In this document: one piece after another, positions 1-64,000 of the stretch | Layout of the letters: every line of letters starts with the position of its first letter | Numbering within the stretch: the first letter of the stretch is position 1 | From: Escherichia coli | GTDB taxonomy: Bacteria > Pseudomonadota > Gammaproteobacteria > Enterobacterales > Enterobacteriaceae | NCBI RefSeq assembly: GCF_003790525.1 | Contig: NZ_CP033635.1 | Length of the DNA stretch: 64,000 bases | Strand: one strand, 5' to 3' | The notes under the pieces: model-generated | The model's database searches: none | Told to the model about the DNA's origin: nothing | The model's input: the letters and a program-made list of their open reading frames with translations, nothing else | Translations under genes and position numbers: made by a program

Positions 1-1
1 C

Positions 2-1819
2 GATTATCGTCTGGCGACGCCGGATCTGCGCATCGGTCTGCCGGAAACCAAACTGGGCATCATGCCGGGCTTTGGCGGTTCTGTACGTATGCCACGTATG
101 CTGGGCGCTGACAGTGCGCTGGAAATCATTGCCGCCGGTAAAGATGTCGGCGCGGATCAGGCGCTGAAAATCGGTCTGGTGGATGGTGTAGTCAAAGCAG
201 AAAAACTGATTGAAGGGGCGATGGCGATTTTACGCCAGGCCATTAACGGCGACCTCGACTGGAAAGCGAAACGTCAGCCGAAGCTGGAACCGCTAAAACT
301 GAGCGAGATTGAAGCCACCATGAGCTTCACCATCGCTAAAGGGATGGTCGCACAAACGGCGGGGAAACATTATCCGGCCCCCATCACCGCAGTAAAAACC
401 ATTGAAGCTGCGGCCCGTTTTGGTCGTGAAGAAGCCCTAAACCTGGAAAACAAAAGTTTTGTCCCGCTGGCGCATACCAACGAAGCTCGCGCACTGGTCG
501 GCATTTTCCTTAACGATCAATATGTAAAAGGCAAAGCGAAGAAACTCACCAAAGACGTTGAAACCCCGAAACAGGCCGCTGTGCTGGGCGCAGGCATTAT
601 GGGTGGCGGCATCGCTTACCAGTCTGCGTGGAAAGGCGTACCGGTTGTCATGAAAGATATCAACGACAAGTCGTTAACCCTCGGCATGACCGAAGCCGCG
701 AAACTGCTGAACAAGCAGCTTGAGCGCGGCAAGATCGATGGTCTGAAACTGGCTGGCGTGATCTCCACAATTCACCCAACGCTCGACTACGCCGGGTTTG
801 ACCGCGTGGATGTTGTGGTAGAAGCGGTTGTTGAAAACCCGAAAGTGAAAAAAGCCGTACTGGCAGAAACCGAACAAAAAGTACGCCCGGATACCGTACT
901 GGCGTCTAACACTTCAACCATTCCTATCAGCGAACTGGCCAACGCGCTGGAACGTCCGGAAAACTTCTGCGGGATGCACTTCTTTAACCCGGTCCACCGA
1001 ATGCCGTTAGTAGAAATTATTCGCGGCGAGAAAAGCTCCGACGAAACCATCGCGAAAGTCGTCGCCTGGGCGAGCAAGATGGGCAAAACGCCGATTGTGG
1101 TTAACGACTGCCCCGGCTTCTTCGTCAACCGTGTACTGTTCCCCTATTTCGCCGGTTTCAGCCAGTTGCTGCGCGACGGCGCGGATTTCCGCAAGATCGA
1201 CAAAGTGATGGAAAAACAGTTTGGCTGGCCGATGGGGCCGGCATATCTGCTGGACGTTGTGGGGATTGATACCGCGCATCACGCTCAGGCGGTGATGGCA
1301 GCAGGCTTCCCGCAGCGGATGCAGAAAGATTACCGCGATGCCATCGATGCGCTGTTTGATGCCAACCGTTTTGGTCAGAAGAACGGCCTCGGTTTCTGGC
1401 GTTATAAAGAAGACAGTAAAGGCAAGCCGAAGAAAGAAGAAGATGCCGTCGTTGACGACCTGCTGGCAGAAGTGAGCCAGCCGAAGCGCGATTTCAGCGA
1501 AGAAGAGATTATCGCCCGCATGATGATCCCGATGGTCAACGAAGTGGTGCGCTGTCTGGAAGAAGGCATTATCGCCACTCCAGCAGAAGCGGATATGGCG
1601 CTGGTCTACGGACTGGGGTTCCCTCCGTTCCACGGCGGCGCGTTCCGCTGGCTGGACACCCTCGGTAGCGCAAAATACCTCGATATGGCACAACAATATC
1701 AGCACCTCGGCCCGCTGTATGAAGTGCCGGAAGGTCTGCGTAATAAAGCGCGTCATAACGAACCGTACTATCCCCCGGTTGAGCCAGCCCGTCCGGTTGG
1801 CGACCTGAAAACGGCTTAA
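2..1819 (+). CDS. fadB: Fatty-acid oxidation complex alpha subunit FadB (enoyl-CoA hydratase / 3-hydroxyacyl-CoA dehydrogenase), 3' ~606 codons; N-terminus lies upstream of the window
   Basis: Frame is open from the window edge ([26 protein letters not shown]...); NAD-binding motif [10 protein letters not shown]; thiolase gene starts 9 bp after the stop. Confidence 0.95.
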
Positions 1820-2992
<1,173 letters not shown>

Positions 2993-2998
2993 CCACTT

Positions 2999-3112
2999 GC
3001 CGGATGCGGCGTGAACGCCTTATCCGGTCTACCGATCCTGCACCAATATAGGCCTGATAAGACGCGCCAGCGTCGCATCAGGCATCGTGCACCGATTGCC
3101 GGATGCGACATA
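2999..3112. repeat. REP/BIME-type extragenic palindromes (GCCGGATGCGGCGTGAACGCCTTATCCGG units)
   Basis: Characteristic enterobacterial REP sequence read directly in the fadA-fre convergent intergenic region. Confidence 0.8.
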
Positions 3113-3152
3113 GATCTAAATGCCACTGTATAAAGTTTTAGTTGCCGTTCTT

Positions 3153-3177
3153 CCCGCCTGTCAGGGGCGGGTTTTTT
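3153..3177 (+). terminator. Rho-independent terminator downstream of fadBA
   Basis: GC stem CCCGCC...GGCGGG followed by a T6 run. Confidence 0.6.
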
Positions 3178-3182
3178 ATATC

Positions 3183-3884
3183 TCAGATAAATGCAAACGC
3201 ATCGCCAAACAGGCGATCTTCCCGCGCATTACGCTCGCTGCAAAACAGGTCACGGGCAATTTTCGCCATCTCAAAACGTCCGGCAATATAGATATCATGC
3301 TCTGCCAGCGTACCATGATCCTGCAATACCGCCGTTAACACGGTGCCAGTACGCCCACGCCAGCCCGCTTCCGGTTGTTCAACCACCGGCACCACTTGCA
3401 GACCAGGATGCTTCAACGAAAGCGCCTCAAGCTCGGAGAGATCATAAAGATGCTGCTCTTCACGCCCGCCCCAGTAAATGGTGATATCACGGTTTGGGTT
3501 ACGCGCCAGCGCCGTCAGCAAAATCGAGCGCGCATAAGAGAACCCGGTGCCACCCGCAATCAAAATCATCGGACGTTCTTCATCATCGCGCAGCCATGCC
3601 TCACCGTGCGGAATATCGACCACGATTTGATGATCTTTAAGAATGCGGTCCATGACTGCTTTCGCGTAAAGGTTGATTTCAGAAGCGCCAATATGCAGCT
3701 CGATGAACCCTTTTTCATCTGGCGTCGAAGCCATTGAGAACGGACGTTTGTCACGCTCATCCATCACTACCATCAAATACTGACCAGCACGAAAAGAAAA
3801 GGCCGCGTCTGGTACGATTCGGACACGGTATACGGTATCCGTGATAGCTTCTACCGAGGTCACTTTACAGCTTAAGGTTGTCAT
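3183..3884 (-). CDS. fre: NAD(P)H-flavin reductase Fre
   Basis: Translation [21 protein letters not shown]... matches Fre; the six-frame ORF extends 11 codons further upstream, start chosen at MTTLSC. Confidence 0.9.
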
Positions 3885-3929
3885 GCGCTTTCTCTGTCGG
3901 ATCGATAAATAGGGCAAAACAAACGCGCA

Positions 3930-5423
3930 TCAGGCGCTTTTACCGTTGTTAAAAATAGCCAGTTCATCCCAGATGGCGTCAATATGCGCGACAACATCCG
4001 GATCTTTTTTGATGGGACGTCCCCATTCACGCTGGGTTTCCCCTGGCCATTTATTCGTGGCATCCAGCCCCATTTTTGAACCCAGCCCGGACACAGGCGA
4101 GGCAAAATCCAGATAATCAATAGGCGTATTTTCGACCAACACCGTGTCCCGCGCCGGGTCCATACGGGTGGTAATCGCCCAAATCACATCGTTCCAGTCG
4201 CGTGCGTTGACGTCATCATCGCAAACGATCACAAATTTAGTGTACATAAACTGGCGTAAGAACGACCAGACGCCCATCATGACGCGCTTCGCGTGTCCGG
4301 CGTACTGTTTTTTGATCGTCACTACCGCCAGGCGATAAGAGCAGCCTTCCGGCGGCAGGTAAAAATCGACAATTTCCGGGAACTGTTTTTGCAGAATCGG
4401 CACAAACACTTCGTTCAGTGCGACACCCAGCACCGCAGGTTCATCCGGCGGACGCCCGGTATAGGTGGAATGATAAATCGCATCTTCACGCTGGGTAATA
4501 TGCGTCACGGTAAATACCGGGAAACTATCGACTTCGTTATAGTAACCGGTGTGGTCGCCATACGGCCCTTCCGGCGCAGTTTCGCCTTGTTCGATATACC
4601 CTTCCAGCACAATCTCCGCACTGGCGGGCACTTCGAGATCATTGGAAATACACTTTACTACTTCGGTTTTGGTGCCGCGTAGCAATCCGGCAAACGCATA
4701 CTCTGAAAGCGTATCCGGAACGGGGGTGACTGCACCGAGAATCGTGGCGGGATCGGCACCCAGCGCCACAGAAACCGGGAAACGTTCGCCCGGATGCGCC
4801 ACACACCACTCCTGATAATCCAGCGCGCCGCCGCGATGCGACAGCCAGCGCATAATCAGTTTGTTTTTACCAATCAGCTGCTGGCGATAAATGCCCAGAT
4901 TCTGCCGCTCTTTATGCGGGCCGCGCGTCACGGTCAGCCCCCAGGTAATCAGCGGCGCGGCATCTTCCGGCCAGCAGGTCATAATGGGAATGCGATTGAG
5001 ATCGACGTCATCGCCAGAGACGATTTTTTGTTGGCAAGGCGCACCACGCAGCCGCTTTGTCGGCATGTTCAATACTTGCTTAAACTGCGGCAGTTTATCA
5101 AACAGGTCGCGGAAACCTTTTGGCGGCTCCGGCTCTTTCAGAAACGCCAATAATTTACCAACTTCACGCAGCGCCGAAACATCTTCCTGCCCCATGCCCA
5201 TCGCCACGCGCTTTGGCGTACCGAACAGGTTGCACAGCACCGGCATTGAGTAGCCTTTAGGGTTTTCGAACAACAGCGCAGGCCCACCGGCACGCAAAGT
5301 GCGGTCAGCAATTTCAGTGATTTCCAGATGCGGATCCACCGGGAGCGTGATACGTTTTAGCTCACCCTGCTGTTCAAGCAGCGTCAAGAAGTCGCGTAAA
5401 TCGTTATATTTCATGGCGTCCAT
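3930..5423 (-). CDS. ubiD: 3-octaprenyl-4-hydroxybenzoate decarboxylase UbiD
   Basis: 497 aa [28 protein letters not shown]..., full-length UbiD. Confidence 0.95.
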
Positions 5424-5544
5424 TGTAGCCTCTTAATCTGCGCCCATTATACGGCGTTCATCTTTGCGATGCTGTAAATTTGTTAAATTAGCGTGAACTC
5501 TGACGGTATAACGCAAACCGGGGAATATAATTAACTTAGCGTAA

Positions 5545-6857
<1,313 letters not shown>

Positions 6858-6898
6858 CCTGTACTCCATATGACAACCGCCCTGACGGGCGGTTGAAT

Positions 6899-7675
6899 TT
6901 ATTCTTCAGTTTTTTCGCTTTCTGCTTCAGCGTCGTTTTCCTCTTCCCGGTTTCGACCCTTACCAACGTAAAAGCGAGAGAAGAAGACACCGATTTCAAA
7001 CAGGCAGTACATCGGGATCGCCAGCAGCGTTTGCGAGAAGACATCCGGCGGCGTCAGCAACATCCCGACAACGAATGCACCAACCAGCACATACGGGCGT
7101 TTTTTGCGTAAGTCTTCTGGCGAGGTAATCCCCATCCAGCACAGCAGCACAATTGCCACAGGCACTTCAAAGGAGACACCAAACGCCATAAACAACGCCA
7201 TAACGAAGCTTAAATAGCTGGCGATGTCGGTGGATACCTGTACCCCTTCCGGCGCGGTATTGGCAAGGAAGCCAAATGCCAGCGGAAAGACCACAAAGTA
7301 GGCGAACGCCATGCCGATATAAAAAAGCAGAGAGCTGGAAACCAGCAGCGGCACCACCAGGCGACGTTCATGCTTATACAGCGCTGGGGCGATAAACGCC
7401 CACACCTGATAGAGAATCACCGGCGCTGACAGAATCAGCGACACCATAAAGGTCAGCTTGATCGGCGTAAAGAACGGCGAGGCCACGTCGGTGGCGATCA
7501 TCGTTGAACCTTGCGGCAACTGCTTGATCAATGGCGCGGATACCAGGTGATAGATGTCATTGGCGAAATAGACCAGACACAGGAATATCACGATCACCGC
7601 GATAATGCAGTTCAGCAGACGCTTACGCAGCTCAATCAGATGCGTGATAAGCGGTTGAGTATCTTCTACAGACAT
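6899..7675 (-). CDS. tatC: Twin-arginine translocase subunit TatC
   Basis: 258 aa polytopic membrane protein, [21 protein letters not shown]... Confidence 0.95.
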
Positions 7676-7677
7676 GT

Positions 7678-8193
7678 TTACGGTTTATCACTCGACGAAG
7701 GGGAAGGTGCAGCGGTTTTCGGTTCAGCGTCCGCAGCAGGTTTTACCACCGGCTCTGGCGTGGTTTCTGGCTTCTGTTCCGGCGAACTGGCCTGCGTTTG
7801 TGCAGCGGCAGGCGTTACGCCTTCATGCGCAGCTTCATTGTCTTTCACCACCGGGTTATGGATGGTGTGCGCTTCATCGCTCGCCTTTTCAGGATCGTTT
7901 GCAACGTAGGAACGCTTCATCGACTCCGCGGCCTGGCGTAATTCATCCATCGACGCTTTCAGTTCGGGTGTCAGGTTAGTGAGGCTCGCCTTTTCAACCT
8001 TTTTCAGACTGTCCTGAAACTCCTGGAGTTTTAACTCCTGGGTCAGTTCGTTCTGCACCGTTGTCGCCAGTGAACGCAACGCGCGAATCCAGCCCGCGAC
8101 CGTTTTTACCGCCACAGGCAGTCGTTGCGGCCCCAGAACGACGAGGCCGATGATGAATACCAATAGCAGTTCGCTAAAACCGATATCAAACAC
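7678..8193 (-). CDS. tatB: Twin-arginine translocase subunit TatB
   Basis: 171 aa, [26 protein letters not shown]..., N-terminal TM helix plus amphipathic helix. Confidence 0.95.
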
Positions 8194-8196
8194 GGA

Positions 8197-8466
8197 TTAC
8201 ACCTGCTCTTTATCGTGGCGCTTCGCGTCTTGTGTTTTAGCCTGTTCCTGATTCGTATCCGCCTGCTTATCGGCGATAGTTTTCGCAGTAAAATCAGCAT
8301 CCTGACTGGTTTTATCCTGCTTTGGTTCATCATCGCTCATTGCTTTTTTAAAGCCTTTGATCGACGCACCAAGATCGGAACCGATGGAGCCGAGCTTTTT
8401 GGTGCCAAAAAGCAGTACAACGATGACGGCAATAATCAATAACTGCCAAATACTGATACCACCCAT
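8197..8466 (-). CDS. tatA: Twin-arginine translocase subunit TatA
   Basis: [29 protein letters not shown]...; start chosen at MGGIS rather than the longer six-frame ORF. Confidence 0.9.
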
Positions 8467-8544
8467 ACATGTTCCTCTGTGGTAGATGATGATTAAACAA
8501 GGCCGCATTATACGTTACACAGCCCGCCTTGAGCGATGAAAAAA

Positions 8545-10787
<2,243 letters not shown>

Positions 10788-10800
10788 TTCCGGTCTCCTG

Positions 10801-11556
10801 TCAGAACTTATAACCACGATGCAACGCCACAACCCCTGCCGTCAGATTGTAGTAGTCGACACTTTCGAATCCGGCATCCTGCATCATGGCTTTCAGGGTA
10901 TCCTGATCGGGATGCATACGGATGGATTCTGCCAGATAACGGTAGCTGTCGGCGTCGTTCGCGACCAGTGAGCCAATACGCGGCAGCACATGGAAGGAGT
11001 ATGCATCATAGGCTTTGCTCAGCGGCTCGATAATTGGCTTCGAGAACTCAAGCACCAGCAGGCGGCCGCCGGGTTTCAGCACGCGATACATTGAACGCAG
11101 TGCTTTATCTTTGTCGGTGACGTTACGCAGACCAAACGAAATGGTGATGCAATCAAAGGTGTTATCCGGGAACGGCAGCGCCTCAGCGTTCGCTTGAACA
11201 TACTCAACGTTGCCAATCACACCGATATTACGCAGCTTCTCGCGTCCCATTTTGAGCATGGATTCATTGATATCAGCAAGGACCACTTTGCCAGTTTCTC
11301 CGACCAGGCGGGAGAATTTCGCTGTCAGGTCGCCGGTGCCACCAGCCAGATCCAGCACGGTCTGCCCACGGCGTACGCCGCTGCAATCAATCGTGAATCG
11401 CTTCCACAAACGATGAATACCGAATGACATCAAATCATTCATGACATCGTATTTTGATGCCACGGAATGGAAAACGTGAGCGACCATATCCGCTTTTTGT
11501 TCCTTCGCGACGGTCTGAAAACCAAAGTGCGTCGTTTCTTGTGACTTATCCACCAT
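10801..11556 (-). CDS. ubiE: Demethylmenaquinone/ubiquinone C-methyltransferase UbiE
   Basis: 251 aa, SAM-methyltransferase motif [10 protein letters not shown]. Confidence 0.95.
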
Positions 11557-11650
11557 CTCAATGCCTGCTCATCAAAAAATTGTTCCAGAAGTGTAACAGA
11601 TTGGGCGTCGATGCCCTAGATTTCTACCCGGCTTAACTACCCCCAATGGG

Positions 11651-13078
11651 CTAGCGCGACTGCTGATTATATTCATCATCGCGTTGATAAGCTTCATCAT
11701 TCGGCTGCTCCGGAACCGACCGCAGTCGATACTCTTCATCCTGGCTCACCGCTTGTTCAGCCAAATCCGGATTAATCTCGCGTTTAATTTCTACCCCTAA
11801 ACCGCGAAACGCTTCTGCCTGCGCCAGCACATTTCCGCGACCTGAAGAGAGTTTTTTCATTGCCTGGCGGTAGTTATCCTGCGCTTTGTCGAGACTTTGA
11901 CCAATCGCTGACATGTCATCGACGAACAAACGCATCTTGTCGTACAGCTTGCTGGCACGATCGGCGATTTGCTGGGCGTTGCGGCTTTGATGCTCATAAC
12001 GCCACAGGTTGGCGATAGTGCGCAGCGCCACCAGCAGCGTAGTCGGGCTAACCAGCATGATATTGTTTTTCAACGCTTCGGTGATCAGCTCCGGCTGGCG
12101 GTCAAGCGCCAGTAAAAAAGCGGGTTCAACGGGAATAAACATCAGAACGTAATCCAGGGTTCGCAGCCCCGGCAGCTGTTGATAATCTTTGCGTCCCAGC
12201 AAACGGATATGGTTACGCACCGACGCGATATGTTCCTGTAGCGCGCTTTCGCGGGTGTAGTCATCTTCGGCGTTGAAATAGCGTTCATAGGCGACCAGCG
12301 TCATTTTGGCGTCGATCACCACATCTTTTCCCTGCGGCAACCGCACGATGACATCCGGCTGCATCCGCGAGCGGGCGTCATTTTCGATGCTGACCTGGGT
12401 TTCATATTCATACCCTTCACGCAGACCGGAAGCCTCCAGCACCCGCGTCAATACTACCTCGCCCCAGTTGCCCTGGGTTTTATTGTCGCCTTTCAGCGCA
12501 CGCGTCAGGTTGATCGCTTCCTGGGCCATCTGGGCGTTGAGTTGCTGGAGGTTGCGGATTTCGTGAGTCAGGGTATGACGTTCTTGGGCTTCTTTACCAA
12601 AGCTGTCCTGGACCTGACGGCGGAAACCGTCCAGTTGTTCACGTAGCGGCGACAACAGGCTGTTCAGGCTCTGACGGTTTTGCTCATCAACCCGGCGATT
12701 GCTGTGCTCAAAAATACGGTTGGCGAGGTTTTCAAACTGCTCACTGAGGCGCTGCTCGCTGTTAATCATCTGGCGAATTTTATCGTCAGCATGTTGCTGT
12801 GCAGCTTCCATCCGCGTGGTTACTTCACGCAGATCGGCCTCCAGAGAGGTGTTAATACTTTGCAGGCTGCGCACTTCGTTATTGAGTAACTCGCACTCAG
12901 CGCGCCAGTGCTCGCTTTGAGTAATTTGTTGTTTTGCCGCGCTTAACTCCGCGACCATCTCTTCACGTTCAGCTAATTGCTCGGCTTTTTGCTGCGCATG
13001 TTGATAACTGGCAAACAGCCAGCCAATTGCCACACCCACCAATGCAATAACTGCGTAAACCATGATTGAGAAATCCAC
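11651..13078 (-). CDS. rmuC: DNA recombination protein RmuC
   Basis: 475 aa, N-terminal TM segment plus long coiled-coil. Confidence 0.9.
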   Translation of the reverse strand: MDFSIMVYAVIALVGVAIGWLFASYQHAQQKAEQLAEREEMVAELSAAKQQITQSEHWRAECELLNNEVRSLQSINTSLEADLREVTTRMEAAQQHADDKIRQMINSEQRLSEQFENLANRIFEHSNRRVDEQNRQSLNSLLSPLREQLDGFRRQVQDSFGKEAQERHTLTHEIRNLQQLNAQMAQEAINLTRALKGDNKTQGNWGEVVLTRVLEASGLREGYEYETQVSIENDARSRMQPDVIVRLPQGKDVVIDAKMTLVAYERYFNAEDDYTRESALQEHIASVRNHIRLLGRKDYQQLPGLRTLDYVLMFIPVEPAFLLALDRQPELITEALKNNIMLVSPTTLLVALRTIANLWRYEHQSRNAQQIADRASKLYDKMRLFVDDMSAIGQSLDKAQDNYRQAMKKLSSGRGNVLAQAEAFRGLGVEIKREINPDLAEQAVSQDEEYRLRSVPEQPNDEAYQRDDEYNQQSR

Positions 13079-13198
13079 AACGCCTCCTGACGCAACAACT
13101 TACCCGCACAAAATAGAATTGTGCTGTACAAACGTCCAGTTTGAAAGAAGTTTCCTGCGAGGCGCTACGCAAAACGATCGTTAATTTTCATTATTTTA

Positions 13199-13232
13199 TC
13201 CCACAATATGAGATGGAGTTTATATTGTGGGA
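13199..13232. promoter_or_regulatory. Perfect 11-bp inverted repeat TCCCACAATAT-N12-ATATTGTGGGA, candidate operator in the rmuC / IclR-gene divergent region
   Basis: Palindrome read directly in sequence, ~60 bp upstream of the IclR-family start. Confidence 0.5.
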
Positions 13233-13294
13233 TATATCACCTTTTCCCCACGTCATTATGTGGAACACTTCAGCAATATCATCAGGAGAAACGT

Positions 13295-14062
13295 ATGGCA
13301 GAAACCTCTTCAACCACCGCAGGCGCACAAACGTTATTACGTGGACTGGCGGTTCTTAATGCTGTTTATAACGGCTGCCATGACCTAAAAAGTATCGGCG
13401 AGTTCACCGGCACGACCCGGAGCACAACCCATCGTTTAGTCACCGTTCTGGTGGAACAACGCTACCTGCGCCATGTCCCAACGCAGGGCTACCAACTGGG
13501 TGCCAAACTGATCGAATTCGGTGCCAGAGCACTGGAAAGCACCTCGCTGTACGAAATTGCCCAGCCCGTTTTGCAACGCCTTGCCCGTTACACCCTGGAC
13601 ACCGTGCATCTGGGGATCGTTGAAGGCGACGAAGTGCTGTATCTGGAGAAGATCAACAGTCAGCGCGGGCTGGAAATGCGCTCACGCCCAGGCCATCGCA
13701 TGCCACTGGCAATCACCGGCATCGGCAAAGCATTGATACTCAACCGAACAGAAGAAGAGTGGCGCACGCTGTTTAAGACCTGTGGTGATGAAACAAAACT
13801 GGGCGCATTTATTCAGAACATGCGTCGTTATGCCGCCAGTGGTTTTGCTTTTGATCTGGAAGAGAACGAGCCGACTATCCGTTGCGTTGCAGCGCCGGTT
13901 TACAACGCCCGGGATGAAATTGTGGCGGCTATTTCTGTCGCCAGTACCACCACGTATATGTCGCTGGCGCGTCTGGAAGAACTGGCACCTTACGTCAAAT
14001 CCTGTGCAGAAGAGATATCCGCTGAACTGGGCTGGGGTAAGCACGTCCGCAAAGATAAATAA
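13295..14062 (+). CDS. IclR-family transcriptional regulator
   Basis: N-terminal wHTH region (LRGLAVLNAV...) and C-terminal effector domain; start chosen at MAETSST (the six-frame ORF extends from 13208). Confidence 0.75.
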   Translation: MAETSSTTAGAQTLLRGLAVLNAVYNGCHDLKSIGEFTGTTRSTTHRLVTVLVEQRYLRHVPTQGYQLGAKLIEFGARALESTSLYEIAQPVLQRLARYTLDTVHLGIVEGDEVLYLEKINSQRGLEMRSRPGHRMPLAITGIGKALILNRTEEEWRTLFKTCGDETKLGAFIQNMRRYAASGFAFDLEENEPTIRCVAAPVYNARDEIVAAISVASTTTYMSLARLEELAPYVKSCAEEISAELGWGKHVRKDK

Positions 14063-14085
14063 ACCATGATTAAAGGAAACGACTA

Positions 14086-15090
14086 ATGCCGGGAGCACCC
14101 TCATTTATTGCCCTGGACTGGGGAACGTCATCGCTTCGGGCATGGCGTTTTGGCGAATCACCAAATCCACAAGAAAAACGTGAATTCCCCTGGGGGATCA
14201 TGAAATTACCCTCCCAGGCAGCAACACGTGAGGACGCTTTCCACGATACGTTTTTACGTGTCTGCGGCGACTGGCTGGCACAAACCCCATGCCCGGTACT
14301 GGCTTGCGGCATGCTCGGCAGTGCGCAAGGGTGGCAACCAGCAGCTTATTTACCTTGCCCGGTCACTCTCGAGGGTCTGGCGAAGCAGTTGACGCCAGTT
14401 ATCCACCAGCAGCAGACAATGCTGCACATCATTCCTGGCGTGATTAAAGAAGGTGAAATGCCCGAAGTGATGCGTGGCGAAGAGACACAAATCTTCGGTG
14501 CTATCTCGATGGAACCGGCCCTGCAAAACGCGATCCATCAGGGTATGCCAGTGCTGATAGGCTTACCCGGCACACATGCGAAATGGGCAGTAGTTGAAAA
14601 CAACACCATTACCGATTTCCGAACCTTTATGACGGGCGAGTTATTTGATGTTTTATCCCGCCATTCGATTCTCGGTGCCACCATGCATCCTGGAGATGAA
14701 CCGCACTGGGATGCCTTCACCCACGGGCTGACAGCAGCACAAGAGCATCATCAGACCGGATTATTATCGACGCTGTTTTCGACCCGTTCGCGCCTGCTGA
14801 CCAGTAATCTTACGTCGTCCTCGCAGGGGGATTACCTTTCCGGATTACTGATAGGCCATGAATTATGCGGTCTGGCATCCAGTTTGCTACGTGATTTACC
14901 CGCCACAACACCGATCGCCTTAATCGGTAGCGCAAATCTGAACAGCCGCTATTCACAAGCATTCAGCCACGTTTTTCCCGACAGACAGATACACGCCATT
15001 CCTAATGCCACTGAACAGGGATTATGGCGAATCGCCCACGCTGCCGGGTTACTGTCCACCAACGCCAGGGAATGTACCCATGCCATTTAA
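14086..15090 (+). CDS. 2-dehydro-3-deoxygalactonokinase-like (DgoK-family) sugar-acid kinase
   Basis: Motifs IALDWGTSSLRAW, VMRGEETQIFGA, PGTHAKW, DFRTFMTGELF, LSGLLIG resemble DgoK; RBS aggaaa upstream. Confidence 0.7.
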   Translation: MPGAPSFIALDWGTSSLRAWRFGESPNPQEKREFPWGIMKLPSQAATREDAFHDTFLRVCGDWLAQTPCPVLACGMLGSAQGWQPAAYLPCPVTLEGLAKQLTPVIHQQQTMLHIIPGVIKEGEMPEVMRGEETQIFGAISMEPALQNAIHQGMPVLIGLPGTHAKWAVVENNTITDFRTFMTGELFDVLSRHSILGATMHPGDEPHWDAFTHGLTAAQEHHQTGLLSTLFSTRSRLLTSNLTSSSQGDYLSGLLIGHELCGLASSLLRDLPATTPIALIGSANLNSRYSQAFSHVFPDRQIHAIPNATEQGLWRIAHAAGLLSTNARECTHAI

Positions 15091-15709
15091 GACGCTTTTG
15101 CAAAAAACCGGGTTAGTCGCCATTTTACGCGGCGTGAAACCGGATGAGATTGTCGCCATCGGTGAAAAACTGTACGCCGCCGGATTCCGCCTGATTGAGA
15201 TTCCTATGAACTCGCCGGAGGCGTTGCAAAGTATCAGTTTACTGCGCGACGCCCTGCCTAAGGATTGCCTGGTCGGAGCCGGAACTGTGCTTTCGGTAGA
15301 GCAGGTGGTTGCGGTTAAAGAGGCTGGGGGCCAGATTATCGTGATGCCGCATTGCGATACTGCGGTGATCCGTCGCGCCCGTGCGCTGGGTATGTATTGT
15401 GCGCCTGGCGTCGCCACGCCCACCGAAGCCTTTGCTGCCATTGAACATGGTGCTAATGCCATCAAGCTGTTCCCGGCTGAACAAATTACGCCAGAAGTTA
15501 CCAAAGCCTGGCGTGCGGTTATTCCACAATCCGTTCCGATGTTACCGGTTGGCGGTATCACACCGGAAACCATGGCGCGTTATCTGAGCCACGGCGCAAA
15601 CGGCTTTGGCCTCGGTTCTGCGCTATATCACCCCGGCATGACGCCAGAGCAAGTCTATGAAAATGCAGTACTGTTTATGAACGCATGGAACAATTTAAAT
15701 AGCAACTAA
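15080..15709 (+). CDS. 2-dehydro-3-deoxy-6-phosphogalactonate (KDPGal/KDPG-type) aldolase, DgoA-like
   Basis: LVAILRGVKPDE...IEIPMNSP...GAGTVL...CAPGVATPTEAF...GANAIKLFPA...PVGGITPE; start at MPFKTLL overlaps the kinase stop by 11 nt. Confidence 0.7.
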   Translation: MPFKTLLQKTGLVAILRGVKPDEIVAIGEKLYAAGFRLIEIPMNSPEALQSISLLRDALPKDCLVGAGTVLSVEQVVAVKEAGGQIIVMPHCDTAVIRRARALGMYCAPGVATPTEAFAAIEHGANAIKLFPAEQITPEVTKAWRAVIPQSVPMLPVGGITPETMARYLSHGANGFGLGSALYHPGMTPEQVYENAVLFMNAWNNLNSN

Positions 15710-15733
15710 CTGATAAATAAGGATATAAAAGCA

Positions 15734-16708
15734 ATGATAAAACATCTTACCTTACCGAAAAAAATGGCTGCAATGGTACTTCTTGCAGGCGCTGCCCTCA
15801 GCATTGCGCCTGTACAGGCAGCCTCCTACCCAACCAAACAGATCGAGTTAGTCGTTCCCTACGCTGCCGGAGGCGGTACGGATCTGGTTGCCCGTGCCTT
15901 TGCTGATGCCGCCAAAAACCATTTACCCGTCAGCATCGGGGTTATCAATAAACCTGGCGGAGGCGGTGCTATCGGCCTGAGTGAAATCGCCGCTGCCCGC
16001 CCTGGCGGTTACAAAATTGGTTTAGGCACGGTTGAACTGACCACCCTTCCCAGCCTCGGAATGGTGCGTTTTAAAACCAGCGATTTTAAACCCATTGCCC
16101 GTCTAAACGCGGATCCGGCTGCTATCACCGTCCGTTCTGATGCGCCGTGGAATAGCTATGAAGAATTTATGACTTACGCCAAAGCGAATCCCGGAAAAGT
16201 ACGCATTGGTAACTCAGGCACCGGAGCTATCTGGCATCTGGCGGCAGCTGCACTGGAAGACAAAACGGGTGCGAAGTTTTCTCATGTCCCGTATGACGGC
16301 GCAGCCCCTGCCATTACAGGCCTGTTAGGCGGGCATATTGAAGCGGTTTCCGTAAGCCCAGGAGAAGTTATCAACCATGTGAAAGGCGGCAAGCTGAAGA
16401 CACTGGTAGTGATGGCGGATGAGCGAATGAAAACCATGCCTGACGTCCCGACGTTAAAAGAGAAAGGCGTTGATCTCTCCATCGGCACCTGGCGCGGCCT
16501 GATTGTGTCGCAAAAAACGCCGCAGGATGTGGTGGATGTTCTGGCAAAGGCAGCAAAAGAGACGGCTGAAGAGCCTGCATTCCAGGATGCACTGCAAAAG
16601 TTGAATCTCAACTATGCATGGCTTGACGCTGCCAGCTTCCAGACCCAAATCAGCGAACAGGAAAAGTACTTTGACGAGTTGCTGACTCGCCTGGGCCTGA
16701 AAAAATAA
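15734..16708 (+). CDS. Tripartite tricarboxylate transporter (TTT) periplasmic substrate-binding protein, TctC/Bug family
   Basis: 324 aa with signal peptide (MIKHLTLPKKMAAMVLLAGAALSIAPVQA); characteristic YPTKQIELVVPYAAGGGTDL. Confidence 0.75.
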   Translation: MIKHLTLPKKMAAMVLLAGAALSIAPVQAASYPTKQIELVVPYAAGGGTDLVARAFADAAKNHLPVSIGVINKPGGGGAIGLSEIAAARPGGYKIGLGTVELTTLPSLGMVRFKTSDFKPIARLNADPAAITVRSDAPWNSYEEFMTYAKANPGKVRIGNSGTGAIWHLAAAALEDKTGAKFSHVPYDGAAPAITGLLGGHIEAVSVSPGEVINHVKGGKLKTLVVMADERMKTMPDVPTLKEKGVDLSIGTWRGLIVSQKTPQDVVDVLAKAAKETAEEPAFQDALQKLNLNYAWLDAASFQTQISEQEKYFDELLTRLGLKK

Positions 16709-16721
16709 ACCTGAGGTACGG

Positions 16722-17231
16722 TTGATGAACACAAAACAGTCTGTTGCTCAACTCGCCGTACCGCACCGCAAGCGCCTTTCATCAACGATGGTGGTGGCGC
16801 TGTTACTTTGTGTGGTTGCTGGCGCGGTGATGATTAATGCCGCTGATTTTCCAGCAACTGCCATTGAAACGGATCCCGGTGCAAGTGCCTTCCCTACCTT
16901 CTATGCCTGTGCCCTGATTGTGCTCGCTGTCTTGCTGGTGATACGCGATCTTTTGCAGGCAAAACCAGCCTCTTGCGCCAACGCACAGGAAAAACCGGCA
17001 TTCAGGAAAACGGCAACAGGAATTGCGGCAACCGCGTTTTATATTGTGACGATGAGCTACTGCGGTTATCTCATTACTACTCCTGTTTTCCTCATCGTCA
17101 TTATGACGTTGATGGGCTACAGGCGATGGGTACTCACACCGGGTATTGCGCTGCTGTTAACGGCAATCCTCTGGTTGCTGTTTGTCGAAGCGTTACAGGT
17201 GCCATTGCCTGTCGGCACATTTTTCGAATAA
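16722..17231 (+). CDS. TTT small membrane subunit, TctB-like
   Basis: 169 aa, four predicted TM helices, immediately between TctC-like and TctA-like genes. Confidence 0.65.
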   Translation: MMNTKQSVAQLAVPHRKRLSSTMVVALLLCVVAGAVMINAADFPATAIETDPGASAFPTFYACALIVLAVLLVIRDLLQAKPASCANAQEKPAFRKTATGIAATAFYIVTMSYCGYLITTPVFLIVIMTLMGYRRWVLTPGIALLLTAILWLLFVEALQVPLPVGTFFE

Positions 17232-17243
17232 CAGGGGCCAGCA

Positions 17244-18734
17244 ATGTTTGAAAGTGAACTTTTAACTCAGGGTTTTTCGACATTACTCAATAATCCTCAG
17301 GCGCTGCTGTTTGCCACTTTTGGGGTGATGCTGGGTATTGTGATTGGCGCTTTGCCTGGTCTGACAGCGACCATGGGTGTGGCGATTTTGCTGCCTTTCA
17401 CCTACGGCATGGAGCCTGTTTCTGGCTTGTTGATGATTTGCGGCGTCTTTTTTGGTGGCGTCTACGGTGGTTCTATCACCGCAATTTTGCTCAAAATTCC
17501 CGGAACGCCTGCCGCCGCAGCCACCGCTATTGATGGTTATGAGCTGACGAAACAGGGAAAAGCAGGGCTGGCATTGAGTGCCGCCACGTTCTCTTCCTTT
17601 AGTGGCGGAACGCTCAGCATTATCGTGCTGATGTTTCTCTCTCCGGTACTTGCCAGTTGGGCGCTGAAATTTAGTGCCTCGGAGTCCTTCGCCCTGGCAA
17701 CCTTCGGACTGAGCATTATTGCCAGTATTTCCGGTGAGTCACTGATTAAAGGGCTGATTGCCGGGGTTGGCGGATTGCTGATCGCAACGATAGGCCTTGA
17801 TCCAATGGGCGGTTTTCCACGGTTTACAGGTGGATTTGTGGAGCTGATGAATGTGCCATTTATCCCGGTGATGATTGGTTTATTTGCTGCTTCAGAAGCA
17901 TTCCGCTCTATGGAGCAAAACCAGCAAATTCGTCAGGGGGCGAAGGTGGCTATCGGCAGTCTGTTACTGCCCTGGCAAACACTACGCCGCATTGCATTAA
18001 CCATTTTGCGCTCATCAGGATTAGGGGTTTTTATCGGCATGATCCCCGGTGCGGGGGCGGATATTGCAGCTTTTGTTGCCTATAACGAAACTCGTCGTTT
18101 CAGTAAGACACCAGAAAACTTTGGTAAGGGTGAAATTAAAGCTGTGGCCTCCTGTGAGGCAGGCGCGAATGGCTGCACCGGTGGCGCATTGTTACCTATG
18201 CTGACGCTGGGGATCCCTGGCGATGCGGTAACCGCCATCATGCTGGGCGCGTTAACGTTACAGGGAATGCAACCAGGCCCGCTGATGTTTACCGACCACG
18301 GCGATATGGTTTATACACTGTTTGTCGGCATGATCTTCTGTTACTTCATGCTACTAGTTCTTGGACTGCTCTCTTTGAAAGTCATCGGTAATGTGGTGAA
18401 AATTCCCGGCAATATTCTCACACCGATGATCCTCGCACTTTGTGTGGTCGGGACTTATGCGTTGAACAATAGCCTGTTTGATGTTGGCATTATGCTGATT
18501 GCAGGCGTGGTGGGCTATTTCATGCAGAAAGGAGGATATCCGGCATCACCCGTAGTGCTGGCATTGATTATGGGGCCAATGGCGGAAAGTAATTTTCGCC
18601 GTGCGCTGTCGCTTTCTGGTGGGTCACTCGACTTTCTGTATACCCGACCGATAACTCTGGCATTGCTGACTCTGGCAGCCTTTACGCTACTGACGCCAAT
18701 AATCCGCAAAATAATGCGTTTACGGCGTCAATAA
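17244..18734 (+). CDS. TTT large permease subunit, TctA-like
   Basis: 496 aa polytopic membrane protein with duplicated G-rich motifs (LPGLTATMGVAILLP / IPGAGADIAAFVAYNE). Confidence 0.75.
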   Translation: MFESELLTQGFSTLLNNPQALLFATFGVMLGIVIGALPGLTATMGVAILLPFTYGMEPVSGLLMICGVFFGGVYGGSITAILLKIPGTPAAAATAIDGYELTKQGKAGLALSAATFSSFSGGTLSIIVLMFLSPVLASWALKFSASESFALATFGLSIIASISGESLIKGLIAGVGGLLIATIGLDPMGGFPRFTGGFVELMNVPFIPVMIGLFAASEAFRSMEQNQQIRQGAKVAIGSLLLPWQTLRRIALTILRSSGLGVFIGMIPGAGADIAAFVAYNETRRFSKTPENFGKGEIKAVASCEAGANGCTGGALLPMLTLGIPGDAVTAIMLGALTLQGMQPGPLMFTDHGDMVYTLFVGMIFCYFMLLVLGLLSLKVIGNVVKIPGNILTPMILALCVVGTYALNNSLFDVGIMLIAGVVGYFMQKGGYPASPVVLALIMGPMAESNFRRALSLSGGSLDFLYTRPITLALLTLAAFTLLTPIIRKIMRLRRQ

Positions 18735-18741
18735 CTGATAT

Positions 18742-18769
18742 CGCTCCCCGAAGTTGGGGAGCGTTTTTT
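18742..18769 (+). terminator. Rho-independent terminator after the tct-like operon (overlaps the 3' end of udp)
   Basis: CGCTCCCC-GAAGTT-GGGGAGCG hairpin followed by T6. Confidence 0.65.
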
Positions 18770-19532
18770 ATTTCAGCAGACGACGCGCCGCTTCCACCAC
18801 GATTTTCACCGCATGGCTTTCGGTTTGTTTCATCGTCTCAGCATTCGGGATCTCTTGCTGGGTGCGGTTAACGATAACCCCCGCTACCATACCGGCACGC
18901 AGGCCCTGACTTGCACACATGGTCAGCAGGGTTGCAGATTCCATTTCATAGTTCATTACGCCCATCGCCTGCCACTCTTCCATAGAACCTTTAAAGTGAC
19001 GAACTACGCGACCAGAGTAAGTATCGTAACGTTCCTGACCCGGGTAGAAGGTATCAGAAGAAGCCGTCACACCAACGTGAGTGGTGGCACCAATTGACTT
19101 CGCCGCTTCAACCAGCGCAGTCGTACATTCGAAATCAGCGACAGCCGGGAATTCCAGCGGTGCGAAGTGCAGGCTCGCACCATCCAGACGAACAGACGCC
19201 GTGGTAACCAGGACATCGCCAACATTAATATGCGGCTGAATAGCGCCTGTTGTGCCGATACGCAGGAAGGTGCGAATGCCCAGCTGTGCCAGCTCTTCAA
19301 CAGCAATAGAGGTAGACGGGCCGCCGATACCGGTAGAGCAGACGATAACAGGTTTACCATCCAGCTCTGCACGCCAGGTGGTGAATTCGCGATGAGATGC
19401 CAGCTTAACCGGCTTATCCATCAGCGCGGCGATCTTTTCCACACGATCCGGGTCGCCAGGGACGATGGCAAGCGTAGCCCCTTGTAAATCGTTTTTAGTG
19501 AGGCCGAGATGAAAAACATCAGACTTGGACAT
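18768..19532 (-). CDS. udp: Uridine phosphorylase
   Basis: [35 protein letters not shown]..., full-length Udp. Confidence 0.95.
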
Positions 19533-19657
19533 ATACAACTCCTCTGTGAATCGGTTTAGTCAGAAGAAGCAAAAAGACACTTTACCGAAGGGTTTAACAT
19601 TTTTTCGTGATACTCATCACCATGACGAAAATGCGTTGCATAAATTTACCCGCCAAA

Positions 19658-19674
19658 AGTGATGCAAATCACAT
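19658..19674. promoter_or_regulatory. CRP-like site (aGTGAtgcaaaTCACAt) in the udp/ysgA divergent promoter region
   Basis: Match to TGTGA-N6-TCACA; udp is a known CRP/CytR-regulated gene. Confidence 0.4.
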
Positions 19675-19793
19675 AAATCACTCTTCATTCTGCAGGACTG
19701 CATAAAAGATGAGCCGATTCAGGCAATGTGATTTGTTGCATGCTGACTATAGTTAACATTGCGCAACATTTTTATAAGGGTACGGAGAATACC

Positions 19794-20603
19794 ATGGCAA
19801 CAACACAACAATCTGGATTTGCACCTGCTGCATCGCCTCTCGCTTCGACCATCGTTCAGACTCCGGACGACGCGATTGTGGCGGGCTTCACCTCTATCCC
19901 TTCACAAGGGGATAACATGCCTGCTTACCATGCCAGACCAAGGCAAAGCGATGGCCCACTGCCAGTGGTCATTGTAGTGCAGGAAATTTTTGGCGTGCAT
20001 GAACATATCCGCGATATTTGTCGCCGTCTGGCGCTGGAGGGGTATCTGGCTATCGCACCTGAACTTTACTTCCGCGAAGGCGATCCGAATGATTTTGCCG
20101 ATATCCCTACGCTGCTTAGCGGTCTGGTAGCAAAAGTGCCTGACTCGCAGGTGCTGGCCGATCTCGATCATGTCGCCAGTTGGGCTTCCCGCAACGGCGG
20201 CGATGTTCATCGTTTAATGATCACCGGATTCTGCTGGGGTGGACGTATCACCTGGCTGTATGCCGCGCATAATCCACAACTGAAAGCAGCGGTGGCATGG
20301 TACGGCAAATTAACCGGCGATAAGACGCTGAATTCACCGAAACAACCTGTTGATATCGCAACCGATCTTAACGCGCCGGTTCTCGGCTTATATGGTGGTC
20401 AGGATAACAGCATTCCGCAAGAGAGTGTGGAAACGATGCGCCAGGCGCTGCGGGCAGCAAACGCGAAAGCAGAGATTATCGTGTACCCGGATGCAGGGCA
20501 TGCGTTCAACGCCGATTATCGTCCGAGCTATCATGCCGAGTCTGCGAAAGACGGCTGGCAGCGAATGTTGGAATGGTTTACACAGTATGGTGTTAAAAAG
20601 TAA
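19794..20603 (+). CDS. ysgA: Dienelactone hydrolase-family protein (carboxymethylenebutenolidase-like) YsgA/DlhH
   Basis: MATTQQSGFAPAASPLASTIVQTPDDAIV... alpha/beta hydrolase; RBS ggag before the chosen ATG. Confidence 0.85.
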   Translation: MATTQQSGFAPAASPLASTIVQTPDDAIVAGFTSIPSQGDNMPAYHARPRQSDGPLPVVIVVQEIFGVHEHIRDICRRLALEGYLAIAPELYFREGDPNDFADIPTLLSGLVAKVPDSQVLADLDHVASWASRNGGDVHRLMITGFCWGGRITWLYAAHNPQLKAAVAWYGKLTGDKTLNSPKQPVDIATDLNAPVLGLYGGQDNSIPQESVETMRQALRAANAKAEIIVYPDAGHAFNADYRPSYHAESAKDGWQRMLEWFTQYGVKK

Positions 20604-20669
20604 CGCCATAGTCGCTAAATCTGATGATTAAGCTCACACAATTTCAACGATTTTTTTAATCTCAAAACC

Positions 20670-20698
20670 ATACAGCATCAAAAAATTTGTTGCTGTAT
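20670..20698. promoter_or_regulatory. Perfect inverted repeat ATACAGCA-N13-TGCTGTAT, with a related direct-repeat copy (AAAAATTTcGTTGCTGT) ~70 bp downstream; candidate operator upstream of the accessory operon
   Basis: Read directly in the 256-bp ysgA / hydrolase intergenic region. Confidence 0.45.
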
Positions 20699-20859
20699 GC
20701 CACTCTTTGACTCCCTTCACATTCGTCATCACACCACCTGCTGAATGCAAAAATTTCGTTGCTGTGCGGCAAACTTTTTTCCTGTTTTGTGCCGCTTTTC
20801 TCCTGAATACTCGTTCTCAGAACAACTGGATCGTTTAAACATCAGACAGGAGATTTACC

Positions 20860-21528
20860 ATGACGCAATCCATTTTTCAGGCTCAACCCTTTGAATTACC
20901 TTTTGATCCGCGCACAACTGCACTGGTCATGATCGACATGCAGCGTGACTTTGTCGAAGCAGGGGGCTTCGGTGAGGCACTGGGCAATGATGTTTCACTG
21001 GTACGCACGGCTATCGCACCATGTACAGAGGTGCTGGCAGCCGCACGTCAAAAAGGAATTATGGTTATTCATACTCGTGAAGGCCATCGTGCAGACTTAA
21101 GCGACTGCCCGCCAGCCAAACTGACGCGCGGCGGAAAAACCTTTATTGGTGAACCAGGACCGATGGGACGCATTCTGGTCAGAGGTGAAGCAGGTCATGA
21201 CATCATTCCTGAACTGTACCCGGTGGCAGGCGAACCGGTGATTGATAAGCCTGGCAAAGGCGCGTTTTATCAAACCGACTTACATCTGATTTTGCAAAAC
21301 CACGGTATCAAGACGCTGATAGTTTGTGGTGTTACAACCGAAGTTTGCGTAACCACCACCGTGCGCGAAGCAAATGATCGTGGCTATGAATGCATTATCC
21401 CGGAAGATTGTGTCGGCTCCTATTTCCCGGAATTCCAGAAATACGCCCTCGAGATGATCAAAGCACAAGGTGCCATTTTCGGTTGGGTTACTGATTCCAA
21501 AGCCATTATTGCAGGCCTGGAAGGCTAA
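20860..21528 (+). CDS. Isochorismatase-family cysteine hydrolase (amidohydrolase of RutB / biuret-hydrolase / N-carbamoylsarcosine amidase type)
   Basis: 222 aa; ALVMIDMQRDF (Asp), conserved Lys, LIVCGVTTEVCV (nucleophile Cys); RBS aggag. Confidence 0.75.
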   Translation: MTQSIFQAQPFELPFDPRTTALVMIDMQRDFVEAGGFGEALGNDVSLVRTAIAPCTEVLAAARQKGIMVIHTREGHRADLSDCPPAKLTRGGKTFIGEPGPMGRILVRGEAGHDIIPELYPVAGEPVIDKPGKGAFYQTDLHLILQNHGIKTLIVCGVTTEVCVTTTVREANDRGYECIIPEDCVGSYFPEFQKYALEMIKAQGAIFGWVTDSKAIIAGLEG

Positions 21529-21533
21529 CACCG

Positions 21534-22394
21534 ATGGTACAGGTTACGCTTTGCGCATCGTCGTTGGGATATCTTTTCCCGCAGAATGAAACGCAAGATT
21601 TACGTCTACATAGCGCTTTTAAACATGCGGTAAATCTGTATTCAGACGCGGGAACATTCATCACTCTGTTGTGTGCGCAAACGTATCTGAATCTCCCTGA
21701 TGCAGCCAGAGTCTGGCTACCTGAATGTTGGGACTGGCGAAGAGAGATTGCCCATTCAGATCCCATTCAGTTAACCCCAGGCTTACTGCGGACACCTCGA
21801 TTTTGTGTGGCGCTCGAAAACGCAACGCTCTGGCAGTCGCCATTTGTGGGGGGAATGCTGACACTTGAGGCATTCCCTTTGGTTTTCCAGCACTACCCAA
21901 CGATGGCATCGCAACGGCTTTTATTTTGTCTGGAACATAACGTTCAAAGCACATTGCACCTGCCGGATAGTCTCACGCACCAGGGATTAGCGATTATGGA
22001 GCATCCAGATGCGCTGGAACGCCAGGTGCCACAACTGATCGGCTTTGGTAAAGGCTTAACGCCCGATGGAGATGACTATTTGTTGGGCTATCTGGCAGCA
22101 CTCTGGTTATGGCAACTCCCTGCACCACTTGCCGATCATCAATACCGGTTGCAGCAGGTAATTGATCAACATGCGCACAACACCACGGATATCAGTCGTC
22201 ATTATCTGGAGCGTGCGCTTCAGGGACATTTTTCAGAACCGATTTGCCAGTTACTCGCACAACTGGTTGGGAGTGCATCGGCAATGACAATCGCATCCTG
22301 TGCAGAACAGGTCATGCAATTTGGCGCAACGTCAGGAGTAGATTGCCTTGCAGGAATGCTGCATGGCTTTCGAACCCTGAACACCATAAATTGA
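21534..22394 (+). CDS. DUF2877-like protein (YlbF/AllH-like component of the FdrA module)
   Basis: 286 aa; assignment from family resemblance and position beside FdrA-like and DUF1116-like genes; the least secure assignment in the cluster. Confidence 0.5.
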   Translation: MVQVTLCASSLGYLFPQNETQDLRLHSAFKHAVNLYSDAGTFITLLCAQTYLNLPDAARVWLPECWDWRREIAHSDPIQLTPGLLRTPRFCVALENATLWQSPFVGGMLTLEAFPLVFQHYPTMASQRLLFCLEHNVQSTLHLPDSLTHQGLAIMEHPDALERQVPQLIGFGKGLTPDGDDYLLGYLAALWLWQLPAPLADHQYRLQQVIDQHAHNTTDISRHYLERALQGHFSEPICQLLAQLVGSASAMTIASCAEQVMQFGATSGVDCLAGMLHGFRTLNTIN

Positions 22395-22488
22395 TTTCAA
22401 CCTTTTCTCCCGTAGCCCGTTTATGGGGCTACACGGGGATGCTTTGCCCGAATTTTGCTATCGGGCGGAATGAAACAGGCGTAACAGC

Positions 22489-24048
22489 ATGAAAGTTAAA
22501 TATAAAGTTTTCAGTAATCTTTATCAGGACTCAGTTTCTCTGATGCAGATTTCCGCGCAAATCAGCAAGTTGCCCGGTATTCAACAGGCCTCGGTCGTCA
22601 TGGGAACACCCAATAATCTCGAGCAATTGAGCGATGCGGGTCTGGGTAACGAAATCAACGCCAGTCCCAATGATTTAGTGATTGCAGTCATGGGTGAAGA
22701 AGATATTTGCAATGAAGCACTGGTACTGGCCCAGCAACGTCTGACCAGCAAACCCGATGATGAAACGGATAGTGGCATTAAAACACCGGAAAAGGTCAGC
22801 CTGGAAATGGCACTGGAAGCCGAGCCCGAAGCCAACCTGGCACTCATTTCTGTACCGGGAGACTACGCCGCCGCCGAAGCAATTAAAGCGTTAAACCTCG
22901 GAATGAACGTGATGATGTTCAGCGATAACGTCAGTATCGTGCAGGAAAAATCCATCAAAACGCTTGCCCGAGAACGTCAGCGCATCGTAATGGGACCTGA
23001 CTGTGGAACCGCCATTGTTAACGGCATTCCGTTAGGCTTCGCTAATGTGGTGAAACGCGGAGCAATTGGTGTTATTGGCGCGTCAGGCACCGGGCTACAG
23101 GAAGTGACTTGCCGAATCGACCAGCTCGGAGCGGGTATTTCTCAGGCGTTGGGAACAGGCGGACATGATCTCAGTGAAGAGATTGGTGGAATATCGATGC
23201 TCTTCGCTTTAGATGCGCTGGCGCAAGACGATGAAACTCGCGTGATTGTGCTTATTTCAAAACCGCCTTCACCGATCGTTGCCCGGACTATTCTGGAGCG
23301 TGCCGAGGCTTGTGGAAAACCCGTGGTGGTGAATTTCCTCGGTGCGAATCCGCATGATCTGGCACGTCCCAATATCACCGCGGCCACCACACTTGCCAGC
23401 GCCGCAAATATCGCCGTGGCGTTACTGAATGATCAACCACTTCCGACTATCGAGACCGAAATTTCCTGCGACGATCTCACAATGTTACAAAACGCCTGCC
23501 AGCGCCTGCCAGCCCATCGCCAGGCGATACGCGGTGTTTTCGCCGGAGGAACCTTCTGCTACGAAGCGCAACTTATCTGCCAACAAAAGGGATTCAGCGC
23601 AGCCTCCAATACGCCAGTTGCGGGTAATCGTGCTCTGGCAAATATCTGGCAAAGCGAAGATCACACGTTGATCGATATGGGCGACGATGATTTCACCCGT
23701 GGCAAACCGCATCCAATGATCGACCCGACTCTGCGCAATCAACGTCTGCTCAACGAACTCAACGACTCACACACTGCCGTCGTGTTATTCGACCTGGTAC
23801 TTGGTTATGGCGCTTCCACGACGCCTGCCAGCGAATTACTGGACCAACTTTCACACATCGACATGAATAACGCACCGTTGCTGATTGCGCACGTTTGCGG
23901 AACGGAAGCTGATCCGCAAATACGCAGTCAGCAGATAAGCGCACTACAAAATGCAGGGGTCATCATCGCCAGCAGCAATGCACAGGCGGCGTTATGGGCC
24001 AGCACCGTTGCACAGACTCAGTTGCAGAAAAAGGGGCTAAACGCATGA
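22489..24048 (+). CDS. FdrA-like protein (succinyl-CoA synthetase alpha-like / acyl-CoA synthetase-like fold)
   Basis: 519 aa; MMFSDNV, VMGPDCGT, GVIGASGTG, HPMIDPTLRNQ motifs typical of FdrA/AllF family. Confidence 0.75.
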   Translation: MKVKYKVFSNLYQDSVSLMQISAQISKLPGIQQASVVMGTPNNLEQLSDAGLGNEINASPNDLVIAVMGEEDICNEALVLAQQRLTSKPDDETDSGIKTPEKVSLEMALEAEPEANLALISVPGDYAAAEAIKALNLGMNVMMFSDNVSIVQEKSIKTLARERQRIVMGPDCGTAIVNGIPLGFANVVKRGAIGVIGASGTGLQEVTCRIDQLGAGISQALGTGGHDLSEEIGGISMLFALDALAQDDETRVIVLISKPPSPIVARTILERAEACGKPVVVNFLGANPHDLARPNITAATTLASAANIAVALLNDQPLPTIETEISCDDLTMLQNACQRLPAHRQAIRGVFAGGTFCYEAQLICQQKGFSAASNTPVAGNRALANIWQSEDHTLIDMGDDDFTRGKPHPMIDPTLRNQRLLNELNDSHTAVVLFDLVLGYGASTTPASELLDQLSHIDMNNAPLLIAHVCGTEADPQIRSQQISALQNAGVIIASSNAQAALWASTVAQTQLQKKGLNA

Positions 24049-25469
24049 ATACCTTATTTAATCAGCCTTTGAAGGTTGTGAACGCGGGACTACACAGTTT
24101 TGCTGACAATATTCAACATGCCGGGGGAAGCGCAATTGCACTCAACTGGCAGCCACCAGCACAAGGCGATATTGACGCTGGATTGGATCTGGCATCGTTG
24201 CTACGTCATCCCCTGGTAGAAAATGCCAACCAAATCGCCATGACACGTTATCTCGAAGCACAGCCCGTGCTGGTGGATGTCATGCTCGCTAAAGAGGCCA
24301 TTCCAGAAATGGCTGAACAAAAACGTATTTTGCACTCTGGCCCGCCGATTGCCTGGGAAGAGATGTGTGGTCCGGTAAAAGGGGCGATTATTGGTGCCAT
24401 GCTGTACGAAGGTTGGGCCACCAGCCAGCAAGACGCTGAAAACCAAATAAACGCAGGCGAAATCGACCTTGCCCCTTGTCATCATTATCACGCGGTTGGC
24501 CCAATGGCAGGCATCATCAGCCCGTCGATGCCGTTATGGGTGGTAGAAAACAAAACCAACGGCCACCGTACTTTTAGCAATTTCAATGAAGGTCTGGGTA
24601 AGGTTCTCCGTTTTGGCGCCAATAACGATGAAGTTCTCAATCGTCTGGCCTGGATGCGCGATGAACTGGCGCCGGCAATGAAAGCAGCAATCGCACAACA
24701 CGGCGAGCTGGAACTCAAGCCATTAATGGCGCAGGCGCTGCATATGGGGGATGAAGTTCATAACCGCAATGCTGCCGCTACCGGTTTGCTGATTAAGCGC
24801 CTGCTCCCGGCATTGCTGGCCTGCTCTCTTCCACAGGAACATATCCAGCGCGTCGTGGCATTTATCACCGGTAACGATCACTTCTTCCTCAATCTTTCGA
24901 TGGCCGCCTGTAAAGCAATGATGGATGCCGCCGCCAATGTACCGTTCAGTTCAATGGTTACGGTGATGGCGCGTAACGGGGTGAATTTTGGTATTCGGCT
25001 TTCCGGTACTGGCGATCGCTGGTTCCAGGCTCCTGCCAATGCCGTTGAAGGTCTGTTCTTCCCCGGATTTGGCGTCGACGATGCCGCTGCTGACCTGGGT
25101 GATAGCGCAATTACTGAAACCGCAGGTGTGGGTGGCTTCGCGATGGCGTCGTCTCCGGCGATCGTCAAATTTGTGGGAGGCACCCCTGCCGATGCCACCA
25201 ATAACAGCCGTCGGATGCAAGCCGTCACCCTCGGCGGTAACCCCGCATTTACACTTCCAGCCCTCAATTTTGCCCCCACCGCAGCAGGGATTGATGCGCG
25301 TAAAGTGACCGATCGCGGCATTTTACCGGTCATCAATACGGGTATCGCCCACAAACAAGCGGGGGTCGGGCAAATTGGTGCCGGGATCACCACTGCGCCG
25401 ATGGCCTGTTTTGTCGCCGCTGTACGTGCACTGGCGGAGATCGTCGCAAAGGAGAACCATCATGGTTAA
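24045..25469 (+). CDS. DUF1116-like protein (YlbE/AllG-like)
   Basis: ~474 aa; start ATG overlaps the FdrA-like stop (ATGA), so translationally coupled. Confidence 0.6.
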   Translation: MNTLFNQPLKVVNAGLHSFADNIQHAGGSAIALNWQPPAQGDIDAGLDLASLLRHPLVENANQIAMTRYLEAQPVLVDVMLAKEAIPEMAEQKRILHSGPPIAWEEMCGPVKGAIIGAMLYEGWATSQQDAENQINAGEIDLAPCHHYHAVGPMAGIISPSMPLWVVENKTNGHRTFSNFNEGLGKVLRFGANNDEVLNRLAWMRDELAPAMKAAIAQHGELELKPLMAQALHMGDEVHNRNAAATGLLIKRLLPALLACSLPQEHIQRVVAFITGNDHFFLNLSMAACKAMMDAAANVPFSSMVTVMARNGVNFGIRLSGTGDRWFQAPANAVEGLFFPGFGVDDAAADLGDSAITETAGVGGFAMASSPAIVKFVGGTPADATNNSRRMQAVTLGGNPAFTLPALNFAPTAAGIDARKVTDRGILPVINTGIAHKQAGVGQIGAGITTAPMACFVAAVRALAEIVAKENHHG

Positions 25470-26418
25470 GCCACTGGCTGTCGTCGCGGTTGGCGGCAAT
25501 GCGCTCATTCAGGACGAGCAACGCAATAGTATTCCCGATCAATATGTTGCAGTGATGGAAAGCGTGCAGCATATCGTTGATATGGTTGAAGCCGGATGGG
25601 ACCTGGTGCTAACCCACGGTAATGGCCCGCAGGTGGGCTTTATTCTGCGCCGCTCTGAACTCGCCAGTAACGAAGTTTCTCCGGTTCCACTTGATTACGC
25701 CGTGGGTGATACACAAGGTGCAATTGGCTACATGTTCCAGAAAGCACTGCATAACGAATTGGCTCGCCGTGGCATAAACAAACCGGTAATTGCCCTGGTG
25801 ACACAAACGCGAGTCAGCCCACATGACGATGCTTTCGCCAGCCCCAGTAAACCAATTGGCGCGTTTCTCGATGAAGCAACGGCCCAACAACGCCAACAAC
25901 AACTCGGCTGGACGCTGATGGAGGACGCCGGGCGTGGTTGGCGGCGTACAGTTCCCTCTCCTGCCCCACTGGAAGTTATTGAGCACGACACCATCGCTCA
26001 CCTGGTGCGCCAGGGATATCTGGTTATTGCCTGCGGCGGCGGCGGTATTCCGGTGGTGCGAGACGGACAACAACTGAAAGGTGTAGAAGCCGTGATCGAT
26101 AAAGATCTGGCCTCCGCGCTGCTCGCCAGTCAGTTAGGCGCAGATCTGCTGGTGATCCCCACCGGTGTAGAAAAAGTGGCGATTAACTTTGGTACACCAC
26201 AACAACAGTGGCTCGACGCTATCAGCGTTGCCGAAGCGCAAACGCTGTTGCGGGAAGGTCAGTTTGGTGTCGGCAGTATGCAACCCAAAGTGGAAGCCAT
26301 TGTTGATTTCATCAATGCCAGCCAGCAACAAGGCAAACAGGCCAGCGGCCTGATTACTTCACCGCAAACCATAAAAGCAGCCCTGGCGCATCAGAGCGGT
26401 ACATGGATAACCCTTTAA
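25462..26418 (+). CDS. Carbamate kinase
   Basis: MVKPLAVVAVGGNALIQ... amino-acid-kinase fold, THGNGPQVG, IACGGGGIPVV; RBS aggag; overlaps the upstream gene by 8 nt. Confidence 0.8.
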   Translation: MVKPLAVVAVGGNALIQDEQRNSIPDQYVAVMESVQHIVDMVEAGWDLVLTHGNGPQVGFILRRSELASNEVSPVPLDYAVGDTQGAIGYMFQKALHNELARRGINKPVIALVTQTRVSPHDDAFASPSKPIGAFLDEATAQQRQQQLGWTLMEDAGRGWRRTVPSPAPLEVIEHDTIAHLVRQGYLVIACGGGGIPVVRDGQQLKGVEAVIDKDLASALLASQLGADLLVIPTGVEKVAINFGTPQQQWLDAISVAEAQTLLREGQFGVGSMQPKVEAIVDFINASQQQGKQASGLITSPQTIKAALAHQSGTWITL

Positions 26419-26434
26419 TTCTCTGGAGAACACA

Positions 26435-26824
26435 ATGACTACAACGCTTTTAGCCGTTAACGGAACGCTGATGCGCGGCCTGGAACTCAACCCAAATATG
26501 CAAAAAGCGGGCGGTATTTTTGTCCGTGAAGACCGAACTGACGCCCATTACCGGTTGTGGAGTATTAATGATCGCCATCCGGGAATGATTCGCGTGAATG
26601 AAGGAGGAACACACGTCGACGTAGAAATTTGGCAATTACCGCTGGCCAGTTTTGCCGCTCTGTTAATGAGCGAACCCGCTGGGCTGGCAATTGGCAAAAT
26701 CAAACTTGCCGATGGTAGCGAAGTGCTGGGCGTACTGGCAGAAAACTGGCTGACCGAAGGCCAACGGGAAATTACAGAACTGGGTAGCTGGCGCAAATAC
26801 ACCGGGCATTTTCATACTGTGTAA
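26435..26824 (+). CDS. Gamma-glutamylcyclotransferase-like (AIG2/GGCT fold) protein
   Basis: 129 aa; N-terminal AVNGTLMRG resembles the YGSLM-type GGCT motif. Confidence 0.55.
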   Translation: MTTTLLAVNGTLMRGLELNPNMQKAGGIFVREDRTDAHYRLWSINDRHPGMIRVNEGGTHVDVEIWQLPLASFAALLMSEPAGLAIGKIKLADGSEVLGVLAENWLTEGQREITELGSWRKYTGHFHTV

Positions 26825-26849
26825 CGCGCATTTATAAAGGGAACATACT

Positions 26850-28073
26850 ATGCGTAAAAAAGAAGAGAATCTGAATACGGCATCAGGATTGCGTATTGCC
26901 ATGATTTTGCTGGGTATTGCCGTCACACCTGTGCTGTTGTCATCCTCAAGCCTCGGCAATCAACTTTCCAGCGGCAGTTTAATTAGCGTCGTATTGTTAG
27001 GCGGCGTCATTCTGACCTTACTTTCAGCCATCACCATTAGCGTGGGAGAAAAAGCCCGCCTACCAACGTATGGCATTGTGAAATATTCGTTTGGCGAAAA
27101 AGGGGCCATCGCCATTAACATTTTGATGGCGATAAGTCTGTTCGGCTGGATTGCCGTTACCGCCAATATGTTTGGTCATTCGGTACATGACTTACTGGCT
27201 CAACATGGACTGGAAGTTCCACTGGCACTGTTAGTGGCGGCTGGCTGTGTCATTTTTGTCGCCTCTACGGCATTTGGCTTTGCCGTTCTGGGAAAAATTG
27301 CCCAGGTTGCCGTGCCGGTTATCGCGCTGGTGCTGTGTTACATCCTCTATGTGGCAACCCATACCGAAGTGGCAGTACCAGCGGCGATTGTGGAGATGAA
27401 TACAGGTGTCGCCGTTTCCACCGTTGTTGGCACCATTATTGTGCTGGTTGCCACACTGCCTGATTTCGGTAGTTTTGTGCATAACCGCAAACATGCGCTG
27501 ATTGCCGCAGGCGTGACGTTTCTGGTTGCCTACCCTCTGCTCTACTGGGCGGGTGCAACGCCGAGCGCCATTAGTGGTCAGGGATCTTTACTGGGTGCGA
27601 TGGCGGTATTCGGTGCGGTTCTGCCTGCGGCGCTGTTGTTGATTTTCGCCTGCGTCACCGGTAACGCGGGCAATATGTTCCAGGGCACGCTGGTGGTTTC
27701 CACACTGCTTACCCGCTTTCCCAAATGGCAGATTACCGTGGCGCTGGGTATCCTTTCCGCCATCGTAGGCAGTATGGATATTATGGCGTGGTTTATTCCG
27801 TTTCTGCTGTTCCTGGGTATCGCCACGCCACCCGTTGCCGGAATTTATATCGCTGACTTTTTCTTTTATCGCCGTAATGGCTATCAAGAGTCAGTGTTAG
27901 CCCAGGAGTCACAGATTAAAGTGCTGACATTCGCAGCATGGATCATAGGCGCAGCGGTTGGCTTTATGACCGTAAAAGGCTTATTCACCCTGACGACGAT
28001 CCCTTCGGTAGACTCGATTCTGGTGGCATGTATCGCTTATGCGATTCTCAGTCGGGCAAGTCAACACCGCTAA
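26850..28073 (+). CDS. NCS1-family nucleobase/cytosine-type permease (CodB-like)
   Basis: 407 aa, ~12 TM helices, overall similarity to purine-cytosine permeases. Confidence 0.7.
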   Translation: MRKKEENLNTASGLRIAMILLGIAVTPVLLSSSSLGNQLSSGSLISVVLLGGVILTLLSAITISVGEKARLPTYGIVKYSFGEKGAIAINILMAISLFGWIAVTANMFGHSVHDLLAQHGLEVPLALLVAAGCVIFVASTAFGFAVLGKIAQVAVPVIALVLCYILYVATHTEVAVPAAIVEMNTGVAVSTVVGTIIVLVATLPDFGSFVHNRKHALIAAGVTFLVAYPLLYWAGATPSAISGQGSLLGAMAVFGAVLPAALLLIFACVTGNAGNMFQGTLVVSTLLTRFPKWQITVALGILSAIVGSMDIMAWFIPFLLFLGIATPPVAGIYIADFFFYRRNGYQESVLAQESQIKVLTFAAWIIGAAVGFMTVKGLFTLTTIPSVDSILVACIAYAILSRASQHR

Positions 28074-28150
28074 TTCCTGGGTATACTCAGGCAATGATTA
28101 CGGCTGAATCTGGAGAGATTCAGCCACTTTACCACTGACCAGGAAGCCTT

Positions 28151-29047
28151 ATGTTCATCTCAGACGAAACGCTTCGTGTTATTCATCTGGTCGCCAGACA
28201 CCAGAGCATTACCACCGCAGCCGAGCAGTTAAATAAAGTCCCTTCCGCCATCAGTTACACCATCAAGAAAGCGGAAGAGAGCCTGGGCGTTGAACTGTTC
28301 ATTCGTAAGGGACGCTATATTGAATTATCGCCAGCGGGAAGTTACTTCATCGAACATAGCAAAACTATTCTTGGCGACCTGGAAGCATTAAAGCGCAACA
28401 CAGTGCTGATTCACGATGGTATTGAGCGTGAACTGACAATTGCGGTAAACAATATTATTCCTGGTGATTTGCTGGTGGCATTTATTCGAGATTTTGAACG
28501 GCAATTCACATCAACAACACTGACGGTAGATCTTGAGGTATACAACGGCTGCTGGGATGCGCTGTACAGTAAGCGTGCCGATCTGGTCTACGGTGCTCCT
28601 CATGCAGTGCCAAGCAGTGAAGGCATCATTAGCGAACCGGTCGGACAAATGGAATGGGATTTTGTCGTCAGCCCACTCCACCCACTGGCAGCGAAGCGGC
28701 ATCCATTAGAAAACAGTGAATTGCGTCATTATCCAGCGGTTTGTATCCGCGATACCTCCGTTAACTTCCCCCCGATGCAAGCCTGGTTGTTGGAAGGACA
28801 AAAACCCATTTTTGTTCCTGACTTCGCTACGGCAATCGCCTTAATAGAACAAAACGTCGGTATTGGTTATATTCCACATCATCTGGCATTGCCGTTATTG
28901 AACAGCGGTAAATTGCTTAAAAAGCCAATGCGCGAACATAAACACGCCACCAAGTTATTTCTTGCCGCTCGTTCCGATGGTATGGGCAAAGCCTGTCAGT
29001 GGTGCATAGAATATTTAAGAAATCCGCAATTAATTTTCTGTTCCTGA
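28151..29047 (+). CDS. LysR-type transcriptional regulator
   Basis: N-terminal HTH (LRVIHLVARHQSITTAAEQLNKVPSAISYTIKKAEESLG) plus substrate-binding domain. Confidence 0.8.
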   Translation: MFISDETLRVIHLVARHQSITTAAEQLNKVPSAISYTIKKAEESLGVELFIRKGRYIELSPAGSYFIEHSKTILGDLEALKRNTVLIHDGIERELTIAVNNIIPGDLLVAFIRDFERQFTSTTLTVDLEVYNGCWDALYSKRADLVYGAPHAVPSSEGIISEPVGQMEWDFVVSPLHPLAAKRHPLENSELRHYPAVCIRDTSVNFPPMQAWLLEGQKPIFVPDFATAIALIEQNVGIGYIPHHLALPLLNSGKLLKKPMREHKHATKLFLAARSDGMGKACQWCIEYLRNPQLIFCS

Positions 29048-29140
29048 AGATCCACATCATACCTGGCATACATAGCAAAATGGCTTCCGGTGTTGGAAGC
29101 CATTATTGTGCTGCAATTTACAATGACTCGTTAATACTCA

Positions 29141-31402
29141 TCATCCCCGACGCAAATTCTGCGCCGCCTGCACCATGTTCGCCAGTGCCGCGCGGGTTTC
29201 TGGCCAGCCGCGCGTTTTCAGGCCACAGTCCGGGTTGACCCACAGACGCTCTGCCGGAATGCGTTTTGCCGCTTTCTTCAGCAAGGCTTCAATCCATTCC
29301 ACGCTCGGTACGTTTGGCGAGTGAATGTCATAGACGCCAGGACCGATTTCATTTGGATAATCAAACTCTTCGAACGACTCCAGCAACTCCATGTCGGAAC
29401 GCGAGGTTTCGATGGTGATGACGTCTGCGTCCAGCGCCGCAATCGAATCCATGATGTCGTTGAACTCGCAGTAACACATGTGAGTGTGGATTTGTGTGTC
29501 ATCTTTCGCCACAGCGGCGTTGATACGGAAAGCCTCCACGCCCCACTGGAGATAGGCATCCCAGTCGCTGCGACGCAGTGGTAAACCTTCGCGCAATGCC
29601 GGTTCGTCAATCTGAATGATGCCAATTCCAGCGGCTTCCAGGTCCGCGACTTCATCACGCAGCGCCAGCGCAATTTGTTTGGCGATGGTTTCACGGCTGA
29701 CATCTTCACGCGGGAACGACCAGCAGAGAATAGTCACCGGGCCGGTCAACATCCCTTTCACCGGTTTATCAGTCAGGGATTGCGCATATTTTGCCCACTC
29801 CACGGTAATCGGTGCCGGGCGGCTAACGTCACCAATAACAATCGGTGGCTTCACGCAGCGGGAACCGTAGCTCTGTACCCAACCGTTTTGCGTAAAGACA
29901 AAGCCATCCAGATGCTCGCCAAAGTATTCCACCATGTCATTACGCTCGGCCTCGCCATGTACCAGCACATCCAGTCCCAAACGTTCCTGCTCAACAATGG
30001 CCTGCTTGATATGTTCCGCAATGCCTGTGCGGTAGTTGTTGGCGTCGAGATTACCCTTTTTGAAATCCAGACGCAGGGTACGAATCTCCGTGGTTTGCGG
30101 GAAAGAACCAATCGTGGTGGTCGGCCATGCTGGGAGTTTAAAACGCGCACGCTGGGCTTCAGCACGCACTTCATAGACATTCGCACGCTGACTGTCCTGA
30201 GCGGTGATCGCCGCCAGACGCTTTTCTACTGCCGGATTATGTACACGAGTAGAGTGACGACGCGCCTGAATCGGAGCGCTCCACGCTGCCAGAGCTGCCG
30301 TATCACCACTGTTCAACGCATCGCGCAGCAATGCCAGTTCATGACATTTTTGCAGGGCGAAGGCAAACCAGCTTTTCACTTCTGCATCAAGACGTGTTTC
30401 CACACTCAGGTCAATGGGACTGTGCAGCAGTGAGCAGGAAGATGCCACCCACAAATCACGTTTGCCGACAATGTCCTTAATTTGCGCATATTTCTCGGTA
30501 AGATCGGCGCGCCAGACGTTACGACCATTGATAAGACCCGCAGACAGCAGCCAGTCAGAAGGCAGACGCTTGTGCAGTTCAGCAACGTCATCTTTACCAT
30601 GTACAAGATCGACATGCAGACCCTGAACAGGCAGCGCAGTAATCGTGTCGAGATTTGGTGTTACGCCTTCAAAATAGGTGGTCAGCAGCAGTTTCACCTG
30701 TCCCTGGAGCGCGTCGTAAGCGGGTTTGTATGCGTCCAGCCACGCCTGCGGCAGTTCCAGTACCAGCGCGGGTTCATCAATCTGTACCCACTCGATGCCG
30801 CGTTTCGCCAGTTCTGCCAGCACTTGCTGATAAACCGGCAGAATGTCGTTCAGCAGGCTCAGGCGATCAAACTGTTCACCTTTCACTTTACCCAGCCACA
30901 GGTAGGTAACTGGCCCCAGCAGCACAGGTTTCACCTTGTGGCCCAGCGCCAGCGCCTCGTCCACTTCCTCCAGCAGCTGCGTCCAGGTCAGTTTGAACTG
31001 TTGGCCTTTAACGAACTCCGGCACCATGTAGTGATAGTTGGTGTTAAACCATTTGGTCATTTCCGCTGCCGCCGCAGGTTCGCCAGTCGGTGCACGTCCA
31101 CGACCAATACGGAACAGGGTGTCGATATCTACCGAACCATCGTTGTTCTGGTGACGCGCCGGAACATTACCCAGCAGCAGACTGGTGGTCAGTACATGAT
31201 CGTACCAGGCAAAATCGCCCACCGGCAGCAGGTCGATACCCGCTTGCTTTTGTTGCTCCCAGTGACGAGCACGTAATTCACGCCCTACCGCCAGCAGTTC
31301 TTCACGCGTGGAGTTCCCCGCCCAATAACTCTCTTGCGCTTTTTTCAGCTCGCGACGCAGGCCAACGCGAGGGAAACCGAGGGTGTGATTAAGAATTGTC
31401 AT
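29141..31402 (-). CDS. metE: Cobalamin-independent methionine synthase MetE
   Basis: 753 aa, [29 protein letters not shown]... Confidence 0.95.
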
Positions 31403-31519
31403 TATATGCCCCTTATGGAATTTTTAGTATTTAGCCGTCCAGATGTTTACACATCCATAATTGGCGGTTACTGTATATTCCTCAAGCGCAAATTATTCAT
31501 GCCGAAGTGAAGGACTTTC
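31403..31519. promoter_or_regulatory. metE/metR divergent promoter region with candidate MetJ/MetR sites (CCAGATGTTTACACATCC)
   Basis: Met-box-like octamer pair seen in sequence; known regulatory arrangement in E. coli. Confidence 0.4.
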
Positions 31520-32473
31520 ATGATCGAAGTAAAACACCTGAAAACGCTACAAGCGTTGCGGAACTGCGGCTCACTCGCAGCCGCTGCGGCGACGTTGCAT
31601 CAAACGCAATCCGCCCTGTCTCACCAGTTTAGCGATCTGGAACAACGCCTTGGCTTCCGGCTATTTGTGCGTAAAAGCCAGCCGCTTCGCTTTACACCGC
31701 AGGGAGAAATCCTGTTGCAACTGGCAAATCAGGTGCTGCCGCAAATTAGCCAGGCACTGCAAGCCTGCAATGAACCGCAGCAGACGCGCCTGCGCATTGC
31801 CATAGAGTGCCATAGCTGTATTCAGTGGCTGACGCCCGCATTAGAAAATTTCCATAAGAACTGGCCGCAGGTGGAGATGGATTTTAAATCGGGCGTAACG
31901 TTTGATCCGCAGCCTGCGTTGCAACAGGGCGAGCTGGATCTGGTGATGACGTCCGATATTCTGCCGCGCAGTGGCCTGCATTATTCGCCGATGTTCGACT
32001 ATGAAGTGCGTCTGGTGTTAGCACCTGACCATCCACTGGCGGCAAAAACGCGAATTACACCGGAAGATCTCGCCAGCGAGACGCTGTTGATTTATCCGGT
32101 GCAGCGTAGCCGACTGGATGTCTGGCGGCATTTTCTTCAGCCAGCAGGCGTCAGCCCGTCACTGAAAAGCGTCGATAACACCTTATTGTTGATTCAGATG
32201 GTTGCCGCACGGATGGGTATTGCCGCACTACCGCATTGGGTAGTGGAGAGTTTTGAACGCCAGGGTCTGGTGGTCACCAAAACCCTGGGCGAAGGCTTGT
32301 GGAGCCGACTGTACGCCGCCGTGCGCGATGGCGAGCAGCGTCAGCCGATTACAGAAGCGTTTATTCGTTCAGCGCGCAATCACGCCTGCGATCATCTGCC
32401 GTTTGTGAAGAGCGCGGAGCGACCCACTTACGATGCACCCACAGTGAGGCCAGGATCACCAGCGCGCCTGTAA
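31520..32473 (+). CDS. metR: LysR-type regulator MetR
   Basis: 317 aa, [45 protein letters not shown]... Confidence 0.95.
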
Positions 32474-33260
32474 TAAACGTTGGCCAGTGCGGCTGTTGGT
32501 GCCAGATAGCCAGGTTTACCAGCAGCCCTGCCGGAACGTGCATATTATTCATAATGCCCAGCGTTCCGGCGTCCACCTGCGTCGCGCCGTAGTTCCACAT
32601 AAAGTAGCCAATCCCGGAAGCCACCACGCCAAGAAACACCAGAATGCCCCATTGCAACGTGGTTTGCGGCATTTTCTGCGCATTTCCTAGCAAGAACCAT
32701 GCAATCACTGCCACCAGGAACGCGCCAAGATAGAACCACGCAAAGGCGTTATGCTGCGGCATCGGGCGAGTTTCCATCAGACGTTTGTAACCCACCATGC
32801 CGATGGCAAAAGTGATATTGGAGAGTTGCACCAGCAATAAGCCAGTCCAGAAATGGTCGGTGACCTGATCATAGCGAATAATCCCGGCACCAATCACCGC
32901 CAGCAAGGCGCTAAAAGCATAGCCCCAGCGCAGACGGCGCTTACTCATGATGTCATAAATCAGCGTGATGTAGAGCGGCGTCAGTACGGTGAACAGCAAC
33001 AGTTCGGAGACCGTCAGGTAGAGATAGGCGCGGAAACTCAGCATATACATCACACCGAGCTGCATCGCGCCCACCAGCATATACAGGCCGACCGTTTTCA
33101 GGCTATTGCCACGGGTACGCAGAAACGGCAGAAAAACGAGTGCCGCCAGGCCAACGCGCACCAGCACCGCAAAATAGCTATCGACGTGCCCCGCAAGGTA
33201 CTCGCCATAAAAGCTAAAGGAGAAGGCCCACAGAATCGTGGTGATGATAAGTAGCGCCAC
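32361..33260 (-). CDS. yigM: DMT/EamA-family inner-membrane transporter YigM (reported biotin transporter)
   Basis: 299 aa, 10 TM helices; 3' end overlaps the metR 3' end convergently by 113 bp. Confidence 0.85.
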
Positions 33261-33335
33261 AATGGAAAACTCTTTGATTAACGAGTATCCATTGTAGCGA
33301 AGTATCAGGTTGACAACTGACCAAATAAAGAACGA

Positions 33336-34136
33336 TTACGATAAATAGAGCTTACGCAGATAATGCGGCACTGCGTCCTCGGCGTTAGTACCAATCACTT
33401 CCAGTTCCGGATGCAGATCTTTCAGACGCTGGTGCGCACTGCCCATAATGCAGCCTTTCCCCGCCATCGACAGCATTTCGGCGTCGTTCATGCCATCGCC
33501 AAAGGCAATACAATCTTGCAGGCTGTAGCCCAGTTTCTTCGCCACCGCTTCCAGCGCATGGCCTTTCGACACGCCGCCCGCCATCACTTCCAGACAGGTT
33601 AAGGTAGAGAAACTAACGTTGACGCGATCGCCCCAGCGAGCATTAATCGCCTGCTCCAGCGGCAGCAGTTGTTCATGGGAATCGCAGGTGAAGAACACTT
33701 TGCTGACGCCTTCCGGCTCCAGTAATCCCGGCTCATACAGCGCATATTTGAATACCGCTTCTTTAAAAAAGCGCATCTCTTCCGGGCGATGACGATTCAT
33801 AAACCATTCGTCGTCGCGATAAACGTTAGTAATGATGTCCGGATTGTCGTTGACTACGCCAAACAGATCGCTGGCAATATCGCGATCCAGGTTATGAGCA
33901 AAAATCAGATTGCCATCCAGATCGTGAACGCGCGCGCCATTGGAGGTAATCATGTAAGACTTAATCTCCAGATTATCGCGAATTTGCCCCACATCAACGT
34001 GGTGACGACCGGTCGCAAATACAAAGTTGATGCCGCGCGCGGTGAGCAGCTTCAGAGTTTCTTTGGCGTAAGGGGATAACGTATGGTCGGGAGAAAGTAA
34101 CGTGCCATCTAAATCAGACGCAACAACCTGGTACAT
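33336..34136 (-). CDS. yigL: HAD-family sugar/pyridoxal-phosphate phosphatase YigL
   Basis: MYQVVASDLDGTLLSPDHTL... Cof-type HAD motifs; start chosen at MYQVV rather than the extended six-frame ORF. Confidence 0.9.
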   Translation of the reverse strand: MYQVVASDLDGTLLSPDHTLSPYAKETLKLLTARGINFVFATGRHHVDVGQIRDNLEIKSYMITSNGARVHDLDGNLIFAHNLDRDIASDLFGVVNDNPDIITNVYRDDEWFMNRHRPEEMRFFKEAVFKYALYEPGLLEPEGVSKVFFTCDSHEQLLPLEQAINARWGDRVNVSFSTLTCLEVMAGGVSKGHALEAVAKKLGYSLQDCIAFGDGMNDAEMLSMAGKGCIMGSAHQRLKDLHPELEVIGTNAEDAVPHYLRKLYLS

Positions 34137-34143
34137 AAGAAAT

Positions 34144-35166
34144 TTAAACCTCTGTAGAGCGGTTTCCGCTGGGTGAGTTATGCCTGTTGAAAAAATCAAC
34201 GATAGCGTGGAGCGCGACTGAGCGCATTGCGTCCTTTTCAAAAAGGATCTCATGGTACGCACCTTTAATTACCAACGGCCGTCCTCCTTCGACAGGATGG
34301 CCCGCAGCGGTGCGTAGTTCACAAAAACGGTCGTGCATGCGGTTATCCACCACGCGTTCCTCTTCAGCTTGTAAGAGAAGCGTTGGCGTGGCGTCATCAC
34401 CCGCACCGGCTAACACCTGTTCGCCAGCCAGAATACTTTCGCGTACCCAATGGTAGGTCGGCCCACCGACGCGAATCGTTGGGTCATCAGCATAAAAGCG
34501 TAAGTTACGTCGATATCGCTGTCTGCTGTGGGTCAGTACGTTGATAGCAAACGGCAACGCGCGCCAGCGCCCGGTGCCTATTGCATAGCCATCACGGAAA
34601 CGTGGATGCGCTTCGGCCCAGTTGAGGATCTGCCGTGCCATAAATGACGGCATACGAATCACGATCCCAAACATTGGCGCAGTTAGCGCAATGGCGTCAC
34701 ATACACCTGGATGGCGTTGCAGAAATAATGTGGAGATCGCACCGCCCATTGAATGTGCCAGTATATAGCGTTTACGCCACGGACCGGGCTGAACCTCCTG
34801 CTGCCAGAATGCCGCCAGATCATCAACATAATCATTAAAGCGATTAACATGCCCGAGATGCGGATCGGCTAACAGGCGACCGGAACGTCCCTGCCCGCGA
34901 TGGTCGATGATTAAGACATCAAACCCCAAATGGAACAGGTCATAGGCCAGTTCCGCATATTTTACGTAGCTCTCAATACGCCCCGGGCAGATGACTACCA
35001 CCCGGTCATGGTGCTGTGCGCGAAAACGGACAAAGCGCACCGGAATGTCATCCACACCAGTAAATTCTGCTTCATCACGCTGACGCCAGAAATCAGTCAG
35101 CGGTCCCATGGTAAAAGCAGCAAACGCGTTTTCTCTTGTTTCCCAGTCTTTTTGCTGCTGAAACAT
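34144..35166 (-). CDS. pldB: Lysophospholipase L2 PldB
   Basis: 340 aa alpha/beta hydrolase with GHSMGG nucleophile elbow. Confidence 0.9.
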   Translation of the reverse strand: MFQQQKDWETRENAFAAFTMGPLTDFWRQRDEAEFTGVDDIPVRFVRFRAQHHDRVVVICPGRIESYVKYAELAYDLFHLGFDVLIIDHRGQGRSGRLLADPHLGHVNRFNDYVDDLAAFWQQEVQPGPWRKRYILAHSMGGAISTLFLQRHPGVCDAIALTAPMFGIVIRMPSFMARQILNWAEAHPRFRDGYAIGTGRWRALPFAINVLTHSRQRYRRNLRFYADDPTIRVGGPTYHWVRESILAGEQVLAGAGDDATPTLLLQAEEERVVDNRMHDRFCELRTAAGHPVEGGRPLVIKGAYHEILFEKDAMRSVALHAIVDFFNRHNSPSGNRSTEV

Positions 35167-35276
35167 CGGGTAATCTGCCTCTTAAACCACGTAAAATCGT
35201 TTTTTTAAGCGTGCCTGACACAACGCTGCGACAGTAGCGTATTGTGGCACAAAAATAGACACACCGGGAGTTCATC

Positions 35277-35897
35277 ATGACCTTAGAATGGTGGTTTGCC
35301 TACCTGCTGACATCGATCATTTTAAGCCTGTCGCCAGGCTCTGGCGCAATCAACACCATGACCACCTCGCTCAACCACGGTTATCGCGGCGCGGTGGCGT
35401 CTATTGCTGGGCTTCAGACCGGACTGGCGATTCATATTGTGCTGGTTGGCGTGGGGTTGGGGACGCTATTTTCCCGCTCAGTGATTGCGTTTGAAGTGTT
35501 GAAGTGGGCAGGCGCAGCTTACTTGATTTGGCTGGGAATACAGCAATGGCGCGCCGCTGGTGCAATTGACCTTAAATCGCCAGCCTCTACTCAATCGCGC
35601 CGACATTTGTTCCAGCGCGCAGTTTTTGTGAATCTTACCAATCCCAAAAGTATTGTGTTTCTGGCGGCGCTATTTCCGCAATTCATCATGCCGCAGCAGC
35701 CACAACTGATGCAGTATATCGTGCTCGGCGTCACCACTATTGTGGTCGATATTATTGTGATGATCGGTTACGCCACCCTTGCTCAACGGATTGCTCTATG
35801 GATTAAAGGACCAAAGCAGATGAAGGCGCTGAATAAGATTTTCGGCTCGTTGTTTATGCTGGTGGGAGCGCTGTTAGCATCGGCGAGGCATGCGTGA
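35277..35897 (+). CDS. rhtB: Homoserine/homoserine-lactone efflux protein RhtB (LysE family)
   Basis: 206 aa, [28 protein letters not shown]... Confidence 0.9.
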
Positions 35898-35904
35898 AAA
35901 ATAA

Positions 35905-35940
35905 TGTCGGATGCGGCGTAAACGCCTTATCCGACTTACT
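35905..35940. repeat. REP palindrome (GTCGGATGCGGCGTAAACGCCTTATCCGAC)
   Basis: Read in the rhtB-rhtC convergent intergenic region. Confidence 0.75.
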
Positions 35941-35958
35941 CTGATGACGCGTCTGGCA

Positions 35959-36579
35959 TCAACGCGAAATAATCAAATGAATGCCAAATCCGGCAAATAA
36001 CGCCCCGGCAAAACCATCAATCCACTTCGCCAGACGTTGATAACCACGGCGCATTTGCGGCAGGGCAAACAGGCTGGCAACGACGGTAAACCACGCCAGT
36101 GTTTCGATAATAATCAACGCGAAAATGCCCCAGCGCTCAGTGGTGCCGACGTTATCGCCGACAAACAGCGAGAATACCGAACCAAAGTAGATAATCGCTT
36201 TCGGATTGGCGAGATTGGTCAGTAAGCCTTTCAGGAAACTGCGCCCGCTTTTTGCCAGCTCAACCTGTGGTGCAGGCGCAGAAACCGCCTCTTTTTTCAG
36301 TGCACCGCGTAGCATCTGGTAACCCATCCAGCAGAGATACAGGCCACCGCCCACCATAATCAGCGTATGCAGCCAGGCCATTTTTTCGATAATCAAATGT
36401 AGGCCAAGCAACGCAATCCCAGCCCAAACCATTACGCCGCAGGTAATGCCCAGCACGCCCATCATCGCTTCTTTACGGGAACGACTGACAGCGGTCTGAG
36501 AGACAAAAAAGAAATCGGGACCGGGGCTCATAAGCGCCACAATGTGCACCATGGCGACGGTGAGGAATAACATCAACAT
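35959..36579 (-). CDS. rhtC: Threonine efflux protein RhtC (LysE family)
   Basis: 206 aa, MLMLFLTVAMVHIVALMSPGPDFFFV... Confidence 0.9.
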   Translation of the reverse strand: MLMLFLTVAMVHIVALMSPGPDFFFVSQTAVSRSRKEAMMGVLGITCGVMVWAGIALLGLHLIIEKMAWLHTLIMVGGGLYLCWMGYQMLRGALKKEAVSAPAPQVELAKSGRSFLKGLLTNLANPKAIIYFGSVFSLFVGDNVGTTERWGIFALIIIETLAWFTVVASLFALPQMRRGYQRLAKWIDGFAGALFAGFGIHLIISR

Positions 36580-36642
36580 ACATTAGACTCGCGGGGGAAA
36601 CGTTTACGGAGTCTTCATCCTGGCACTTTTTTATGCTGCTGA

Positions 36643-38478
36643 CTACTCTTCGTCGTCACCATCGACATGCGCGCGGATAAGCGCCATAAACGGTTTACCA
36701 AAGCGTTCCAGCTTGCGCATCCCAACGCCGTTAACGCTGAGCATTTCGCTGGCGGTGATCGGCATCTGTTCAGCCATCTCAATCAAGGTTGCGTCGTTAA
36801 ACACCACGTACGGCGGGACATTGCTTTCATCGGCAATCGATTTACGCAGTTTGCGTAATTTGGCGAACAGTTTGCGATCATAGTTGCCGCCGAAGGATTT
36901 CTGCATCGCTTTCGGTTTGAGCGCCACGATACGCGGCACGGCAAGTTGCAAAGAGGATTCGCCGCGCAGCACCGGACGCGCAGCCTCTGTCAGTTGTAGG
37001 GCAGAATGCTGGGCAATATTTTGCGTCACCAGGCCGAGGTGAATCAGCTGGCGGATCACGCTCACCCAATGTTCATGGCTTTTATCACGGCCCATGCCAT
37101 AGACTTTCAGTTTGTCATGACCATAGTCGCGGATACGCTGATTATTAGCACCGCGAATAACTTCCACCACATAGCCCATCCCAAACCGCTGATTCACACG
37201 ACCAATGGTGGAAAGGGCAATCTGAGCATCGGTTGAACCATCGTATTGTTTCGGCGGATCGAGGCAGATATCGCAGTTCCCGCACGGCTCCTGCCGCCCT
37301 TCGCCAAAGTAGTTCAGCAGCACCAGACGACGGCAAGTTTGCGCTTCGGCAAACGCGCCCATCGCATTGAGTTTATGGCGCTCGATATCCTGCAATTGCC
37401 CCTGCGGCTTCTCTTCCAGACAACGGCGTAGCCACGCCATATCGGCCGGATCGTAAAACAGCATCGCTTCCGCGGGCAGGCCATCACGCCCGGCGCGACC
37501 GGTTTCCTGATAATAGGATTCGATATTGCGCGGAATATCAAAGTGGACCACGAAGCGGACGTTAGGCTTGTTGATGCCCATGCCAAACGCCACGGTCGCC
37601 ACCACAATTTGCAGGTCATCGCGCTGAAATTTTTCCTGCACGTCGGCGCGGACATTATTTTCCAGCCCGGCATGATAGGCCGCCGCGCTAATACCCTTGC
37701 TTTGCAGGCGCGCAGCGGTGTCTTCTACTTTCGCCCGGCTGTTGCAGTAGATAATGCCGGACTTACCGCGCTGTTCCTGCACGTAGCGCATCAACTGATC
37801 GAGCGGTTTGAACTTCTCCATCAGCATGTAGCGAATATTCGGACGATCAAAACTGCTGATTTGAATCAGCGGATCGTTCAGCCCCAGCAGGCGCACGATA
37901 TCCTGGCGCGTGGTGTCATCGGCTGTGGCAGTCAGCGCCATAAACGGCAGCGTCGGAAAACGCTGACGCAGCTGACCGAGGGCAGCGTATTCCGGGCGGA
38001 AATCGTGACCCCATTGGGAGATACAGTGCGCTTCATCAACGGCTAATAACACCGGATTCCAGTGCGCCAGATGCTCAAGAAAGTTATCCAGCATCAGGCG
38101 TTCCGGCGCGATATAAAGCAGGCGGATTTGCCCGGTGCGACAGCCTGTCATCACTTCAAGTTGCTGCTCGCGGGTTTGCGTCGAGTTAAGGCACACCGCC
38201 GCCACGCCGTTGGCTTGCAGTTGATCCACCTGATCTTTCATCAACGAAATCAGCGGTGAAACAACCACGGTAAGGCCGTTTAGCAATAAGGCAGGGATTT
38301 GATAGCAAAGGGATTTTCCGCCACCAGTGGGCATGACAACGAGGCAATCGCGGCCGGAAAGCACAGTGTCGATAATTTCTTCCTGGCCGGGGCGAAACTG
38401 TTGGTAGCCAAAGGTTTCTTGTAAAACCTGTTTAGCCCCGGACTCCAGATTCAACACTTCCGCCTGCGCCACATTCAC
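36643..38478 (-). CDS. recQ: ATP-dependent DNA helicase RecQ
   Basis: Helicase motifs ([18 protein letters not shown] box [18 protein letters not shown]), zinc-binding CGNCDNC, HRDC domain; exact start uncertain by a few codons. Confidence 0.95.
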
Positions 38479-38596
38479 CCCGATTGCCTGAAATAAAAAC
38501 AGGCGCTATTTTCAGCGCCTGCGCGAGAAACTGCAATGCTTTTAGTCTCTGAGAGGGTAATCCTGGATGCTGGATTCCAGATTTGCCAACCATTCA

Positions 38597-39466
38597 TCAA
38601 AACAGGTCGTTTAGCATAACTCCCACACCAACGCGGGTCTGGTTGAAGTTATAGTCGATGAGCGATTCGCCATAGCCGCTGTAAACCTGAGTATAAAGGC
38701 GCACATGTTTGGTGATCGGGTAACTTAAGCCTAACTCCGCGCCGCCGTAGCCCGTGTTCCAGTTGTACTGTCCTTTCGCACTCAACACCGCATCACCGAG
38801 GTGATAGCCGATTTTAAGCTGGTAGTAACCCATATATTTGGTGATATCCGGGTTATCGTCAGTATTACCCACCACATACCACGGCTTCACCTCTACCAGC
38901 CAGTTACCGTTTTCTGCCATCAGGCGTGTATAAAGGCGGTTCCAGCTGCGGGAGGTCGGGTCTGAACGCCCGTTAGAGTCGTGGTTATAACCCATCTCCA
39001 CATCGCGCAGCGTCCAACCTGCAAAACGGTAATCGGTGGCAAAACCGAGGAACAATTGCGGTTCGTAGTTGGTTTCACGAAACGGTGAAGACTCTTCGCT
39101 ATTGGACAGTTGCCACCAGGATTTTTGCGTGTAAGACGCACCCAATACCGAGTTCGGGCCTAAAATCCCACGCCACAGCGGAAATGCCAGGCTCAACTGA
39201 AACTTTACTTCATCCTTACGCGCATTTTCCGCCCAGTCGTAACTGGCAATCGCTTCTTTATTCAGATCGCTGGTTTGGGTGTAGATGATGTAGTTGGTGT
39301 CATAAGGATAAAGGGTGAACGGATTGTCATGCTCCTGCAGCATATTGGCGATAATACTGCCACGCACCGCTGGCGCGTCATGCACCTCTTTCACCGTTGC
39401 CTCTTGTGCATATACTGCCATAGGCAACATAAACACCGGCAACAACCAGCCCTGCAGAGTCCGCAT
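38597..39466 (-). CDS. pldA: Outer-membrane phospholipase A (OMPLA)
   Basis: 289 aa with signal peptide, beta-barrel, catalytic HDSNG motif. Confidence 0.95.
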   Translation of the reverse strand: MRTLQGWLLPVFMLPMAVYAQEATVKEVHDAPAVRGSIIANMLQEHDNPFTLYPYDTNYIIYTQTSDLNKEAIASYDWAENARKDEVKFQLSLAFPLWRGILGPNSVLGASYTQKSWWQLSNSEESSPFRETNYEPQLFLGFATDYRFAGWTLRDVEMGYNHDSNGRSDPTSRSWNRLYTRLMAENGNWLVEVKPWYVVGNTDDNPDITKYMGYYQLKIGYHLGDAVLSAKGQYNWNTGYGGAELGLSYPITKHVRLYTQVYSGYGESLIDYNFNQTRVGVGVMLNDLF

Positions 39467-39630
39467 CGCTCGTGTTCTCCGTAACGAATTATTGATAAGG
39501 TGAATATTTTTCTGCGGGCTATTTTACATACTTAACTCCATAGCCGTTAGTTATCCCTTCCTAAAGTAGAAATCAACAATAAAGAAGCATAAAATCAACA
39601 TTTCATTAACTAATGAAGTGTAAGGATGAT

Positions 39631-40098
39631 ATGTCTGCCGTACTGACCGCTGAACAAGCCCTGAAATTAGTGGGTGAGATGTTTGTTTATCACATGCCGT
39701 TTAACCGCGCATTGGGGATGGAACTGGAGCGTTACGAAAAAGAGTTCGCACAGCTGGCCTTTAAAAATCAGCCAATGATGGTGGGTAACTGGGCGCAAAG
39801 CATTTTGCACGGCGGGGTCATTGCGTCGGCGCTGGATGTCGCCGCCGGTCTGGTGTGCGTGGGAAGTACCTTAACCCGCCACGAAACCATCAGTGAAGAT
39901 GAACTACGCCAGCGGCTATCGCGGATGGGGACCATTGATCTTCGCGTCGATTATCTGCGCCCAGGCAGAGGCGAGCGTTTTACTGCTACCAGTAGCCTGT
40001 TACGTGCAGGCAATAAAGTCGCCGTCGCCCGCGTTGAATTACACAATGAAGAACAGCTTTATATTGCCAGTGCCACCGCCACCTATATGGTAGGTTGA
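39631..40098 (+). CDS. yigI: PaaI/YigI-type hotdog-fold thioesterase
   Basis: [33 protein letters not shown]... Confidence 0.85.
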
Positions 40099-40149
40099 AG
40101 ACATAAAAGCAGGTAAACTGCTGTTACCAATTAAAAATGAGTATTCCCG

Positions 40150-41040
40150 ATGGATGCAAAACAAACGCGGCAGGGCGTATTACTCGCTCTTGCCGCTTAT
40201 TTTATTTGGGGTATTGCGCCAGCGTACTTCAAGCTGATTTACTACGTGCCCGCCGATGAGATCCTGACGCATCGCGTGATCTGGTCGTTTTTCTTTATGG
40301 TGGTGCTGATGAGCATTTGCCGCCAGTGGTCCTATTTAAAAACGCTGATTCAGACGCCACAGAAAATTTTTATGCTGGCAGTCTCTGCCGTGCTGATTGG
40401 TGGCAACTGGCTACTGTTTATCTGGGCGGTGAACAATCACCATATGCTGGAAGCGAGCCTTGGTTACTTTATTAACCCACTGGTGAACATTGTGCTGGGG
40501 ATGATTTTCCTCGGCGAGCGATTCCGCCGGATGCAATGGCTGGCGGTGATTCTGGCGATATGTGGCGTGTTGGTTCAGTTGTGGACTTTTGGTTCACTGC
40601 CGATTATCGCGCTGGGGCTGGCGTTTAGTTTTGCCTTCTACGGCCTGGTACGCAAGAAGATTGCTGTTGAAGCGCAAACCGGCATGTTAATCGAAACTAT
40701 GTGGTTGCTGCCCGTGGCGGCGATTTACCTGTTTGCTATTGCCGACAGCTCAACCAGCCATATGGGGCAAAACCCGATGTCGCTGAATTTACTGCTGATC
40801 GCCGCCGGTATTGTCACTACCGTACCGCTGTTGTGTTTTACTGCGGCTGCGACACGCCTGCGTCTCTCAACGTTAGGCTTTTTTCAGTACATTGGCCCGA
40901 CGCTGATGTTCCTGCTGGCTGTGACGTTTTATGGTGAAAAACCGGGTGCCGATAAGATGGTAACCTTCGCCTTTATTTGGGTGGCGCTGGCAATTTTTGT
41001 GATGGATGCGATTTATACGCAGCGTAGAACGTCCAAATAA
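40150..41040 (+). CDS. rarD: DMT-superfamily transporter RarD
   Basis: 296 aa, 10 TM helices, MDAKQTRQGVLLALAAYFIWGIAPAYFK... Confidence 0.9.
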   Translation: MDAKQTRQGVLLALAAYFIWGIAPAYFKLIYYVPADEILTHRVIWSFFFMVVLMSICRQWSYLKTLIQTPQKIFMLAVSAVLIGGNWLLFIWAVNNHHMLEASLGYFINPLVNIVLGMIFLGERFRRMQWLAVILAICGVLVQLWTFGSLPIIALGLAFSFAFYGLVRKKIAVEAQTGMLIETMWLLPVAAIYLFAIADSSTSHMGQNPMSLNLLLIAAGIVTTVPLLCFTAAATRLRLSTLGFFQYIGPTLMFLLAVTFYGEKPGADKMVTFAFIWVALAIFVMDAIYTQRRTSK

Positions 41041-41349
41041 AAAATAAATATATTCTGAAAAAATATGCCGACTCTTGCATGAGAGTGGGCATATTGCCAT
41101 GCTGACAGGAGACTCACATAAGGAAAGGCAGAATTTCCAGACGTCGTTGTATATTTTCATTTGCTTTAATAAATTTCATTTTTGGTAAATTCAGCATTAT
41201 GTTATTAGCGATGAGCAAGACCAATCATTAACCAAGTTCTCTTCAGAATGTAATGAAAAATGTGAAGTGCATTTCTTTTTTAAAATTTTTTACCCTATTA
41301 TTTCTTATCAAATTAACATTGCCCTTAATTATAAGAAAGGAGAATATAA

Positions 41350-42198
41350 ATGAACAACATATTAGGCTCATCAATTAATATGCCCTGTACACTTTTCGAA
41401 ACTATTACTTTATTCGATGATTTTTCTGCTGATGATATGCAGTATGGGGATATGGAAGAACAAGATTTTCTCTCACTCGGCTTAAGCGACATCTCTGCAA
41501 AAGTTGATCCTTACCGCCTCATTAAATACCATTTTCCTGGGCCGAATTCTACTTATGGTGCTTTTAGTGTTCCAACTTCTGGAACAAAAATATCACAAAG
41601 TGAATGTATTGATATTTTATTTGCAGAAATGAAAGATCTGGCAAAAATGTTTTCCTTTTTTGGACAATACAAAACACTCATCCAGGATCTGATTGATCAT
41701 TTTAGATATGGAAATGGCAACAGTTTCCATAGCCAGGAATTGAACTTATCTTTTCATGAACGAATAAACAAATATGATTATAATAGCCCAATACGTGTAA
41801 TCAAAGAATGTATCGAAAATGATATTTCTTCAACACCTACGATAGGATACCGGCCTCTTCTCCTACAAAAGATTAAGACCGAATTACTTTCATCAAGACT
41901 AAATAAATTCAATGATTTTAAAGATAATTTTAATGGCATGGGAATCAGCATTCATGATATCTCAGCTCAAAAAATATCTCTTTTAAATTTTCAAAAATAT
42001 CCTATGGGCTGGAGCGCTACCATTCATTTCATAGCACAAGACCACTTTGGTTTGGATGTGACTGATATAAAAAACAAGATTTACAACAAGTATAGATTTT
42101 TTCGCATATGGTTCTTTTTACAACGGCATAAAGACTTTGCTTTCAAACCTTTTTTCACCAATTTTAACACTATCGAAAGAATCGAAAATTATCTATGA
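41350..42198 (+). CDS. Hypothetical protein, 282 aa, acidic, no signal peptide or TM segment; function unknown (toxin/effector-like candidate)
   Basis: Long ORF in AT-rich DNA with strong RBS (agaaaggagaatataaATG); stop overlaps the next start (ATGA); I recognise no family motif with confidence. Confidence 0.55.
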   Translation: MNNILGSSINMPCTLFETITLFDDFSADDMQYGDMEEQDFLSLGLSDISAKVDPYRLIKYHFPGPNSTYGAFSVPTSGTKISQSECIDILFAEMKDLAKMFSFFGQYKTLIQDLIDHFRYGNGNSFHSQELNLSFHERINKYDYNSPIRVIKECIENDISSTPTIGYRPLLLQKIKTELLSSRLNKFNDFKDNFNGMGISIHDISAQKISLLNFQKYPMGWSATIHFIAQDHFGLDVTDIKNKIYNKYRFFRIWFFLQRHKDFAFKPFFTNFNTIERIENYL

Positions 42199-42692
42199 AA
42201 AGAAAACTCCAGAAAATTATATTATATTTATTTCTTCTATGCTGCATCTATAATTTATGGACATTGCGTCCTGTACAGATTTTGTATACATACTCTGATG
42301 CTGGCAATTCAGTCTTTCTGGTCGTTGATCATCTGCCATGGACTGACAGCGATAAAATAAATTGGTATCTGAAGCATCAGAATGAAATTAAAAATCAACA
42401 CCCCCTACCAGAAGGTAGTTGGCATACCTGGTATGTTATTGATATCGGTAATGGCTTCACTGACTATAAAAAATATATCGAAGGGCCGTATGAAGATCTC
42501 TACTGTTTCCCGACGATTAAGAGCAATGATAATTGCATCGTAAAAAACTATTTAATGGTTATTAATGAATATCCTTACCGTAATACTCATTTTTTTATTG
42601 CTGATAACAATGAGTATCAACTAACCCAGGAAAATAAGATAGAGCGAGTGTTCAACCCGCATGACTTTGAAAAAGACAATTTTCAGCAATAA
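42195..42692 (+). CDS. Hypothetical membrane-anchored protein, 165 aa, single N-terminal TM helix plus Trp/Tyr-rich soluble domain (immunity-like candidate)
   Basis: N-terminal KIILYLFLLCCIYNLWTL hydrophobic segment; ATGA coupling to the upstream ORF. Confidence 0.55.
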   Translation: MKRKLQKIILYLFLLCCIYNLWTLRPVQILYTYSDAGNSVFLVVDHLPWTDSDKINWYLKHQNEIKNQHPLPEGSWHTWYVIDIGNGFTDYKKYIEGPYEDLYCFPTIKSNDNCIVKNYLMVINEYPYRNTHFFIADNNEYQLTQENKIERVFNPHDFEKDNFQQ

Positions 42693-42720
42693 GCCGGATA
42701 AAGAACAATCTTTACCCGGC
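42693..42720. terminator. Hairpin (GCCGGATAAAGA-ACAA-TCTTTACCCGGC) between the cassette and the convergent corA 3' end; probable bidirectional terminator
   Basis: 12-bp stem with one mismatch, followed by a T-rich tract. Confidence 0.5.
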
Positions 42721-42727
42721 ATTTATA

Positions 42728-43678
42728 TTACAACCAGTTCTTCCGCTTAAAGTACAGATACGGTGCCAGGCCCGCGAGGATCATAAAGATAATCGCGCCA
42801 GGGTAGCCGAAGCTCCACTTCAGTTCCGGCATAAACTCAAAGTTCATCCCGTAGCTGGAAGCGACCAGCGTCGGTGGCAGGAACACCACGGATACCACCG
42901 AGAAGATTTTGATGATGCGGTTCTGCTCGATATTGATAAAGCCCATCGCCGCCTGCATCAGGAAGTTCACCTTCTGGAACAGGGATTCGTTATGCGGCAG
43001 CAGGGATTCGATATCTCGCAGGATTTCACGCGCCTGCTCCAGTTGCCCACCCGGTAAGCGTGCTTTACGTACCAGGAAGTTGAGCGCGCGCTGGGTATCC
43101 ATCAGACACAGGCGAACTTTCCAGCCGATATCTTCCAGTTCCGCCAGCGTGGAGAGCGCCTCGTCGTACTCATCGCCCTGATGCCCTTCCATAATTACCC
43201 GGCTCAACTGCTCCAGGTCACTGTAGATATTTTCAATTTCATCCGCCAACTGTTCGATTTTGGTTTCGAACAGATCCAGCAACAGCTCGTAGGCGTTACC
43301 GTCCACCATCGACTGGCTACGGGCACGCATACGATACAGACGAAAAGCGGGCAGTTCACGCTCACGCAGAGTAAACAGACGACCATCACGAATGGTAAAT
43401 GCCACAGTGGAGTTACCGGCGTGATCTTCCGCATCTTCAAAGAAGAAGAAGGAGTGAATATGCAGGCCGTCATCGTCTTCAAAGAAACGTGCCGATGCTT
43501 CGATGTCTTCCAGTTCCGGGCGGGTTGCCAGGCTCTGGCCAAGTTCAGATTGTACGCGCAGTCGCTCGTCGTCGTCCGGTTCGACAAGATCAATCCATAC
43601 TGCATTTACAAGGGGTTGTGACTCTTCGACTTCCAGCCGGGTCAGTCGGTTATTTTCCAGTTGAAATGCGCTCAGCAT
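42728..43678 (-). CDS. corA: Mg2+/Co2+ transport protein CorA
   Basis: [22 protein letters not shown]... and C-terminal [11 protein letters not shown] (GMN motif); start chosen at MLSAFQ. Confidence 0.95.
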
Positions 43679-44047
43679 GACCGGGACTCCCAATGCTTAA
43701 AATATCGGACAGTTCGGTGGGCACACAGAAACAAATTGGGTTTCAGACCATTAAACAGCCTGACTCAGCGCGACGGGAAAAATTGAGGTCGCTGACAACC
43801 GCTAAGGCTATCAGCAAAAAGGGATAGCCTTAGGAGTTGATCCTGGATGACAGGATAGTGAGCCAGTATCTACTGGGTGTGTCCAAGGCGAATGTCCTCT
43901 TAGAGTGATCGTGCGCGCATGTTACGCCAGCAAAATTTTGCCGTCAACACGCAACAGAACACCACAGAACAATAGTTGAACTTCGCGCTTTTTGGTACTC
44001 GTCAAGGTCGCTAACAGGATAAAAAAATCCCACATCCAGGACCTATA

Positions 44048-44812
44048 ATGGCGCATCGGCTACTCATTGGTAAAGGAATGATCACCTTGAATCTCAAACG
44101 GATTTTTCTCACCTTCACCTTACTTCCCTTGTTTGCTGTTGCCGCTGATGATTGCGCACTCTCAGATCCGACGCTGACCGTACAGGCGTATACCGTTAAT
44201 CCTCAAACAGAGCGGGTGAAAATGTACTGGCAAAAAGCCAATGGCGAAGCGTGGGGAACGTTACATGCTCTGCTGGCGGATATGAATAGTCAGGGTCAGG
44301 TGCAGATGGCGATGAACGGCGGCATCTATGATGAAAGCTATGCGCCGCTCGGTTTGTACATCGAAAACGGTCAGCAGAAGGTGGCGTTAAATCTCGCTTC
44401 AGGTGAAGGGAATTTCTTTATTCGTCCTGGCGGCGTGTTTTATGTCGCGGGAGATAAAGTCGGCATCGTTCGTCTGGATGCCTTTAAAACCAGTAAAGAG
44501 ATTCAGTTTGCAGTGCAGTCAGGGCCAATGTTATTAGAAAACGGCGTAATTAATCCACGCATTCACCCGAATGTTGCCTCGCGTAAAATTCGTAACGGTG
44601 TAGGGATTAATAAACAAGGGAACGCCGTGTTTTTGTTGAGCCAGCAGGCGACAAATTTTTATGATTTTGCCTGCTATGCCAAAGCGAAACTGAACGTTGA
44701 GCAGCTGCTTTATCTTGATGGCACAATTTCACATATGTATATGAAAGGCTGGGCAATCCCGTGGCAACACTATCCTTTTGTTACCATGATTTCCGTCGAG
44801 TGGAAAGGTTAA
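44048..44812 (+). CDS. yigE: DUF2233-family periplasmic protein YigE
   Basis: 254 aa with N-terminal signal-like segment; matches my recollection of YigE. Confidence 0.8.
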   Translation: MAHRLLIGKGMITLNLKRIFLTFTLLPLFAVAADDCALSDPTLTVQAYTVNPQTERVKMYWQKANGEAWGTLHALLADMNSQGQVQMAMNGGIYDESYAPLGLYIENGQQKVALNLASGEGNFFIRPGGVFYVAGDKVGIVRLDAFKTSKEIQFAVQSGPMLLENGVINPRIHPNVASRKIRNGVGINKQGNAVFLLSQQATNFYDFACYAKAKLNVEQLLYLDGTISHMYMKGWAIPWQHYPFVTMISVEWKG

Positions 44813-44894
44813 GCATTGTACACTCGAGGAGGCCAGACAAACTGGGACTGGCTACACAGCTGGAAAATCATCAGATAAATGAAGGGAAACAAAA

Positions 44895-45797
44895 ATGAAA
44901 AAAAGGCTCGCAACGTTATTTTTATTAACGTGTCTGGGATCATCATCCGCCTATGCGGATAACGCTTTGATTTTACAAACTGATTTTAGCCTGAAAGATG
45001 GTGCCGTCTCGGCGATGAAAGGGGTCGCATTCGGCGTTGACCATAATCTTAAAATCTTTGATTTAACACACGAAATTCCACCGTATAACATCTGGGAAGG
45101 CGCTTATCGCCTGTATCAGACTGCCAGTTACTGGCCGCAAGGTTCGGTGTTTGTTAGCGTGGTCGATCCGGGCGTAGGCACTGACCGTAAATCGGTAGTG
45201 CTGAAAACCAAAAACGGTCAATACTTCGTTTCACCAGATAACGGTACGCTCACTTTGGTGGCACAAACTCTGGGTATTGATAGCGTCCGAGAAATCGACG
45301 AAAAAGCTAACCGCCTGAAAGGTTCTGAAAAGTCATATACCTTCCACGGTCGTGACGTGTATGCCTACACCGGTGCGCGTCTGGCTTCCGGGGCGATTAC
45401 GTTCGAACAGGTGGGGCCAGAGCTTCCTGCAAAAGTTGTCGAACTTTCTTATCAGAAAGCAAAAGCAACAAAAGGTGAAGTGAAGGGCAATATCCCGATT
45501 CTCGATATTCAGTACGGCAACGTCTGGAGCAATATCAGCGACGAGTTGCTGAATCAGGCAGGAATCAAACTCAACGACACGTTGTGTGTGACCATTTCCG
45601 AAGGTTCCCAGCAAAAATACGCAGGGAAAATGCCATATGTCGCAAGCTTCGGCGATGTGCCGGAAGGCCAGCCGATGGTGTATCTGAACAGCTTATTGAA
45701 TGTTTCCGTGGCGCTGAATATGGATAATTTTGCGCAGAAACATCAGGTTGCGTCTGGTGCTGACTGGAATATTGATGTGAAGAAGTGCGCTAAGTAA
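44895..45797 (+). CDS. SAM hydrolase / SAM-hydroxide adenosyltransferase-like protein (DUF62 fold) with N-terminal signal peptide
   Basis: Signal peptide MKKRLATLFLLTCLGSSSAYA; VFVSVVDPGVGTDR matches the DPGVGT motif of the fluorinase/chlorinase/SAM-hydrolase family. Confidence 0.6.
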   Translation: MKKRLATLFLLTCLGSSSAYADNALILQTDFSLKDGAVSAMKGVAFGVDHNLKIFDLTHEIPPYNIWEGAYRLYQTASYWPQGSVFVSVVDPGVGTDRKSVVLKTKNGQYFVSPDNGTLTLVAQTLGIDSVREIDEKANRLKGSEKSYTFHGRDVYAYTGARLASGAITFEQVGPELPAKVVELSYQKAKATKGEVKGNIPILDIQYGNVWSNISDELLNQAGIKLNDTLCVTISEGSQQKYAGKMPYVASFGDVPEGQPMVYLNSLLNVSVALNMDNFAQKHQVASGADWNIDVKKCAK

Positions 45798-45851
45798 GGT
45801 GCTGATGCCGAATGCGGTGTGGCGCACCGCATCCTGCAACGGAGTTGTAAA

Positions 45852-48014
45852 TTACACCGTCTCCAGTCGGGCATAAGCCGCCACCAGCCATTTAATACCC
45901 TGGCCCTGGAATGCCACCTGCAAACGGCTATGCTCGCCGCTGCCTTCCATATTGACGATGGTGCCTTCACCAAACTTAGCGTGGCGTACGCGCTGGCCGA
46001 GCTTGTAGCCGCTGTCGTTCTCGACCATCGGCGTACCCATCCGTTGATGGCTGACCGGGCGGCTTACCGTAGCGCGCAGGCGCACCTCTTCCACACACTC
46101 TTCCGGCAACTCACCGATAAAGCGCGACGGGCGATGGTAAACCTCTTTGCCATACAGACGGCGAGTTTCCGCGTAGGTCAGCGTCAGTTTCTGCATCGCG
46201 CGGGTTACGCCAACGTAGGCCAGACGGCGTTCTTCTTCCAGACGTCCGCCTTCATCCAGCGACATCTGGCTTGGGAACATGCCCTCTTCCATACCAACGA
46301 TAAACACCTGCGGGAACTCCAGGCCTTTCGCCGAGTGTAGCGTCATCAACTGCACCGCGTCCTGCCAGGTATCCGCCTGCCCCTCGCCCGCTTCCAGCGC
46401 CGCATGGGAGAGGAATGCCTGCAGCGGCATTAAATCTTCGTCTTCTTCGTTGTAGCTGAACTGGCGCGTTGCCGTCACCAGTTCCTCCAGGTTTTCGATA
46501 CGCGTCTGACCTTTTTCGCCCTTCTCCTGCTCGTACATGGTGCGCAAGCCGGAGTCTTTAATTACCCGGTCAGTCTGTACATGCAGCGGCATATCGGCAG
46601 TTTCCTGCGCTAAGGCGTCGATCAGCTCCATAAACCGCTGTAAGGCACTGGCAGCACGTCCGGCGAGGGCTTTTTCCTGCAACAGTTCACGACATGCCTG
46701 CCAGAGTGTTAACTGGCGATCACGCGATGTCTGACGTACCACGTCCAGCGTCCGGTCACCAATACCCCGCGTTGGTGTATTCACCACGCGCTCAAAGGCC
46801 GCGTCGTCATTACGGTTGGCAATCAGGCGCAGATACGAGAGCGCATCTTTGATTTCCTGGCGTTCGAAGAATCGCATCCCGCCGTAAATACGGTACGGCA
46901 TACTTGCCTGTAACAGTGCTTCTTCCAGCACACGCGACTGGGCGTTGCTGCGGTAGAGAATGGCGCACTCGGCAAGCGCCCCGCCGTTGTCCTGCCAGGT
47001 TTTGATACGGTTAACCACAAAACGCGCTTCATCGAGTTCGTTAAAAGCGCAATAGAGGGAAATAGGCTCACCATCCGCGCCATCGGTCCACAGTTTTTTA
47101 CCCAAACGCCCGTTGTTGTTTTCAATCAGGGCGTTCGCGGCGCTCAGAATATTGCTGGTAGAGCGGTAGTTCTGCTCCAGACGGATAGTTTCAGCACCGG
47201 GGAAATCATTGAGGAAACGCTGAATATTCTCCACCTGCGCTCCGCGCCAGCCGTAGATTGACTGATCGTCATCGCCAACGATCATCACTTTGCCGGTATC
47301 GCCCGCCAGCAGGCGGATCCACGCATACTGAATGTTGTTGGTATCCTGGAATTCGTCCACCAGGATATTGGTAAACCGTTCGCGATAGTGCTGAAGGATA
47401 TGCGGCTTGTTAAGCCACAACTCGTGAGCACGTAGCAGCAGCTCGGCGAAGTCCACCAGCCCCGCGCGGTCACACGCTTCCTGATACGCCTGATACACCT
47501 TCTGCCAGGTCTGCTCCACCGGATTACCGTAGCTTTGAATATGATGTGGACGCAGGCCTTCATCTTTCTGGCTGTTGATGTACCACATTGCCTGGCGCGG
47601 CGGCCACTGCTTCTCGTCGAGGTTCATCGCCTTGATTAGGCGTTTGAGCAGGCGTAGCTGGTCCTCGCTGTCGAGGATCTGAAAATCCTGCGGCAGATTG
47701 GCGTCCATATGGTGCGCACGCAGCAGACGGTGCGCCAGCCCGTGGAAGGTGCCGACCCACATGCCGCCCTGGCTGGTGCCCATCAGCTGCCCGATACGAT
47801 GACGCATCTCCGCCGCCGCTTTGTTGGTAAACGTTACCGCCATAATCGAGTATGGCGAGCAGTTTTCCACGCTCATCAGCCAGGCGATACGATGCACCAG
47901 TACGCGCGTCTTACCACTGCCCGCGCCCGCCAGCACCAGAAGGTTGCTGCGTGGCGCGGCCACCGCTTCGCGCTGTTTGTCATTAAGGCTGTCGAGCAGG
48001 TAAGAAACGTCCAT
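45852..48014 (-). CDS. uvrD: DNA helicase II UvrD
   Basis: MDVSYLLDSLNDKQREAVAAPRSNLLVLAGAGSGKTRVLVHRIAWL...; 720 aa from that start (the six-frame ORF runs 62 codons further upstream without a stop). Confidence 0.95.
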   Translation of the reverse strand: MDVSYLLDSLNDKQREAVAAPRSNLLVLAGAGSGKTRVLVHRIAWLMSVENCSPYSIMAVTFTNKAAAEMRHRIGQLMGTSQGGMWVGTFHGLAHRLLRAHHMDANLPQDFQILDSEDQLRLLKRLIKAMNLDEKQWPPRQAMWYINSQKDEGLRPHHIQSYGNPVEQTWQKVYQAYQEACDRAGLVDFAELLLRAHELWLNKPHILQHYRERFTNILVDEFQDTNNIQYAWIRLLAGDTGKVMIVGDDDQSIYGWRGAQVENIQRFLNDFPGAETIRLEQNYRSTSNILSAANALIENNNGRLGKKLWTDGADGEPISLYCAFNELDEARFVVNRIKTWQDNGGALAECAILYRSNAQSRVLEEALLQASMPYRIYGGMRFFERQEIKDALSYLRLIANRNDDAAFERVVNTPTRGIGDRTLDVVRQTSRDRQLTLWQACRELLQEKALAGRAASALQRFMELIDALAQETADMPLHVQTDRVIKDSGLRTMYEQEKGEKGQTRIENLEELVTATRQFSYNEEDEDLMPLQAFLSHAALEAGEGQADTWQDAVQLMTLHSAKGLEFPQVFIVGMEEGMFPSQMSLDEGGRLEEERRLAYVGVTRAMQKLTLTYAETRRLYGKEVYHRPSRFIGELPEECVEEVRLRATVSRPVSHQRMGTPMVENDSGYKLGQRVRHAKFGEGTIVNMEGSGEHSRLQVAFQGQGIKWLVAAYARLETV

Positions 48015-48072
48015 TGGCACCGCCGCGTAAAAATAGGTTGGGCGGAGAAGCGCAACGCCCTCCGCCAAAAAG

Positions 48073-48088
48073 CTGGGTATATATACAG
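48073..48088 (-). promoter_or_regulatory. LexA (SOS) box CTGTATATATACCCAG upstream of uvrD
   Basis: Reverse complement of CTGGGTATATATACAG on the + strand; matches the CTGT-N8-ACAG consensus. Confidence 0.8.
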
Positions 48089-48097
48089 ATTTGCTGA

Positions 48098-48814
48098 TTA
48101 TATCAGCGAGGTCAGAGATGCCAACCGGGAAATTTCCAGATGCGGGAGTAAACGGCTGTCCCAGGTTTGCATCAGATCGCCATTTTCCGGTCTGATCCAA
48201 CAGGCCTGCATTCCGCTGCGAATTGCCCCACCCACGTCAGTGGTGAGATCGTCCCCGACATGTAAGATCTCGCCGATCGGCACGTTGAGTTTTTCCGCCG
48301 CCAGGAAGTACATATCGCTGAACGGTTTTGAGCGCCCGTGCGGGCCAGCGCGCAACACAAACTCAAAATAATCCCCTAAACCAAACAGCTCCGGCTGGGC
48401 GTTACCGTTGGTGATCGCCACCAGCGGCCATTTCTTCGCCAGCTGTTTTAAGGTGTCGTGGGTTTGCTGCGGGACATCGATTCGGCTGCGCCATTTGGCA
48501 AAGTTGATCATTGCTGCGTGTGCGCCTGCACTGGCTTCTTCGGCACTCAGCCCGGCGTCGAGCATGGCTTGTTCAATCGAACGAAAACGCCAGCGCGTCA
48601 CGTCGTGATAAATCTCGGGTTCCGCTTCCCGTACCGCCTGGCGCAGGCGTTGCAGATCTTCATTCTGGAAGCTGCGCAGCGCCGGATGATAATTTTGCAC
48701 AAAGGTAAGCGCCTCTCGCTCGGTGCGCAAAATCACCGGACGGTTATCGTAAAGGGTATCATCCAGGTCAAAGGTGAGCGCCGAGATGCGCCCCAAAGGC
48801 CGGTAAAAACGCAT
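48098..48814 (-). CDS. yigB: HAD-family phosphatase YigB (5-amino-6-(5-phospho-D-ribitylamino)uracil phosphatase)
   Basis: 238 aa, HAD motifs ([21 protein letters not shown]). Confidence 0.9.
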
Positions 48815-49710
48815 TATTTCCCCCGTTTGGCGCGTGGATGCGCCGCATCGTACACCGAGGCAAGGTGTTGAAAATCAAGATGAGTATAGATTTGCGTGGT
48901 GGAGAGGTTGGCATGACCCAGCAGCTCCTGCACACCACGAAGATCGCCGCTCGACTCCAGCATATGCGTAGCGAACGAGTGACGTAATTTATGCGGGTGA
49001 ACGTGATTATTCAGCCCCTGTTTTATTCCCCATTCGGCAAAGCGTTTTTGCACATTACGCGCGGAGATACGCTTGCCCAGTTTCGACAGGAAAAGCGCGT
49101 CGTCTTCGCTGCCAAACAGGTCGCGCAAATCAAGCCAGTGCTCAATCCACGCCACGGCGTTACGACCAATCGGCAGGCGGCGCTCTTTGCTGCCTTTCCC
49201 CATCACCCACACTTCGCCGGACTCCAGGTCGAGGTGTTTGATATCGAGCCCCACCAGTTCGGAAAGACGCAGCCCCGCGCCGTACATCACTTCCAGCATT
49301 GCCCGATCGCGCACGGCGAGGGGATCGTTGATATCAATATCCAGCAGCCGATTCATATCATCGACGTCGATGTTTTTCGGCAGATGACGCGGCGCTTTCG
49401 GTGCCGACACACCTTTCGCCGGGTTGGCTTTGAGTTCGTTCTGGCTGACCAGCCAGTCAAAAAAGCTACGTAGCGCAGAAAGCCGTAACGCCAGACTTGC
49501 AGCTCCCAGCCCTTTACGGCGGCTGCGTACAGCGAAATTGCGCACCATCGTCACATCACATTGCTGCCAGCTTTGCAGGCCGTTTTCACTGGCAAAATTG
49601 ATGATCGCCTCAAGCTGACGCTGATAGTTAAGTAGGGTTATCGGGCTAAGCTGACGCTCCACGCTCAGATAACGTAGGTAGCGTTCTACATCGGTGTGTA
49701 AATCGGTCAT
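48814..49710 (-). CDS. xerC: Site-specific tyrosine recombinase XerC
   Basis: 298 aa, C-terminal catalytic R..HxxR..Y ([12 protein letters not shown]...TQIYTHL). Confidence 0.95.
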
Positions 49711-50414
49711 ACGCGTTCAATCCAACGCTCCAGAAGCTCCGGCAACATCAGCGCAATTTCATGAAGTAACTGCGTTCCCTGCCCTTGTTGATAGTGACTG
49801 GCATCGCGACTGGTAAACAGCACGACACCCAAATCAGCATCGCTTCCCAGCATCGACATCGCCACCGATCCCACCGCTTTCGCTTCCGGTAGCACCACCA
49901 GAAGCTCCGGTCCGTTAAGTGGCCCCAGATAGTGCTGTTCCTGCCCCAGACGCTGAATACGCAGCGGTTCGAAAGACTGACGGCTTAATGCCAGATGAGT
50001 GTGGTTCGACGGCGCACCTAAACGCCAGCGATCCGGGAACAGGCGTAGGCTCGCACCCGCCAGGCCGAGATCGCGCGCCCAGCGGTGAAAGCGCATCAGC
50101 ATATCATCGAGACTGCTGGCGGCGGTGAGACTGCGCTGCAGGTAGAGTAGACGATAAAACAGGCCTTCGTTGGCAATAGCCTGTTCCATCAACAACGCCA
50201 TGTTCTCTTCCAGAACATGAATGTGATTACGTGCGCGGGCCATGTGCCATTCGACCAACGAAACGGTGCCGCGTACCGGATGCGGCACACGTATCGCTTC
50301 AACTGCGCGCGCATTGCGGATAAAAAACTCAGGATTTTTAATCAGATAATCGACAACCGCCCGGTCATCAAGCTCCGTGAGTGTTTCCTGCAGTTCTTCC
50401 CCTGGTTGCTTCAT
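49707..50414 (-). CDS. yigA: DUF484-family protein YigA
   Basis: 235 aa, in conserved dapF-yigA-xerC-yigB context with 4-bp overlaps. Confidence 0.85.
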
Positions 50415-51235
50415 AGATGAATAAATCCGTCGTAGACATGTACCGCCGGGCCAGTCATATATAACGGGTGACCCGGACCTTTCCAGGCGATATCAAGACG
50501 ACCGCCGGGGAGTTCCACGCGTACTTCTTCGGCCAGCAAACCTTGCTGAATCCCTACCGCCACCGCCGCACATGCGCCGCTGCCGCAGGCCTGGGTTTCT
50601 CCTGCCCCACGCTCATAAACGCGTAAACGAATATGCTCGCGCTTAACCACTTGCATAAAACCGATATTGGCGCGCTCCGGGAAACGTTCGTGGCTTTCCA
50701 GAACAGGACCAAGCGTTTCTACCGCCGCGGTATCGACATCATCGACCTGAATCACGCAATGCGGATTTCCCATCGACACCACGCCGCATAAGATTGTCTG
50801 CTCGGCGGCGCGCATAATATAGGTCTTTTCCGCTTTGTTAGCGCGAAACGGCACGGCAGAAGGTTCGAAGTTGGGTTCGCCCATATTTACGCGGACCAGA
50901 TCATCATCGGTGACGGTAAGAACCATCCGCCCGTTGGCGGTGCTGACGCGGATATCGCGCTTATTGGTCAGCCCTTTCAGACGCACAAAACGGGCAAAGC
51001 AGCGTGCTCCGTTGCCGCACTGCGCCACTTCACTGCCATCAGCATTGAAAATGCGATAGTGAAAATCCAGTTCAGGATCATACGGCGGCTCAACCACCAG
51101 CAGTTGGTCAAACCCTACCCCCAGGTGCCGATCAGCCAGGCGACGAATCAGCTCCGGTGAAAAAAAGACATTCTGCGTTACCGCGTCGACGACCATAAAA
51201 TCGTTGCCAAGGCCATGCATTTTCGAGAACTGCAT
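50411..51235 (-). CDS. dapF: Diaminopimelate epimerase DapF
   Basis: [21 protein letters not shown]..., catalytic Cys motifs (GNGARC, CGSGACA). Confidence 0.95.
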
Positions 51236-51271
51236 CATTTACTCCAATCACGCGGGTACAGAAACTGACTT

Positions 51272-51475
51272 TTAGTAATTCACCTGGGATGGACCATCGC
51301 CAGTGGCGCGGTCGTTTTTATCCGGCACCGTGGATTGCGTTTGCGTCTCTACCGGTTTGGTCGGTGGCGGTGCGTTTTTATCTGCAGGCGGGAAATAGAG
51401 CGGACCTTTCAGACCGCAGCCCGTCAGGCTGAAGAGAGTAAGTAATACAGTGAGTGCCTTAAACACGTTTTTCAT
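51272..51475 (-). CDS. yifL: Small lipoprotein YifL
   Basis: 67 aa; lipobox LTGC after signal peptide (MKNVFKALTVLLTLFSLTGC). Confidence 0.85.
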   Translation of the reverse strand: MKNVFKALTVLLTLFSLTGCGLKGPLYFPPADKNAPPPTKPVETQTQSTVPDKNDRATGDGPSQVNY

Positions 51476-51944
51476 TATGGATTGCCTGTAAAGTTCATCG
51501 CTTTCTGCTTTCTATCATCGCAGGAGAAGACGTAAAAGCAAGCGTTTAGCGACTCTTTATGAAGTCTGAAAAGTGAGGAAATGCTGCGAGTATAACGCTT
51601 ACACGTGGCGATTTATGTTTTGCTGGCAGTTTCGTGATCGGCACCTCGCGCCAGGATGGCTTTATGCACTATCGCAACGTGGTTTGTTTGTTGTCTTGTT
51701 CGTTGTTCTTATCGTCGGCATGGGGATGTCGGCTTTCCGCGCCTGAACATAATATTTACCAGAAACAGGGAAAAGGCGTGGTGTACCTGCGTCCTTATGA
51801 AAAGACCAATCTTTCGCTATATAGAGATATTATTATTCCGTTGACGGATGAATCATGCCGTAACGCAGCCGCAGACGGGCAAACTTTGAAGCCCTGACCC
51901 CATACCGCTATACTGCCGCCATCACTTAAAAACAGGATACAACA

Positions 51945-52265
51945 ATGAACGACAGTGAATTTCATCGCCTGGCTGATCAACTGTGGCTGACCATTGAAGA
52001 GCGTCTGGACGACTGGGATGGCGATAGCGATATCGACTGCGAAATCAACGGCGGCGTGCTGACCATTACCTTTGAAAACGGGAGCAAAATCATTATCAAC
52101 CGCCAGGAACCGCTGCACCAGGTATGGCTGGCAACCAAACAGGGCGGCTACCATTTTGATATGAAAGGCGATGAGTGGATTTGCGATCGTAGCGGCGAAA
52201 CCTTCTGGGATTTGCTGGAACAGGCGGCAACGCAGCAAGCGGGTGAAACAGTCAGTTTCCGCTAA
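51945..52265 (+). CDS. cyaY: Frataxin homologue CyaY
   Basis: 106 aa, [33 protein letters not shown]... Confidence 0.95.
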
Positions 52266-52304
52266 GATTGCATGCCGGATAAGCCTCGCTTTCCGGCACG
52301 CTCA

Positions 52305-54851
52305 TCACGAAAAATACTGCTGTAATAGCGGCGTGTCGTGATCCTGATTGGCAGGCGGCATGTTGCCAATCGATTTGGTGCGGAACGGAATCACCTGTTC
52401 ACGACCATCAACCTTCACAATCTGATAGAACTGCGGCAGGTTGAAGTTGATGAAGCTTGAGCCGTAGGTAAAACGGTCGTGCGATGACGAGTAGAAGCGA
52501 CTGACGTCACGCACCAGCTCCTCTTTGCTGCCTTCGCAGTGGTGATACACCTCAACCCGGTTGCTTTCGTCGAGAATGTAGATATTAAAGCCATTCTCGT
52601 CTTGCGTTTCTTCGAAGAAGAACTGGATGATCCCTTCGCTGGCAAAGCCGTCCACCACCGCCGGTAATTTGACGTGATTGGTTTCAACCTGCACTGACAG
52701 GCCGTGCAGTTTGTTATGCGAAATAGCGCCATAAAACTCGATGGCATTTTCTAGTTTCTGTACCGATACATTCAGGCGTTCGAAGAATAAGCCCCAGGTT
52801 TGACCAGAAACGCGCAGCGCCTTGAAACGTCCGGTTTCCTGGCGGGTGCTGGAAAGACGCAGTTCAATGCACTCAGAAACCAGTTGCTGCACGCGAGTAC
52901 GGATTAATCCGCGCAGATGCTGGCTATAACAGAAGACTTCCACGCTATCTGGCGGTGCGGCGTCCTGATGCATTTTACCGAGAATGGTTTTCAGGGCTTC
53001 GATCATCGACTGCTCGCCGTTGAAGTGCAACGTACGCACTTCGTTCCACGAGTTGCGGTACAGCAGGTCCACGCTACCTACCAGGCAATTTTGATTCTCG
53101 CCAAAGCTGAAGACGTCCAGCTTACGGAAATCAAAATGCACCACCTGATTGCGGAACGCAGCTGTCGGGTCATATTCCAGGTTAACGATAATCGCCAGAT
53201 GGCGAATCTCACATGGGCTGTAGAGCGCTTTTGGCGTCGGTGCAGGCAGGCGCAGCGGGAAATGGTGCGACACGTCGGCGACCATCTCCTGCAACTTAGG
53301 CAAATCGACAATGCCGTTGCCTTTAATATACAAGCGGGTGCGCGAGGTCAGCAGGCCGTTAAACCATGCCCACGCCACCAGTTTATTCAGGTAACGGTTA
53401 TATTCCAGCGGCTGATGGCTGATGATCGACTCAATATTTGGCGCGCGGTTATACAGATACCAACCTGAACGGTTAGCCCGGCCCGGCGGCACATAAATAA
53501 AGGTCAGATTCGGTTCCGAGAGATCGGGCGAAATCTGCGGGTTTACCAGCGTCACTTTACCTGGCAATGCTTCAAACGCGGCGTACAGCTTACGTGTCAG
53601 CACGCCGATATCCTGCGGGCTGGCGGAGACGCTAAGGTTATTGCGGCGCGCAAAGCGGATCAGATTACGGTAGCTCTGCATCATCGCGTCGAGCAGCTCG
53701 TTGTGCGCCTCACGCACCTGATCAATCTTCCAGTTGGCGCGGTTATCGAGCATTGCCAGACGCGCATCGTCCCATTCCCACTCTTTCACTAACTGGGTTA
53801 GCACTTCACGACGCCAGCCTACGCAAGCGCGTTCGCGGCTGAGTTTTTCGCACACTTTTAAATAGAAGCAGCGGCGTACTAAATCCAGACGGGTGAAATC
53901 TTCAATCGCCGTCAGGTATTCCGTAACACGCTCCAGCATCATGCAGTATGGATCGAGGCCAAACGACACAATCTCGCCGTCGTGCAAACGCTGTTTGATA
54001 TCTTTCGCCAGCAGGCGTGGGTTGGGATATTCCCAGGAATAGGCTTCCAATAGCAGTGTTTTCAGCACCGCTTTGTATGGGGAATCGATACTCTTGTAGA
54101 GCTGCCAAAGGCTGGCACCAAAGTACTCTTCAGCAGAAAGCGAGCTTAAGCCACCAAGATCCAGCCATTCATTAGGAGTAAGCACGCCCTGCGCGTAAAG
54201 CGTCATCACATAGTCGTCGTAATGCTCTTCTTCGTCGCACGGCACCATATTCCACAGAATACGCTTACCGGCGAGACGCACGGCGGTACGATAAAATTCG
54301 TCAAGCAGCAGTATATGCTGGGTGGAGCCACAATCTTCGCCCCCCAGGCTGCCGCTTTCATTATGACGGAAGCGATTTTCATCAATCAGGAAGAAGCTGA
54401 CTTCCACACCCAGCGAGGCGGCCCAGCTTTCCAGCAGACTACATTTACGTTGTAGTAACTGGCGCTCTTCGCTATCGAGCCAGGATTGATGACAGACCCA
54501 GATATCCAGGTCAGAGGAACAACTTTGCCCTACGGACGAGGTGCTGCCCATGGTGTATACACCAGTAATTGGAAGCTCACCTTTCGGCGGATCCTGTACT
54601 GACATTCCACGATACAGTTCAAGCTCGTTCAGGTAGTGGCGTTGAGTTTCATCAGGCGTGTAAAGGCAAATGCCTTTGGGAACGTTACCATCAAGGTAAC
54701 CCGGCATTAGCGGATGGTGATAGTGCAACAATGTCGGCAGTAGACTGTAGACCTGTTGGAATGCAGGCCCCATAGCAGCAAGCGCGCGATCCACACGCAA
54801 TTGATTTATGGCATCCAGTCTCTGTTTCAGAGTCTCAATATAGAGGTACAA
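52305..54851 (-). CDS. cyaA: Adenylate cyclase CyaA (class I)
   Basis: 848 aa, [31 protein letters not shown]...; the first codon is TTG in the sequence. Confidence 0.95.
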
Positions 54852-55237
54852 GACGTATCGCCTGATTTGCTACCCGTCATGACTGTGATTCCGCCAACAT
54901 CAACGGTAACACGCGGCATTCGGGATATTTCGTATGTCAAAGGTAACCGTTACCACTTTTCGCGCCTGGTTTTTTTAGTTTCACGACGAAAAAATGGTCT
55001 AAAACGTGATCAATTTAACACCTTGCTGATTGACCGTAAAGAAAGATGCGCTACATACAAGTGTAGCACCGTTTATTCTCTGTAAATTCCTTATTACGAC
55101 GGCGTGAAACGCCTGTCAGGATCCACTGCCAGACCTCATTTTACGGTTTGCGCAGGCGTCTACGTTTCACCACAACACTGACATCGCTCTGGCAAGGATG
55201 TTAGGATGGACCACGGATGATAATGACGGTAACAAGC

Positions 55238-56179
55238 ATGTTAGACAATGTTTTAAGAATTGCCACACGCCAAAGCCCACTTGCACTCTGGCAGGCACAC
55301 TATGTCAAAGACAAGTTGATGGCGAGCCATCCGGGCCTGGTCGTTGAACTGGTACCGATGGTGACGCGCGGCGATGTGATTCTTGATACGCCGCTGGCGA
55401 AAGTAGGCGGAAAAGGCTTATTTGTTAAAGAGCTGGAAGTCGCGCTCCTGGAGAATCGCGCCGATATCGCCGTACATTCAATGAAAGATGTGCCGGTTGA
55501 ATTCCCGCAAGGTCTGGGGCTGGTCACCATTTGCGAGCGTGAAGATCCTCGCGATGCCTTTGTGTCCAATAACTATGAAAGTCTGGATGCGTTACCGGCA
55601 GGCAGTATCGTCGGGACGTCCAGTTTACGTCGCCAGTGCCAACTGGCTGAACGCCGCCCGGATCTGATTATCCGCTCCCTGCGCGGCAACGTCGGCACTC
55701 GCCTGAGTAAACTGGATAACGGCGAATACGATGCCATCATTCTTGCCGTAGCCGGACTAAAACGTTTAGGTCTGGAGTCCCGCATTCGCGCCGCATTGCC
55801 ACCCGAGATTTCTCTTCCGGCGGTAGGACAAGGTGCGGTGGGTATTGAATGCCGCCTTGATGATTCTCGCACTCGCGAGCTGCTTGCCGCGCTGAATCAC
55901 CACGAAACTGCACTGCGCGTTACCGCAGAACGCGCCATGAATACCCGTCTCGAAGGCGGATGTCAGGTGCCAATTGGTAGCTACGCCGAGCTTATTGATG
56001 GCGAAATCTGGCTGCGTGCGCTGGTCGGCGCGCCGGACGGTTCGCAGATTATTCGCGGTGAACGCCGCGGTGCGCCGCAAGATGCCGAACAAATGGGGAT
56101 TTCGCTGGCAGAAGAGCTACTGAATAACGGCGCGCGCGAGATCCTCGCTGAAGTCTATAACGGAGACGCCCCGGCATGA
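55238..56179 (+). CDS. hemC: Porphobilinogen deaminase (hydroxymethylbilane synthase) HemC
   Basis: [27 protein letters not shown]...; start chosen at MLDNVL. Confidence 0.95.
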
Positions 56180-56916
56180 GTATCCTGGTCACCCGCCCGT
56201 CTCCCGCTGGAGAAGAGTTAGTGAGCCGTCTGCGCACACTGGGGCAGGTGGCCTGGCATTTTCCGCTGATTGAGTTTTCTCCGGGTCGACAATTACCGCA
56301 ACTTGCTGATCAACTGGCAGCGCTGGGGGAGAGCGATCTGTTGTTTGCCCTCTCGCAACACGCGGTTGCTTTTGCCCAATCACAGCTACATCAGCAAGAT
56401 CGTAAATGGCCCCGATTACCTGATTATTTCGCCATTGGACGCACCACCGCACTGGCATTACATACCGTAAGCGGACAGAAGATTCTCTACCCGCAGGATC
56501 GGGAAATCAGCGAAGTCTTGCTACAATTACCTGAATTACAAAATATTGCGGGCAAACGTGCGCTGATATTACGTGGCAATGGCGGTCGTGAGCTAATTGG
56601 GGATTCCCTGACGGCGCGCGGTGCTGAGGTCACTTTTTGTGAATGTTATCAACGATGCGCAATCCATTACGATGGTGCAGAAGAAGCGATGCGCTGGCAA
56701 TCCCGCGAGGTGACGACGGTCGTTGTTACCAGCGGTGAAATGTTGCAGCAACTCTGGTCGCTGATCCCACAATGGTATCGTGAGCACTGGTTACTACGCT
56801 GTCGACTATTGGTCGTCAGTGAGCGTTTGGCGAAACTCGCCCGGGAACTGGGCTGGCAAGACATTAAGGTCGCCGATAACGCTGACAACGATGCGCTTTT
56901 ACGGGCATTACAATAA
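56176..56916 (+). CDS. hemD: Uroporphyrinogen-III synthase HemD
   Basis: 246 aa; 4-bp overlap with hemC. Confidence 0.9.
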
Positions 56917-56937
56917 CTCTCATAACAGGAAGCCATA

Positions 56938-58131
56938 ATGACGGAACAAGAAAAAACCTCCGCCGTGGTTGAAGAGACCAGGGAGGCCGTGGACACCACG
57001 TCACAACCTGTCGCAACAGAAAAAAAGAGTAAGAACAATACCGCATTGATTCTCAGCGCGGTGGCTATCGCTATTGCTCTGGCGGCGGGCGTCGGTTTGT
57101 ATGGCTGGGGTAAACAACAGGCCGTCAATCAGACTGCCACCAGCGATGCCCTGGCTAACCAACTTACTGCACTGCAAAAAGCCCAGGAGAGCCAAAAAGC
57201 CGAGCTGGAAGGCATTATCAAGCAACAAGCTGTACAGCTTGAGCAGGCGAATCGTCAGCAAGAAACGCTGGCAAAACAGCTGGATGAAGTCCAACAAAAG
57301 GTCGCCACCATTTCCGGCAGCGATGCTAAAACCTGGCTGCTGGCTCAGGCTGATTTCCTGGTGAAACTCGCCGGACGGAAGCTGTGGAGCGATCAGGACG
57401 TCACGACCGCTGCAGCGTTGCTGAAAAGTGCAGACGCCAGCCTGGCGGATATGAATGACCCGAGTCTGATTACCGTTCGCCGGGCAATTACCGATGATAT
57501 CGCCAGCCTTTCTGCGGTATCGCAGGTGGATTATGACGGCATTATCCTTAAGCTTAATCAGCTTTCAAATCAGGTAGATAACCTGCGTCTTGCTGATAAT
57601 GATAGCGATGGTTCGCCGATGGATTCCGACGGTGAAGAGCTTTCCAGTTCCATCAGCGAATGGCGTATCAATCTGCAAAAAAGCTGGCAGAACTTTATGG
57701 ACAACTTCATTACGATTCGCCGTCGTGATGACACCGCCGTACCGCTGTTAGCGCCAAATCAGGATATCTATCTGCGCGAAAATATTCGCTCTCGCCTGCT
57801 GGTCGCAGCACAAGCTGTACCGCGTCACCAGGAAGAGACTTATCGCCAGGCGCTGGAGAACGTCTCCACCTGGGTACGTGCTTACTACGATACTGATGAT
57901 GCCACCACCAAAGCGTTCCTCGACGAGGTGGACCAGTTAAGCCAGCAAAATATCTCGATGGATCTTCCGGAAACCCTGCAAAGCCAGGCGATGCTGGAAA
58001 AATTGATGCAGACCCGCGTGCGTAACCTGCTGGCACAACCGGCAGCAGGGACAACGGAAGCTAAACCTGCACCTGCACCTGCACCTGCACCGCAAGCTGA
58101 TACTCCGGCAGCCGCGCCGCAAGGAGAATAA
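56938..58131 (+). CDS. hemX: HemX (putative uroporphyrinogen-III C-methyltransferase-like membrane protein)
   Basis: 397 aa, N-terminal TM, coiled-coil, C-terminal PAPAPAPAP repeat. Confidence 0.9.
58066..58092 (+). repeat. Tandem hexanucleotide repeat (CCTGCA)x4 plus one degenerate unit, encoding (Pro-Ala)n at the HemX C-terminus
   Basis: Counted directly in sequence. Confidence 0.85.
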
Positions 58132-58133
58132 CC

Positions 58134-59330
58134 ATGCTAAAAGTGTTATTGCTCTTTGTTTTGCTGATTGCGGGGATCGTGGTTGGCCCGATGATTGCCG
58201 GTCATCAGGGGTACGTATTGATTCAGACCGACAACTACAATATCGAAACCAGCGTCACTGGCCTCGCGATTATTTTGATTCTGGCGATGGTAGTGCTGTT
58301 TGCCATTGAGTGGCTACTGCGGCGGATCTTCCGCACAGGCGCGCACACCCGTGGGTGGTTTGTCGGACGTAAGCGTCGCCGTGCCCGTAAGCAGACCGAA
58401 CAGGCGCTGCTGAAACTAGCGGAAGGCGATTATCAGCAAGTTGAAAAGCTGATGGCGAAAAATGCCGATCACGCTGAACAACCGGTGGTGAACTATCTGC
58501 TGGCTGCCGAAGCCGCGCAACAACGCGGTGATGAAGCACGCGCCAACCAACATCTGGAACGCGCAGCGGAGCTGGCCGGCAACGACACAATTCCGGTAGA
58601 AATCACCCGTGTACGTCTGCAACTGGCCCGTAATGAAAACCATGCTGCACGCCACGGCGTGGATAAGCTGCTGGAAGTTACGCCACGCCATCCGGAAGTA
58701 TTACGTCTGGCGGAACAGGCGTATATCCGCACTGGTGCATGGAGTTCGCTGCTGGATATCATCCCATCAATGGCGAAAGCCCACGTTGGCGATGAAGAAC
58801 ATCGTGCAATGCTGGAACAACAGGCATGGATTGGCCTGATGGATCAGGCGCGTGCCGATAACGGTAGCGAAGGTTTGCGTAACTGGTGGAAAAACCAAAG
58901 CCGGAAAACGCGTCATCAGGTGGCGTTACAGGTGGCAATGGCGGAACACCTTATTGAGTGTGATGACCATGACACCGCCCAGCAAATTATCATCGACGGC
59001 CTGAAACGCCAGTATGACGATCGCCTGCTGCTGCCGATCCCGCGTCTGAAAACCAATAACCCGGAACAGCTGGAAAAAGTGCTGCGCCAACAGATCAAAA
59101 ACGTGGGCGATCGCCCGTTGTTGTGGAGCACACTGGGTCAGTCGCTGATGAAGCACGGCGAATGGCAGGAAGCATCGCTCGCCTTCCGCGCGGCGCTGAA
59201 ACAACGTCCGGACGCCTACGATTACGCATGGCTTGCCGACGCGCTGGACAGACTGCACAAACCGGAAGAAGCCGCAGCGATGCGTCGCGATGGCTTGATG
59301 CTGACCTTACAGAATAACCCGTCACAGTAG
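58134..59330 (+). CDS. hemY: HemY (TPR-containing inner-membrane protein of the hem operon)
   Basis: 398 aa, N-terminal TM helices, TPR-like repeats. Confidence 0.9.
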   Translation: MLKVLLLFVLLIAGIVVGPMIAGHQGYVLIQTDNYNIETSVTGLAIILILAMVVLFAIEWLLRRIFRTGAHTRGWFVGRKRRRARKQTEQALLKLAEGDYQQVEKLMAKNADHAEQPVVNYLLAAEAAQQRGDEARANQHLERAAELAGNDTIPVEITRVRLQLARNENHAARHGVDKLLEVTPRHPEVLRLAEQAYIRTGAWSSLLDIIPSMAKAHVGDEEHRAMLEQQAWIGLMDQARADNGSEGLRNWWKNQSRKTRHQVALQVAMAEHLIECDDHDTAQQIIIDGLKRQYDDRLLLPIPRLKTNNPEQLEKVLRQQIKNVGDRPLLWSTLGQSLMKHGEWQEASLAFRAALKQRPDAYDYAWLADALDRLHKPEEAAAMRRDGLMLTLQNNPSQ

Positions 59331-59340
59331 TTCTTTCTCA

Positions 59341-59362
59341 CCCGGAGGCAAGCACCTCCGGG
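59341..59362 (+). terminator. Hairpin CCCGGAGG-CAAGCA-CCTCCGGG after hemY
   Basis: Perfect 8-bp GC-rich stem 10 bp after the hemY stop. Confidence 0.5.
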
Positions 59363-59377
59363 ACCTTTCTGATACAT

Positions 59378-59584
59378 AAAAAAACGCCTGCTCTTATTAC
59401 GGAGCAGGCGTTAAAACAGGTCTGTATGACAACAAGTGGGTGCTTCACTCAACGTTGTGTCCATGGTGTCTGATGAGGCATAAGCGACATCTGTCAGTGG
59501 ACGATAAGCACCGTAAACGGCTCTGCGTCATTCCGGAGTTTATGAGGCACTAAGGCGAACATAAGAGATGGAATGAGCATCTAC
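59378..59584 (-). ncRNA. glmZ: Small regulatory RNA GlmZ (SraJ/RyiA), regulator of glmS
   Basis: Minus-strand sequence GUAGAUGCUCAUUCCAUCUCUUAUGUUCGCC...CGCCUGCUCCGUAAUAAGAGCAGGCG-U7 matches my memory of GlmZ, including the intrinsic terminator; lies in the expected hemY-aslA intergenic region. Confidence 0.8.
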
Positions 59585-59993
59585 TCGTTTATTATGCCAC
59601 AGAGAACCGGGAAATAACATCCCTTAACACTTGTTATGAGATAATTCTGTAATCCTCTTTGCTTCCTGAGTGAATATTTCTCCTGCGCACGATTCTACAC
59701 ATATATATAATGAATAATAAAATTCATTCAATTAATAACATATATATTAATTGCCGTTAAAACTAAAAACAGCATCAATAATCAACGCGATATAACATCA
59801 CCGCCTTACATATCACCTGCGCCAGAGGTAGGATTGAAAACGCTCTCCTGATTTTCCAATTCATTTTCTGGATAAATAAATAATTTATTTTTATCACTAT
59901 TATTTATGCAATCATCCTGTCAGGGAGAGGGATCTCAATTATCAATGCTTAATTACGTCAACATTTTGACGACATGAAACCGGAGCATTTTGC

Positions 59994-61649
59994 ATGGAAT
60001 TTTCGTTTTCACCCAAACTTCTTGTTGTAGCTGTCGCCGCCGCTCTTCCACTCATGGCCAACGCAGCAGATACCCCGTCAACCGCCACCGCACGCAAAGG
60101 CTTTGCCGGATACGATCACCCAAACCAGTATCTGGTTAAACCGGCGACCACTATTGCCGACAACATGATGCCGGTGATGCAGCATCCTGCACAAGACAAA
60201 GAAACCCAGCAGAAGCTGGCAGAACTTGAGAAAAAAACCGGTAAGAAACCGAACGTGGTTGTTTTCTTGCTGGATGATGTGGGCTGGATGGATGTTGGCT
60301 TTAACGGCGGCGGCGTGGCGGTGGGTAACCCTACACCAGATATCGACGCCGTTGCCAGCCAGGGGCTGATTTTAACTTCGGCGTATTCTCAACCGAGTTC
60401 TTCCCCAACCCGCGCCACGATTCTTACCGGACAATACTCCATCCACCACGGCATTCTGATGCCGCCAATGTACGGGCAACCGGGCGGTCTGCAAGGGTTA
60501 ACCACTCTGCCGCAGTTGCTGCACGATCAGGGCTACGTCACTCAGGCCATCGGGAAATGGCATATGGGGGAAAACAAAGAGTCGCAGCCGCAGAACGTTG
60601 GCTTTGATGATTTCCGCGGCTTTAACTCGGTATCCGATATGTATACCGAATGGCGTGATGTTCACGTCAACCCGGAAGTCGCCCTGAGCCCGGATCGTTC
60701 TGAATACATCCAAAAACTGCCGTTCAGCAAAGATGACGTTCATGCCGTGCGCGGCGGTGAACAGGAAGCCATTGCCGACATTACGCCGAAATATATGGAA
60801 GACCTGGATCAACGCTGGATGGAATATGGCGTTAAGTTCCTCGACAAGATGGCGAAGAGCGATAAGCCTTTCTTCCTCTACTACTGCACTCGCGGCTGTC
60901 ACTTCGATAACTACCCAAATGCGAAATATGCGGGTAGCTCTCCGGCGCGCACCTCTTACGGCGACTGCATGGTGGAGATGAACGATATCTTCGCCAATCT
61001 GTATAAAGCACTGGAGAAAAACGGTCAGCTTGATAACACGCTGATTGTGTTCACCTCTGATAACGGTCCGGAAGCCGAAGTTCCGCCGCACGGTCGCACG
61101 CCGTTCCGCGGTGCGAAAGGTTCTACATGGGAAGGCGGCGTTCGTGTGCCAACCTTCGTTTACTGGAAAGGCATGATCCAACCGCGTAAATCTGACGGCA
61201 TTGTCGATCTGGCGGATCTCTTCCCTACGGCGCTGGATCTGGCGGGGCATCCTGGGGCGAAGGTAGCGAATTTAGTACCGAAAACCACCTTTATCGATGG
61301 TGTGGACCAGACATCTTTCTTCCTGGGAACAAATGGTCAGTCTAACCGTAAGGCCGAGCACTACTTCCTCAACGGTAAACTTTCTGCTGTGCGTATGGAT
61401 GAGTTCAAGTATCACGTCCTGATCCAGCAACCGTACGCGTATACCCAGAGCGGGTATCAGGGTGGATTCACCGGCACAGTAATGCAAACGGCGGGATCGT
61501 CGGTGTTTAACCTGTACACCGATCCGCAGGAAAGCGACTCCATCGGCGTGCGCCATATTCCGATGGGTGTACCGCTACAGACCGAAATGCACGCGTATAT
61601 GGAGATCCTGAAAAAATATCCACCACGCGCGCAGATTAAATCTGACTAA
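59994..61649 (+). CDS. aslA: Arylsulfatase-like protein AslA (Cys/Ser-type sulfatase family)
   Basis: 551 aa, signal peptide, sulfatase signature region ([13 protein letters not shown]). Confidence 0.9.
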
Positions 61650-61676
61650 GCCGGCGCTATCGCTGAGATCTGCCTT

Positions 61677-61782
61677 TGCCGGATGCGATGCTGACGCATC
61701 TTATCCAGCCTACAGAACGCTGCAATTTATTGAATTTGCAAGGATTGTAGGCCGGATAAGGCGTTCACGCCGCATCCGGCAA
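61677..61782. repeat. REP/BIME palindromic units in the aslA-aslB convergent intergenic region
   Basis: TGCCGGATGCGATGCTGACGCATCTTATCC and GGCCGGATAAGGCGTTCACGCCGCATCCGGC read directly. Confidence 0.8.
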
Positions 61783-61806
61783 TCAACCGCAGGCGGCCGC
61801 CGATTT

Positions 61807-63042
61807 CTACTTATTCACCACCATCAAATGCGCCTGCATAATGTCGCTGGCCGGACGACCGTGCGCCAGCAAATCAGCCATTGCTTTAAGATATGGCGGT
61901 AGATGGCGGAAATAACGCTGATACCCGGCACACAAATAATTCAGCCCCGGTTTGCCGCTGGCATCGAGCATAAAGCGGTGTTTCGGGCAGCCTCCCCAAC
62001 ATGCTTTTAACACGTTACAACTGCGACACTGCGCTGGTAACTGCTTAAATTTATCTTCACCAAACACCTGCTGTTGCGGGGAATCTACCATTTCTGCAAT
62101 TGTCTGCTGAAGCATATTCCCCAGTCGATATTGCGAATAAACATAGTGATCGCAGGCGTAAACGTCGCCGTTGTGTTCAACAATCACCGAGCGCCCACAG
62201 GTTGGCTGATGATGGCAAACCGCTCCTGGCGCACCGACAAAATTGGCAAACGCCCATTCGATATTCATCACGAAAATCTTGCCGACGTCGCGTTTGATCC
62301 AGTGGTCGAATATCGCCACCAAAAATTCACCGAACTCATCGGGGCGTACCGACCATTCCGTCAGTTCGCCCTGAATATCGCCGGGAGCATGTAGCTTAAG
62401 TCCAGCATGAACAGCCGTTTCATCAGCCAGGCGTTCGACCACAGGAATAAACTGGATAAACTCAACGCCTGCATCACACAGAAAATCATAGACTTGCAAA
62501 GGTTGTAACGCACTGGTGCGATTTACGCAGACCAGCACGTTATAGTTGACATGATGTTTTTGCAGGAGCGTCAGGGCACGCATCACCAGCTTATGCGTTG
62601 GTCTGCCGCCTTTGGTCACGCGATATTGATTGTGGATCTCAGCCGGACCATCCAGCGATAACCCAACAAGAAAATGATTTTCTGCCAGAAATGCACACCA
62701 TTCGTCATCAAGCAGAACGCCGTTAGTCTGGAAGCTGTTACTTATCTTCCTGCCAGCACCATATTTCGCCTGTAGCGCCACGGCACGGCGGTAAAAATCC
62801 AGCCCGAGTAACGTTGGTTCGCCACCCTGCCAGGTAAAAGCCACTTCGTTTTGGGTTTCGCTGGCAGCGATATAGTGACGGACATACGCTTCCAGCGTGT
62901 CATCGTCCATATGCGTGACTGGCTTTTCGCGGTAAAGGGATTGTTTTTCGAGATAAAAACAGTAGTCACAGTTCAGATTACAATCGGAACCGCTCGGTTT
63001 CGCCATCACATGAAAAGCACGCGTTGGAACCTGTTGCAGCAT
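61807..63042 (-). CDS. aslB: Anaerobic sulfatase-maturating enzyme homologue AslB (radical SAM, SPASM domain)
   Basis: MLQQVPTRAFHVMAKPSGSDCNLNCDYCFY... (CxxxCxxC radical-SAM motif); start chosen at MLQQVP. Confidence 0.9.
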   Translation of the reverse strand: MLQQVPTRAFHVMAKPSGSDCNLNCDYCFYLEKQSLYREKPVTHMDDDTLEAYVRHYIAASETQNEVAFTWQGGEPTLLGLDFYRRAVALQAKYGAGRKISNSFQTNGVLLDDEWCAFLAENHFLVGLSLDGPAEIHNQYRVTKGGRPTHKLVMRALTLLQKHHVNYNVLVCVNRTSALQPLQVYDFLCDAGVEFIQFIPVVERLADETAVHAGLKLHAPGDIQGELTEWSVRPDEFGEFLVAIFDHWIKRDVGKIFVMNIEWAFANFVGAPGAVCHHQPTCGRSVIVEHNGDVYACDHYVYSQYRLGNMLQQTIAEMVDSPQQQVFGEDKFKQLPAQCRSCNVLKACWGGCPKHRFMLDASGKPGLNYLCAGYQRYFRHLPPYLKAMADLLAHGRPASDIMQAHLMVVNK

Positions 63043-63188
63043 GGTCGCTCCTTGCCTGAAGTCATCCTTCAATAAGTTAAGGGCGAAATCATACCGTGGC
63101 GCAATGCGTTATTACGGGCGTTTATTGCGAAGGGAAAGTGACGAAATGCACAGAAAACAAAAAACCCCGCCGAAGCGGGGTTCAAAAT

Positions 63189-63265
63189 TGGTCGGCGAGA
63201 GAGGATTCGAACCTCCGACCCACTGGTCCCAAACCAGTTGCGCTACCAAGCTGCGCTACTCGCCG
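63189..63265 (-). tRNA. proM: tRNA-Pro (anticodon UGG)
   Basis: 77-nt cloverleaf on the minus strand ending CCA; anticodon loop uuUGGga; T-arm GGTTCGAATCC. Confidence 0.9.
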
Positions 63266-63306
63266 AAATACTGCTTTTTGAATTTTTAGTTCAATTCTTT
63301 AAAGTC

Positions 63307-63394
63307 GTGGTGCGAGGGGGGGGACTTGAACCCCCACGTCCGTAAGGACACTAACACCTGAAGCTAGCGCGTCTACCAATTCCGCCACCTTCGC
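63307..63394 (-). tRNA. leuT: tRNA-Leu (anticodon CAG), long variable arm
   Basis: Minus strand GCGAAGGTGGCGGAATTGGTAGACGCGCTAGCTTCAGGTGTTAG...CACCA; boundaries +/-1 nt. Confidence 0.9.
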
Positions 63395-63414
63395 ATTGTC
63401 ACAACTTCTAATAA

Positions 63415-63491
63415 TGGGGTGGCTAATGGGATTCGAACCCACGACAACTGGAATCACAATCCAGGGCTCTACCAACTGAGCTATAGCCACC
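63415..63491 (-). tRNA. hisR: tRNA-His (anticodon GUG) with extra 5' G(-1)
   Basis: Minus strand GGTGGCTATAGCTCAGTTGGTAGAGCCCTGGATTGTGATTCCAG...CCCCA. Confidence 0.9.
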
Positions 63492-63548
63492 ACTACAAAT
63501 CTTGTTACGCGGTATTACTACCACCGCAGCTCAAGCGCCGGGACTAAA

Positions 63549-63625
<77 letters not shown>

Positions 63626-63727
63626 TTAGCGCCGTTGCGGGGGTGGATAATACGGACTTCCCACCCCTCTGTCTAGTCCCTTTTTAAATAAATTGCGCGT
63701 TTGGTTACGGTTTGTGCGTTTTGCTGC

Positions 63728-64000
63728 TTATTCCTCCAGTTTATGCGCTTTACCGTGGCGATTAAGCCCAAAAATTTTATAAATCGCCGTCACCGCCAGC
63801 ATAAAGATGATGCCGACAAACAGCGACATACGCGTATCTTCATTAAAGTACATGCCGATCAAAACGCAAATCAGGAATGCCATTGTTACGTAGTTGGCCC
63901 ACGGGAACAGGATTGAGCGGAACGGATGGCTGGCAATCGCCGCTTTATGCGCACGACGAAAACGCAGCTGGCTTATCAATATCACAAACCATGGCACCAT
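63728..64000 (-). CDS. yifK: Amino-acid permease YifK (APC family), 3' end only; gene continues beyond the window
   Basis: C-terminal TM segment and tail (...[18 protein letters not shown]); reading frame open to the window edge. Confidence 0.75.

Follow-up and report, generated by a model that had tools for sequence, protein, structure and literature searches.

The LexA operator between yigB and uvrD in an Escherichia coli genome and the start codon of uvrD

The open reading frame of Escherichia coli uvrD can be read 62 codons further upstream than the protein that begins with MDVSYLL, and in doing so it passes through a 16-bp palindrome with the look of a LexA operator. The locus thus raises two questions, namely whether this palindrome is an operator of uvrD or a chance feature of the DNA around it, and whether translation of uvrD begins downstream or upstream of it. 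We addressed both in a 64-kb stretch of E. coli DNA (64,000 nucleotides, called the window throughout). An earlier note on this DNA had placed a canonical LexA box at 48073-48088, in the 83-bp gap between yigB and uvrD, and its coordinates and all of its numbers are correct. We are nearly certain that the 16-mer is the known LexA operator (SOS box) of the E. coli uvrD promoter; the uvrD SOS box at this locus is thus already known, and nothing about its presence here is new.

The operator and the promoter of uvrD

The two genes belong to the series dapF-yigA-xerC-yigB-uvrD, which lies on one strand with ORFs that overlap or are closely spaced in the RefSeq annotations of both SMS-3-5 and K-12 MG1655. 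The features that frame the box are the following.

48098..48814, minus strand: yigB coding sequence, 238 aa (ORF list and RefSeq), with its stop codon TAA at 48100..48098
45852..48014, minus strand: uvrD coding sequence, DNA helicase II, 720 aa, with its ATG at 48014..48012 (MDVSYLL)
48015..48097: gap between yigB and uvrD, 83 bp
48088..48073, minus strand (the uvrD strand): core of the LexA operator (SOS box), CTGTATATATACCCAG, an exact match that is unique in the window
48071..48090, minus strand: 20-mer of the LexA site, ATCTGTATATATACCCAGCT

On the far side of uvrD, between it and yigE, a 300-aa ORF on the plus strand (44895..45797) carries the SMS-3-5 annotation 'SAM hydrolase/SAM-dependent halogenase family protein'. 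In K-12 this site is without a gene, and yigE comes directly after uvrD.

The core CTGTATATATACCCAG occurs as a single exact copy in the 64-kb window, where none is expected (100 shuffles); the plus strand reads CTGGGTATATATACAG over 48073..48088, its reverse complement. Both CTG and CAG are intact and stand 10 bp apart in a 16-bp palindromic frame. The CTG-N10-CAG pattern has little meaning by itself, and its 25 copies in the window (14.2 expected) are what would favour reading the box as a chance palindrome in AT-rich intergenic DNA without a regulatory role. The spacer of the uvrD box is A or T at 8 of 10 positions, the highest value among the 25 matches and one reached by no other copy. 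Against the consensus TACTG(TA)5CAGTA the box agrees at 14 of 20 positions, and at 14 of 16 within the core. Its left half is perfect (CTGTATAT), and its right half (CCCAG) is poor.

For scoring, 17 published boxes of E. coli other than that of uvrD (table in PMC3009722) were made into a 20-bp LexA matrix. The uvrD box scores 16.3 bits and is the best site in the window, which bears out the motif scan that the earlier note had proposed as a check. Known boxes of the weaker kind score 13.1 (polB), 17.0 (dinB) and 18.2 bits (ftsK) with the same matrix, and the uvrD box falls within that range. A site of at least 16.3 bits also turned up somewhere in 14 of 300 random 64-kb sequences (first-order Markov), or about 5% of such windows, which lends the chance reading some support; the best chance site per random window averages 11.9 bits. 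The matrix score alone is thus modest evidence, suggestive and not conclusive. What settles the identification is the position of the box, its conservation across species and its identity to the published site.

Three lower-ranked matrix sites lie elsewhere in the window. The second-best, at 13122..13141 on the minus strand (AACTGGACGTTTGTACAGCA, 14.6 bits), is another SOS box and precedes the GTG of rmuC (yigN) at 13078 by 43 nt; rmuC is a published LexA-regulated gene. Divergent from rmuC, on the plus strand from 13208 to 15090 and beyond, lie genes for an IclR-family regulator and then for a 2-dehydro-3-deoxygalactonokinase and an aldolase. A query of 12900..13400 is covered to at least 80% in only 1456 of 5425 E. 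coli genomes, so the divergent neighbour of rmuC is accessory, and K-12 differs here. The other two sites are at chance level and probably noise: one, at 31469..31488 in the metR-metE gap, scores 12.3 bits and has a single good half-site, and the other, at 63722..63741, scores 12.1 bits just upstream of a tRNA cluster. This cluster of four tRNA genes (63192..63625) is matched by Rfam at gathering score on the minus strand, as are the small RNAs EsrE ('Erse', 10182..10433) and GlmZ (59378..59584); all three are known E. coli features.

The table of LexA boxes upstream of UV-induced genes in PMC3009722 gives AAATCTGTATATATACCCAGCTTTT as the uvrD motif, and the box in the window is identical to this entry letter for letter, the outcome that the earlier note had anticipated for a comparison with the annotated site. 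Table 1 of PMC11228462 lists uvrD as a classical SOS gene with a heterology index (HI) of 8.5, an AZT induction of 2.1-fold and a lexA dependence of 1.7-fold. The uvrD promoter is classed as 'early' in PMC5999292, with a peak 35-38 min after UV at all doses, and Salmonella uvrD has one LexA box (HI 11.48) and a basal expression that is LexA-independent (PMC8072944). Culyba et al. 2018, searched for an operator position, yielded none. By its published HI of 8.5 the E. coli uvrD operator is weak to middling, so the description of the box as canonical holds for its invariant CTG and CAG and its perfect left half and does not extend to its weak right half, CCCAG. Functional LexA operators in general have a heterology index below about 13-15.

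The conservation of the box was followed in a survey of one genome per species, in which DNA encoding LNDKQREAV (UvrD residues 10-18) was located at 120 loci or more. The comparison set comprises 81 of these, all gammaproteobacterial and with an MD.S..L.. N-terminus, 80 of which have 200 nt of upstream sequence; the loci listed do not include Salmonella or Klebsiella. A box was called in a relative when a site of at least 12 bits lay within 200 nt upstream of the conserved Met. By this measure a LexA-like site stands upstream of uvrD in 60 of the 80 gammaproteobacterial loci listed. Coding control segments from the same loci gave 0 of 74 and 0 of 69 (0 of 143 in total), and shuffled upstream regions gave 7 of 1600. 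The shuffles are the fairer control, because coding segments differ from intergenic DNA in base composition. T4, G5 and C16 do not vary across the 60 sites listed, and A17 is kept in 59 of them and G18 in 58. Most Shewanella and Marinomonas uvrD upstream regions listed lack a LexA-like site, and so do the listed Firmicutes and Bacteroidetes matches of the LNDKQREAV scan, as expected since LexA recognises other motifs in those two phyla.

A chance palindrome thus has next to no probability here: despite the abundance of the loose pattern and the occasional equal score in random sequence, the site has the very sequence of the published uvrD SOS box, has counterparts in this position in 60 of 80 relatives listed as opposed to 7 of 1600 shuffles, and precedes a gene whose expression has a published lexA dependence. 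A target on the plus strand was also weighed, since the box is palindromic. The sole ORF there on that strand, 47709..48371, runs antisense to uvrD and yigB, has no annotation in the genomes examined and was set aside.

The gene that the operator would regulate has a predicted promoter immediately next to it, with these elements.

48119..48124, minus strand: predicted uvrD -35, TTGGCA, within yigB codons (CGG TTG GCA)
48097..48105, minus strand: predicted extended -10, TGATATAAT, with TATAAT at 48102..48097
about 48090, minus strand: probable transcription start (A), placed 7 nt past the -10 by promoter geometry

These form a predicted sigma-70 promoter with a 16-nt spacer, a TG-extended -10 and an 11/12 match to consensus, and it is the one promoter-like site, on the minus strand, that a promoter scan of 47800..48400 returned. 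Both hexamers lie within the 3' end of yigB, whose stop codon (TAA, 48100..48098) is inside the -10 hexamer. The box abuts this promoter, itself defined by its consensus match: its CTG comes about 8-9 nt after the predicted -10, and the 20-bp LexA site would cover about +1 to +20, inside the footprint of RNA polymerase.

The arrangement recurs in relatives. In most Enterobacterales, Vibrionales and Pasteurellales loci listed a perfect TATAAT precedes the CTG of the box by 1-13 nt; many vibrios, like E. coli and E. albertii, have a spacing of 8 nt. Enterobacterales among the loci listed also conserve a -35 (TTGGCA, TTGGCT or TTGGAT), and most of them share the overlap of the yigB stop codon with the -10. 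The module of a yigB stop codon within a predicted -10, followed by a LexA box, is thus widely conserved in Enterobacterales, with a simpler form in Vibrionales and Pasteurellales.

Within the species, the 801 bases around the box match 5425 of 5426 complete E. coli genomes, with yigB and uvrD as the features under the match, and are 100% identical to SMS-3-5, APEC O2-211 and others; 47990..48140 is identical to E. coli K-12. An identity of at least 99% is reached by the 121 nt that hold promoter, operator and leader (48010..48130) in 5401 of 5425 E. coli genomes, and by the 801-nt stretch with its coding flanks in only 570 of 5425. The regulatory stretch is thus more conserved than the codons that adjoin it.

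The start codon of uvrD

Where translation of uvrD begins decides whether the operator lies in front of the gene or inside it. The longest six-frame ORF runs from 48200 to 45852 and encodes 782 aa, 62 codons more than the 720-aa protein, as the earlier note had stated, with the Met of MDVSYLL as its residue 63. The note had taken the position of the box as support for the MDVSYLL start; its conclusion is right, although an operator within an ORF does not alone exclude an upstream start. Two features bear on the choice.

48015..48200, minus strand: 62-codon 5' extension of the six-frame ORF, beginning with a TTG at 48200
48018..48024, minus strand: Shine-Dalgarno-like GGCGGTG, a 6/7 match to GGAGGTG, ending 3 nt before the ATG (CCA between)

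In RefSeq, uvrD has 2163 nt and 720 aa counted from this ATG and lies 83 nt beyond yigB, in both K-12 MG1655 (b3813) and SMS-3-5. PDB chains 2IS1 and 3LFU likewise have this Met as residue 1, with 100% identity over the 100 aa compared; PDB chain starts follow annotation and are not independent proof of the MDVSYLL start. The N-terminal peptide of UvrD expected from the ATG at 48014 is (M)DVSYLLDSLNDK, and the upstream extension would encode FLAEGVALLRPTYFYAAVP.

Translation from the TTG at 48200, or from another upstream in-frame start, would place the box inside the coding sequence. The open frame itself speaks for this, with its 62 codons in E. coli and 85 in E. albertii, and so does the presence of in-frame TTG and GTG codons in the leader. 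The extension, however, overlaps the last 34 codons of yigB in a different frame, and its TTG lies upstream of both the predicted uvrD promoter and the probable 5' end of the mRNA (about 48090). Nor is the frame kept open in relatives. Read upstream from the conserved Met, the frame stays open for a median of 11 codons over the 81 loci listed (range 0-85); it is closed after 0-5 codons in 25 of the 81, and long upstream open frames are found among them only in E. albertii (85) and Erwinia endophytica (69). An in-frame stop at or after the start of the box is present in 45 of the 60 box-bearing loci listed, so that an ORF through the operator is impossible there.

What is conserved instead is the start at MDVSYLL. 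Its Met opens an MD.S..L.. N-terminus directly before LNDKQREAV in the 81 gammaproteobacterial loci listed, and the sequence before the ATG, (G)GCGGTGCC(A/T)ATG or ACGGTGCYTATG (also given as ACGGTGCYT), is conserved across Enterobacterales among the loci listed. Two codons ahead of the ATG, as part of the Shine-Dalgarno-like element, stands an in-frame GTG, which is GTA in Photorhabdus, Xenorhabdus, Proteus and Arsenophonus. The TTG and GTG codons of the leader were rejected as starts; they are not conserved as start codons among the relatives listed. Taken with the RefSeq annotation, the conserved Met and Shine-Dalgarno-like element and the closed upstream frame in relatives listed leave an upstream start with hardly any probability. 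Translation of uvrD begins at the MDVSYLL ATG, as the earlier note had proposed, and the 62-codon extension is a chance open frame that overlaps yigB and is not part of uvrD. Both a textbook operator and the correct start of uvrD had thus been recognised from raw sequence. The lesson for annotation is that the longest ORF makes uvrD 62 codons too long and carries it across the gene's own operator and promoter into yigB.

The leader and a model for control

Between the probable transcription start and the uvrD ATG lie 76 nt of leader, in which the box is followed by CTTTTT, a hairpin, CAACCTA, T5, ACGC, GGCGGTG, CCA and the ATG. Two of these elements bear on attenuation.

48041..48066, minus strand: leader hairpin GGCGGAGGGCGTTGCGCTTCTCCGCC, a candidate attenuator, GC-rich, with a predicted fold of -17.1 kcal/mol
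48029..48033, minus strand: T5 run, starting 7 nt after the stem (CAACCTA TTTTT)

Folded as a whole, the 88-nt leader does no better than its shuffles (z = +0.6). In these predictions only the local hairpin, at -17.1 kcal/mol, is notable, and folding energies by themselves give no support for a structured leader. Nor does the hairpin qualify as a canonical intrinsic terminator: such terminators have a U-tract 0-2 nt after the stem, and here the T-run is displaced by 7 nt, and a terminator scan did not call the hairpin. That scan returned no terminator-like site on the minus strand within 47800..48400; its only site, at 47951..47976 on the plus strand, is antisense inside uvrD, at chance level, and was discarded. 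In 1983 Easton and Kushner reportedly described control of uvrD by lexA and attenuation, as the title of their paper has it and as the paper is cited for, and they are said to have mapped the uvrD promoter and shown partial termination in the leader. The hairpin and its displaced T-run match the attenuation reported in that year.

Leaders of relatives are another matter. Most relatives listed have a leader that differs from that of E. coli or is much shorter, and among the loci listed only E. albertii and Citrobacter werkmanii have a homologous hairpin. In Superficieibacter electus an unrelated hairpin is followed by a long T-run, TTTTTTGTTTTT, and resembles a canonical terminator; Edwardsiella ictaluri has a hairpin and then TTTTT, unrelated to the E. 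coli one; and the 110-nt leader of Pseudocitrobacter faecalis carries a REP-like, strongly folding insert (-50 kcal/mol). Short leaders without a hairpin are found in Pantoea, Rosenbergiella, Budvicia, Proteus, vibrios and Pasteurellaceae. These comparisons suggest that the LexA switch is conserved and that the attenuator was added to it in particular lineages. A bolder reading, which we offer as speculation more likely wrong than right, is that the leader is a variable slot into which unrelated hairpins were inserted independently (the E. coli attenuator, the Superficieibacter terminator, the Pseudocitrobacter REP-like insert), so that attenuation would have evolved repeatedly as an accessory of a LexA switch that is itself fixed, and that bound LexA may also block read-through from xerC-yigB.

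In the model that we favour, uvrD would be transcribed from a sigma-70 promoter of its own, which lies within the final codons of yigB. A LexA dimer on the box would cover roughly +1 to +20 and block a productive RNA polymerase complex, as judged from the geometry of the site and established knowledge of LexA. After DNA damage, RecA-stimulated self-cleavage of LexA would free the promoter. The weak right half-site CCCAG and the HI of 8.5 suggest that repression would be leaky, which would give substantial basal expression of uvrD and an early induction of only about 2-fold. A leaky operator fits a housekeeping helicase that is needed in mismatch and excision repair without SOS induction. Transcripts would then cross the 76-nt leader, where the hairpin and the displaced T-run may attenuate them, and translation would start at the MDVSYLL ATG behind the conserved Shine-Dalgarno-like GGCGGTG.

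LexA could instead act mainly as a roadblock to read-through from dapF-yigA-xerC-yigB, with the leader hairpin as the terminator of that unit. The overlapping or tightly spaced ORFs of the five genes on one strand would suit such a role, as would the lack of a terminator-like minus-strand site in the scanned region, the yigB-uvrD gap included; the hairpin of the uvrD leader is the first to follow the yigB stop codon. A near-consensus promoter nevertheless stands at the box and is conserved with it, which is the standard arrangement for promoter occlusion, and many of the relatives listed that keep the box have no such hairpin. We consider a mainly roadblocking LexA improbable. Roadblocking is a possible extra role of the bound repressor, one that adds to promoter occlusion more than it competes with it.

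Comparison with known systems

The gain from this analysis is small and descriptive: the arrangement of yigB stop codon, -10 and LexA box is widely conserved, and the leader is lineage-specific. The site is the same as the E. coli uvrD SOS box of Easton and Kushner (1983) and of later tables of classical SOS genes, with promoter, operator and leader identical to those of K-12. There is no difference between the two; the strain of the window is not K-12, and this stretch is unchanged in it.

Like the operators of recA, sulA, umuDC, lexA, uvrA and uvrB, the uvrD box has the CTG-N10-CAG form with a (TA)n spacer and overlaps the promoter or start site. It is weaker than those of recA, sulA and umuDC (HI 8.5 as against 2-5; PMC11228462) because its right half is CCCAG. 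It further differs from other E. coli LexA operators in that uvrD has a single box, downstream of the -10, and an induction of only about 2-fold. The rmuC (yigN) box resembles it as a weak single LexA box, with a published HI of 8.8, and differs in belonging to another gene and in having a less A/T-rich spacer (ACGTTTGTAC). The leader, for its part, resembles leader attenuators and intrinsic terminators in having a GC-rich hairpin and then T5, here between the uvrD promoter and the start codon. It departs from intrinsic terminators in its T-run, which stands 7 nt off, in its irregular loop and stem, and in being conserved only in the closest relatives listed.

Follow-up and report, generated by a model that had tools for sequence, protein, structure and literature searches.

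A conserved TTG initiation codon of cyaA as a probable limit on how much adenylate cyclase Escherichia coli makes

The cya locus and the cyaA reading frame

The window analyzed here is a 64,000-nucleotide stretch of Escherichia coli DNA (GCF_003790525.1, NZ_CP033635.1), and it includes the adenylate cyclase gene cyaA. According to the RefSeq annotation of matching records, the gene order is that of the E. coli cya locus, with hemC divergent on the 5′ side of cyaA and followed by hemD, hemX, and hemY, and with cyaY convergent on the 3′ side. Coordinates of the genes and of the smaller features discussed below are collected in Table 1. At the 5′ end of hemC, three in-frame ATGs lie within 55217–55240 on the plus strand, at 55217, 55223, and 55238; the ORF list begins the gene at the first of these (320 aa), and RefSeq and K-12 begin it at the third (313 aa).

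In the ORF list, cyaA is an 848-codon frame on the minus strand that runs from 54851 to 52305 and ends with TGA. Its product matched the NCBIfam equivalog NF006977 with 2049.3 bits, against a cut-off of 1761, and residues 1–848 aligned to positions 1–848 of the 848-position profile. Pfam domains PF12633 (Adenyl_cycl_N) and PF01295 (Adenylate_cycl) were found at residues 5–200 (E = 1.2e-82) and 228–825 (E = 8.7e-259), respectively. The frame had been named CyaA in the initial annotation, and the full-length match above the cut-off bears this out, as does the finding that 842 of the 848 residues are those of K-12 CyaA. From this last figure, the protein is predicted to catalyze the conversion of ATP to cAMP.

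The E. coli K-12 gene (b3806, NP_418250.1) is the same gene, with the same TTG, an identical 80 nt around the start, and the same hemC and cyaY neighbors. It differs from the window at 2 of 386 nt in the intergenic region 5′ of cyaA, and at 79 of 2547 nt (3.1%) and 6 of 848 residues in the cyaA allele itself; the window is thus E. coli DNA other than that of K-12. Relative to K-12, the residue differences of the window allele are N142S and a tight cluster at CyaA codons 349–362, comprising A349E, S352T, S356K, G359E, and E362D; this clustering suggests a recombined patch. Against the best-matching strain checked, the window allele showed 33 nt differences.

Table 1. Features of the cyaA start region and its neighbors, in window coordinates
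Feature	Position	Strand	Basis
cyaA CDS, 848 codons + TGA, class I adenylate cyclase	52305..54851	-	ORF list, translation, NF006977, Pfam
TTG initiation codon of cyaA	54849..54851	-	Direct reading, RefSeq CDS starts, orthologues
In-frame TAG stop, 6 codons 5′ of TTG, closing the frame	54870..54872	-	Frame reading
First in-frame ATG, codon 27, rejected alternative start	54771..54773	-	Frame reading; conserved residues 2-26; Pfam N-terminal domain from residue 5
Weak Shine-Dalgarno core AGG at -12..-10, 9 nt before TTG	54861..54863	-	Anti-SD pairing, conservation
Conserved translation-initiation block ATCAGGCGATACGTC (-15..-1)	54852..54866	-	116 listed species
30-codon uORF, ATG 54919, crossing TTG out of frame	54919-54827	-	Leader reading
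17-codon uORF, ATG 54880, nested in the 30-codon ORF, crossing TTG	54880-54827	-	Leader reading
7-codon uORF, ATG 54900, its TGA overlapping ATG 54880 as ATGA	54900-54877	-	Leader reading
hemC-cyaA divergent intergenic region, 386 bp, with cyaA leader and promoters	54852..55237	.	Annotation
hemC (hydroxymethylbilane synthase), divergent neighbor of cyaA	55238..56179	+	RefSeq annotation mapped to window
cyaY (frataxin homologue), convergent with the cyaA 3′ end	51945..52265	+	RefSeq annotation of locus L001, mapped

The TTG codon in E. coli and in orthologues

By direct reading, positions 54849–54851 are CAA on the plus strand and TTG on the minus strand. This is the triplet with which the initial annotation had cyaA initiate, and it does stand at the head of the 848-codon frame; the coordinates assigned to it were right as plus-strand positions, and needed only the minus strand, which had been left unstated. 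The ORF list picks the first ATG, GTG, or TTG after a stop codon, meaning that a frame opening with TTG is true by construction. The authenticity of TTG as a start is therefore the real test, and was checked independently. An in-frame TAG closes the frame on the 5′ side, and the six codons between TAG and TTG, CAA ATC AGG CGA TAC GTC, include no ATG, GTG, or TTG. The nearest 5′ ATG in E. coli (54880) is 29 nt from TTG and out of frame. On the 3′ side, the in-frame candidates are a TTG at codon 18, a GTG at codon 20, and an ATG at codon 27, none of which has a Shine-Dalgarno sequence better than that of the TTG.

Public annotation places the start at the same codon. The RefSeq/PGAP start of cyaA is this TTG in FDAARGOS_497, where locus position 3380 corresponds to window position 54851, and likewise in K-12 GM4792 and in isolate GPT24-02. 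A comparison with K-12 had been proposed in the initial annotation, and b3806 of MG1655 (3991153..3993699) indeed starts at the same site with the codon TTG. Across complete E. coli genomes, the 80 nt centered on TTG were 100% identical in 5417 of 5425, and a 631-nt segment across the cyaA start was at least 99% identical in 5418 of 5425. The one variant of the 80 nt that was examined carries a change at −32, which leaves codon 1 unaffected. When TTG was replaced by ATG or GTG, the resulting 80-mer had no exact match in any genome of the E. coli collection. The start region had no match in 1 of 5426 complete E. coli genomes, and was present in two places in some genomes, with one extra copy on a plasmid.

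We then scanned for orthologues using one genome per species and a degenerate DNA pattern for residues 6–17 (ETLK[QK]RLDAINQ), a pattern that codon 1 lies outside. The scan returned at least 120 Enterobacterales loci, and 116 of those listed had enough 5′ sequence. Among the matches listed, 115 of 116 Enterobacterales species have TTG as the homologous codon, and these genes share with E. coli a conserved 17-residue N-terminal stretch. In the same 116 listed species, L8 is encoded by six Leu codons (CTG, TTG, CTT, CTA, TTA, and CTC), L12 by five Leu codons, and position 18 by six Leu codons plus one TTT. Because these internal Leu codons vary synonymously while codon 1 is TTG, codon 1 stands apart from ordinary Leu codons. 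The per-column profile of the 116 species shows third-position wobble and coding-type conservation only 3′ of TTG, and at the protein level the alignment begins with residue 2. In-frame stops stand one codon 5′ of TTG in Providencia vermicola (L084), two codons 5′ in a Sodalis-like symbiont (L092), and five to six codons 5′ in many other listed species.

Outside the order, genes from Vibrio ponticus, Photobacterium sanctipauli, Aeromonas veronii, and a metagenome contig are likewise annotated as starting with a TTG that aligns with that of E. coli. The cyaA genes of Vibrio, Photobacterium, and Aeromonas resemble that of E. coli both in this start and in having a divergent porphobilinogen deaminase (hemC) gene adjoining, though across Enterobacterales, Vibrionaceae, and Aeromonas the leader 5′ of −16 is unrelated between genera. 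Taken at sequence level, the comparison indicates that selection has kept TTG specifically across these three groups. The Pseudomonas-type class I cyclases (NCBIfam NF006982–NF006985) have the same Pfam domains and are homologous over most of their length, whereas the one example read (L126) has an ATG start and an N-terminal extension of ~15 residues; E. coli CyaA scores below the cut-offs of NF006982–NF006985.

The sole exception in the 116 listed species is L034, a metagenome-assembled genome (MAG) named Enterobacteriaceae bacterium bran_bin.7, with TTT at cyaA codon 1. An error of assembly would explain this, as would true loss of the start codon.

Initiation region, leader, and alternative starts

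The Shine-Dalgarno core preceding TTG is weak, with the best duplex between the AGG region and the 16S anti-Shine-Dalgarno sequence reaching just −2.9 kcal/mol. Its conservation among the 116 listed species is high, with an invariant G at −10 and values of 90% for the G at −11 and 82% for the A at −12. A weak Shine-Dalgarno sequence fits a low-output initiation site, and nothing in the sequence by itself would mark the site as a strong one. The AGG belongs to a longer block with the consensus ATCAGGCGAnAyGTC, in which most columns are 82–100% conserved and positions −6 and −4 vary. The block lacks codon periodicity, and conservation drops abruptly to near zero 5′ of −16 (116 listed species). 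Third positions of codons 2 and 3 (TAC and CTC; 54848–54843) are ~88% fixed. Judged from the alignment, the conserved block from −15 to +9 appears to be more than an AGG Shine-Dalgarno sequence needs. A 120-nt fold at the start was no better than shuffled sequence (z = −0.69), and Rfam gave no match at E ≤ 1 within 54700–55300.

Of the two promoter-like hits that a promoter scan returned, one is on the strand of hemC and the other, at the hemC start, on that of cyaA; neither is at the expected cyaA promoter site. Between the divergent hemC and cyaA genes, an 8-bp inverted repeat, GTGCTACACTTGTATGTAGCGC (55048–55069), followed by T-rich sequence, had a terminator-like score on both strands. Just 3′ of this repeat, TTTACG and TAAATT separated by 17 nt (55040–55012) form a possible cyaA promoter.

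Some relatives differ from E. coli in the leader, where an ATG lies in frame at −30 or out of frame at −5. The ATG at −30 is the only recurring 5′ in-frame ATG among the 113 listed species, and is found 30 nt before TTG in E. albertii, two Citrobacter species, and Salmonella enterica subsp. diarizonae. A 1-nt indel, AGCAACATC in E. albertii, Citrobacter, and Salmonella versus AGCAAATC in E. coli, puts the 5′ ATG in frame and removes the in-frame stop in those relatives; it is because of this indel that the E. coli ATG is out of frame and followed by an in-frame TAG. On sequence grounds, a CyaA isoform longer by 10 residues is therefore possible in E. albertii, Citrobacter, and Salmonella enterica subsp. 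diarizonae, though not in E. coli. The ATG at −5 arises where the sequence is GATATGTCTTG, as it is in 22 of the 113 listed Enterobacterales loci, versus GATACGTCTTG in E. coli. Loci with this ATG include L006, L024, L096 (Klebsiella oxytoca), L082 (Kosakonia), and L062 and L104 (Cedecea). It opens an ORF of 6–49 codons, 9 codons in most cases, which shares the AGG Shine-Dalgarno sequence, and it could compete with the cyaA start.

These data bear on where translation of cyaA truly begins. Were the first in-frame ATG at codon 27 (54773..54771) the true start, TTG would do no more than open the frame; this ATG is the nearest one in frame to the TTG, and bacterial genes start with ATG far more often than with any other codon. 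Residues 2–26, however, are conserved at the protein level across the listed Enterobacterales and recognizably in Vibrio and Aeromonas, and codons 2–26 wobble at the third position as coding sequence typically does. The Adenyl_cycl_N alignment begins at residue 5 and that of NF006977 at residue 1, codon 27 has no Shine-Dalgarno sequence at a usable distance, and codon 1 is fixed as TTG while ordinary Leu codons drift. With residues 2–26 conserved and lying inside the Pfam N-terminal domain, the Met27 start was rejected, and we consider it extremely improbable. A start 5′ of TTG, at the in-frame ATC (54866) or at ATG 54880, would yield a longer protein, and the ATG homologous to 54880 is indeed in frame, 10 codons 5′ of TTG, in L007 (E. 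albertii), L086 and L087 (Citrobacter), and L090 (Salmonella enterica subsp. diarizonae). In E. coli, though, ATG 54880 is out of frame and an in-frame TAG separates it from TTG, on which grounds a 5′ start was rejected for this species. The 1-nt indel between E. coli and these relatives also marks the stretch as free of coding constraint, and conservation is near zero 5′ of −16; 5′ in-frame ATGs with no intervening stop occur in just 14 of the 113 listed species, at scattered positions, and many listed species have in-frame stops one to six codons 5′ of TTG. As for the ATC at codon −5, it lies inside the conserved block, and a start there would leave the AGG 3′ of the start. A 5′ start is almost certainly wrong for E. 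coli.

A further possibility retains TTG as the start but has short out-of-frame uORFs that extend over it (ATG 54919 or 54880, TGA 54829..54827) control ribosome access to it. Such uORFs overlapping the cyaA TTG are present in E. coli, and the out-of-frame ATG 5 nt 5′ of TTG that shares the AGG occurs in 22 of 113 listed species. Against this, the uORFs vary among the listed species in position, frame, and length, no Shine-Dalgarno sequence stands out 5′ of them, and short ATG ORFs would be expected by chance in a leader of ~150 nt, a length estimated from our own reading of the promoter. Conserved uORFs were rejected, since some are present but position and frame are not conserved, and the uORFs of the E. 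coli cyaA leader are probably due to chance; we regard control of cyaA through them as very unlikely. The initial annotation had allowed for an in-frame ATG with a better ribosome-binding site and orthologue support, and no such ATG was found in E. coli. No evidence against TTG as the cyaA start was found in sequence, annotation, population, orthologues, protein models, or literature. We conclude, with a probability of about 0.96, that the minus-strand triplet 54851..54849 is the authentic start of cyaA and that UUG, together with a weak Shine-Dalgarno sequence, caps the adenylate cyclase made per mRNA.

Low-output initiation and the conservation of TTG

The rare UUG start of cyaA, described as early as the 1980s, often serves to illustrate how a non-AUG codon limits expression. 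It is already known in E. coli, and public records place it correctly. In bacteria, every start codon is read by the initiator fMet-tRNA(CAU) (PMC5622118), and because of this the nascent CyaA begins with formyl-methionine. The initial annotation had regarded the methionine of the ORF track as a translation convention, and here a small correction applies: UUG is read by the initiator fMet-tRNA, and the protein truly starts with fMet, which makes the methionine more than a convention. Paired with the CAU anticodon, UUG would be mismatched at its first position, and this imperfect pairing is what would make UUG initiation inefficient. In combination with the weak AGG Shine-Dalgarno sequence, UUG would bring initiation several-fold below that of AUG, and inefficient initiation would in turn cap the adenylate cyclase made per cyaA mRNA. 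Conservation of TTG may then serve to hold CyaA, and hence cAMP, low.

That initiation at this codon is known to be of low efficiency, as the initial annotation had held, agrees with mutagenesis by Reddy, Peterkofsky, and McKenney (1985; cited in PMC5499595), in which the native cyaA initiation region yielded adenylate cyclase in the ratio 1:2:6 when the start codon was UUG, GUG, or AUG, respectively. The same article describes the UUG of cyaA as conserved in many Enterobacterales and other gammaproteobacteria, and considers low expression to be possibly too simple a rationale for conserved non-AUG starts (PMC5499595). Other genes resemble cyaA in being regulatory or dose-sensitive and in having a conserved non-AUG start, namely, infC (AUU), spoT (UUG), and tufA and hupB (both GUG) (PMC5499595). 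Of these, tufA and hupB reach high expression in spite of GUG, whereas the UUG of cyaA lowers synthesis ~six-fold relative to AUG (PMC5499595). The AUU of infC is the target of autoregulation by IF3; to our knowledge, there is no comparable feedback for cyaA.

Dose limitation could be joined by a second reason for conservation, in which TTG is the start and has been retained for condition-specific control (nutritional stress, cold, or ppGpp). UUG-initiated mRNAs would, on this account, keep competing for ribosomes when cAMP synthesis matters. In competition with AUG mRNA, UUG mRNA was hardly affected (~12% reduction) where other non-AUG mRNAs lost 30–60%, and UUG was the codon least sensitive to cold, nutritional state, and ppGpp, a property proposed to matter for cyaA and spoT (PMC5499595). 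Our own comparison lends this some weight, given that the codon is TTG in 115 of 116 listed species and never GTG, though GTG would also lower output, and that the nucleotide-level conservation from −15 to +9 exceeds the needs of the AGG Shine-Dalgarno sequence. The published experiments, however, used model infA-derived mRNAs in vitro and not cyaA (PMC5499595), neither structure (z = −0.69) nor a known RNA family was detected at the cyaA start, and simple dose limitation explains the data equally well. Condition-specific control as an addition to dose limitation is thus unlikely overall, if not negligibly so, and the cyaA data are neutral, neither supporting nor excluding robustness of UUG under nutritional stress or ppGpp. 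More doubtful again is a stronger form of the idea, in which the near-absolute TTG (never GTG or ATG) and the conserved −15 to +9 block would together constitute a dedicated translational control site on cyaA mRNA. Among the candidates for such control are preferential initiation at UUG during starvation or under ppGpp, and recognition of the site by a protein or small RNA.

For the authentic TTG start, the practical meaning is that the gene call in the window is correct, and that no "repair" to ATG should be made. The occurrence of TTG in 115 of 116 listed species, set against internal Leu codons that drift, amounts to a clean comparative demonstration of selection on an initiation codon. Should cyaA mRNA prove to carry a dedicated control site, the TTG would be more than a passive throttle on adenylate cyclase.

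Follow-up and report, generated by a model that had tools for sequence, protein, structure and literature searches.

The in-frame CCTGCA repeat near the 3' end of Escherichia coli hemX is the MLVA locus CVN014, very probably a near-neutral tandem repeat driven by slippage

Introduction

What is the short, perfect tandem repeat that lies in frame near the 3' end of hemX in Escherichia coli, how far does its length vary from strain to strain, and does that length matter to the HemX protein or to the gene that follows? The question was raised by a stretch of 64,000 nucleotides from an E. coli genome (contig NZ_CP033635.1), hereafter called the window, in which a sequence-only reading had pointed to four CCTGCA units plus a degenerate one, had described them as prone to slippage and possibly different in number between strains, and had assigned them to a periplasmic linker. 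The present report deals successively with the tract and its host gene, with the typing marker to which the tract corresponds, with the alleles encountered in complete genomes, and with the readings that may account for their diversity.

The repeat tract and its host gene

The gene and the two parts of the repeat are located in the window as follows:

56938-58131, + strand: hemX coding sequence, 397 amino acids, comprising an N-terminal region, a transmembrane helix, a long helix and the helical HemX domain (open reading frame, Pfam match and model)
58066-58089, + strand: perfect hexanucleotide (CCTGCA)x4 encoding (Pro-Ala)x4, the variable part of CVN014 (sequence reading, TRF and shuffles)
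58090-58092, + strand: CCG (Pro), the closing half-unit, invariant across all of the alleles examined (allele comparison)

The 397-residue open reading frame is matched both by the Pfam family HemX PF04375 (361 bits against a cut-off of 25.9, E-value 3.8e-108, residues 130-363) and by NCBIfam PRK10920 (719 bits against a cut-off of 313), and it takes its place in the gene order hemC-hemD-hemX-hemY, flanked by hemD (56176-56916) and hemY (58134-59330). A single transmembrane helix occurs at about residues 34-57, with three Lys residues just before it and one after it. According to the positive-inside rule and to the distant homology with Mic60, it is plausible that the C-terminal bulk of HemX, including the tract, is periplasmic. 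HemX has been reported as a distant Mic60 homologue devoid of the mitofilin domain, its two-hybrid interaction with YhcB/ZapG has been reported as conserved, and a review presents the protein as poorly characterised, with a methylase role that is only "suggested".

All of the RefSeq loci that were fetched label hemX as "uroporphyrinogen-III C-methyltransferase". No methyltransferase domain was found in HemX by the Pfam scan, which gave the HemX family and a sub-threshold Tweety match only, and the product name looks like a legacy misannotation spread via NCBIfam PRK10920. A sequence search of the PDB for relatives of HemX returned none. Further downstream, the intergenic region between hemY and aslA contains the small RNA GlmZ/SraJ (59378-59584, minus strand), which is matched over its full length by Rfam RF00083 (218 bits, E-value 2.9e-57) and is a known gene at its expected position.

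By direct reading, the four CCTGCA units are followed by the CCG half-unit and then by CAA, a codon for Gln. The program TRF delimits an array at 58065-58091, with a period of 6, 4.5 copies, 100% matches, 0 indels and a score of 54, which is the sole array with more than 2.5 copies in the window; 0 matches to (CCTGCA)x3, a string of 18 nt, are expected from 100 dinucleotide-preserving shuffles. The tract stands in codon phase 0 of hemX, each CCT-GCA unit encoding Pro-Ala, and is translated into PAPAPAPAP. Sequence, TRF and translation thus agree with the earlier description of an in-frame (CCTGCA)x4 with a degenerate unit at the end of hemX. The tract region of the window is 100% identical to that of E. 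coli SMS-3-5.

The tract overlaps neither a promoter-like or terminator-like site nor an Rfam family. An open reading frame of 61 amino acids that spans it on the minus strand (57937-58122, with the translation "RCRCRCRC") was discarded as a mechanical by-product of the repeat. The next-best tandem array nearby is located in the interior of aslA (60269-60300, + strand), where a 15-bp unit, GCTGGATGGATGTGG, occurs in 2.2 copies with 88% matches; these copies are too few to expect instability.

Identity with the typing marker CVN014

CVN014 is a 6-bp VNTR of generic E. coli MLVA (Lindstedt et al. 2007) and belongs to the GECM-7 and GECM-10 schemes. Its primers and the gene that harbors one of them are located in the window as follows:

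58042-58061, + strand: exact site of the CVN014 "R" primer, GCAGCRGGGACAACGGAAGC (primer match)
58153-58176, - strand: exact site of the CVN014 "F" primer, TCCCCGCAATCAGCAAMACAAAGA, within the 5' end of hemY (primer match)
58134-59330, + strand: hemY coding sequence, downstream of hemX, containing one CVN014 primer site (open reading frame, Pfam and primer match)

Both primer sequences, taken from PMC8143711 and PMC8261245, give exact, unique and convergent matches around the tract, whereas 0 are expected by chance. The resulting amplicon (58042-58176) is 135 bp long and the published allele formula, (product size - 111)/6, yields (135-111)/6 = allele 4, which is the number of CCTGCA units. 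Through this matching of primer sequences, and with convergent primers, a 6-bp unit, the 111-bp offset, a near-universal occurrence and a high polymorphism all found at the same place, the hemX tract is the MLVA locus CVN014, already known and in routine use.

In the typing literature, CVN014 is called the most variable or polymorphic locus of generic E. coli MLVA. In Swedish ESBL isolates no other locus varied as much as CVN014, one study recorded 9 alleles in the range 4-15 with a Nei value of 0.83 and no null alleles, and alleles 2-11 have been reported within ST131 alone. In some MLVA papers the allele numbers are arbitrary and do not correspond to true unit counts. The allele figures obtained in silico, as presented below, agree with this literature. 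Literature searches by gene name yielded no paper tying hemX to a VNTR, the only hit in full text for hemX together with MLVA or VNTR being an unrelated Salmonella paper, and the host gene of CVN014 is unnamed in the open-access MLVA papers that were searched. An anonymous and widely used marker is now tied to a specific gene and to a specific protein feature, the C-terminal tail of HemX, and its allele is readable in silico as the count of CCTGCA between GGAAGCTAAA and CCGCAAG. The value of the finding is mainly practical.

Copy-number alleles across E. coli

Of 5,426 complete E. coli genomes searched with a 451-bp query extending across the tract, 5,425 contain the region, in matched spans that step by exactly 6 bp. 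Two independent systematic samples, consisting of rows taken at even steps down the ranking of these 5,425 genomes, gave near-identical allele distributions. Once pooled (N=118; the samples are systematic and not random, and clinical lineages are over-represented in the genome collection), they comprise 15 alleles ranging over n=2-17 perfect units; the Simpson D is 0.894, and the distribution peaks at n=5-6 and again at n=2. The n=2 allele accounts for about 16% of the sampled genomes, all of them K-12-like by score. No allele below n=2 was present among the 118 sampled genomes, upon which this minimum is solely based, and such a lower limit could correspond either to a mutational floor or to selection.

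The longest alleles were reached by means of a synthetic n=40 probe and consist of n=25 (strain SD134209), followed by 23, 22, 21 and 20; sequence checks confirmed n=25 and n=23 as perfect tracts. Samples and long-allele probe taken together, the tracts of complete E. coli genomes contain n=2-25 perfect units, always in frame. When one example was fetched per length class, namely n=2 (the K-12 type), 3-14 and 17, all of the length difference was found to sit inside the perfect CCTGCA tract, with invariant junctions, GGAAGCTAAA on one side and CCGCAAG on the other. The 16 sequenced alleles (n=2-14, 17, 23 and 25) show whole-unit differences only, in phase 0 and with a constant flank length, and the span differences are multiples of 6 in 163 tallied genome rows. 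The suggestion that strains may differ in the number of Pro-Ala repeats is therefore borne out by alleles whose length differences all fall within the tract; invariance across diverse strains, the outcome that had been named as refuting it, is contradicted by the 15 alleles of the pooled samples.

The same data bear on the idea of a phase-variable on/off contingency locus and on that of length differences created by assembly, two readings that deserve practically no credence. Phase variation classically acts on perfect short repeats located within coding sequence, but a unit of two codons, spans in multiples of 6 and sequenced alleles that are all in frame speak against it, and on/off switching is excluded because the 6-bp unit keeps every allele in frame. 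The phase-variable locus was rejected on these grounds and for lack of a promoter-like site nearby. As for assembly artefacts, repeats are indeed error-prone in sequencing, but PCR fragment sizing sees the polymorphism independently in many MLVA studies, and the polymorphism is consistent over thousands of complete genomes produced by many laboratories, which excludes an artefact.

A few genomes depart from the common arrangement. The only sampled span off by a non-multiple of 6 occurs in E. coli P276M (NZ_CP044293.1, about 2365075-2365690), in which the tract itself is unchanged and hemY bears the annotation of a truncated "HemY N-terminal domain-containing protein", pointing to a disruption located directly downstream of hemX. 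In addition, the hemX-hemY junction went unmatched in one of the 5,426 genomes and was matched twice in another, and one of the matched places is plasmid-borne.

Pace and pattern of change

The pace of change can be appreciated within a single clone. Genomes of O157:H7 with n=6, 8 and 17 show 0 differences in 4,427 flanking bp, so that change in the tract far outpaces point mutation. Two further O157-type genomes, with n=4 and n=5, display 1-3 base differences in their flanks, and 25 genomes of the O157 lineage with essentially identical 400-bp flanks extend over n=6-12; this lineage sample was obtained with an n=0 synthetic probe, for which two-piece alignments scored highest, with no ranking by allele size. 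The alleles n=4, 5, 6 and 8 are found in the O157 flank group as well as on unrelated flank backgrounds and, since the same sizes occur on unrelated flank haplotypes, allele size is homoplasious. Compared with its conserved flanks, the tract thus changes faster, as is required of a slippage-type VNTR. Both the whole-unit alleles and the variation within a clone uphold the earlier view of a slippage-prone repeat, the mechanism itself being inferred from the pattern.

With regard to the DNA itself, every CCTGCA unit contains the palindrome TGCA, and imperfect hairpins predicted in the tract with DNA parameters amount to -20 to -25 kcal/mol at n=17 and to about -3 to -4 kcal/mol at n=4. Long tracts capable of forming hairpins are compatible with a length-dependent instability, though they are not required for it, and the abundance of n=2 fits a short tract nearly immune to slippage.

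Taken as a whole, the locus is very probably a near-neutral, slippage-driven VNTR, CVN014, situated in the C-terminal tail of HemX, itself probably disordered. Slippage during replication of the perfect (CCTGCA)n tract would gain or lose whole 6-bp units and, the unit consisting of two codons, each allele would stay in frame and alter nothing but the (Pro-Ala)n length of the tail. Such unit changes would be frequent, recurrent in unrelated lineages and close to neutral; short tracts, such as n=2 of the K-12 type, would be nearly frozen and longer ones unstable. The pattern of alleles suggests the slippage mechanism, the relaxed constraint and the dispensability among orthologues described in the next section point to near-neutrality, and the tail is presumed to be disordered and periplasmic. 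In biological terms, this would represent an ordinary slippage expansion in a dispensable, disordered tail. For typing purposes, the strong homoplasy of CVN014 and its variation within clones restrict its value to the outbreak scale.

The C-terminal tail of HemX

The tract belongs to the last segment of the protein:

58033-58128, + strand: coding region of the tail, residues 366-397, low-complexity, predicted coil, weakly constrained and containing the repeat (alignments and model)

The Pfam domain extends to residue 363 and the last predicted helix to residue 365, and only 12 residues are left after the tract. In the AlphaFold2 model, residues 366-397 form a coil with pLDDT values of 27-37; this model, built from an 11-sequence alignment and with a mean pLDDT of 44 and a pTM of 0.31, was used for secondary-structure boundaries only, and, being poor overall, it supports a disordered tail only weakly. 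Among the polymorphic codons of 14 E. coli alleles, those of the domain comprise 21 synonymous and 1 non-synonymous, whereas those of the tail flanks comprise 1 and 3 respectively, and judging from these codons the constraint is clearly relaxed in the tail. The word "linker" in the sequence-only reading does not hold, given that no folded domain comes after the tract, that only its 12 residues do, and that the tail measures 0-118 amino acids across the family. An interdomain proline-rich linker was rejected for the lack of a folded or functional domain on the C-terminal side.

In close genera, the tail keeps its two extremities, RVRNLLAQP... and ...PAAAPQGE, but not its middle, the terminal ...PAAAPQGE being conserved in Escherichia, Citrobacter and Salmonella. 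The PA repeat is absent from Salmonella HemX in the ortholog comparison, and the Citrobacter species possess P/A runs that differ from those of E. coli. Over a wider range, 92 diverse HemX representatives, taken from clusters at 50% identity, have 0-118 amino acids of tail past the last domain helix, with a median of 11. These tails are hydrophilic and of low complexity, many of them have 5 amino acids or fewer, only 6 are Pro/Ala-rich among the 58 with 10 amino acids or more, and no motif is shared among the 92 representatives. On this comparison, the whole tail is dispensable across the HemX family.

These comparisons also serve to weigh the possibility that (Pro-Ala)n acts as a length-tunable rigid spacer, which would keep the conserved ...PAAAPQGE tethered at a defined spacing from the HemX domain, allowing it for instance to contact a partner in the periplasm or the outer membrane, and whose length would be under selection as in other proline-rich envelope spacers. 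The preservation of the terminal 8-9 residues in three genera is in its favor, together with the absence of any n<2 allele in the 118 sampled genomes, the top rank of hemX among positively selected E. coli genes in one paper, and the distant Mic60 homology and YhcB/ZapG partnership that make envelope-spanning contacts conceivable. Nevertheless, we hold this spacer to be improbable. A 12-fold range (n=2-25) among E. coli strains and a 4-fold one (n=4-17) inside a single clone are hard to square with a tuned length, the 92 representatives offer neither a common motif nor a stable tail, Salmonella does without the PA repeat and most orthologues lack the tract, the alignments of the selection paper were not codon-aware, and the ...GE and ...EG endings are in keeping with codons that contain the GGAG ribosome-binding site of hemY. 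The near-neutral VNTR is accordingly the reading we retain for the tail.

Other length variants of HemX were encountered in the course of these comparisons. Two sequences of Citrobacter sedlakii, P0009 (397 amino acids) and P0024 (400 amino acids), differ by an in-frame tail variant, (AAP)2 versus (AAP)3, from which it follows that repeat-length variation in the HemX tail arose independently in another genus. An E. coli-type HemX of 485 amino acids from an ENA metagenome contig (P0001) shows an 88-residue internal tandem duplication, HQEETYRQ...TTEAKPA, with an interrupted tract, PAPAPAPTPAPAPAP; the duplication could be real or could be a mis-assembly seeded by the repeat. Small indels mediated by repeats also occur elsewhere in hemX: an E. 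coli HemX of 387 amino acids (P0003) has a 6-residue deletion, QKAQES, at a near-repeat of the coiled-coil region, and the HemX of Salmonella Berta (P0063, 413 amino acids) contains a 24-residue tandem duplication that begins inside the transmembrane helix. In two metagenome-derived sequences, P0112 (435 amino acids) and P0127 (230 amino acids), frameshifted tails run into the hemY region (...AAAPAGRAPPPLPLKHRRQ...), probably because the GC-rich stretch coding for P/A was missequenced or misassembled.

The hemX-hemY junction

The end of hemX carries a signal for the next gene:

58121-58126, + strand: AAGGAG, the Shine-Dalgarno sequence of hemY, inside the last hemX codons (Gln-Gly-Glu), 7 nt before the ATG at 58134 (sequence reading)

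The Gln-Gly-Glu codons, CAAGGAGAA, contain the AAGGAG motif, the hemX stop codon occupies 58129-58131 and the hemY ATG comes 2 nt further on; hemY is probably translationally coupled to hemX. The HemX tails of many enterobacteria finish in ...GE or ...EG and, with the Shine-Dalgarno sequence lodged in the Gln-Gly-Glu codons, a constraint that hemY translation exerts at the nucleotide level would account for at least the last codons of hemX. The ribosome-binding site covers only the last 2-3 codons of the conserved ...PAAAPQGE, however, which makes a short tethered C-terminal motif possible.

The proximity of the two genes raises the idea that the length of the tract modulates the expression of hemY, through mRNA structure or ribosome traffic. 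The ribosome-binding site of hemY is located 32-37 nt past the tract and within hemX, the gap between both genes is limited to 2 nt, and long tracts self-pair through their TGCA palindromes when folded with DNA parameters. The predicted pairing nevertheless remains confined to the tract, leaving the ribosome-binding site uninvolved, ribosomes translating hemX would open it, and an enormous variation in length is tolerated within a clone; an effect on hemY is thus extremely improbable.

The published selection signal on hemX

In Table S1 of PMC9110714 (Sci Rep 2022), a scan of 92 E. coli from wastewater, hemX ranks by far first among the positively selected genes (omega=21.9, p=7.3e-128), from alignments that were not codon-aware. 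In a clean alignment, the C-terminal 219 residues of HemX contain 4 amino-acid-variable columns, 3 of which are in the tail. A misalignment of the VNTR creating false substitutions was not seen, MAFFT having aligned the 14 alleles cleanly at both the DNA and the protein level. The published signal may be an artefact of the CVN014 indels combined with a relaxed tail, an hypothesis tied to the alignment procedure of that particular paper. More generally, indel-rich VNTRs are a pitfall that can distort gene-length annotation, clustering at 90% identity and dN/dS scans.

It is very improbable, in our opinion, that the length of the tract is non-neutral in one way or another, by tuning either HemX, for example by setting how far a tethered peptide can extend in an envelope protein akin to Mic60, or the translation of HemY. 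If it were so, the VNTR would represent a fast-evolving "tuning knob" for envelope or heme physiology, and the "positive selection" signal on hemX would be partly real.

Comparison with known systems

The alternation of X-Pro in the HemX tract, expected to be extended and unstructured, is shared with the Ala-Pro hinge of OmpA and with the Glu-Pro/Lys-Pro region of TonB, and a bulk that is probably periplasmic is a further point in common. These two regions join two functional domains and have an essentially fixed length in each species. The HemX tract is unlike these spacers in that it is followed by 12 residues only, varies 12-fold in E. coli and is missing from most orthologues. With contingency loci, it has in common a perfect short repeat in a coding region and a high slippage rate, but its unit is a multiple of three, no frameshift occurs and all of the alleles encode a full-length HemX. 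The tract also resembles other in-frame hexanucleotide VNTRs employed to type enterobacteria, such as the Vhec/TR/O157-n loci and STTR5/STTR6 of Salmonella, which likewise consist of 6-bp units gained and lost by slippage, with a high homoplasy and a use at the outbreak scale. These are different loci from the hemX tract, though for the O157 set, considered by locus names and allele ranges, this is only presumed. With CVN014, finally, the hemX tract shows no difference at the DNA level.

Follow-up and report, generated by a model that had tools for sequence, protein, structure and literature searches.

Identification of the small RNA gene glmZ in the hemY–aslA intergenic region of an Escherichia coli strain

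In the stretch of E. coli DNA analysed here (64 000 nucleotides, referred to throughout as the window), the genes hemY and aslA are separated by 663 bp (59331..59993), and the question that this spacer raises is what, if anything, it encodes. The initial annotation, made from the sequence alone, had proposed that it carries the small RNA GlmZ on the minus strand at 59378-59584, within a hemY–aslA non-coding interval of some 660 bp that an annotation of open reading frames would leave empty. The measured interval agrees with that estimate, the flanking reading frames are identified as hemY and aslA by their near-identity to the K-12 proteins (Table 1), and the SMS-3-5 record has no feature anywhere in the spacer.

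A cmscan search of the whole window against Rfam 15 returned the family RF00083 (GlmZ_SraJ) on exactly the proposed coordinates and strand, 59378..59584 (minus), with a score of 218.4 bits against a gathering score of 60 and an E-value of 3.4e-56; the match runs from end to end of the model, covering positions 1-214 of 214. Read on the minus strand from 59584 to 59378, the sequence opens with GUAGAUGCUCAUUCC and closes with GCAGGCGUUUUUUU, and in what follows nucleotide n of GlmZ corresponds to window coordinate 59585 - n. Rescanning in E-value mode gave no second RNA family in the hemY–aslA spacer, all matches other than GlmZ having E-values of about 0.1 or worse. When aligned with K-12 (NC_000913.3, 3986432..3986638), the 207 nt showed no mismatch, the central stem-loops included, and the neighbourhood is also that of the K-12 gene (SraJ/RyiA, b4456, RF00083), with hemY convergent and aslA divergent. 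By comparison, the remaining 456 bp of the spacer differ from K-12 at 39 positions, counting a 15-bp indel, and the coding sequences at 58 of 1197 bases (hemY) and 91 of 1656 bases (aslA); at the substitution rate of the flanks, the probability of finding no substitution across 207 nt is approximately 4e-5. The 25 kb of the window that were compared (39001-64000) are 100% identical to SMS-3-5 and to at least seven other genomes. From its sequence, we take the locus, with a probability of roughly 97%, to be the glmZ gene of an E. coli strain that is identical to SMS-3-5 in this region.

The small RNA so identified, an activator of the synthesis of GlmS, an enzyme for cell-wall precursors, is already known, thoroughly characterized and ordinary. 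Its recognition accounts for the 207 nt of the RNA and about 40 nt of promoter in a 663-bp gap that is otherwise unexplained, and it matters for annotation only, as it brings no new biology: glmZ is one of the best-studied small RNAs of bacteria, yet it is left out by the standard RefSeq/PGAP annotation, and among the matches listed no PGAP-annotated E. coli record had any feature at the position of glmZ or of glmY. The K-12 RefSeq record does draw the gene, as a feature of 172 nt (3986432..3986603) that is 35 nt short and ends just before the terminator hairpin. In the original sRNA screens of 2001, the value of 172 nt was reportedly a size estimate. The feature conflicts with the 207 nt given by Rfam and by the literature for the primary transcript (PMC2267818; PMC4152352), and its origin was not found in PMC4152352 or by a literature search on SraJ/RyiA.

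Table 1. Location of glmZ, its predicted elements and its neighbours in the window.
Feature	Coordinates	Strand	Basis and remarks
hemY	58134..59330	+	ORF list; 398 of 399 translated positions (stop included) as in K-12 HemY; annotated hemY in SMS-3-5; convergent with glmZ
G+C-rich 8-bp hairpin, CCCGGAGG...CCTCCGGG	59341..59362	+	Fold of 59331-59420; begins 11 nt past the hemY stop codon
glmZ primary transcript, 207 nt	59378..59584 (nt 1 = 59584, nt 207 = 59378)	-	RF00083 full model; identity to K-12
Terminator U-tract, nt 203-207	59382..59378	-	Pattern scan
Rho-independent terminator hairpin, nt 173-202	59412..59383	-	11 pairs, 7 of them G-C; pattern scan, MFE fold, Rfam consensus
glmS-pairing block 2, nt 163-169, GACCUGU	59416..59422	-	RNAduplex
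glmS-pairing block 1, nt 150-157, UUGUUGUC	59428..59435	-	RNAduplex; published pairing
RapZ/RNase E processing site, approximately nt 151-153	59434..59432	-	Inside block 1; placed from PMC6602413
Single-stranded linker, nt 147-172	between stem-loop 2 and terminator	-	Fold and Rfam consensus
Stem-loop 2 (central stem-loop), nt 73-146	59439..59512	-	Rfam consensus; published RapZ-binding element shared with GlmY
Stem-loop 1, nt 1-65	59520..59584	-	Rfam consensus, MFE fold, RNAalifold
Minimal sigma-70 promoter, -40 to -1	59585..59624	-	Mapped by hand against the published analysis
Inferred -10, CATAAT (-12..-7)	59596..59591	-	Extended -10, with TGG ahead at 59599..59597
Best -35 candidate, ATGTTA	59620..59615	-	18-bp spacer; 3 of 6 consensus matches
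aslA	59994..61649	+	ORF list; 542 of 552 translated positions (stop included) as in K-12 AslA; annotated aslA; divergent from glmZ

All the differences between this locus and that of K-12 lie outside the RNA: position -23 has a G, a 15-bp unit that is present twice in K-12 occurs once, and substitutions are scattered through the part of the spacer nearest to aslA. Gopel et al. reported that glmZ is transcribed in E. coli from one constitutive sigma-70 promoter, to which GlrR does not bind; in their deletion and mutation analysis the sequence upstream of -40 proved dispensable, -40..+1 sufficient and the -10 essential, the -35 having three matches to the consensus (PMC3045617). A promoter had been proposed at 59585-59650 in the initial annotation; the promoter does lie inside that interval, but the part that is sufficient by experiment extends only over 59585..59624. 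The window shares its -10 and -35 elements with K-12, and its -40..+1 region is identical save for G in place of A at 59607 (-23), a position in the promoter spacer that is part neither of the -10 or -35 hexamer nor of the TG motif; the exact hexamers, given in Table 1, we infer from the sequence. A simple scan for the sigma-70 consensus flagged no promoter at 59585-59650, which is explained by a weak -35 combined with an extended -10. Upstream of glmZ in the window there is no sigma-54 element, the best match having six mismatches, and no GlrR-like or IHF-like site was found in the spacer, so that by sequence the promoter belongs to the Escherichia-type class (a single sigma-70 promoter, with none of the sigma-54, GlrR or IHF sites), in agreement with PMC3045617.

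These upstream differences might be taken to mean that the copy is silent or decaying, for example that its promoter has been weakened by the change at -23 or by the nearby 15-bp indel. The spacer does differ from K-12 in both respects, the indel lying near -86, and also in the substitutions at 59680-59716, but position -23 is in none of the promoter elements, the indel falls in the region upstream of -40 that is dispensable for transcription (PMC3045617), and the body of the RNA is unchanged. Moreover, of 5426 complete E. coli genomes, 5424 carry the 207 nt of glmZ with an identity of 99% or more, whereas the whole spacer reaches at least 99% identity in only 167 of them and is 90-95% identical in 3455. 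An RNA that is unchanged here and kept in essentially every E. coli genome must be under strong purifying selection, which is incompatible with decay, and we therefore regard a decaying glmZ as very improbable.

The spacer itself has several features of its own. The start codon of aslA is 409 bp upstream of the glmZ start site, and the description of the interval as AT-rich holds for approximately 59600-59900, with a G+C fraction of 0.28-0.31, but not for glmZ itself (0.47-0.48). The 15-bp unit, present twice in K-12 (ACTCAGGAAGTTATT-ACTCAGGAAGC, the repeat containing ACTCAGGAAG), occurs once in the window, the indel being placed at 59670/59671, some 86 bp upstream of the glmZ start within the divergent aslA–glmZ control region; close by, a stretch of 37 bp (59680..59716) is densely substituted, with 10 changes relative to K-12. 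The published deletion analysis suggests that the indel and the substituted stretch are irrelevant for glmZ. A sigma-70-like site, TCTACA-18-TAAAAT (59694..59723, plus strand), was seen as a sequence pattern facing aslA, about 270 bp before its start codon, and the list of open reading frames includes one of 40 codons with a GTG start (59775..59897, minus strand) in the AT-rich spacer.

The RNA has the anatomy expected of GlmZ, with two 5' stem-loops, a single-stranded linker and a terminator, for which the hairpin and U-tract named in the initial annotation were both found independently by the pattern scan. Its minimum free energy is -60.8 kcal/mol, with a z-score of -3.3 against dinucleotide shuffles. 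Projection of the Rfam consensus structure onto the window sequence leaves five non-standard pairs, within the inner part of stem-loop 1, to which we return below.

Urban and Vogel reported that nucleotides 150-157 and 163-169 of GlmZ base-pair with the 5' UTR of glmS, thereby opening a hairpin in which the Shine–Dalgarno sequence is masked, the pairing being proven by the compensatory mutants G155C/C-27G and C165G/G-36C (PMC2267818). The site and the terminator that follows it are the same in the window as in K-12. Because glmS is approximately 73 kb away and outside the window, its leader was taken from K-12 and from SMS-3-5, in which glmS is present and the leader is identical from -109 to -1. 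For the duplex between GlmZ nucleotides 148-171 and glmS -45..-19, RNAduplex gave -19.2 kcal/mol, with nucleotides 150-157 paired to -29..-22 and nucleotides 163-169 to -40..-34; both mutationally proven pairs, G155:C-27 in block 1 and C165:G-36 in block 2, are contained in it. Only 1 of 2000 shuffled linkers did as well, the linker duplex was the best of any 24-nt window in the whole RNA, and the result was unchanged with the SMS-3-5 leader. This linker-only calculation replaced one with the full-length RNA against glmS -100..+20, where the value of -51.3 kcal/mol was equalled or bettered by 121 of 300 shuffled targets, duplexfold taking no account of intramolecular structure.

The linker also separates GlmZ from its paralogue GlmY (RF00128, GlmY_tke1; clan CL00011). 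The 5' two-thirds of the two RNAs are homologous (103 of 147 nt identical), and GlmY shares with GlmZ the central stem-loop that is bound by RapZ, but GlmY has 184 nt, a different terminator and no glmS-pairing linker, and its gene lies between glrK (qseE) and purL. It might be supposed that the locus encodes this decoy, which would only sequester RapZ and would not pair with glmS, since sequence and fold are alike in the two, 77.5% of the aligned columns are identical between the window RNA and K-12 GlmY, and cmscan suppresses an overlapping, lower-scoring match from the same clan. However, it was the GlmZ model that outscored its clan rival, identity to K-12 glmZ is 100%, and in the linker (nucleotides 148-172), where the glmS-pairing site lies, only 11 of 25 positions are identical to GlmY. 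The best duplex of GlmY with the glmS leader has -15.0 kcal/mol, compared with -19.2 kcal/mol for GlmZ, K-12 glmY lies between glrK and purL rather than between hemY and aslA, and a separate glmY is present in 5425 of the 5426 genomes. With the pairing linker in place and hemY and aslA as its neighbours, the locus does not belong to GlmY_tke1, and sequence identity and synteny refute that assignment, the chance of which we consider negligible.

As glmZ, the locus would take its place in a circuit for which identity, anatomy, conservation, covariation, pairing potential and synteny come from the present analysis, whereas transcription, binding, cleavage and the dependence on glucosamine-6-phosphate (GlcN6P) come from the literature. 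The constitutive sigma-70 promoter with its extended -10 would yield the 207-nt RNA. When GlcN6P is scarce, Hfq would help the full-length RNA to pair with the left half of the glmS 5' UTR hairpin, which hides the ribosome-binding site; the opened hairpin would allow GlmS to be translated and GlcN6P to be replenished. When GlcN6P is ample, the adaptor RapZ would bind the central stem-loop and recruit RNase E, which would cut within pairing block 1, at approximately nucleotides 151-153, and so inactivate the RNA, while the paralogue GlmY would serve as a decoy that titrates RapZ. For K-12, the 207-nt RNA, its binding to Hfq and its processing by RapZ and RNase E to approximately 151 nt are all published (PMC2267818, PMC4152352, PMC6602413): RapZ binds the central stem-loop common to GlmZ and GlmY, of which the latter acts as a decoy (PMC4152352), and the RNase E that it recruits cleaves 6-7 nt 3' of stem-loop 2 (PMC6602413). 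The processed RNA of approximately 151 nt is inactive (PMC4152352), because the cut falls inside block 1. The other members of the circuit, glmY and rapZ, are not encoded in the window; in the collection of 5426 complete E. coli genomes, 5425 have glmY and 5425 have rapZ, SMS-3-5 not being named among the matches listed.

In order to compare the RNA across species, one genome per species was scanned for AACGTTGAGTGANGCNCC, which gave 120 loci, and of these 90 passed a filter for GlmZ-like sequences, which required a GCTCAT motif at the 5' end and a T-run at the 3' end. Three of the passing loci are from metagenome-assembled genomes labelled only as Proteobacteria or as uncultured Pluralibacter, and the rest are from named Enterobacterales. 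The 30 loci set aside comprise six in which the match was too close to the end of the locus and 24 that failed the filter, the latter being chance matches in other phyla together with Raoultella (L099) and Thorsellia (L104). Removal of duplicates left 89 distinct sequences, which with the window make up the 90 rows of the alignment (A1). The heuristic for the 3' end cut 14 homologues (Serratia, Brenneria, Silvania, Moellerella and Morganella) at a T-run before the terminator, and these rows count as gaps in the terminator statistics. The locus of Erwinia endophytica (L051:9554-9778, plus strand) is also in A1 in spite of its GlmY-like look; it has the AACGTTGAGTGA motif, a GlmY-like 5' end (GCAGTGGCTCATTCACC) and a perfect sigma-54 promoter, and it has no glmS-pairing blocks. 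It is probably glmY or a GlmY/GlmZ intermediate, and as 1 row in 90 it leaves the counts unchanged.

The GlmZ RNAs of Salmonella, Yersinia, Serratia, Enterobacter and most other Enterobacterales have the same fold as that of the window and a nearly invariant glmS-pairing site, with G155, U156, C157, A162 and G163-G168 conserved in at least 90% of the A1 rows, the window included. When the Rfam structure was projected via the window onto A1, 88.5% of the cells were paired, compared with 35-40% when the 3' partners were slid by 1-3 columns. Changes on both sides of a pair were seen at 12 pairs, in 141 cells against 47.6 in shuffled alignments, and none of 500 shuffles reached as high a value. 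Across genera the terminator evolves in a compensatory manner, 8 of its 11 pairs having changed on both sides. The outer stem of stem-loop 2 is 100% paired, and at two of its pairs U-A is exchanged with C-G, in 37 and in 6 of the 90 sequences.

In the inner part of stem-loop 1, the alignment and the Rfam structure part company. The inner helix drawn by Rfam (A1 columns 19-22 with 56-60, corresponding to nucleotides 19-22 with 40-44) is paired in only 26.7% of cells, whereas a register shifted by one base (nucleotides 13-53, 14-52 and 15-51) is fully paired, shows compensatory changes and is backed by RNAalifold and by the MFE fold. Exchange between U-A and C-G is seen at 13-53 in 14 of the 90 sequences and at 14-52 in 4 of them. 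The Rfam family structure for GlmZ may therefore have this part of stem-loop 1 in the wrong register, in which case its SS_cons line would need correcting there, and we have placed no reliance on that helix.

As in the window, glmZ is convergent to hemY in the other Enterobacterales: all 79 loci that gave a HemY match encode it downstream of glmZ and on the opposite strand, and in the remaining 10 the DNA available downstream does not exceed 1500 bp. In the window, the end of hemY is 47 bp from the 3' end of glmZ, and the intervening hairpin (59341..59362), which is followed by a weak T-run, is separated by 20 bp from the terminator hairpin that glmZ has on the opposite strand; to judge from the predicted fold, it is probably the hemY terminator, forming a convergent pair with that of glmZ. 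That the locus consists of nothing but such convergent terminators, so closely spaced, and of regulatory DNA for hemY and aslA, the AT-rich region being the aslA upstream region, with the GlmZ match incidental, is refuted by a covariance match that reaches beyond the terminator to span all 214 model positions and by some 170 nt beyond it (stem-loops 1 and 2 and the linker) that are conserved and covary in genera without aslA, and we give this reading virtually no credence.

The feature in which the glmZ of the window departs from most of its homologues is the promoter. The majority of the homologues are preceded by the sigma-54 element TGGCAC-N5-TGCA, located at -27, matched with no more than two mismatches and often overlapping an AATAAT -10, whereas the window, E. 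albertii (L008) and another Escherichia (L028) have TGgCATAAT and no sigma-54 element (5-6 mismatches). These promoter classes have already been published, the sigma-70-only type being that of the Escherichia and Klebsiella group (PMC3045617), and our survey reproduces them on independent data. Upstream of glmZ, aslA is found in only four loci, from two Escherichia (L008 and L028), Superficieibacter and Pseudocitrobacter (L009 and L040 being the other two), and all four are without a good sigma-54 match (3-5 mismatches). One could speculate, although we consider it rather unlikely, that the insertion of aslA–aslB beside glmZ replaced an ancestral GlrR/sigma-54 control region; in that case, transcription of glmZ would have lost its link to envelope signalling through QseE/QseF (GlrK/GlrR). 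A link between the acquisition of aslA and the promoter class may already be covered in PMC3045617.

Some minor observations were made in passing. Searches of the E. coli genome collection with the spacer, with glmZ alone, with the glmS leader and with rapZ each gave one match on a record typed as a plasmid, which may reflect a mis-assigned replicon or a large chromosomal segment on a plasmid. Elsewhere in the window, Rfam family RF02757 ('Erse small RNA') gave a full-length match at 10182..10433 (minus strand), scoring 318.7 bits where the gathering score is 138. Transfer of coordinates to SMS-3-5 shows this match to be the final 252 nt of ubiJ, up to the stop codon of the coding sequence; the RF02757 model therefore lies wholly within a protein-coding gene, and its score may simply reflect conservation of the coding sequence. 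Finally, four tRNA genes (63189..63625, minus strand), for Arg(CCG), His(GTG), Leu(CAG) and Pro(TGG), form a cluster that fits the argX-hisR-leuT-proM operon next to aslB.
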